Part shown: positions 1 through 5,191 of the stretch, one piece after another | Layout: the number at the start of each line of letters is the position of its first letter | Numbering within the stretch: position 1 is the first letter of the stretch | IMG/VR virus record: IMGVR_UViG_2565956611_000004 | Span: 1 to 5,191 of that record | Direction: 5' to 3' (one strand) | Source: a virus | Taxonomy: Duplodnaviria; Heunggongvirae; Uroviricota; Caudoviricetes | Length of the DNA stretch: 5,191 nucleotides | Translations under genes and position numbers: made by a program | The notes under the pieces: model-generated | Database searches by the model: none | Seen by the model: only the letters and a program-made list of their open reading frames with translations | Told to the model about the DNA's origin: nothing

Positions 1-46
1 AGGTTGCTCCGGGCTATGAAATAGAAAAATGAATCCGTTGAAGCCT
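1..46. other. Host chromosomal flank (attB B-arm side) adjoining the prophage attL
   Basis: The sequence left of the core (aatccgttgaagcctg) matches what I recall of the E. coli attB flank, not the lambda attP P arm. No ORF is assigned here. Confidence 0.55.
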
Positions 47-61
47 GCTTTTTTATACTAA
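47..61. other. attL: attL common core / overlap region (GCTTTTTTATACTAA) of a lambda-type site-specific recombination site
   Basis: Exact 15-bp lambda att core, with the P' arm sequence to its right and non-phage sequence to its left. Confidence 0.85.
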
Positions 62-85
62 GTTGGCATTATAAAAAAGCATTGC

Positions 86-98
86 TTATCAATTTGTT
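86..98. promoter_or_regulatory. IHF binding site (H' of the att P' arm)
   Basis: TATCAATTTGTTG fits the IHF consensus WATCAANNNNTTR and sits at the expected position between the core and the arm-type Int sites. Confidence 0.6.
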
Positions 99-106
99 GC
101 AACGAA

Positions 107-137
107 CAGGTCACTATCAGTCAAAATAAAATCATTA
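107..137. promoter_or_regulatory. Int arm-type binding sites P'1-P'3 of the P' arm
   Basis: Tandem arm-type-like repeats caggtcactat / cagtcaaaat / aaaatcatta directly abut the int stop codon (TAA at 135-137 on the minus strand). Confidence 0.6.
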
Positions 138-1205
138 TTTGATTTCAATTTTGTCCCACTCCCTGCCTCTGTCATCACGATACTGTGATGCCATGGTGTC
201 CGACTTATGCCCGAGAAGATGTTGAGCAAACTTATCGCTTATCTGCTTCTCATAGAGTCTTGCAGACAAACTGCGCAACTCGTGAAAGGTAGGCGGATCC
301 CCTTCGAAGGAAAGACCTGATGCTTTTCGTGCGCGCATAAAATACCTTGATACTGTGCCGGATGAAAGCGGTTCGCGACGAGTAGATGCAATTATGGTTT
401 CTCCGCCAAGAATCTCTTTGCATTTATCAAGTGTTTCCTTCATTGATATTCCGAGAGCATCAACATGCAATGCTGTTGGGATGGCAATTTTTACGCCTGT
501 TTTGCTTTGCTCGACATAAAGATATCCATCTACGATATCAGACCACTTCATTTCGCATAAATCACCAACTCGTTGCCCGGTAACAACAGCCAGTTCCATT
601 GCAAGTCTGAGCCAACATGGTGATGATTCTGCTGCTTGATAAATTTTCAGGTATTCGTCAGCCGTAAGTCTTGATCTCCTTACCTCTGATTTTGCTGCGC
701 GAGTGGCAGCGACAGGGTTTGTTGTTATATGGCCTTCAGCTATTGCCTCTCGGAATGCATCGCTCAGTGTTGATCTGATTAACTTGGCTGACGCCGCCTT
801 GCCCTCGTCTATGTATCCATTGAGCATTGCCGCAATTTCTTTTGTGGTGATGTCTTCAAGTGGAGCATCAGGCAGACCCCTCCTTATTGCTTTAATTTTG
901 CTCATGTAATTTATGAGTGTCTTCTGCTTGATTCCTCTGCTGGCCAGGATTTTTTCGTAGCGATCAAGCCATGAATGTAACGTAACGGAATTATCACTGT
1001 TGATTCTCGCTGTCAGAGGCTTGTGTTTGTGTCCTGAAAATAACTCAATGTTGGCCTGTATGGCTTCAGTGATTGCGATTCGCCTGTCTCTGCCTAATCC
1101 AAACTCTTTACCCGTCCTTGGGTCCCTGTAGCAGTAATATCCATTGTTTCTTATATAAAGGTTAGGGGGTAAATCCCGGCGCTCATGACTTCGCCTTCTT
1201 CCCAT
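135..1205 (-). CDS. int: Lambda-type integrase (tyrosine recombinase), 356 aa
   Basis: The translation matches lambda Int as I recall it, with the catalytic residues in place (R212, K235, H308, R311, H333, Y342). It ends next to the att P' arm. Confidence 0.97.
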   Translation of the reverse strand: MGRRRSHERRDLPPNLYIRNNGYYCYRDPRTGKEFGLGRDRRIAITEAIQANIELFSGHKHKPLTARINSDNSVTLHSWLDRYEKILASRGIKQKTLINYMSKIKAIRRGLPDAPLEDITTKEIAAMLNGYIDEGKAASAKLIRSTLSDAFREAIAEGHITTNPVAATRAAKSEVRRSRLTADEYLKIYQAAESSPCWLRLAMELAVVTGQRVGDLCEMKWSDIVDGYLYVEQSKTGVKIAIPTALHVDALGISMKETLDKCKEILGGETIIASTRREPLSSGTVSRYFMRARKASGLSFEGDPPTFHELRSLSARLYEKQISDKFAQHLLGHKSDTMASQYRDDRGREWDKIEIK

Positions 1206-1401
1206 TTCTGATCCTCTTCAAAAGGCTACCTGTTACTGGTCGATTTAAGTCAACCTTTACCGCTGATTCGTGGAACAGATACTCTCTTCCATCCTTAACC
1301 GGAGGAGGGAATATCCTGCACTCGCGTACCCATCGACGAACTGTTTCAAGGCTTCTTGGGCGTCGCTGGCGTGCGTTCCACTCCTGAAGTGTCAAGTACA
1401 T
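1183..1401 (-). CDS. xis: Lambda-type excisionase, 72 aa
   Basis: The translation MYLTLQEWNARQRRPRSLETVRRWVRECRIF... matches lambda Xis as recalled. The 3' end overlaps the int start by 23 nt, as in lambda. Confidence 0.95.
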   Translation of the reverse strand: MYLTLQEWNARQRRPRSLETVRRWVRECRIFPPPVKDGREYLFHESAVKVDLNRPVTGSLLKRIRNGKKAKS

Positions 1402-1413
1402 CGCAAAGTCTCC

Positions 1414-1427
1414 GCAATTACACGCAA
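1414..1427 (-). promoter_or_regulatory. cII-binding direct repeat TTGC-N6-TTGC of the pI promoter (-35 region), just upstream of the xis start
   Basis: The minus strand reads TTGCGTGTAATTGC 13 nt upstream of the xis ATG. In lambda the pI promoter is cII-activated and its transcript begins inside xis. Confidence 0.6.
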
Positions 1428-1450
1428 GAAAAAACCGCCATCAGGCGGCT
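1426..1450 (-). terminator. Putative intrinsic terminator-like hairpin on the leftward transcript, just upstream of the pI cII site
   Basis: The minus strand reads GCCGCC-TGAT-GGCGG followed by TTTTTTCTT (a GC stem plus T-tract). I recall the same element at this position in lambda. Confidence 0.5.
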
Positions 1451-1514
1451 TGGTGTTCTTTCAGTTCTTCAATTCGAATATTGGTTACATTGTTTTCATA
1501 TATGAATAAATAAA

Positions 1515-1694
1515 TTAGCTTTTTCCGTTGCCTTCGCGATCTTTATTAATTTTGACAAACTCGTTTTTACCACGCTCTCCAAATGCGTCTTTAGAGTCGT
1601 TGTATCCGCAATCGCAGCACACATAATCACCAGACCATCCACGCATTGTTTTTTCTTTTGCAATATTTCCAGAACCGCATTTTGGACAAGACAT
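1515..1694 (-). CDS. Small zinc-ribbon protein (about 59 aa; CPKC-x17-CCDC)
   Basis: The ORF track entry 1515..1727 begins at a TTG. An internal ATG at 1694 has a GGAGGT Shine-Dalgarno 6 nt upstream, giving MSCPKCGSGN... Two CxxC pairs are spaced as in a zinc ribbon. Confidence 0.6.
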   Translation of the reverse strand: MSCPKCGSGNIAKEKTMRGWSGDYVCCDCGYNDSKDAFGERGKNEFVKINKDREGNGKS

Positions 1695-1790
1695 ATCACT
1701 ACCTCCAAAGCATGAGTGAGATGACAACGTAACATTGATTGGAGATTAACAATAGATTGCTGATGTAAAAGATATGTATAAGCTTCGCTT

Positions 1791-2672
1791 TCAAAGTGGA
1801 GGCTCTGGTAGCGGCATCCAGTGTGACGGCTCACATACCCCCTCAACACCATTCATGTAAAAGAATTGAAATAACCCTTTACCTTTGTGAAACCCTACCA
1901 TCTGCTCTTTAGTGTCTGAGCAATAAACCAAAACATCTTCTTCGTTTGGCATTCGATCACTACAGCTTATCCAACCATCCGGAGTTACCGGAGAGTTGCC
2001 AGCTAGTCTACGCAAAACAGCCTTAACAGCCTCAATACGGTCATCATCGCAACTTTCCAGCGTATCTATGCGATCGAGCATGATGATGGCGTTATCAATA
2101 TCAGGATTGCCGGTCCACTCATTACCGCGATTGGATTCGGCAGCCTGGTTGCCAGATGCTGGCTGATTGTCGGCTTGGCTATAGCTAACAGCACGGCAGG
2201 CATCCTCTACGTTCTTCACTGCATCTGCGCAGTAGTTATAGCGATTGCATTCCACTAACTTCTGCTTGAGATTTTCAATTGCTTGCGCGACATCAGCCTG
2301 TATTGGCGGAACGGCTGTTTGCTCTCGAACGTCATTAGTCGCTATCGGTTCTGCTGCCAACTGACTGGCATATTTGTTAATGGTAACGATAAGCTCTTGC
2401 TCGGCCTCATCCAGACAATCACCGATACCTCGCCTGTCACCGTCAAAATCATCGAAATCGGCACGAATCCTGGCAACCTCCCGGATTGCGGACAACACTT
2501 CACCAGGAATAAGCGGAGAGTTGCCCGATAGTACATTCTGCTCCAGCGATGCCAGAGCAATTCGTGCCAGTTCTTCCGCTTCTTCTGCTGGCAGTACAAC
2601 GTTGCTACCAGGTCCGTATGTTTCGCGCCACTGCTTGATTGTCAGTAGTCGCTCTTTGGTTATAGTGGTCAT
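1791..2672 (-). CDS. Ea22-like early-region protein with a DUF551-like C-terminal domain, 293 aa
   Basis: The C-terminus (...WISCSDRMPNEEDVLVY...EPSHWMPLPEPPL) resembles the DUF551 signature found at the ends of Ea22-like prophage proteins. Its start overlaps the upstream stop (ATGA). Confidence 0.8.
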   Translation of the reverse strand: MTTITKERLLTIKQWRETYGPGSNVVLPAEEAEELARIALASLEQNVLSGNSPLIPGEVLSAIREVARIRADFDDFDGDRRGIGDCLDEAEQELIVTINKYASQLAAEPIATNDVREQTAVPPIQADVAQAIENLKQKLVECNRYNYCADAVKNVEDACRAVSYSQADNQPASGNQAAESNRGNEWTGNPDIDNAIIMLDRIDTLESCDDDRIEAVKAVLRRLAGNSPVTPDGWISCSDRMPNEEDVLVYCSDTKEQMVGFHKGKGLFQFFYMNGVEGVCEPSHWMPLPEPPL

Positions 2673-2878
2673 TTGTTAACCCTCAAAACTTTATGCCCGG
2701 GCGCAAAAGCACGCGTTTTGTCTTTGCTTATTCGCCAGCCATCCTTGCGCGCCTCTTTTGCACAGCCAGCCCATGACGTACCTATATACTCACCGAAGTC
2801 TGGCACTGGATATACACCTTCCGTGCACTGACGGCAGTCACAATAGAGATGCATTGTGTAACTTGCGGCAATAGCCAT
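2669..2878 (-). CDS. Small Cys/His-rich hypothetical protein, 69 aa (possible metal-binding)
   Basis: Strong Shine-Dalgarno (AAGGAGG, 5-nt spacer) before the ATG at 2878. It contains H10, C13, C15, C18 and C39, and is translationally coupled to both neighbours. Confidence 0.65.
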   Translation of the reverse strand: MAIAASYTMHLYCDCRQCTEGVYPVPDFGEYIGTSWAGCAKEARKDGWRISKDKTRAFAPGHKVLRVNK

Positions 2879-2879
2879 A

Positions 2880-3344
2880 TCACCCTCCTTTACCCTGAAG
2901 CATGGCGTCGCTCCGCTCTATACCATCCAGCGCGATTCGCAGTGCCTGAATTGTGGTAGTGCTATCGTTTGGGGCTATTCCATATCGCTCGAATACAGCT
3001 AAATGGTTGCGCATAATCTCAGGCGTAAGCTCTTTGTAAGCATAAGCAAGAGGCTCTGATGCATTATCCGGCACAACCGACGCAGGCGCGGCAGCATAAA
3101 CAGGAATAACGTCCGCTTGCTCTTTATTGCTTTCATCCGTTAAAGCCCAGAATAATTTCCCGGCCGGATGTTTGAAAATATAAGCAACTGGTTCTGCACT
3201 ATCAGCTTCGCGCCGCTTCTGTAGCTCTGCTGCCATTGCTCTCACGACTTCAACTGGTGCCCTTGCGGCAAACTCTATGTTGGTGATCAGCTCATTAAGA
3301 TATTGCTCGCTGGGATACTGTTTCTTATTGGTAATAGTGGTCAT
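2880..3344 (-). CDS. Hypothetical protein, 154 aa
   Basis: Shine-Dalgarno GAAGGA upstream; its ATG overlaps the upstream stop (ATGA at 3341-3344). No motif recognised. Confidence 0.7.
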   Translation of the reverse strand: MTTITNKKQYPSEQYLNELITNIEFAARAPVEVVRAMAAELQKRREADSAEPVAYIFKHPAGKLFWALTDESNKEQADVIPVYAAAPASVVPDNASEPLAYAYKELTPEIMRNHLAVFERYGIAPNDSTTTIQALRIALDGIERSDAMLQGKGG

Positions 3345-3856
3345 GCCGCGTTTCCTTCTTTCTTATTAACAATTACACCGTCATATATTTCATTAAGGTG
3401 CCCTCTCAACTCCATGCGCCTTAATGCAGATAACATGTAATCGCATTCAACCTGCTTATTTCCAGTAAATGGCTTATCGTCAGGATTACCCCAACAGCAA
3501 TTACCCTTGGGCCACCCATGTACTTTCCGTACTCTTCCGTTAACAACGTGAAGTAATCCCCAGCCAGGTGGTAAATCCTCAATTGAAATAATTCCCGGCT
3601 CACTAATAAAGAATCGCCAGTCGCCCATTCCAAGAGACGGATTTTTACGAAAACGCTTTTTTCTATCTGCCAACAAGTCAGCACGAGAACACTTCGCCTC
3701 TATCAGGCATGATGCTGAATTTCTGAATCCCATAGCATCTGGCTGTTCTCCGGTACTGGTTACAGCTATAAAGCGGTCATGAAAACAAACCTTGAACCCG
3801 TTGCGCTTAAGGAACTTGTACGCAATCTGACAGAGTTCGCGGTGTGTTAACGCCAT
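3341..3856 (-). CDS. Putative PD-(D/E)xK superfamily nuclease (Hjc/VRR-NUC-like arrangement), 171 aa
   Basis: Start refined to the ATG at 3856, which has an AAGGAG Shine-Dalgarno with a 6-nt spacer. The track's 195-aa form begins at an upstream GTG inside the preceding gene. Motif reading: E7 ... GEQPD40AMGF ... CLIE53AK55, i.e. E / PD / ExK with nuclease-like spacing. Confidence 0.6.
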   Translation of the reverse strand: MALTHRELCQIAYKFLKRNGFKVCFHDRFIAVTSTGEQPDAMGFRNSASCLIEAKCSRADLLADRKKRFRKNPSLGMGDWRFFISEPGIISIEDLPPGWGLLHVVNGRVRKVHGWPKGNCCWGNPDDKPFTGNKQVECDYMLSALRRMELRGHLNEIYDGVIVNKKEGNAA

Positions 3857-3857
3857 A

Positions 3858-4046
3858 TCACTCTCCTTTAGTGCGCAAGTGGTTTTTCCAGCGGTTTTGC
3901 GCCGCGCTGGGCTTTTTGCAAAAACCACAATCCATCATCCCGTAATATTTCATCAACCCCATCCGTCGGTTGCTGAGTCTCACCCACTGCCAGACGCCAG
4001 GAGCGTTTCTACGAACTAACAGAATCTTTGCTTTACGGTTTTTCAT
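3858..4046 (-). CDS. Small basic protein, 62 aa (paralog A; MKNRKAK... N-terminus)
   Basis: Its ATG overlaps the stop of the upstream paralog (ATGA), and its own stop lies 1 nt before the nuclease-like gene's ATG. Lys/Arg-rich. Confidence 0.6.
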   Translation of the reverse strand: MKNRKAKILLVRRNAPGVWQWVRLSNRRMGLMKYYGMMDCGFCKKPSAAQNRWKNHLRTKGE

Positions 4047-4047
4047 C
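4027..4047. repeat. Direct repeat copy 1 (tttgctttacggtttttcatc), covering the start of the 62-aa ORF
   Basis: 20 of 21 nt identical to 4200-4220. Confidence 0.8.
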
Positions 4048-4219
4048 TTACAGCGTACCCTTTCTTCCGCCTGTTCTGTGACGCAGTAGGCTTACGCTTT
4101 GCGGCAAAAGCCACCTGACCAAATGGATGGAGTACCGCTATCTTATGGTTGCTAATAACCAGCTCCACCACACGCACAGGTCGCTGTAAAAAAAGTCGTT
4201 TTGCCTTACGGTTTTTCAT
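4043..4219 (-). CDS. Small basic protein, 58 aa (paralog B; MKNRKAKRLFLQRPVRVVELVISNHKIAVLHPFGQVAFAAKRKPTASQNRRKKGYAVR)
   Basis: Not in the supplied ORF track; found by manual translation. AGGAGAG Shine-Dalgarno about 8 nt upstream. It shares the N-terminal MKNRKAK and the C-terminal K(K/R)KP(S/T)A(A/S)QNR motif with the 62-aa ORF. Confidence 0.5.
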   Translation of the reverse strand: MKNRKAKRLFLQRPVRVVELVISNHKIAVLHPFGQVAFAAKRKPTASQNRRKKGYAVR

Positions 4220-4220
4220 C
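4200..4220. repeat. Direct repeat copy 2 (tttgccttacggtttttcatc), covering the start of the 58-aa ORF
   Basis: 20 of 21 nt identical to 4027-4047. Confidence 0.8.
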
Positions 4221-4391
4221 GCTTTGCTCTCCTGCGTCTCTTTGCTGCTCGTCGTGCCGCTGCAATACCGGTATGGCGGCGCTTTGGTGCCGGGATGATG
4301 TTGTCAGCCATCAGGACATGTGGCTTTGCAATTAGCGCAGAAGCCCAAAAACGAGTCGGGTACGGTAACAAGCCGATACATGCCACACGCA

Positions 4392-4880
4392 CTACTCACC
4401 TCCGTTGATGCGAATGCCTGTTGCAATGCTGTTTATGATGCTGTCAGTGCATGGGGTAGAAAGCTGGGCATCTCCAGCAATTTTCATGACATCAACATCT
4501 GCATATCGAATACCGAGGTGTATCAGACCGGCTATACCTGACTTAAGCCGAGCATTTTCCATAAACAGATCCTTTGCCCGCTGTTTTTCTGCCTCAAGCT
4601 CAACGCGCAACTTCCCTACCGTTAGCGCAATATCCTCGTTCTCCTGGTCGCGGGATTTGATGTATTGCTGGTTCCTTTCCCGTTCATCCAGTAGTGCCAG
4701 CACGGTTTCTGGTCCGGCCAGAAATTTGAAGGCGTTGAGCGCATCAATATCCACACCGTAATCTTTAAGTTCCTGTTCACTTAACAAATCATCATCAGCT
4801 GGCAACATTAACAGGCGTTCCATTGCTGGAATTGCACGTTCCGCCGCCTCACGCAGTGCCTGGTAATTAATTTCGCTCAC
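4392..4880 (-). CDS. Ea22-like protein, 162 aa (lambda Ea22 homolog with a divergent central region)
   Basis: GTG start with a strong Shine-Dalgarno (AAGGAGG, 6-nt spacer). N-terminus MSEINYQALREAAE..., the block LLDERERNQQYIKSRDQENEDIALTVGKLRVELE, and the C-terminal ...GIRINGGE resemble lambda Ea22 as I recall it. Confidence 0.85.
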   Translation of the reverse strand: MSEINYQALREAAERAIPAMERLLMLPADDDLLSEQELKDYGVDIDALNAFKFLAGPETVLALLDERERNQQYIKSRDQENEDIALTVGKLRVELEAEKQRAKDLFMENARLKSGIAGLIHLGIRYADVDVMKIAGDAQLSTPCTDSIINSIATGIRINGGE

Positions 4881-5191
4881 TGGTTGCCTCCTTTGCGAAG
4901 CTGGGCAGCAAAGTCAACTAACCACTCAGTCATTTCAACCTTCCCTACCAGATCTGAACCAGGGTGCATACAGCAATCACTCTGCGCCGCTTTGAAATCC
5001 TTATACTCATATTCTTGGGCCACCAGATTTTTTGCAGCTTCTATAGCAGCATCCACGCCCTGCGCCCGCACTTCAGCCAGGAAAGCATCGGTGGCTGGGG
5101 TTTCAGTAACATCATCTTCCCATTCGCTAAACTCCTCACGACAAAAGTCATTAAATTCCTTCTCAGATTGCTTAAGCGAGGTATTTTCAGC
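4877..5191 (-). CDS. Hypothetical protein, 5'-truncated by the window edge (at least 105 codons in the window)
   Basis: The minus-strand frame is open from the window edge to the TGA at 4877-4879, which overlaps the GTG start of the Ea22-like gene (GTGA). The track's 64-aa ORF is this frame cut at an internal GTG. Confidence 0.6.
   Translation of the reverse strand, partial: AENTSLKQSEKEFNDFCREEFSEWEDDVTETPATDAFLAEVRAQGVDAAIEAAKNLVAQEYEYKDFKAAQSDCCMHPGSDLVGKVEMTEWLVDFAAQLRKGGNQ

Follow-up and report, generated by a model that had tools for sequence, protein, structure and literature searches.

A lambda-type integration module beside a mosaic ea region at the probable attL end of an Escherichia coli prophage

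Introduction

How does a lambda integration module come to lie beside genes that lambda does not carry? The question is raised by a 5191-nt stretch of viral DNA (hereafter, the window), which a first-pass annotation had read as a lambda genome whose ea22-ea8.5 segment was replaced by a single block of horizontally acquired cargo. The region in question is known to be variable. The exo-xis region has been described as 'highly mosaic' with a variable downstream gene set (PMC8614690), and Ea22 itself is a block mosaic, in which the N-terminus and coiled coil are shared but the C-terminal domains are unrelated (PMC10834534, PMC7093339). Mosaic formation is driven by Rad52-like recombinases acting on homology that is short and diverged, and whole modules are exchanged less often than small gene fragments (PMC3945230).

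Taking window identity, mosaic origin, expression and function together as one joint reading, we consider it very probable that the window comes from an E. coli prophage integrated at the lambda attachment site and covers its attL end, where the integration module abuts an ea region of the P22/HK620/HK629 type. The first-pass annotation correctly recognised classic lambdoid modular exchange, which is already described for the exo-xis region (PMC8614690, PMC10834534, PMC7093339); the mosaic is ordinary lambdoid module shuffling and not a new type of element.

Results

Alignment to lambda (NC_001416, blastn) shows that window positions 47–1488 correspond to lambda 27724–29165 over 1442 nt, with 9 mismatches and no gaps (99.4% identity). 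The identity ends exactly at 1488/1489, as anticipated by the earlier placing of an abrupt divergence at about 1490, and int and xis are indeed lambda-like at the nucleotide level. Positions 1–46 are absent from the lambda genome by blastn. Judged by these alignments, the lambda-type portion is only this 1.44-kb module, comprising the att core, int, xis, the cII box of pI, the terminator hairpin and the end of orf55 (Table 1). In HK629 the equivalent of the cII box carries the annotation 'lambda cII binding site', and in HK97 the site of the hairpin is labelled a 'putative terminator'. The hairpin belongs to a conserved joint segment (1425–1488) with recurrent block edges at 1429 (42 loci) and 1488 (36 loci), and the lambda sequence quoted in the first-pass annotation is the minus strand of 1462–1488. 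The reported truncation of a small lambda ORF was also accurate: orf55 (lambdap35, 29118–29285) has its stop at 1441–1443 within the hairpin loop, and the part that remains has no in-frame start. The 1488/1489 edge is common to TUM1880, P393-F10, CUVET21 and 720R6.

To the right of this edge, 1489–4394 has no match in the whole 48.5-kb lambda genome by word-7 blastn or by tblastn of all cargo proteins, in agreement with the claim that the middle is foreign to reference lambda. The accessory region consists of nine tightly packed minus-strand genes and the 3' part of a tenth, with junctions of -4, -1 or +1 nt and a Shine-Dalgarno sequence (SD) ahead of each start; an excess of promoter-like sites was not found in it. 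The predicted zinc-ribbon gene is the first of these, a CxxC...CxxC protein (Cys 3, 6, 26/27 and 29) annotated as 'Eag protein' in other lysogens and giving a weak, sub-threshold Lar_restr_allev hit. The 293-aa gene follows EC332 in its left part, up to 2001, and P1-like plasmids in its right part, from 1948, and the exact hybrid protein is present on at least 24 contigs. Relatives carry the body of the 154-aa gene fused to DUF551 modules. The closest known counterparts of the 171-aa protein are MmcB-like and Hjc-like PD-(D/E)xK nucleases, whose fold it is predicted to share and from which it differs by a C-terminal extension of ~50 aa; no Pfam, NCBIfam or PADLOC model was significant for it. 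The accessory genes would form the translationally coupled distal end of a leftward early (pL-type) operon, with transcription stopping at the hairpin unless antiterminated. The set most likely represents non-essential cargo modulating host takeover and the choice between lysis and lysogeny, a role known only for relatives of Ea22 and which we infer for the other genes.

Lambda-like sequence recurs to the right of 1488 only as three islands, all within the Ea22 homologue. Chance resemblance can be dismissed, since each of the three matches between window and lambda that BLAST reports is highly significant (E 0 to 3e-9). The first island encodes the GIRI(N/K)G(G)E tail, and its edge agrees with the end of the replaced segment as first drawn (4420). 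The Ea22 homologue had been described as matching lambda at its two ends and not in the middle. The ends do match (14/16 over aa 1–16, and the last ~8 aa), but the strongest match is the central coiled coil (37/47 over aa 55–101), and the non-matching parts are instead aa 17–54 and the C-terminal domain, aa 102–154. Nor does a lambda backbone resume beyond the window. Contigs 100% identical to the window continue with EaE-like, DUF2737, Abc2 and Erf (or RecT, or Sak4-like AAA) genes, and lambda-like sequence is confined to small islands near kil/cIII. This right flank is incompatible with a bounded ea22-ea8.5 swap.

The idea of one acquired unit fares no better since, going by closest relatives, the cargo is pieced together from five or more segments, and many of the breakpoints lie inside genes. 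The closest relative is the EC332 prophage for 1–2001 (99.95%), HK629 for 47–1823 (99.3%), P1-like plasmids for 1948–4047 and 4200–4909 (99.7% and 99.2%, respectively), TUM1880 for 2892–4420 and a Stx2c phage for 4582–5104. The exact arrangement recurs in other assemblies, and its segments are individually shared with EC332, HK629, P1-like plasmids and Stx phages.

Three indels between relatives sit, to the base, between direct repeats of 17–21 nt (D3, D5 and D6; Table 1). CUVET21 lacks 2893–3870, exactly between the two D5 copies; P1-like plasmids lack 4048–4220, exactly between the D3 copies; and a deletion of 2673–3327 in two loci (L097/L031) joins at D6, as does a TUM1880 chimera. D5 occurs 139 times in 121 loci with reassorted flanks, and the Ea22 tail joint, present in 151 loci, has 13 different contexts upstream and 19 downstream. 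Across 173 loci, the D motifs and the Ea22 tail have 83–154 occurrences and 6–19 distinct flanks per side, and the two commonest flanks occur in all four combinations at D5, D6 and the tail. Of 43 recurrent breakpoint clusters, 13 are no more than 20 nt from a gene boundary, against 12.9% expected (p = 0.002), and the other 30 are farther away, at domain edges. The loci behind these figures were chosen because they carry the Ea22 or the nuclease-like gene, and many of them are near relatives of one another, so that counts of loci are not counts of events. Conservation of the short motifs may reflect translation (SD, start) or the N-terminal peptides that they encode, with a role as joints that is only incidental.

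Table 1. Positions of features in the window, with the evidence for each.
Feature	Position	Strand	Evidence or comment
Host chromosome flank, ybhC side of attB-lambda	1–46		Matches ybhC-adjacent DNA in lysogens TUM1880, P393-F10, CUVET21, EC332
att core of attL, 15 bp, GCTTTTTTATACTAA	47–61		Lambda identity begins at 47 (lambda 27724, annotated misc_recomb)
int, lambda integrase, 356 aa	135–1205	-	H164P, I248V vs lambda
xis, excisionase, 72 aa	1183–1401	-	G59S vs lambda
cII box of pI promoter, TTGC-N6-TTGC	1414–1427	-	Minus strand reads TTGCGTGTAATTGC
Terminator-like hairpin and T-run, presumed end of leftward accessory operon	1432–1451	-	Terminator scan
orf55 remnant, non-coding, final 15 codons and stop, VTNIRIEELKEHQAA	1441–1488	-	lambdap35 coordinates
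Left breakpoint, last lambda-identical/first non-lambda base	1488–1489		blastn alignment to lambda
eag-type zinc-ribbon gene, 59 aa	1515–1694	-	phrog_2945 hit; common to HK629, Huey, EC332
Hybrid 293-aa gene, C-terminal DUF551 domain, EaA-like	1791–2672	-	PF04448 hit, 67.6 bits
DUF551 core, conserved 54 nt, intragenic crossover zone	1948–2001		Block edges 1948 (107 loci), 2001 (100 loci); alignment
D6 copy 1, ATGACCACTATWACCAA, MTTIT start of DUF551 gene	2656–2672	-	Repeat search
69-aa Cys/His-rich gene	2669–2878	-	phrog_926
D5 copy 1, TAAAGGAGGGTGATATGGC, stop, SD and ATG of 69-aa gene	2874–2892	-	Repeat search
154-aa gene	2880–3344	-	phrog_6847
D6 copy 2, MTTIT start of 154-aa gene	3328–3344	-	Block edge 3328 in 102 loci
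171-aa predicted PD-(D/E)xK nuclease-fold protein	3341–3856	-	Prediction
D5 copy 2, start of 171-aa gene	3852–3870	-	Repeat search
62-aa small basic protein	3858–4046	-	phrog_1380
D3 copy 1, first codons (MKNRKAK) of 62-aa gene	4027–4047	-	Repeat search
58-aa paralogue of 62-aa gene	4043–4219	-	phrog_1380; absent from P1-like plasmids
D3 copy 2, start of 58-aa paralogue	4200–4220	-	Repeat search
58-aa very basic protein	4216–4392	-	phrog_13831; GTG start overlaps Ea22 stop codon
Ead/Ea22-family gene, 162 aa, non-lambda C-terminal domain	4392–4880	-	PF13935 hit, 114.5 bits; alignments
Ea22 tail joint, GGCATTCGCATCAAMGGAG, holds SD of next gene	4395–4418	-	Lambda-like, 92% of 25 nt
Ea22 coiled-coil core, lambda-like island	4584–4703	-	90% to lambda
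Ea22 N-terminus and start region, lambda-like island	4831–4881	-	84% to lambda
EaE-like gene, 3' part (172 aa in full contigs)	4877–5191	-	phrog_368 C-terminal match; not lambda-like

Discussion

We propose that the arrangement in the window was built up by repeated recombination events involving lambdoid prophages resident in the same cell, infecting phages and P1-like phage-plasmids. Once junctions existed, homologous recombination could reshuffle segments across short stretches of conserved sequence, candidates being the 64-nt hairpin segment, the 17–21-nt stop/SD/start motifs, the 19-nt Ea22 tail, the 54-nt DUF551 core and the Ea22 coiled-coil core. The enzymes responsible would presumably be RecA or Rad52-like recombinases of phage origin, namely Erf or RecT, whose genes lie nearby.

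A possible, if clearly less probable, account is a Hendrix-type model, in which the joints arise at random sites, for the most part by illegitimate recombination (non-homologous or based on microhomology), with subsequent selection for functional combinations, and the conserved short motifs are translational signals with no role in exchange. The founding joint at 1488/1489 does look like illegitimate recombination rather than homologous exchange, because orf55-type and eag-type alleles have no detectable homology to its right. The in-frame TUM1880 chimera, which joins with only a 5-nt microhomology (TCTGC), has the same appearance, and the model is also favoured by the 30 breakpoint clusters away from gene boundaries and by the absence of flanking homology traces in ~70% of mosaics (PMC3945230). 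However, random joining sits poorly with indels that match short repeats to the base and with motifs that bear so many reassorted flanks, and the intragenic edges fall on conserved cores (1948–2001 and 4584–4703 among them) offering potential homology. The two models are complementary: illegitimate events make new joints and homologous exchange spreads them.

Among 5426 E. coli genomes searched, the window-type hairpin-to-eag joint is present in 327 and the lambda-type hairpin-to-orf55 joint in 2142. Because both are common alleles, 'acquired' has no polarity relative to lambda, and the earlier description of the cargo as horizontally acquired does not hold in that sense. The only hint of an order is the orf55 remnant, which points to an older lambda-type state at the left joint. 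The converse, that the P22/HK620-type ea region beside int-xis is older and that the orf55-ea8.5 segment is a replacement in lambda, is unlikely. It would suit the report that Ea8.5 is 'exclusive to lambda' and that ea8.5 and orf55 are two lambda-unique genes (PMC8614690), as well as the wide distribution of window-type ea genes in lambdoid, P22-like, Stx and P1-like elements, but the remnant most simply means that orf55 came first at this joint, and the hairpin-to-orf55 joint is 6.5 times commoner.

Delivery by a dedicated mobile element (a transposon, integron-like cassette or defence island with its own recombinase) would explain the sharp 1488/1489 boundary and the occurrence of one cassette in replicons as unrelated as lambdoid prophages and P1-like plasmids, but it is very improbable: the ORFs include no transposase or extra recombinase, there are no terminal inverted repeats or target duplications around 1489–4420, PADLOC returned no hit and segment boundaries are not constant across relatives. 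An assembly chimera, collapsing several prophages across short shared repeats, is effectively refuted even though no complete E. coli genome searched has ≥80% of the window at one location and none contains the 1830–2130 joint, as the exact arrangement recurs in independent assemblies, with all 5191 nt 100% identical in three (GCA_013084085.1, GCA_053571725.1 and GCA_000488575.1), a 99.98% match in two more, and the same chromosomal flank among the window-bearing contigs (91–376 kb).

[quoted passage not shown] Unlike in lambda and Stx phages, the orf60a-orf63-orf61-orf73 block is absent to the right of Ea22, its place being taken by the EaE-like to Erf genes. As in published Ea22 mosaics, the N-terminus and coiled coil are conserved, the C-terminal domain is unrelated and the ...GE tail is kept, although the tail reads N-G-G-E rather than (K/R)-G-E; in comparison with lambda Ea22, it is the C-terminal domain that differs.

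The types and order of genes (eag, eaA/DUF551, ead/ea22, eaE) are those of the HK629, HK620 and P22 ea regions. The HK629 match over 47–1823 includes eag and resumes over 5052–5191, but HK629 lacks 2002–4870, where the best matches are P1-like phage-plasmids and other prophages. In 720R6 (Lederbergvirus), lambda int-xis is joined to DUF551, Ea22 and EaE genes. An older idea is the 'linker/boundary sequence' of Susskind-Botstein and, for HK620, of Clark et al. 2001. The window also shares features with the relaxed homologous recombination model (De Paepe et al. 2014, PMC3945230): its high-identity blocks span a few hundred bp and are often shorter than a gene, conserved short sequences lie at the joints and a Rad52-like Erf or RecT is encoded beside the region. 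No recent mosaics between the P1-P2-Mu and lambda groups were seen in that study, whereas P1-like phage-plasmids match a 2.8-kb block of the window at 99.7% identity, and P7 already carries related genes.

Lambda identity ends at the edge of the integration module

Positions 47–1488 correspond to nucleotides 27724–29165 of lambda (NC_001416) with nine mismatches and no gaps in blastn (99.4% identity), and int and xis are therefore lambda-like at the nucleotide level, as the first-pass annotation had stated. The att core, Int, Xis and the insertion at attB beside ybhC are all as in lambda-type site-specific integration, with attR lying outside the window, and four complete genomes carry a prophage at the same ybhC-side site. 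All sizeable ORFs of interest are on the minus strand. Six of the nine mismatches fall within xis (1227–1360), four of them within 1306–1327, and this cluster, which changes one amino acid, suggests that a small patch was acquired by gene conversion from an xis of HK022 type. In the relative Huey (locus L009, 3387–3816) and in three further loci (L006, L007 and L010), an insert of ~430 nt separates the pI cII box from the hairpin. It encodes a 114-aa gene, has its own hairpin at least in Huey (the sole one inspected at sequence level) and looks like a moron-type insertion; the window has no such insert at 1425–1432.

Features of the window, from the host junction rightward
Feature	Position	Strand	Remarks
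Host flank	1–46		Matches E. coli chromosome beside ybhC
att core, 15 bp	47–61		Identical to lambda; start of the lambda-equal block
int	135–1205	-	Two amino-acid differences from lambda
xis	1183–1401	-	One amino-acid difference from lambda (G59S)
TTGC-N6-TTGC cII box of pI	1414–1427		Equivalent site annotated in HK629
Terminator-like hairpin and T-run	1432–1451	-	Terminator scan; putative terminator in HK97 annotation
eag	1515–1694	-	59 aa, CxxC...CxxC; sub-threshold Lar-like and other zinc-ribbon matches
DUF551 gene		-	293 aa, C-terminal DUF551 domain
69-aa gene		-	Cys/His-rich protein
154-aa gene		-	Protein of a PHROG family
171-aa gene		-	Predicted PD-(D/E)xK nuclease-fold protein
Two paralogous small basic genes	3858–4219	-	62 and 58 aa, both starting MKNRKAK
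58-aa gene adjoining the paralogue pair		-	Very basic; Arg/Lys-rich C-terminal tail
Ead/Ea22-family gene		-	162 aa
EaE-like gene, 3' part	Runs off window	-	Partial

The last lambda-identical base is 1488, and from 1489 on similarity is at background level; both the position and the sequence first quoted for the left breakpoint were right. There is no homology on the right side of this joint, and sensitive blastn and tblastn searches against the complete lambda genome found no counterpart for any of 1489–4394, bearing out the proposal that the middle region is absent from lambda. The predicted truncation of a small lambda ORF is also evident: orf55 (lambdap35, 29118–29285), whose stop codon lies at 1441–1443 in the hairpin loop, retains its last 15 codons and stop (VTNIRIEELKEHQAA, then the stop) and has no in-frame start upstream. 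The edge at 1488 is common to several other prophages with a lambda-type orf55, and beyond it HK629, Huey and the EC332 lysogen run into the eag zinc-ribbon gene just as the window does. The segment shared at the joint (1425–1488) occurs in ~2600 of 5426 complete E. coli genomes, 327 of which have the window-type joint (hairpin to eag) and 2142 the lambda type (hairpin to orf55). Since both are frequent, the breakpoint is a widespread allele boundary and not a private event.

Further right, lambda-like DNA recurs within the window only in three islands, at 4395–4418 (92%), 4584–4703 (90%) and 4831–4881 (84%). Contigs that extend beyond the window continue with EaE-like, DUF2737 and Abc2 genes and then Erf, with lambda-like DNA confined to short islands near kil and cIII. 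The lambda-identical part is therefore the integration module only, and what remains of the leftward operon belongs to the P22/HK620/HK97 type. The reading of 1491–4391 as cargo that replaces lambda genes thus stands for its non-lambda content; it fails for the picture of a cassette set in a lambda backbone. The cargo is itself a patchwork. Among identical or near-identical ea regions the recombination modules differ from the window-equivalent of 4911 onward (Erf with Abc2, RecT with a Gp157-like gene, or a Sak4-like AAA protein in L176, L179 and L181), and L179 departs from the window exactly at the recurrent 4904–4916 breakpoint.

Neither the window nor its 1830–2130 joint occurs in any complete genome, which made an assembly chimera a fair worry. 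This explanation is ruled out by contigs from independent assemblies, the whole window being 100% identical in three and 99.98% identical in two more, always beside ybhC. The exact 293-aa DUF551 protein is found on at least 24 contigs.

The accessory genes probably form one operon

From the EaE-like gene to the DUF551 gene, neighbouring genes overlap by 4 or 1 nt or sit 1 nt apart, with longer gaps only between the DUF551 gene and eag (96 nt) and between eag and xis (113 nt). A Shine-Dalgarno (SD) sequence precedes every start codon visible in the window. In a promoter scan, promoter-like sites were fewer than in shuffled sequence, and the idea of independent cargo promoters is rejected on this account; the sole terminator is the shared hairpin. 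Together the cargo genes appear to form one leftward, translationally coupled operon ending at that hairpin. A transposon- or integron-like origin is rejected, there being no recombinase, no terminal repeats and no constant ends, and the layout of a moron, with its own promoter and terminator, is likewise not seen, given the translational coupling, the lack of promoter excess and the one shared terminator. The GC content of the cargo (0.47) is close to that of the lambda block (0.45), with only the eag segment lower (0.385), so foreignness cannot be argued from base composition. The tandem 62- and 58-aa paralogues vary in copy number among relatives via a 21-nt start repeat (4027–4047 and 4200–4220).

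All of the listed cargo-region proteins match PHROG families without an assigned function. DUF551 (PF04448) is recognised at aa 233–292 of the 293-aa protein with 67.6 bits against a gathering cut-off of 22. Eag scores 23.2 bits against the Lar restriction-alleviation family (PF14354), below its cut-off of 28.6, and the precomputed match is flagged as weak; from this sequence resemblance an anti-restriction role is possible. PADLOC defence models gave no matches among 10 proteins, NCBIfam and Rfam scans returned nothing useful, and PDB sequence searches with four cargo proteins found no significant match.

A predicted nuclease fold in the 171-aa protein

The 171-aa protein is predicted to adopt a restriction-endonuclease-like core fold. 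Residues D40, E53 and K55 of a D...(D/E)xK motif are invariant in 32 homologues and align with the motif in 3dnx. Neither the protein nor any of these homologues reaches the gathering score of the MmcB-like family (PF06319; zero matches), which is matched only by the 3dnx fragment itself, and none is significant in Pfam, with weak Hjc matches in 14 of the 32. Because no Pfam model is significant, we call it a predicted PD-(D/E)xK nuclease-fold protein that would work like MmcB/Hjc-type enzymes, and do not class it as a member of either family.

Fusions of this domain with Ea22 N-termini, DUF551 or an 'ITKERLL' module also occur. A single gene, split or frameshifted into the 62-aa and 171-aa genes, was considered as well, since the 230-aa family phrog_9263 covers both and the locus is labelled 'frameshifted' by PGAP in relatives. 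No fusion of these two genes could be verified, the longer database proteins inspected having unrelated N-termini or alternative start calls. Both the 154-aa and the 171-aa gene also receive 'partial' or 'frameshifted' tags from PGAP in the closely related L002, L004, L006 and L008 (window-equivalent 2892–3856), even where the intact ORFs of the window match at 99.7%, as in the P1-like plasmids. Chimeric reference proteins in this shuffled region have probably produced these pseudogene labels as an artefact.

Different segments have different closest relatives

The slot between xis and the recombination genes holds different gene sets in the same orientation in lambda, HK629, HK97, Huey, the Lederbergvirus 720R6 and four lysogens, and within the window the best relative changes from segment to segment. 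With its sharp edge, alternative gene sets and differing relatives, the region is a case of classic lambdoid modular exchange, as had been proposed.

Best relatives of window segments
Segment	Best relative	Identity
1–2001	EC332 prophage	99.95%
47–1823	HK629	99.3%
1948–4047	~95-kb P1-like phage-plasmids	99.7%
4200–4909	~95-kb P1-like phage-plasmids	99.2%
2892–4420	TUM1880 prophage	94%
4582–5104	Stx2c phage	96.6%
5052–5191	HK629	95.7%

We compared block edges across 173 loci, of which 13 were annotated records and 160 came from IMG/VR, with the nuclease-like protein and Ea22 as queries. Edges recur at 1429, 1488, 1948, 2001, 2537, 2672, 3328, 3875, 4396, 4584, 4706, 4843, 4904, 5052 and 5104. 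Of 43 recurrent edge clusters, 13 are no more than 20 nt from a gene boundary, where 12.9% would be expected (binomial p = 0.002); these figures describe positions and not numbers of events because the loci were picked for two genes and include many close relatives. Most other clusters coincide with domain edges within the DUF551 gene, the 154-aa gene and the Ea22 gene. The TUM1880 prophage carries an in-frame chimera in which the N-terminus of the DUF551 gene and the body of the 154-aa gene are followed by a DUF551 C-terminus, the joint being a 5-nt microhomology.

An accessory block of 2.8 kb within 1948–4909 is 99.2–99.7% identical in the P1-like phage-plasmids (L004, NZ_LR890200, 6001–8789; L008), with related DNA in phage P7 (AF503408, 88997–90299). 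In the phage-plasmids it sits between hot and the pmgS-side genes, on the side of hot away from humD and phd-doc, and partial matches occur in 768 plasmid records. According to an earlier survey, the lambda and P1-P2-Mu groups share no recent mosaics (PMC3945230), but P7 upf88.3–89.5 already display a lambdoid/P1-type link; the near-identity is mildly unexpected.

Ea22 is a mosaic whose tail coincides with a DNA joint

The 162-aa protein belongs to the Ead/Ea22 family (PF13935; 114.5 bits against a cut-off of 27). It matches lambda Ea22 at aa 1–16 (14/16), across the coiled-coil core at aa 55–101 (37/47) and in the last ~8 residues, which are encoded by the island at 4395–4418 (GIRINGGE, against GIRIKGE in lambda); aa 17–54 and the C-terminal domain at aa 102–154 have no match. 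The ends therefore agree with lambda as the first-pass annotation had stated; its unmatched middle does not hold, since it includes the coiled-coil core. The lambda-type C-terminal domain, solved by NMR, is not present, aa 102–154 showing no similarity to it and no PDB sequence match.

The '...GE' end has been described as 'of unknown significance' (PMC7093339). In our loci it is encoded by a 19-nt sequence that is conserved in 151 of 173, and this Ea22 tail carries the SD sequence of the gene that follows, which begins with a GTG overlapping the Ea22 stop. On these sequence grounds, what is conserved may be a DNA joint or a signal for translation, and not a motif of the protein. That one tail should coincide with both a conserved joint and the SD sequence of the next gene is mildly unexpected.

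Short direct repeats at gene starts mark other joints. The P1-like plasmids lack 4048–4220 exactly between copies of the 21-nt repeat D3, the CUVET21 lysogen lacks 2893–3870 exactly between copies of the 19-nt D5 (TAAAGGAGRGTGATATGGC; stop, SD and ATG), and L097 and L031 lack 2673–3327 exactly between copies of the 17-nt D6. Among the loci, D5 occurs 139 times in 17 upstream and 8 downstream contexts; for the Ea22 tail the figures are 154 occurrences, 13 upstream contexts and 19 downstream ones. The two commonest flanks are found in all four pairings at D5, D6 and the Ea22 tail, a reassortment that would be expected if homologous recombination repeatedly resolves in these short segments. However, the founding joint at 1488/1489 lacks homology to its right, and the TUM1880 chimera has only its 5-nt microhomology. 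Illegitimate events would probably create new joints, which homologous exchange, by enzymes whose part we infer, would then spread.

Discussion

The mosaic junction is real, was rightly placed and in essence rightly interpreted, and offers an ordinary example of something already known. That the lambdoid early-left accessory region and Ea22 itself are mosaic is textbook knowledge, recently re-described, and carries little weight as a discovery. The window is of use as a clean worked example with base-exact joints, in which the units of exchange are often sub-genic, joints fall on short stop/SD/start motifs and on domain cores, and one and the same accessory cassette moves among lambdoid prophages and P1-like phage-plasmids. 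This joint structure probably also accounts for pipelines tagging intact genes here as 'frameshifted' or 'partial'. The predicted PD-(D/E)xK nuclease fold provides a first functional lead for one widespread dark-matter gene.

We put forward, tentatively and as a doubtful proposition when taken whole, that the stop/SD/start motifs, TAAAGGAGRGTGATATGGC among them, could act together with the 19-nt Ea22 tail as recombination linkers that re-deal genes and sub-genic domains between lambdoid prophages and P1-like phage-plasmids. The C-terminal '+GE' motif of Ea22 would then be kept because its DNA is a joint and provides the ribosome binding site of the following gene, and not for what it does in the protein, and the shuttled, uncharacterised PD-(D/E)xK nuclease would serve host takeover or anti-defence in both phage types.

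Among the cargo genes, experimental data exist only for relatives of Ea22, with pro-lysogenic activity and tetramers known only for the lambda and Stx-phage proteins (PMC7093339, PMC10834534). Work on lambda and Stx phages has already described the slot, the operon, the Ea22 blocks and the variable downstream gene set (PMC8614690, PMC10834534, PMC7093339), and the kinds of gene in the cargo match the P22/HK620/HK629 ea region. Published Ea22 variants share a short N-terminal segment and coiled coil, have unrelated C-terminal domains and end in a common ...GE (PMC7093339, PMC10834534), which is the block structure seen in the window. The joints likewise fit the experimental finding that phage Rad52-like recombinases drive mosaics on short, diverged homology, with small fragments exchanged more often than modules (PMC3945230).

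Follow-up and report, generated by a model that had tools for sequence, protein, structure and literature searches.

A tightly packed gene block near int in the early-left operon of a lambda-like prophage: probable independently exchangeable cassettes, shared junction linkers and a predicted PD-(D/E)xK nuclease

Tight packing of genes is common in phage early operons, and by itself it is no evidence that the products are made in stoichiometric amounts. A stretch of viral DNA of 5,191 nucleotides (IMG/VR record IMGVR_UViG_2565956611_000004; hereafter the window) raises the question of what such packing means. Five consecutive minus-strand ORFs of 58, 62, 171, 154 and 69 aa, followed by a 293-aa gene, are joined there by ATGA overlaps or 1-nt gaps, and an initial annotation proposed them as a candidate undescribed prophage module, its products suggested to be made in fixed proportions, perhaps for defence or anti-defence, or as a toxin with its modulators. 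We show herein that these genes assort independently among related loci. With a probability of roughly 0.8, the block belongs to the hypervariable 'ea'/exo-xis accessory array that a lambda-like prophage carries at att-lambda, and is composed of independent exchangeable cassettes, with the 171-aa protein (p171) as a stand-alone nuclease.

The ORFs themselves lie where they had been placed (Table 1). Four-nucleotide ATGA overlaps are found at the p58a/p62, p171/p154 and p69/p293 junctions, and 1-nt gaps at p62/p171 and p154/p69. Shine-Dalgarno sequences had been described inside each preceding gene; those of p171 and p69 (AAGGAG/AAGGAGG, near the end of the preceding gene, within its last codons) are clear, and those of p154, p62 and p293 are weaker. 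Every gene in the window is on the same strand, and the packing goes on beyond the block on both sides, including overlaps of 4, 1 and 4 nt at the edge fragment/p162, p162/p58b and p58b/p58a junctions, respectively. Because the same packing flanks the block, it is a trait of the whole operon and not of the five genes.

Table 1. Genes and junction linkers in the window
Feature	Position	Strand	Description
Class A linker, partial	1692-1706		precedes Zn-ribbon gene
p293	1791-2672	minus	293-aa EaA-type protein; C-terminal DUF551 domain (Pfam E 1.8e-18)
Class B linker ATGACCACTATAACCAA	2656-2672	minus	p69 to p293
p69	2669-2878	minus	69-aa ORF; phrog_926
Class A linker AAAGGAGGGTGATATGGC	2874-2891	minus	same linker as 3852-3869; p154 to p69
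p154	2880-3344	minus	acidic 154-aa product; phrog_6847
Class B linker ATGACCACTATTACCAA	3328-3344	minus	overlapping stop/start and codons MTTIT; p171 to p154
p171	3341-3856	minus	171-aa ORF; predicted stand-alone PD-(D/E)xK nuclease-fold protein
Class A linker AAAGGAGAGTGATATGGC	3852-3869	minus	Shine-Dalgarno, stop, 1 nt, start; p62 to p171
p62	3858-4046	minus	62-aa ORF, pI 11.3; phrog_1380
p58a	4043-4219	minus	58-aa ORF, pI 12.0; p62 paralog
p58b	4216-4392	minus	GTG-initiated basic ORF; phrog_13831
p162	4392-4880	minus	Ead/Ea22-like protein (PF13935 E 7.6e-33); upstream anchor of variable array
EaE/Oad2-like C-terminal ORF fragment	4877-5191		window's right edge

The surroundings are lambda-like. 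The xis and int genes are 98.7-99% identical in DNA sequence to those of lambda and HK629, and upstream genes encode anti-RecBCD, SSB and Rad52-type recombinase functions. Homology to lambda covers att-int-xis and is then absent until it resumes inside the Ea22-like gene (~4575-4703); the block, which occupies the int-proximal part of the early-left operon from this gene to xis, therefore replaces ea8.5, orf55 and the 3' part of ea22, much as the initial annotation had proposed. Its position and orientation, from an Ead/Ea22-like gene to xis-int, are those of the lambdoid exo-xis/P22 'ea' region, which likewise carries DUF551/EaA-type genes and small ORFs, with a content that varies among phages (PMC8614690, PMC10834534) and, as here, with module boundaries at gene boundaries. 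After ea22 comes a variable set of genes differing in number and kind (PMC8614690), and Ea22 is itself a mosaic (PMC10834534). A recent report describes the same int-proximal region as a hotspot where anti-immunity genes are found (bioRxiv 10.64898/2026.07.10.737580), which bears out the hotspot position suggested earlier. To judge from gene order, the block is most likely transcribed as part of the long early-left (pL) mRNA under N antitermination. A promoter scan of the window returned fewer promoter-like sites than expected, with no excess, and thus gave no backing for an internal lysogen-active promoter. The block contains no minus-strand terminator, the only one being located upstream of xis, and an Rfam scan of the window found no RNA family.

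The description of p171 as nuclease-like held up well. Its predicted structure contains the alpha-beta-beta-beta-alpha-beta core fold, with D40 opening strand 41-45 and E53 and K55 closing strand 48-54; E37, D40, E53 and K55 are invariant among 38 close and 56 distant relatives. Two features of the PD-(D/E)xK superfamily are thus present: the core fold and, on its second and third strands, a conserved D...(D/E)xK. The gene is under strong purifying selection (156 synonymous to 42 non-synonymous codon variants), and the family comprises 3,283 clusters at 50% identity, reaching beyond Enterobacterales to a Flavobacterium and a MAG of the Alphaproteobacteria, and occurring in temperate phages, Vibrio phages and virulent phages of Ackermannviridae size. 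The protein is not new, since p171 is 100% identical to Upf89.0 of phage P7 (AF503408), and all products of the window belong to existing PHROG families; the label "undescribed" cannot be kept. The same 100% amino acid identity is seen with gp12 of Shigella phage Ss-VASD, and Stx-converting phages carry ~99% identical proteins, all annotated as unknown or hypothetical. In P7 and Ss-VASD the gene lies directly between an Ead-like and a DUF551-type gene, and in none of these phages do p62, p58a, p154 or p69 adjoin it. What is gained is an annotation: a widespread "hypothetical" protein of phages and mobile elements, Upf89.0 and its relatives, becomes a predicted PD-(D/E)xK nuclease with named catalytic residues, in a hotspot that has newly begun to yield anti-immunity proteins.

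The large unnamed family to which p171 belongs has MmcB-like/DUF1052 and Hjc as its nearest relatives. MmcB-like/DUF1052 proteins (PF06319; 3dnx, SPO1766) are a PD-(D/E)XK endonuclease family implicated in the resistance of Caulobacter to mitomycin C and cisplatin (PMC9578287), and their solved structure, 3dnx, is the closest structural match of p171. In sequence the two are distant: p171 itself does not match the PF06319 model at E<=1 or reach its gathering score, 6 of 56 relatives match it weakly (best E 2.9e-4), and a profile of the p171-family alignment run against 3dnx yields an E value of 0.33. Unlike MmcB-like proteins, p171 continues into an additional conserved region at the C-terminus (GWGLL, KPFxxNKQxE, RR), and its context is phage early operons, whereas MmcB is an SOS-regulated chromosomal gene. 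Similarity to Hjc, the archaeal Holliday-junction resolvase (PF01870), is weak and does not reach the curated threshold, and some loci already have RusA or NinG next to the p171 homolog. No Pfam model matched p171 at E<=1, nor did any NCBIfam or PADLOC model, and no PDB chain was significantly similar in sequence to p171, p69 or p154. We infer that p171 is a divalent-metal-dependent DNA endonuclease acting on branched or damaged DNA intermediates, a substrate deduced solely from fold relatives with widely different functions (restriction, repair, resolution and CRISPR ancillary nucleases). It would cut such DNA during early lytic growth, aiding phage recombination, replication or repair, and would work without any of its present neighbors.

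The same enzyme could instead be an anti-defence or host-takeover nuclease directed at host DNA, at defence nucleic acid or at intermediates that trigger abortive infection. Its location speaks for this: the hotspot is linked to recombination and encodes RecBCD inhibitors and Oad2 (HK446 gp27)/P22 EaE, an anti-OLD protein that adjoins xis in HK446 (bioRxiv 10.64898/2026.07.10.737580), in a slot equivalent to that of the block. An Oad2/EaE-like fragment lies ~1 kb upstream in the window, early expression from pL would be expected, and virulent Ackermannviridae-size and Vibrio phages carry homologs. Yet p171 resembles no known anti-defence protein, and its nearest functionally annotated relatives are repair and resolution enzymes. 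The genes around its homologs at 32 diverse loci, which encode Ead/Ea22, DNA methylases, NinB, NinG, RusA, RdgC, Exc and TraC with no consistent neighbor among them, mainly concern DNA metabolism. We consider an anti-defence role rather unlikely. A relationship of the five block proteins to Oad2/EaE was rejected, the similarity being confined to the ORF fragment at the right edge. A bolder proposal is improbable: the p171 family would be a new class of phage nuclease that processes or removes the aberrant DNA intermediates or defence nucleic acids that set off abortive-infection systems watching over recombination (OLD, retrons), and p62/p58a and p69 would each evolve separately as inhibitors directed at other systems of the host. 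If true, p171 would join its neighbor Oad2 in the recombination-linked hotspot as an enzyme with an anti-immunity role.

The small basic proteins raise the question of whether they are functional proteins at all. The initial annotation rightly called p62 and p58a paralogs: they are 37% identical (E 5e-10), and p58a, a tandem duplicate, is missing from many loci that carry p62. In the p62 family, confined to a few enterobacterial genera (60 clusters), conservation is concentrated at both ends, an MKNRKAK N-terminus and a KPSAAQNRWKNH C-terminus, with a variable middle that two rare variants read in another frame. Together with weak constraint on p62 (26:41 synonymous to non-synonymous codon variants) and a near-neutral pattern in p58b (20:46), this would suit translated spacers that relay ribosomes, or linker-carrying remnants, in the case of p58b and perhaps of p62 and p58a. 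Against it, p62 and p58a encode the conserved QNR and lysine residues with different synonymous codons, which points to selection on the protein sequence, an internal ISN[RH][RK] motif is conserved, and PHROG families exist for all three. On the former two grounds a purely DNA-level conservation of the p62 family was rejected, and we regard the spacer explanation as quite unlikely. The coding status of p58b is doubtful because of its near-neutral substitution pattern; it is annotated in some RefSeq genomes and accompanies p62 in 61 of the 67 p62-seeded loci from the best 80 IMG/VR matches. The constraint on p58a is moderate (24:27).

The 69-aa protein had been called Cys-rich: three cysteines, C13, C15 and C18 in a CxCxxC motif, are invariant, but C39 is not conserved, and there is no further invariant cysteine. 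With the nearly invariant H62 the motif forms a putative CCCH zinc site. Constraint on p69 is moderate (35:30), its family is found in a few enterobacterial genera only (47 clusters), and a search for a structural neighbor found none. The p154 protein, a truncated EaA-type protein, is a mosaic that breaks near residue 50, and over its N-terminal half it is similar to N-terminal parts of DUF551/EaA-type proteins. The p293 protein is also internally mosaic; the two were rejected as paralogs because they have in common only five linker-encoded N-terminal residues. When all ten products were scanned with Pfam, NCBIfam and PADLOC, only DUF551, Ead_Ea22 and weak zinc-ribbon/Lar matches came back; p69, p171, p58a and p58b had none, save one insignificant NCBIfam match of p58a, and p62 and p154 had only insignificant Pfam matches (E 0.08-1). 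On the preferred reading, p62, p58a, p69 and p154 are separate accessory proteins of narrow host range.

Had the block been one co-functional module, whether for defence, for anti-defence or as a nuclease with modulators in a stoichiometry fixed by coupling, its genes should travel together. Loci were sampled as the best 80 IMG/VR matches per seed, with related prophages included, so that the fractions are descriptive and not population estimates. Among ~350 related loci, every gene was found without the others. The full set occurred in one of the 63 informative p171-seeded loci, where p171 is 98-100% identical, and in three loci each of the p62-, p69- and p154-seeded samples; p171 stood without any other block gene in 24 of the 63, p69 was alone in 22/66 and p154 in 14/51 of the loci seeded with them. 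At 32 taxonomically diverse loci with p171 homologs, the other block genes were absent save for sporadic weak matches. The 5,426 complete E. coli genomes include 1,935 that match part of the block and only 27 that cover >=80% of it, and none has >=80% of the window in one place; the combination of cassettes, which lacks the ea8.5 and orf55 of lambda, is thus a rare one.

What can be said for a module is that the stop/start coupling is real, that the region is a reported anti-immunity hotspot, and that p62 and p171 are often linked: p62 occurs with p171 in 32 of the 67 p62-seeded loci and lies directly upstream of it in about half, and a single 230-residue profile, phrog_9263, spans both. Directly after p62 comes most often p69, and otherwise p171, in these best-80 samples; as p58b>p62 is also fairly constant, there may be some pairwise functional links. 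A Rosetta-stone link between p171 and p62 was rejected: the extended forms of p171 are fused to Ead-like N-termini or DUF551-type C-termini, or use upstream alternative starts, and those inspected are never fused to p62. In addition, in the two E. coli copies of the block that were inspected, those of strain APEC17 (L001) and the P1-like phage-plasmid pC21-2 (L002), p171 and p154 are annotated as frameshifted or incomplete pseudogenes; the alignments of these copies lack ~173 nt of the block, while p62 and p69 are intact; TUM1880 has a frameshifted ORF at the position of p171 and an intact p62. PADLOC gave nothing at E<=1 for p293, p69, p154, p171, p62, p58a or p58b. Of the marks of a co-functional module, then, translational coupling is present, and conserved co-occurrence and similarity to defence proteins are absent. 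The co-functional reading is largely refuted by the co-occurrence data, and we give it very little chance; co-occurrence as a unit across lambdoid prophages, fixed beforehand as its test, went largely against it, and fixed proportions and a toxin-plus-modulator set find no support either. Stop/start coupling in phage early operons should not be taken as evidence for a functional module.

A restriction-modification-like pair, in which p171 would be the endonuclease and the methyltransferase would be encoded elsewhere, is scarcely credible: type II restriction enzymes are among its structural neighbors, 7 of 125 neighboring ORFs scanned at the 32 diverse loci encode DNA methyltransferases, and the homolog in a Vibrio phage shares its position with an overlapping methyltransferase annotation, but no window protein has a methyltransferase domain, and hence no cognate enzyme adjoins p171, most loci lack one as well, the methylases nearby are of three unrelated types (Dam, N6_N4 and C5) common as orphan phage methylases, p171 is small and single-domain with no recognizable specificity domain, and an unprotected specific endonuclease would kill the many hosts whose prophages carry the gene.

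If each ORF is an independent cassette that can be exchanged singly, as the preferred reading has it, the junctions become the feature to be explained. They carry linkers of 15-20 nt, in which a ribosome-binding site is combined with the stop/start and first codons and which are common to alternative downstream genes. In other loci, the class A linker is followed by either p171 or p69, and the class B linker by p154, a p293-like gene or other genes. The linkers also coincide with breakpoints of homology: 848 of 1,251 HSP ends (68%) fall <=25 nt from a gene junction, against 18% expected. We infer that the overlapping stop/start sequences with their embedded Shine-Dalgarno sequences serve as short conserved signals for re-initiation along the polycistronic mRNA, and that the same linkers would provide microhomology for recombinational shuffling of cassettes. 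Alternatively, the linkers may be kept by selection for translation signals without causing recombination. As shared linkers for cassette exchange, the coupling sequences would be a clear case of the boundary-sequence model of phage mosaicism (PMC3233612). These results open no long-standing question.

The block of tightly packed minus-strand open reading frames (ORFs) at positions 2669-4311 is an ordinary, well-populated mosaic accessory array, the cassettes of which are joined by shared linkers, i.e., short junction sequences between genes. Its 171-amino-acid product, p171 (products are named here by their lengths in amino acids), is, judging from a predicted structure, a widespread PD-(D/E)xK nuclease, known in annotations to date only as a hypothetical protein. 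The window corresponds to the left end of a prophage of the lambda type. Bases 1-46, which precede a lambda att core, have no lambda match, and ybhC, the gal-side flank of att-lambda, adjoins the matching sequence in the best Escherichia coli match. The att core and the ybhC junction together indicate that the window starts in attL (B-O-P') and that the prophage is integrated at the classical lambda site. Every gene of the window is on the minus strand.

Features of the window and their positions
Feature	Position	Strand	Remarks
lambda att core GCTTTTTTATACTAA	47-61
int	135-1205	minus
xis	1183-1401	minus
strong intrinsic-terminator-like hairpin (AAGCCGCC TGAT GGCGGTTT + T run)	1432-1451	minus	between zinc-ribbon gene and xis; oriented with early-left transcription
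zinc-ribbon ORF	1515-1694	minus	frame open to 1727, probable ATG at 1694; CxxC...CxxC; phrog_2945
p293	1791-2672	minus	DUF551 domain, C-terminal
p69	2669-2878	minus
p154	2880-3344	minus
p171	3341-3856	minus
p62	3858-4046	minus
p58a	4043-4219	minus
p58b	4216-4392	minus	GTG ORF; phrog_13831; WP_001261538.1 in some genomes
p162	4392-4880	minus	Ead/Ea22-like; PF13935, E 7.6e-33
ORF leaving right edge	4877-5191	minus	C-terminal part
secondary breakpoint cluster	3180-3209		inside p154
secondary breakpoint cluster	2520-2549		inside p293
Shine-Dalgarno-encoded C-terminus	3858-3866		p62
Shine-Dalgarno-encoded C-terminus	2880-2888		p154
Shine-Dalgarno-encoded C-terminus	4392-4400		p162

The coordinates, lengths and junctions of the initial annotation proved correct when re-derived from the window ORFs, and the tight stop/start junctions lie where it had placed them: 4-nt ATGA overlaps at p58a/p62, p171/p154 and p69/p293, and 1-nt gaps at p62/p171 and p154/p69. 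For p171 and p69, the final codons of the preceding gene contain a good Shine-Dalgarno sequence; the Shine-Dalgarno sequences of the other genes are weaker. Tight packing is, moreover, not peculiar to these five genes; on one side, p58b, p162 and the edge ORF are likewise tightly packed, and on the other, the zinc-ribbon gene has a similar linker ahead of it. The C-terminal residues ...KGE, ...KGG or ...GGE of p62, p154 and p162 are encoded by the Shine-Dalgarno sequence of the next gene (AAGGAG/GGAGG). A "+GE" C-terminal motif was reported in Ea22 proteins and left unexplained (PMC7093339); it probably has its explanation in the next gene's Shine-Dalgarno sequence. As to selection, codon variants of p171 (156 synonymous to 42 non-synonymous) denote strong purifying selection, those of p69 (35:30) and p58a (24:27) moderate constraint, and those of p62 (26:41) weak constraint. 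The ratio for p58b (20:46) is close to neutral, which makes its coding status doubtful.

From this packing, the block had been proposed to be a translationally coupled functional module. Co-occurrence was sampled in 80 viral loci for each of four seeds (p171, p62, p69 and p154; best matches in IMG/VR) plus 34 genome loci, and all window proteins were scored against each fetched locus. With p171 as the seed (98-100% identical), none of the other genes was found in 24 of 63 informative loci, and the full order p58b>p58a>p62>p171>p154>p69 was found in a single one. Around p62 (67 informative loci), p58b occurred in 61, p69 in 43 and p171 in 32, and the most frequent arrangement was p58b>p62>p69. 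p69 stood alone in 22/66 informative loci, and p154 in 14/51. In the taxonomically diverse genome loci, p171 was never accompanied by other block genes, occasional weak matches aside. Of 5,426 complete E. coli genomes, 1,935 matched the block in some part; at least 80% of it was covered in just 27, in alignments that lack ~173 nt, and at least 80% of the whole window was found in one place in none of the 5,426. The p62 family (60 clusters; Escherichia and Salmonella being the only named genera) and the p69 family (47 clusters; named sources Escherichia, Shigella, Salmonella, Kosakonia and Pantoea) are narrow, while the p171 family occurs in several bacterial phyla, so neither p62 nor p69 can be an obligate partner of p171. 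Nor did a scan of the four nearest same-strand ORFs of p171 homologs (125 ORFs, 32 diverse loci) reveal a conserved partner. The neighbors included Ead/Ea22 proteins (7), DNA methyltransferases (7), DUF551 (3), NinG, NinB, Exc and TraC (2 each), RusA, RdgC and DUF968, a generic mobile-element DNA-metabolism context. The methyltransferases belong to three unrelated families (Dam, N6_N4 and C5; loci L006, L011, L012, L020, L027, L028 and L034), and at one locus a p171 homolog is followed directly by RusA and DUF968. Thus, the genes assort separately, and the data lend no support to a coupled module or to a toxin-plus-modulators set. The initial annotation had held that its module would fall if these genes did not co-occur in other genomes, and as a set they largely do not.

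What the genes share is their junctions. Within 2500-4500, 848 of 1,251 BLASTN alignment ends (68%) lie no more than 25 nt from a gene junction, versus 18% expected by position. Other breakpoint hot spots fall inside p154 (~residue 50), inside p293 (~residues 42-50) and close to where p162 ends, and many loci match p154 solely from residue 50 onward, at 95-98% identity; the clusters inside genes indicate that p154 and p293 are domain-level mosaics. Junction sequences of three classes occur repeatedly in the window. The class A linker, AAAGGAGRGTGATATGGC, precedes p171 and p69 and, in part, the zinc-ribbon gene; the class B linker, ATGACCACTATWACCAA, forms the start of p154 and p293, both of which therefore begin with MTTIT; and the class C linker, ATGAAAAACCGTAARGCAAA, forms the start of p62 and p58a. 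In other loci, an identical ...ACTAAAGGAGAGTGATATGGC after p62 leads into either p171 or p69, an identical ...GCGGCATGAYCACTATTACCA after p171 leads into p154, a p293-like gene or other genes, and p69 is followed by several alternative genes, all of which open with one and the same class B linker. From the commoner p62-A-p69 and p171-B-DUF551 arrangements, recombination at an A or B linker would yield p62-A-p171-B-p154-A-p69-B-p293. Given these alternative continuations after identical linkers, the window order is the product expected of such recombination, and the pattern agrees with the boundary-sequence model of mosaicism in phages (PMC3233612). The linkers are shared and coincide with breakpoints; that they direct recombination, rather than surviving merely as translation signals, is what we infer. 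The linker ahead of the zinc-ribbon gene is a class A-like GGAGGTAGTGATATG, and the zinc-ribbon protein itself has weak, sub-threshold matches to Lar restriction-alleviation and HVO_2753-type zinc-finger models.

p171 has no match in Pfam, NCBIfam or PADLOC, and its PHROG families (9263 and 631) are of unknown function. A word-indexed search returned 324 clusters of homologs, every one labelled hypothetical, and an exhaustive profile search returned 3,283 clusters at 50% identity, the best-scoring 150 of which are mostly stand-alone proteins of about 110-220 residues. Homologs are present in 641 phage records, among them those of Vibrio phages and of virulent 134-160 kb phages that infect Salmonella, Klebsiella, Dickeya and others, and at 34 genome loci from Enterobacterales through Shewanella, Salinicola, a Rhodobiaceae MAG and Flavobacterium. 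In 56 distant members of the family, ten residues (E37, D40, E53, K55, D60, D64, K67, R70, G78 and R81) do not vary. The AlphaFold model (pLDDT 78.8, pTM 0.76) has an alpha-beta-beta-beta-alpha-beta core in which D40 stands at the start of strand 2, and strand 3 bears E53 and K55. The family profile matches 3dnx weakly (E 0.33), yet exactly over D..IExKxSRxDFxAD. Weak Pfam matches among the 56 relatives were to Hjc (10), MmcB-like (6) and UPF0102 (1), and several neighbors in a viral structure library carry the name "DNA repair protein MmcB-like" (E 7e-7 to 2e-4). Caulobacter MmcB is described as a PD-(D/E)XK endonuclease conferring protection from mitomycin C and cisplatin (PMC9578287). p171 resembles MmcB-like and Hjc proteins in predicted fold and active site, but falls below the curated sequence thresholds of both. 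The predicted fold and the invariant motif residues support the nuclease-like character first assigned to it, and p171 can be placed as a predicted PD-(D/E)xK enzyme, in a family that lacks a model of its own and lies next to MmcB-like and Hjc.

The block had also been called a candidate undescribed module, which was not borne out for p171. Its sequence is that of Upf89.0 in reference phage P7 (100% identity), located in the C1-controlled "hea" operon between the Ead-like Upf88.3 and the DUF551-type Upf89.5, and also that of gp12 in Shigella phage Ss-VASD (100% identity), where the flanks are the same; in many Stx-converting phages, the identity is about 99-100%. Matches to the block at 97.5-99.9% identity exist in many ~81-107 kb plasmids and a small number of chromosomes, with ~173 nt missing and p58a absent. 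In two of these, the APEC17 chromosome (L001) and the P1-like phage-plasmid pC21-2 (L002; region 6001-7551 in both), p171 and p154 are annotated as frameshifted or incomplete pseudogenes, and p62 and p69 are intact; pC21-2 carries P1-type doc/phd, hot and humD-like genes. In Salmonella (P0091, P0097 and P0104) and in P0009 and P0100, a p171-type nuclease domain, complete or nearly so, is naturally fused in frame to an N-terminal segment of Ead/Ea22 type; some of these proteins are annotated as "ead/Ea22-like family protein". P0005, P0020 and P0033 are p171-type proteins with a C-terminal fusion to DUF551-type sequence.

Promoter-like sites are not in excess in the block (4 found versus 7.4 expected), no internal terminator was found on its strand, and a related prophage carries anti-RecBCD, SSB and Rad52-type recombinase genes upstream. 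Together with lambda biology, these features suggest that the block most probably belongs to the N-antiterminated early-left transcript, being expressed in lytic growth or induction and silent in the lysogen, and such silence would argue against a lysogen-expressed defence role. The suggestion that the block occupies a hotspot of lambdoid phages is supported. In the equivalent slot of HK446, gp27 is the anti-OLD protein Oad2 (bioRxiv 10.64898/2026.07.10.737580), which is related to P22 EaE. The edge ORF (ending ...ETPATDAFLAEVRAQG...QLRKGGNQ) matches gp27 residues 118-175 (tblastn, E 9e-7), and an Oad2-like match was found in 110 of 353 fetched loci. The best remaining chance of novelty is that p171, or a single small protein alone, serves as an anti-immunity factor of the hotspot, which is linked to recombination.

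Among the small proteins, p62, p58a and p154 neither resemble Oad2 nor match a known defence or anti-defence model in PADLOC. p154 belongs to phrog_6847; DUF551/EaA-type proteins resemble its N-terminal half in their own N-terminal parts. p62 is a paralog of p58a (37% identity, E 5e-10; pI 11.3 and 12.0, respectively), and their family has invariant basic ends (MKNRKAK... and ...KPSAAQNRWKNH), a ~16-residue variable loop and an internal ISN[RH][RK] motif. Certain members carry fused Ead/Ea22 fragments or are recombinants with DUF4014 proteins. In the rare p62 variants P0368 and P0374, the middle of the gene (window 3868-3987, minus strand) is read in an alternative frame (GETQQPTDGV..LRDDGLWF), with the usual N-terminus and conserved KPSAAQNRWKNH motif retained, indicating two compensating frameshifts.

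Follow-up and report, generated by a model that had tools for sequence, protein, structure and literature searches.

A conserved 17-nt gene start as a probable recombination boundary in a mosaic early-gene family related to P22 EaA

The window analysed here is a stretch of viral DNA of 5,191 nt in which the sequence ATGACCACTAT(A/T)ACCAA is present twice on the minus strand, each time at the very beginning of a gene (Table 1). An earlier note on this DNA had reported such a match between the starts of a 293-aa and a 154-aa gene, and the match is real: the two copies, which are not palindromic, agree at 16 of 17 positions, with a longest perfect run of 11 nt, and besides them neither strand of the window holds a further match with two mismatches or fewer. 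No match was obtained in 200 dinucleotide-preserving shuffles of the window, and we estimate at about 1e-5 the chance that any pair among its roughly 12 gene starts would agree at 13 or more of 14 free positions; a frequency no higher than chance, which the earlier note had named as a ground for giving up its idea, is thus not what the window displays. Each ATG is the earliest start codon of its ORF, follows a GAGG or GAAGGA and, within an ATGA, shares bases with the stop codon of the upstream ORF, so that the 17-mer carries the upstream stop as well as the start. Tight packing of this kind is not special to the motif, since ATGA or GTGA overlaps are general in the operon (4877-4880, 4216-4219 and 4043-4046). 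As the earlier note had claimed, the Shine-Dalgarno regions of the two genes (GAGGGTTAACAA versus GAAGGAAACGCGGC) and everything downstream differ, and BLASTP detects no similarity between the two proteins (best E = 8.9).

Table 1. Coordinates of the features discussed (positions in the window)
Feature	Position	Strand	Remark
293-aa mosaic gene, P22 EaA family	1791..2672	-	C-terminal DUF551 at residues 233-292, E = 1.8e-18
Junction ARIALASLE (residues 36-44 of the 293-aa protein)	2541..2567	-	Second mosaic breakpoint, conserved at peptide level
Putative start linker, copy 1, ATGACCACTATAACCAA	2656..2672	-	Start codon and codons 2-6 of the 293-aa EaA-family gene
TGA, bases 2-4 of copy 1	2669-2671	-	Stop codon of the 69-aa ORF
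69-aa ORF, second cassette gene	2669..2878	-	phrog_926
672-bp cassette	2673..3344	-	One linker copy, 154-aa gene and 69-aa gene; bounded by the two direct repeats
154-aa gene, DUF551-less mosaic-family member	2880..3344	-	phrog_6847, phrog_60, phrog_12449
Junction AEPV (residues 50-53 of the 154-aa protein)	3186..3197	-	Equivalent to ..LEAEPV of other family members
Putative start linker, copy 2, ATGACCACTATTACCAA	3328..3344	-	Start codon and codons 2-6 of the 154-aa gene
TGA of copy 2	3341-3343	-	Stop codon of the 171-aa ORF
171-aa ORF	3341..3856	-	phrog_9263 / phrog_631; stop codon inside copy 2

The 293-aa gene combines a C-terminal DUF551 with an EaA-type N-terminus (MTTITKER...ARIALASLE), and its layout runs from the start tract through an N module (KERLLTIKQWRETYGPG..), the ARIALASLE junction and a middle module to DUF551. 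The eaA gene of P22 itself opens with the T-variant of the 17-mer, ATGACCACTATTACCAA, identical to copy 2, and has ..ELARIALASLDAE. The former label "Ea22/DUF551" therefore holds for its second half only: the 293-aa protein gives no match to the Ead_Ea22 domain (PF13935) and is EaA-like, and this domain is found in the 162-aa gene at 4392-4880 (E = 7.6e-33), which is a real Ead/Ea22 homologue. It is worth mentioning that "Ea22" is loosely applied to EaA-type genes in general, and that automatic annotation labels these mosaic genes partial pseudogenes. The 154-aa gene is built in a comparable way from the start tract, an N module (NKKQYPSEQYLNEL..), the AEPV junction and a body module; DUF551 is absent from its protein, for which the Pfam search returned no match. 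Its kinship with the 293-aa gene emerges only from PHROG profiles and chimeric relatives. Both proteins match phrog_60 and phrog_12449, a fusion of the 154-aa N module with DUF551 is known from another phage (L187), a viral contig (L093) joins the first 257 nt of the 154-aa gene to the middle of the 293-aa gene, and the 154-aa body is found attached to other N modules. The two genes, taken earlier to be otherwise unrelated, are so at the level of BLASTP but belong to one mosaic family, and the 154-aa gene is best described as a DUF551-less mosaic relative of the P22 EaA / DUF551 family.

Searches of the 154-aa, 69-aa and 171-aa proteins against Pfam, NCBIfam and PDB sequences named no family, the best PDB match of the 171-aa protein being an insignificant one to a lectin (E = 0.25). 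The 3' end of the 69-aa ORF is among the commonest upstream contexts of the motif (upstream class 6), and the 171-aa ORF forms the left flank of natural recombinants. Similarity also breaks inside the genes: at the ARIALASLE junction the alignments with E. coli genomes end at query position 1164 and the match of contig L040 ends at 2537, and at the AEPV junction alignments begin at query position 504, many relatives matching only from about residue 50 onward. The lambda-type int gene (135-1205), part of the prophage att system, lies at the opposite end of the window.

Hundreds of loci carry the motif. Outside the window, viral contigs contain 121 exact matches, of which 117 stand at the start of a gene of the same family, with different genes downstream, which is the outcome that the check proposed in the earlier note had looked for and the opposite of an absence from homologous loci. 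The two genes of the window would share 17 bases, then, because this sequence is the conserved start of the shuffled P22 EaA / DUF551 family, and the window has two direct copies because two family genes follow one another there on the same strand at a distance of 672 bp. The motif itself served to retrieve much of the comparative set, in which near-identical E. coli prophages are numerous; among 80 unique contexts of relatives found through their protein bodies, the 17-mer or a variant with at most four mismatches stands at the start in 68, and in 73 once five over-long ORF calls are corrected. Scanning of 124 distinct proteins headed by the motif returned DUF551 in 75, a dATP-dGTP_PPHyd domain in 15 and HNH in one. 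DUF551 forms the end of most family members, a dATP/dGTP pyrophosphohydrolase domain that of some. Two or three family genes stand in same-strand tandem in 30 of 299 loci. A scan of genome contigs with the 17-mer gave almost only unrelated taxa among the matches listed, about 140 chance matches being expected in 596 Gb.

What surrounds the motif is reassorted. In the viral contigs we distinguish at least 24 upstream classes and at least 13 mutually unalignable downstream modules in 40 combinations, counts that depend on our clustering thresholds, and one upstream class pairs with up to four downstream classes. Pairwise identity is about 25%, that is random, outside positions -12 to +26. In 24 of 25 pairs similarity breaks off on the right between +17 and +27, and in 96 of 100 on the left between 0 and -14, leaving a shared tract with a median of 23 nt (interquartile range 20-29). 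In other genomes the conserved boundary extends to some 20-30 nt: AGGAnTAAC.. precedes the 17-mer in about half of the upstream contexts and AAAGA(R)CG usually follows. This short conserved sequence at a gene boundary thus has alternative, non-homologous flanks, and the breakpoints of similarity coincide with it.

Natural joints of the same kind are found around the 672-bp cassette, which is absent from plasmid pM121-2 and from two viral contigs (L040 and L031). These contigs join window positions 3875-3328 directly to 2672-2537, and the two alignments overlap by exactly 17 nt, an overlap seen in L419 as well. Over 1301 nt the IncY plasmid pMTY1586_IncY matches the window with 100% identity; compared with it, pM121-2 has flanks of 99.0-99.8% identity and is shorter by exactly 672 bp, and again the alignments overlap by 17 nt. 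The difference between these two IncY phage-plasmids would be a deletion or an insertion, the direction of which the sequences do not tell. The 672-bp spacing also recurs ahead of different downstream family genes in four other contigs (L138, L218, L221 and L227). Among 5,426 E. coli genomes, 2,172 carry pieces of this stretch and only 19 carry 80% or more of it; in 40 E. coli alignments sampled at even steps down the ranking, the alignment ends cluster at both 17-mers. Finally, the HNH gene of one contig (L059) opens with gaggactaaccc joined to ATGACCACTATTACCAAAAAGCAG while its homologue in L418 opens with ATGGCACTGACGAAAAAACAACG; the start tract is, to judge from this pair, grafted onto the HNH gene.

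The 672-bp unit contains only the 154-aa and 69-aa ORFs and gave no match to a transposase or an integrase. A transposon with target-site duplication was considered and rejected, as mobility genes and inverted repeats are missing, and so was a reading of the 17-bp repeats as an integron-type (attC) cassette, there being neither an integrase match nor inverted repeats.

Taken together, these observations suggest that the 17-mer is probably the core of a "linker", a short sequence at a gene boundary where cassettes are reshuffled through homology-guided recombination. Enterobacterial temperate phages share a hyper-mosaic family of early genes, typified by P22 EaA, and it is at the head of these genes that the boundary stands. 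The recombination-linker interpretation of the earlier note is thereby supported by reassorting flanks, by breakpoints at the edges of the motif and by natural joints, homology guidance being the part that we infer from sequence patterns. The boundary spans the spacer adjoining the Shine-Dalgarno sequence, frequently the upstream gene's stop codon, and the start codon together with the first 5-7 codons, and owing to these contents a crossover anywhere inside it would leave both flanking genes intact and tightly packed. Exchanges would be guided by the patch of identity, and the candidate machinery includes phage single-strand-annealing recombinases of the Red-beta / RecT / Erf type, RecA, or slipped misalignment between short direct repeats. 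The tract may stay uniform as nucleotides through repeated inheritance or copying in such exchanges and not through any need for the MTTIT peptide. As only end products are seen, homology-dependent recombination at the linker is a mechanism deduced from them. Between the window's own two copies it should be rare, since their 11-nt perfect run is shorter than the lengths quoted for Red-beta (23-27 bp) and RecA (31-34 bp).

Conservation of the tract calls for consideration of what else might preserve it. In codons 2-5 we count 22 synonymous and 49 nonsynonymous differences, against a neutral expectation of 11:25, and 64-67 of 68 contexts keep the same base at the third codon positions 6, 9 and 15, whereas the internal ARIALASLEAEPV junction undergoes the usual third-position decay. 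On these counts the linker is conserved at the nucleotide rather than the peptide level. A functional N-terminal peptide MTTIT(K/N), a signal for processing, stability or targeting maintained by protein-level selection while the remaining family sequence diverged, is therefore very improbable: most family members do encode MTTIT, and M1, T3 and T5 are nearly invariant among 124 aligned proteins, yet the nonsynonymous differences are those expected without peptide constraint, the variants MITIT, MSTIT, MTTFT, MTTLT, MNTLT and MTTMT are common, and the same five codons also open an HNH endonuclease, the homologue of which begins with MALTKKQ. Conservation at the nucleotide level could also reflect a sequence-specific RNA or DNA function, and one may argue that the tract is a translation-initiation element (unstructured, G-poor, suited to start-stop coupling) kept by selection for expression, the joints of illegitimate recombination adjoining it only because gene-breaking joints are lost. 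An RNA-level constraint is compatible with the conservation described, the ATGA overlap of both starts recurs in 42 of 130 unique contexts, and the start of the 154-aa gene is less structured than its shuffles (z = +1.84), although that of the 293-aa gene is average (z = -0.05). We nevertheless hold this explanation to be unlikely. The natural codons are no less structured than 192 synonymous recodings across 40 contexts (mean percentile 0.54, p = 0.28), which gives no indication of tuned accessibility, other tightly packed genes of the operon have quite different starts, joints made illegitimately would not nearly all share an identical sequence, and exactly one repeat unit separates the two IncY plasmids. 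Neither these fold comparisons nor the recodings revealed the conserved mRNA structure around the start codon that the earlier note had proposed to look for, and candidate complementary (antisense) partners of the linker in 1.78 Mb of related loci occur at chance level only.

Plain common descent, in which old paralogues would have diverged everywhere except in their first codons with no recombination at the motif, could account for the PHROG families matched by both proteins and for a common architecture of start, N module, (LE)AEPV junction and body, but it sits badly with an identity that falls from about 100% to random within a few bases, with upstream and downstream classes that reassort, with near-identical replicons differing by one cassette and with a linker placed before an unrelated HNH gene; we give it little credence. 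No more persuasive is a hot spot stimulated by a neighbouring nuclease, which would cut near the linker in genomes free of the cassette and let repair copy the cassette in, in a homing-like manner. One candidate would be the HNH endonuclease encoded upstream in some phages; in upstream classes 22 and 31 the stop codons of HNH genes fall within the linker. The 171-aa ORF may be another, the PD...EAK string in its translation being no more than suggestive. Against this, most upstream contexts are not nuclease genes, and the 171-aa ORF has no Pfam or NCBIfam match and in PDB only the insignificant lectin hit. As for a chance repeat or a wrong assignment of start codons, nothing but the shortness of the motif speaks for it, and the empty shuffles, the hundreds of loci with the motif at family gene starts, and the position of each ATG, first in its ORF, behind a GAGG or GAAGGA and overlapping the previous stop, already refute it; its probability is close to nil.

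Coming back to the linker, it is tempting, if rather speculative, to hypothesize that it defines a homologous-recombination gene-cassette array, that is, one to three head-to-tail early cassettes of host-interaction or anti-defence type, each bounded by a nucleotide-conserved stop/SD/start unit and exchanged between lambdoid prophages and P1-like phage-plasmids, possibly with stimulation by a nuclease, the conservation being kept by selection for exchangeability. We consider this extended proposal improbable as a whole. Whatever its fate, the locus offers a concrete and abundant test case, in which a single tract of about 20-30 nt has dozens of left and right partners, tandem copies in single genomes, and near-identical replicon pairs that differ by exactly one repeat-bounded cassette. 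With these properties, the role of boundary sequences becomes directly testable.

Deletion or duplication between short direct repeats can proceed by RecA-independent slipped misalignment, and the present case resembles it in its two repeats on one strand at a distance of 672 bp and in the natural variants that keep one copy and drop the interval. Slipped misalignment explains gain or loss within one genome, not the combinatorial pairing with many foreign modules. Rad52-like phage recombinases (Red-beta, RecT and Erf) perform relaxed homologous recombination on short, diverged homology (PMC3945230, PMC2327257) and would supply a plausible enzyme activity for the linker, the more so as the minimal efficient pairing length of Red-beta, 23-27 bp (PMC3945230), fits the median tract of 23 nt. 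Those studies used hundreds of bases of diverged homology, whereas the patch described here measures 17-30 nt, is known from sequence data, and in the window itself offers only 11 perfect nt. A further parallel is found in the Stx phages: their Ea22 genes have been described as mosaic, and DUF551 as a domain that is portable (PMC10834534, PMC7093339). Those papers deal with the same exo-xis / ea region, whose early genes are likewise assembled from shuffled blocks that include DUF551. The blocks treated there are protein-level blocks of Ea22 (Ead_Ea22 family), whereas the genes here are EaA-like and devoid of the Ead_Ea22 domain, and a term search of both papers found no mention of a conserved nucleotide start sequence serving as a joint. 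Our literature search for a prior description of this start sequence, the scope of which ended short of the boundary list of Clark et al. 2001, likewise returned nothing specific. The closest relatives in kind are the boundary sequences at module joints of lambdoid phages, as put forward in the modular theory of Susskind and Botstein 1978 and in the HK620 study of Clark et al. 2001, both summarised in PMC3029335, where such sequences are said to be seldom identifiable. Like them, our tract covers a few tens of bases at a gene boundary, has alternative non-homologous flanks and may guide homologous recombination as they are proposed to do; since the linker concept is already known, the locus would stand as a clear new example of it. 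Unlike those linkers, which lie between genes, the tract lies mostly inside coding sequence, over the start codon and 5-7 codons, and it heads one particular gene family, for which it can be present two or three times per genome.

In the window, which forms the left arm of a lambdoid prophage with every gene on the minus strand, the 17-mer occurs twice, as ATGACCACTATAACCAA at 2656-2672 and as ATGACCACTATTACCAA at 3328-3344. Both copies form the first start codon of an ORF, each with its own Shine-Dalgarno region and an ATGA overlap with the preceding stop. No third match exists in the window at up to two mismatches and 200 dinucleotide-preserving shuffles of the window gave 0 matches, so that the shared gene start pointed out by the earlier note is real and not due to chance. 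No alignable sequence was found outside the 17 bases between the two loci, upstream or downstream, and BLASTP detected no similarity between the 293-aa and 154-aa proteins. The description of the two genes as otherwise unrelated is thus right for their sequences in the window and wrong for their family, since both share one build: start linker, N module, (ARIALASLE/..)AEPV junction and body, the 293-aa gene running on into DUF551 and the 154-aa gene ending before any such domain.

Genes of the window, all on the minus strand
Gene	Positions	Strand	Remark
int	135-1205	-	
xis	1183-1401	-	
Lar-like / P22 EaG-like zinc-ribbon gene	1515-1694	-	
293-aa DUF551 gene	1791-2672	-	
69-aa gene	2669-2878	-	
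154-aa gene	2880-3344	-	
171-aa gene	3341-3856	-	
Small paralogue	3858-4046	-	62 aa, phrog_1380
Small paralogue	4043-4219	-	58 aa, phrog_1380
58-aa gene	4216-4392	-	
True Ead/Ea22 homologue	4392-4880	-	162 aa

Several neighbouring genes are worth a comment. The zinc-ribbon protein matches Lar_restr_allev weakly and has almost the same sequence as P22 EaG (MSCPKCGSGNIAKEKTMRGW..). Just upstream of copy 2, the 171-aa ORF encodes ..PDAMGF..CLIEAKCS.., a string resembling a PD-(D/E)XK nuclease motif; searches of this ORF against Pfam and NCBIfam gave no match and PDB sequences gave nothing significant, so the likeness is one of motif. The tandem small paralogues each start with ATGAAAAACCGTAA. Four-base start/stop overlaps (ATGA or GTGA) are also present at 4043-4046, 4216-4219 and 4877-4880, hence start-stop packing is tight throughout the operon. 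The Ead/Ea22 homologue matches the first part of phrog_368 while the ORF directly upstream (4877-5191, minus strand, cut by the window end) matches its last part, so Ea22-type modules are neighbours in this region as well.

When viral contigs, a redundant set with many E. coli prophages, were scanned for exact matches, the 17-mer turned up in at least 119 stretches (counts from such scans being lower bounds). Among the non-window matches listed, 117 of 121 coincide with the start codon (ATG) of an enterobacterial prophage ORF, and MTTIT(K/N) is followed in these matches by many sequences: the window 293-aa type (ERLLTIKQWRETYGPG..) and 154-aa type (NKKQYPSEQ..), but also ERIELFIKNPLENG.., EWLQQTIAEFEN.., EEVKAFIEQ.., ERLQWLANISG.., ERAEIKSFI.. 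and NNKL... The flanks (40 nt on the upstream side, 60 nt on the downstream side) were clustered at 80% identity, thresholds that are arbitrary, and fell into at least 24 upstream classes, at least 13 downstream classes and at least 40 combinations; a single upstream class has as many as four downstream partners, and the same is true in the other direction. The 17-mer therefore heads different downstream genes in related prophages, a positive outcome of the check that the earlier note proposed. Representatives that differ on both sides show about 25% identity per position except from about -12 to +26. Of 25 pairs sharing the upstream class only, 24 lose similarity between +17 and +27, and of 100 pairs sharing the downstream class only, 96 gain it between 0 and -14; the common tract has a median of 23 nt (interquartile range 20-29). 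In about half of the upstream classes the ATG is directly preceded by AGGAnTAAC, which contains the Shine-Dalgarno sequence and often the stop codon of the upstream gene.

Because motif-based scans select for the motif, relatives were also gathered from the bodies of both window proteins, N-termini removed, and the ORF starts were then inspected. In this set, 68 of 80 unique contexts carry the 17-mer at the ORF start with at most four mismatches, correction of an over-long ORF call adds a further 5, and the remaining 7 have a variant that is farther from it (ATGACTGAATTAAC.., MTELT). Among the variants, ATGATCACTATTACCAA (MITIT), ATGAGCACTATTACCAG (MSTIT) and ATGACCACTTTTAC.. (MTTFT) are frequent. 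The P22 eaA gene itself carries this start (gaggactaaccc followed by ATGACCACTATTACCAAAGAACGT, encoding MTTITKERIELFVKSPLENG..ELARIALASLDAE), which identifies the family as P22 EaA; the Ea22 label earlier given to the 293-aa gene belongs instead to the homologue at 4392-4880. In P22 (L417, BK000583), the starts of eaF and of eaD, an Ead/Ea22-type gene, are alike (1724-1746 and 2080-2102; cccaATGAGCAACATCGACAAAC, MSNIDK) and lead into unrelated sequence, so the P22 ea region seems to have a second, different start linker.

Natural genomes contain joints placed exactly at the motif. Two viral contigs, L040 and L031, match window 3875-3328 (97-98% identity) plus window 2672-2537, and as the two alignments overlap by exactly 17 nt, at the 17-mer, the upstream flank of the 154-aa gene is joined there to a 293-aa-type body. 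Pieces of window 3700-2400 occur in 2,172 of 5,426 complete E. coli genomes and at least 80% of the stretch in only 19; in 40 sampled E. coli rows, alignment ends cluster at query 355-357 and 369-373 (copy 2) and 1020-1029 (copy 1), with further clusters at 1164 (just past ARIALASLE) and 504 (AEPV). The cleanest joint, judged from sequence comparison, is offered by two IncY P1-like phage-plasmids: pMTY1586_IncY agrees with the window at every position over 1301 nt, and pM121-2, 99.0-99.8% identical to it for kilobases on each side, lacks exactly the 672 bp between the copies, keeping one linker (ATGATCACTATTACCAA) and then AGAGCGACTACTG.., whether by deletion or by insertion in the other. This 672-bp unit, with the 154-aa and 69-aa genes, precedes different family genes in four other loci (L138, L218, L221, L227).

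The ea-gene block of the window (1948-4047), whose prophage has lambda-type int/xis, shares 99.7% identity with a block in the IncY phage-plasmids (L420, L419), so these cassettes are common to temperate phages of two widely differing kinds; matches to the block also occur in P1 and P7 records. The near-identity stops at about 1948. This point lies within DUF551 of the 293-aa gene, at the domain's conserved N-terminal motif ..PVTPDGWISCS(D/E)RMP.., and looks like a third recurrent mosaic breakpoint. In both plasmid records NCBI's pipeline calls several mosaic genes pseudogenes ('incomplete; partial in the middle of a contig'); the ORFs are intact and the calls are probably an annotation artefact of mosaicism.

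Shuffling extends into the genes. In L187 the 154-aa gene has its N module fused to DUF551; in L093 and in E. coli FDAARGOS_1282 (L418) the first 257 nt of this gene run into the middle module of the 293-aa gene; and many phages have other N modules in front of its body. Among 124 distinct linker-headed proteins (114-538 aa), DUF551 occurs in 75, a dATP/dGTP pyrophosphohydrolase domain in 15 and HNH in 1, and the others have no Pfam domain. In 30 of 299 loci, two or three family genes stand in tandem, always on the same strand. The internal junction (EL)ARIALASLEAEPV (window 2541-2567, minus strand), which divides N modules from bodies, has 16 left classes, 37 right classes and 74 combinations in the window and related loci; its first and second codon positions are 0.8-1.0 identical and most third positions 0.3-0.6, the signature of a conserved peptide, unlike the start tract.

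Could the start tract nevertheless be kept as a functional MTTIT peptide, or simply be what remains after divergence of paralogues? The shared build of the family and the recurrence of the peptide are what such readings would lead one to expect, but both are unlikely, because the linker also heads a gene of another family: the HNH endonuclease gene downstream of the 17-mer in L059 starts with the canonical upstream spacer and linker (gaggactaaccc then ATGACCACTATTACCAAAAAGCAGCGC; MTTITKKQRAKLRMKFGGRCAYCG), whereas its homologue in FDAARGOS_1282 starts ATGGCACTGACGAAAAAACAACGT (MALTKKQRAELRMKFGGRCAYCG). Codons 2-5 in the motif-independent set differ from consensus by 22 synonymous and 49 nonsynonymous changes (6 and 13 as distinct substitutions), the ratio expected without peptide constraint given that the 36 possible single changes split 11:25. 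Third codon positions 6, 9 and 15 are unchanged in 64-67 of 68 contexts and the most variable site is the second position of codon 2; taken together, the tract is conserved as nucleotides.

Conservation as nucleotides might reflect a translation element at which joints are incidental. We consider this improbable too. The conserved mRNA structure around the start codon that had been suggested finds no support: folding at the two window starts was no better than shuffles (z = -0.05 and +1.84), and in 40 contexts natural codons were not less structured than 192 synonymous recodings (mean percentile 0.54, p = 0.28). No recurrent sequence complementary to the linker was found in 1.78 Mb of related loci. 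Nuclease-driven homing is unlikely as well: most upstream contexts are not nuclease genes.

What remains is a single tract that recurs unchanged at nearly every joint, similarity at random level outside it, partners that reassort freely and replicons that differ by one repeat-bounded unit, a pattern that recombination guided by a short identity patch would predict. A crossover within the tract would leave the stop of the upstream gene, the start of the downstream gene and the spacing unharmed. Inside a single genome, a cassette could also be lost or duplicated through slipped misalignment of direct repeats. The longest perfect run between the window's own copies is only 11 bases, which counts against efficient recombination between them. 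In L063 (8079-8516, plus strand) a family gene begins MTTITTITTIT, with the 9-nt unit ACCACTATT of the linker present three times, which suggests slippage inside the linker itself. For exchange guided by the identity patch, a Rad52-like phage recombinase would be compatible: such enzymes work with short, diverged homology (PMC3945230, PMC2327257), and the tract is about as long as the shortest homology that Red-beta is quoted to pair efficiently, 23-27 bp, versus 31-34 bp for RecA (PMC3945230).

Ea22 and DUF551 mosaic proteins of the exo-xis region are known at the protein level (PMC10834534, PMC7093339), and in the searchable literature, Clark et al. 2001 apart, we found no earlier description of this start tract. 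It makes the linker hypothesis testable and should be of moderate interest to specialists of phage evolution. Short, conserved boundary sequences were proposed at lambdoid module joints (Susskind and Botstein 1978; Clark et al. 2001; both as cited in PMC3029335); the start tract is an unusually well-documented case of that known phenomenon rather than a new category.

Follow-up and report, generated by a model that had tools for sequence, protein, structure and literature searches.

What does a small minus-strand gene in the leftward early region of a lambda-type prophage encode, and what could its product do for the phage? The gene lies in a 5,191-nucleotide stretch of DNA from a tailed phage of the Caudoviricetes (IMG/VR record IMGVR_UViG_2565956611_000004, positions 1 to 5,191), hereafter referred to as the window. 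An earlier note, made from the letters alone, had recognized in its 171-aa product the catalytic signature of minimal PD-(D/E)xK nucleases. The superfamily, its mechanism and the nearest family are already known; the novelty lies in assigning a very common but unannotated phage gene family to the MmcB/Hjc branch of the PD-(D/E)xK nucleases, which gives a frequent "hypothetical" phage gene a concrete and testable function.

Gene model and prophage setting

The listed ORF spans 3341-3928 (195 aa) from an upstream GTG. The true start is likely the ATG at 3856-3854, giving 171 aa, because an AAGGAG Shine-Dalgarno sequence, read directly from the DNA, lies six bases ahead of it, because homologues share this start methionine in the alignment, and because the 195-aa reading would run into the conserved upstream 62-aa ORF; the GTG-start form was ruled out on these grounds. 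The stop codon of the 62-aa ORF falls between the AAGGAG and the ATG, one base ahead of the latter, so the two genes are probably translationally coupled. The downstream 154-aa ORF, whose start codon overlaps the stop of the gene, is in the same operon. A site search found no convincing promoter-like or terminator-like site adjoining the gene on its own strand.

The window is the left end of a lambda-type prophage. An exact copy of the lambda attachment core (0.02 expected by chance) is found just past the end of a lambda-type integrase gene. Given this exact core and the integrase gene beside it, the window starts at a prophage-host junction or at the attP of a lambda-int-type phage. The first two genes, annotated in RefSeq on matching Escherichia coli DNA, are recognizable as those of lambda Int and Xis. 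Past them, a tightly packed run of minus-strand genes extends from a zinc-ribbon ORF through an Ead/Ea22-like gene (Table 1). The target region is part of a mosaic accessory stretch between xis and the recombination genes, the gene content of which varies among phages.

Table 1. Features of the window, with positions counted from its first letter
Feature	Position	Strand	Remarks
Lambda attachment core GCTTTTTTATACTAA	47-61	+	exact match
Tyrosine integrase gene	135-1205	-	RefSeq annotation of matching E. coli DNA
Excisionase gene	1183-1401	-	RefSeq annotation of matching E. coli DNA
Terminator-like hairpin	1432-1451	-	8-bp stem, 5 G-C pairs, T-run
70-aa zinc-ribbon ORF	1515-1727	-	two CxxC pairs
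DUF551 protein	1791-2672	-	
69-aa ORF		-	between DUF551 gene and 154-aa ORF
154-aa ORF, phrog_6847	2880-3344	-	downstream; its ATG overlaps target TGA (ATGA)
Target CDS, 171-aa MmcB-like PD-(D/E)xK nuclease-fold protein	3341-3856	-	same protein as P7 Upf89.0
Variable loop, residues 114-133 GWPKGNCCWGNPDDKPFTGN	3458-3517	-	between beta6 and C-terminal helix; gappy alignment columns
Family motif, residues 56-81	3614-3691	-	x-S-R-x-D-F/L-x-x-D-x-x-K-x-F-R...G-M-G-x-x-R; helix alpha2 and lead-in to beta4
Catalytic signature	3692-3739	-	D40 codon 3739-3737, E53 3700-3698, K55 3694-3692
D27 codon	3776-3778	-	end of beta1; aligns with invariant E29 of MmcB
TGA stop of 62-aa ORF	3860-3858	-	between AAGGAG and target ATG
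Shine-Dalgarno AAGGAG	3863-3868	-	six bases ahead of ATG 3856-3854
62-aa basic ORF, phrog_1380	3858-4046	-	upstream; stop one base ahead of target ATG
58-aa basic ORF, phrog_1380	4043-4219	-	tandem with and overlapping the 62-aa ORF
Ead/Ea22-like protein	4392-4880	-	

We looked for a conserved partner gene across 80 IMG/VR loci carrying the family. No neighbor from the window travels with it and no neighbor cluster is universal in these loci; the 62-aa upstream ORF is absent beside the homologues there, and the 154-aa downstream ORF is likewise not a conserved partner. Antisense ORFs that at first seemed to be "conserved" neighbors were discarded as mere overlaps of the target gene itself.

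Several smaller features of this region were also observed. The 62-aa and 58-aa ORFs, both assigned to phrog_1380, look like paralogues. In PHROG 9263, a profile of 230 positions, positions 1-61 match the 62-aa ORF and 62-230 match the nuclease. Since this profile spans both, the two are annotated as a single protein in some phage records, through a frameshift, a mutation or a calling artefact. The zinc-ribbon ORF has weak, sub-threshold zinc-ribbon matches, among them Lar restriction-alleviation protein (E 1.4e-4, 22.5 bits; cut-off 28.6 bits) and the HVO_2753-like zinc finger, and the terminator-like hairpin lies on the coding strand between this ORF and xis.

Nuclease fold and nearest relatives

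Reading the translation bore out each residue number given in the earlier note (E7, G36-E-Q-P-D40 and C50-L-I-E53-A-K55) as well as the 13-residue spacing from D40 to E53, and the C-terminal stretch quoted there was also found. A loose D-x(8-20)-[DE]-x-K pattern arises in 52% of shuffles of the protein and therefore means little alone; the stricter PD...hh[DE]xK arises in 0.6%. We count the signature as real because it is conserved across divergent representatives. When the query is aligned with 147 relatives (148 representatives, mutually ≤50% identical), D40 is retained in 144/145 sequences, E53 in 146/147 and K55 in 146/147. E7 is no conserved catalytic residue: of 132 representatives, 65 have E at this position and 28 have D. 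H5 is kept in 128/132. Position 27 is acidic (D or E) in 138/139 and, from the alignments, is likely an additional metal ligand.

Conservation extends well beyond the signature. D60 (147/147), D64 (146/148), K67 (147/148), R70 (147/147), G78 (148/148) and R81 (147/148) all fall within the family motif that follows K55 (Table 1). E37, S57, R58, W99-G-L, E137 and R146-R147 are the other near-invariant positions in the 148-member alignment.

An AlphaFold2 model built with 29 close sequences was of moderate quality (pLDDT 79), and one built with a diverse alignment of 60 sequences reached a pLDDT of 94.1 and a pTM of 0.88. The predicted alpha-beta-beta-beta-alpha-beta core is present, with a helix at residues 5-18, strands at 23-26, 41-45 and 48-54, a helix at 58-64 and a strand at 80-85; strands 100-105 and 108-113 and a long helix (134-150) follow. 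D40 immediately precedes or begins beta2, and E53 and K55 lie where beta3 ends, as is classic for PD-(D/E)xK enzymes. From these strand positions and from the alignments with Hjc and MmcB, we infer that D27, E37, D40, E53 and K55 would cluster in three dimensions.

The suggestion that the C-terminal half forms a separate specificity or regulatory domain was not borne out. Residues 1-160 make a single compact domain in the model, and the GWGLL strand, the hairpin and the long helix superpose on 3dnx within that one domain; a two-domain architecture was therefore ruled out. Family-specific features are confined to two places: the loop around residues 114-133, and segment 66-79 (K66-D79, KRFRKNPSLGMGD), where a 7-residue insertion carries F-R...G-M-G. 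The loop had lower pLDDT in the first model and 91-92 in the second, and most of it lies past the region aligned by hhalign, which stops at residue 118.

Foldseek recovered the same superfamily, weakly. The structural neighbors include 3dnx, restriction enzymes, Can2, NucS, Hjc and VRR-NUC, together with low-scoring matches to unrelated alpha/beta folds, and the whole domain matches 3dnx in the fold comparison. This structure is SPO1766 of Ruegeria pomeroyi and, with Caulobacter crescentus MmcB, represents the MmcB-like family PF06319, formerly DUF1052. A profile of 60 relatives matched 3dnx over positions 12-118 (E 2.6e-5), and the part of 3dnx shown in that alignment matched Pfam PF06319, "DNA repair protein MmcB-like", at E 8e-34. 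Direct comparison by hhalign of the 60-relative alignment with 25 proteins of the MmcB family gave 98% probability (E 2.9e-13) over 96 columns. Taken together, these results make both the fold and the homology to MmcB-like proteins very probable.

In the alignment, D27 corresponds to MmcB E29, D40 to D39 and E53-x-K55 to E53-x-K55, and the S-R-x-D-F-x-x-D-x-K helix is common to both. Identity is only about 23-25%, however, and the stretch from K67 to G-M-G is 7 residues longer than in MmcB. The target family also differs in having the 114-133 loop, a conserved H5 and a P-x-G-W-G-L-L strand of its own. The A-A-R-R-L near the C-terminus of the MmcB consensus resembles A-L-R-R-M of the target by our own reading of the two sequences, outside any alignment. 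Members of the target family come mostly from phages and from a broad range of taxa, whereas PF06319 is described as mostly alphaproteobacterial and chromosomal; it was placed in the PD-(D/E)XK group with its function unassigned (PMC3424549). Profile analysis had linked DUF1052/PF06319 to archaeal Holliday-junction resolvases (PMC1189080). A review presents Caulobacter MmcB, through genetics and fold assignment only, as a PD-(D/E)XK endonuclease under SOS control with a protective effect against mitomycin C and cisplatin (PMC9578287).

With Hjc (PF01870; 1hh1, 1gef, 1ob8), the protein shares the minimal PD-(D/E)xK core. The 60-relative profile matched Sulfolobus Hjc at E 0.1, in an alignment that pairs D42, E55 and K57 of Hjc with D40, E53 and K55 of the target. 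We take E12, D42, E55 and K57 to be the Hjc active-site numbering; the presumed equivalent of E12 is E7, which is acidic in 93/132 representatives. Scanned singly at E up to 1, 37 of the 60 relatives gave sub-threshold matches to Pfam Hjc and 15 to MmcB-like (gathering cut-offs 21.1 bits for PF01870 and 22 bits for PF06319). The best match of a relative to Hjc had an E-value of 1.3e-4, and the two such matches with scores shown reached 16.9 and 17.7 bits.

For the target protein itself, Pfam gave no match with the E-value limit set to 0.1, and none in the one-by-one scan with the limit at 1; NCBIfam and PADLOC likewise gave none at a permissive 0.1. Among its neighbors, the sole PADLOC match was at chance level, on the zinc-ribbon ORF. 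A single-sequence search of PDB sequences returned only noise. In PHROGs, the protein matches families of unknown function and, weakly, PHROG 5429, "DNA repair protein". We do not file it as a member of PF06319 because, although clearly homologous, it falls below the Pfam membership threshold. On these sequence comparisons, the target family is best regarded as a separate and unnamed family, sister to PF06319 within the Hjc-related group.

The assignment in the earlier note to an Hjc/VRR-NUC/T7 endonuclease I-like type therefore stands in part. Motif, model, structural neighbors and the Hjc alignment agree on a minimal PD-(D/E)xK fold of the archaeal Holliday-junction-resolvase-like type. VRR-NUC (PF08774) and T7 endonuclease I share the superfamily and the general order of motifs, but neither is the family of the target: for VRR-NUC there was no match to the Pfam model and no close structural match, and T7 endonuclease I was likewise rejected. 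The view that the protein is not lambda exonuclease was upheld, as there is no match to Pfam PF09588 (YqaJ) and none among the fold-search matches listed.

Distribution of the family

A word-indexed search returned 324 relatives, none of them functionally named and almost none with a Pfam domain; a few fused forms were labelled ead/Ea22-like. An exhaustive profile search, with clusters counted at 50% identity, yielded 3,301 cluster representatives at an E-value limit of 1e-3 and 2,428 at the stricter limit of 1e-10. With about 3,300 clusters, the family is large; neither Pfam nor NCBIfam has a model for it, and its members are nearly everywhere annotated as "hypothetical". Upf89.0 of phage P7 is identical to the target protein, and homologues occur in P1/P7-type phage-plasmids. 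A literature search found no paper on Upf89.0 or on the target family.

Near-identical DNA is present in 137 phage records, mostly of Stx-converting phages, and most of the matching deposited Stx-converting phage records contain the gene. An 879-bp region comprising the gene and the two small ORFs upstream of it matches 1,194 of 5,426 complete E. coli genomes, about one in five, with 403 matching places on plasmids. At the protein level, a homologue was detected in 643 of 50,697 phage records, many Vibrio phages among them. Phages of 152-164 kb that infect Salmonella, Klebsiella, Dickeya, Erwinia and Escherichia also carry homologues, mostly at 42-48% identity and matching residues 4-113 only (records H63-H87, for example MT074475.1 77014-77346); one of these records names its homologue "DNA repair protein". 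We presume these large phages to be virulent, without a lysogeny decision. The truncated matches may reflect a shorter form without the C-terminal helix or a C-terminus too diverged to align.

Relatives are encoded on 481 IMG/VR contigs. On four contigs read by hand, the homologue lies among strings of small phage ORFs or, in one case, takes the form of a fusion protein; a RusA resolvase gene is present on one of the four. Among reference genomes, the family occurs in Gamma- and Alphaproteobacteria, Desulfuromonadaceae and Desulfobacteraceae, in the Bacteroidota genera Larkinella, Dyadobacter and Hymenobacter, and in Planctomycetes (Zavarzinella), Verrucomicrobiaceae and Saccharimonadales.

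Dozens of reference genomes of Terriglobia (Acidobacteriota) carry a chromosomal homologue. It holds a conserved position downstream of a CHAD/HD-domain (Ppx-GppA-like) protein and convergent with dnaX-ybaB-recR (loci L097-L165, for example L103:3001-3552, L148:4056-4655, L121:4204-4509, L120:5173-6435 and L143:1430-2950), and it scores 19.9 bits on Pfam MmcB-like, below the cut-off. This branch is apparently vertically kept. Its neighborhood offers a weak functional hint, since dnaX-ybaB-recR is convergent with the homologue rather than co-transcribed.

Among longer homologues, the only domain fusions found were single cases of a weak TniB-like ATPase match and of DUF551, and a few of Ead/Ea22. 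In a distant 428-aa homologue (P0134, L005:6001-7287), the nuclease domain occupies residues 265-422 and the N-terminal part has a weak TniB-like ATPase match (E 3e-6); its gene adjoins that of a large TPR protein, in a context that looks different and non-phage. Six other homologues (P0009, P0091, P0093, P0104, P0033 and P0005) have an Ead/Ea22 N-terminus or an extra C-terminal segment. For P0005 and P0033, the extra segment is similar to the beginning of the DUF551 ORF in the window, and the junction in P0009 drops the first ten residues, H5 included. The four longer forms that we read look, by their sequences, like calls from an upstream start, read-through into the next gene or mosaic junctions. 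The six fused or extended homologues likewise look like mosaic recombination junctions or read-through calls and not like functional architectures.

Proposed function and alternatives

We propose that the protein is a DNA endonuclease that depends on metal ions and is produced early in the lytic cycle, with branched or damaged DNA as our guess at the substrate, and give this reading a probability of roughly 0.6. Some proteins with the PD-(D/E)xK fold are not nucleases; here, the conserved site makes nuclease activity quite probable. One or two Mg2+ or Mn2+ ions would be held by D40 and E53, probably with assistance from D27 and/or E37, while K55 would position or activate the attacking water. 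The near-invariant basic residues R58, K67, R70, R81, R146 and R147 would bind the DNA backbone, and the protein would cut DNA phosphodiester bonds, possibly as a homodimer like Hjc.

Its substrates may be branched or damaged replication and recombination intermediates of the phage DNA. That it recognizes a DNA structure or lesion, and not a sequence, is a tentative suggestion, made because MmcB and Hjc act in this way, because no modification or immunity gene accompanies the family and because the cellular branch lies near replication and recombination genes.

With regard to expression, the lambda-type prophage carries the gene in its leftward early operon, where start and stop codons overlap, and the upf89.0 operon of P7 has an annotated C1 operator, Op(hea), upstream. 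From the early operon, the overlapping codons, the C1-controlled P7 operon and the lack of a promoter or terminator of its own, we suggest that the gene would be kept off during lysogeny and expressed soon after induction or infection, within the leftward early transcript. It looks accessory rather than essential.

Stx phages and similar prophages are induced by DNA damage, for example by mitomycin C. A more specific version of our proposal, which we consider unlikely at present, is that the protein is the phage's own MmcB-type lesion-repair nuclease, rescuing phage yield after damage-triggered induction. Induced prophage genomes would carry cross-links or adducts at the time when replication must start, and an early MmcB-like endonuclease could incise at lesions or stalled forks; the same activity might help virulent phages to replicate on damaged or modified templates. 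If this idea is true, the DNA damage that induces Shiga-toxin phages would be linked to a phage-encoded means of coping with it. If the protein is merely one more accessory nuclease, the assignment is a useful annotation and nothing further.

The conserved nuclease site could also belong to an offensive enzyme that breaks down the DNA of the host or of competing phages and plasmids, in superinfection exclusion, host takeover or nucleotide scavenging. Large virulent phages often attack host DNA, and the homologues in the 152-164 kb phages would fit such a role, as would the placement of the gene in the mosaic accessory region and the presence of restriction enzymes and CRISPR-associated nucleases among the structural neighbors. 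An unregulated DNA-degrading enzyme, however, usually needs an inhibitor, immunity or methyltransferase gene, and none is conserved alongside the family in the 80 viral loci. PADLOC gave no match, the closest relative is a repair protein and not a restriction enzyme, and the Terriglobia branch is chromosomal and apparently vertically kept. We consider an offensive role unlikely, if somewhat less so than the specific lesion-repair idea.

The alignment of D40, E53 and K55 with the Hjc residues, the weak Pfam Hjc matches in 37 of 60 relatives and the tie of the sister family DUF1052 to archaeal resolvases (PMC1189080) could instead point to a true Hjc-like resolvase, a dimeric enzyme that cleaves four-way junctions in phage recombination and packaging. 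At least one homologue, however, shares its contig with a RusA resolvase gene, and we regard this activity as improbable. Compared with these possibilities, the metal-dependent endonuclease that we propose remains our preferred reading.

Other genes of the exo-xis region affect the lysis-lysogeny decision, and the structural neighbors include an XisH family protein, the FdxN excision controlling factor and a TBP-interacting protein, which are not described as nucleases in their PDB entries; a non-cutting DNA-binding or regulatory factor in that decision is nevertheless very improbable, as the full catalytic set is present in at least 98% of the 148 divergent representatives, which is hard to explain without catalysis, and homologues occur in the large phages that we presume to be virulent and to make no such decision.
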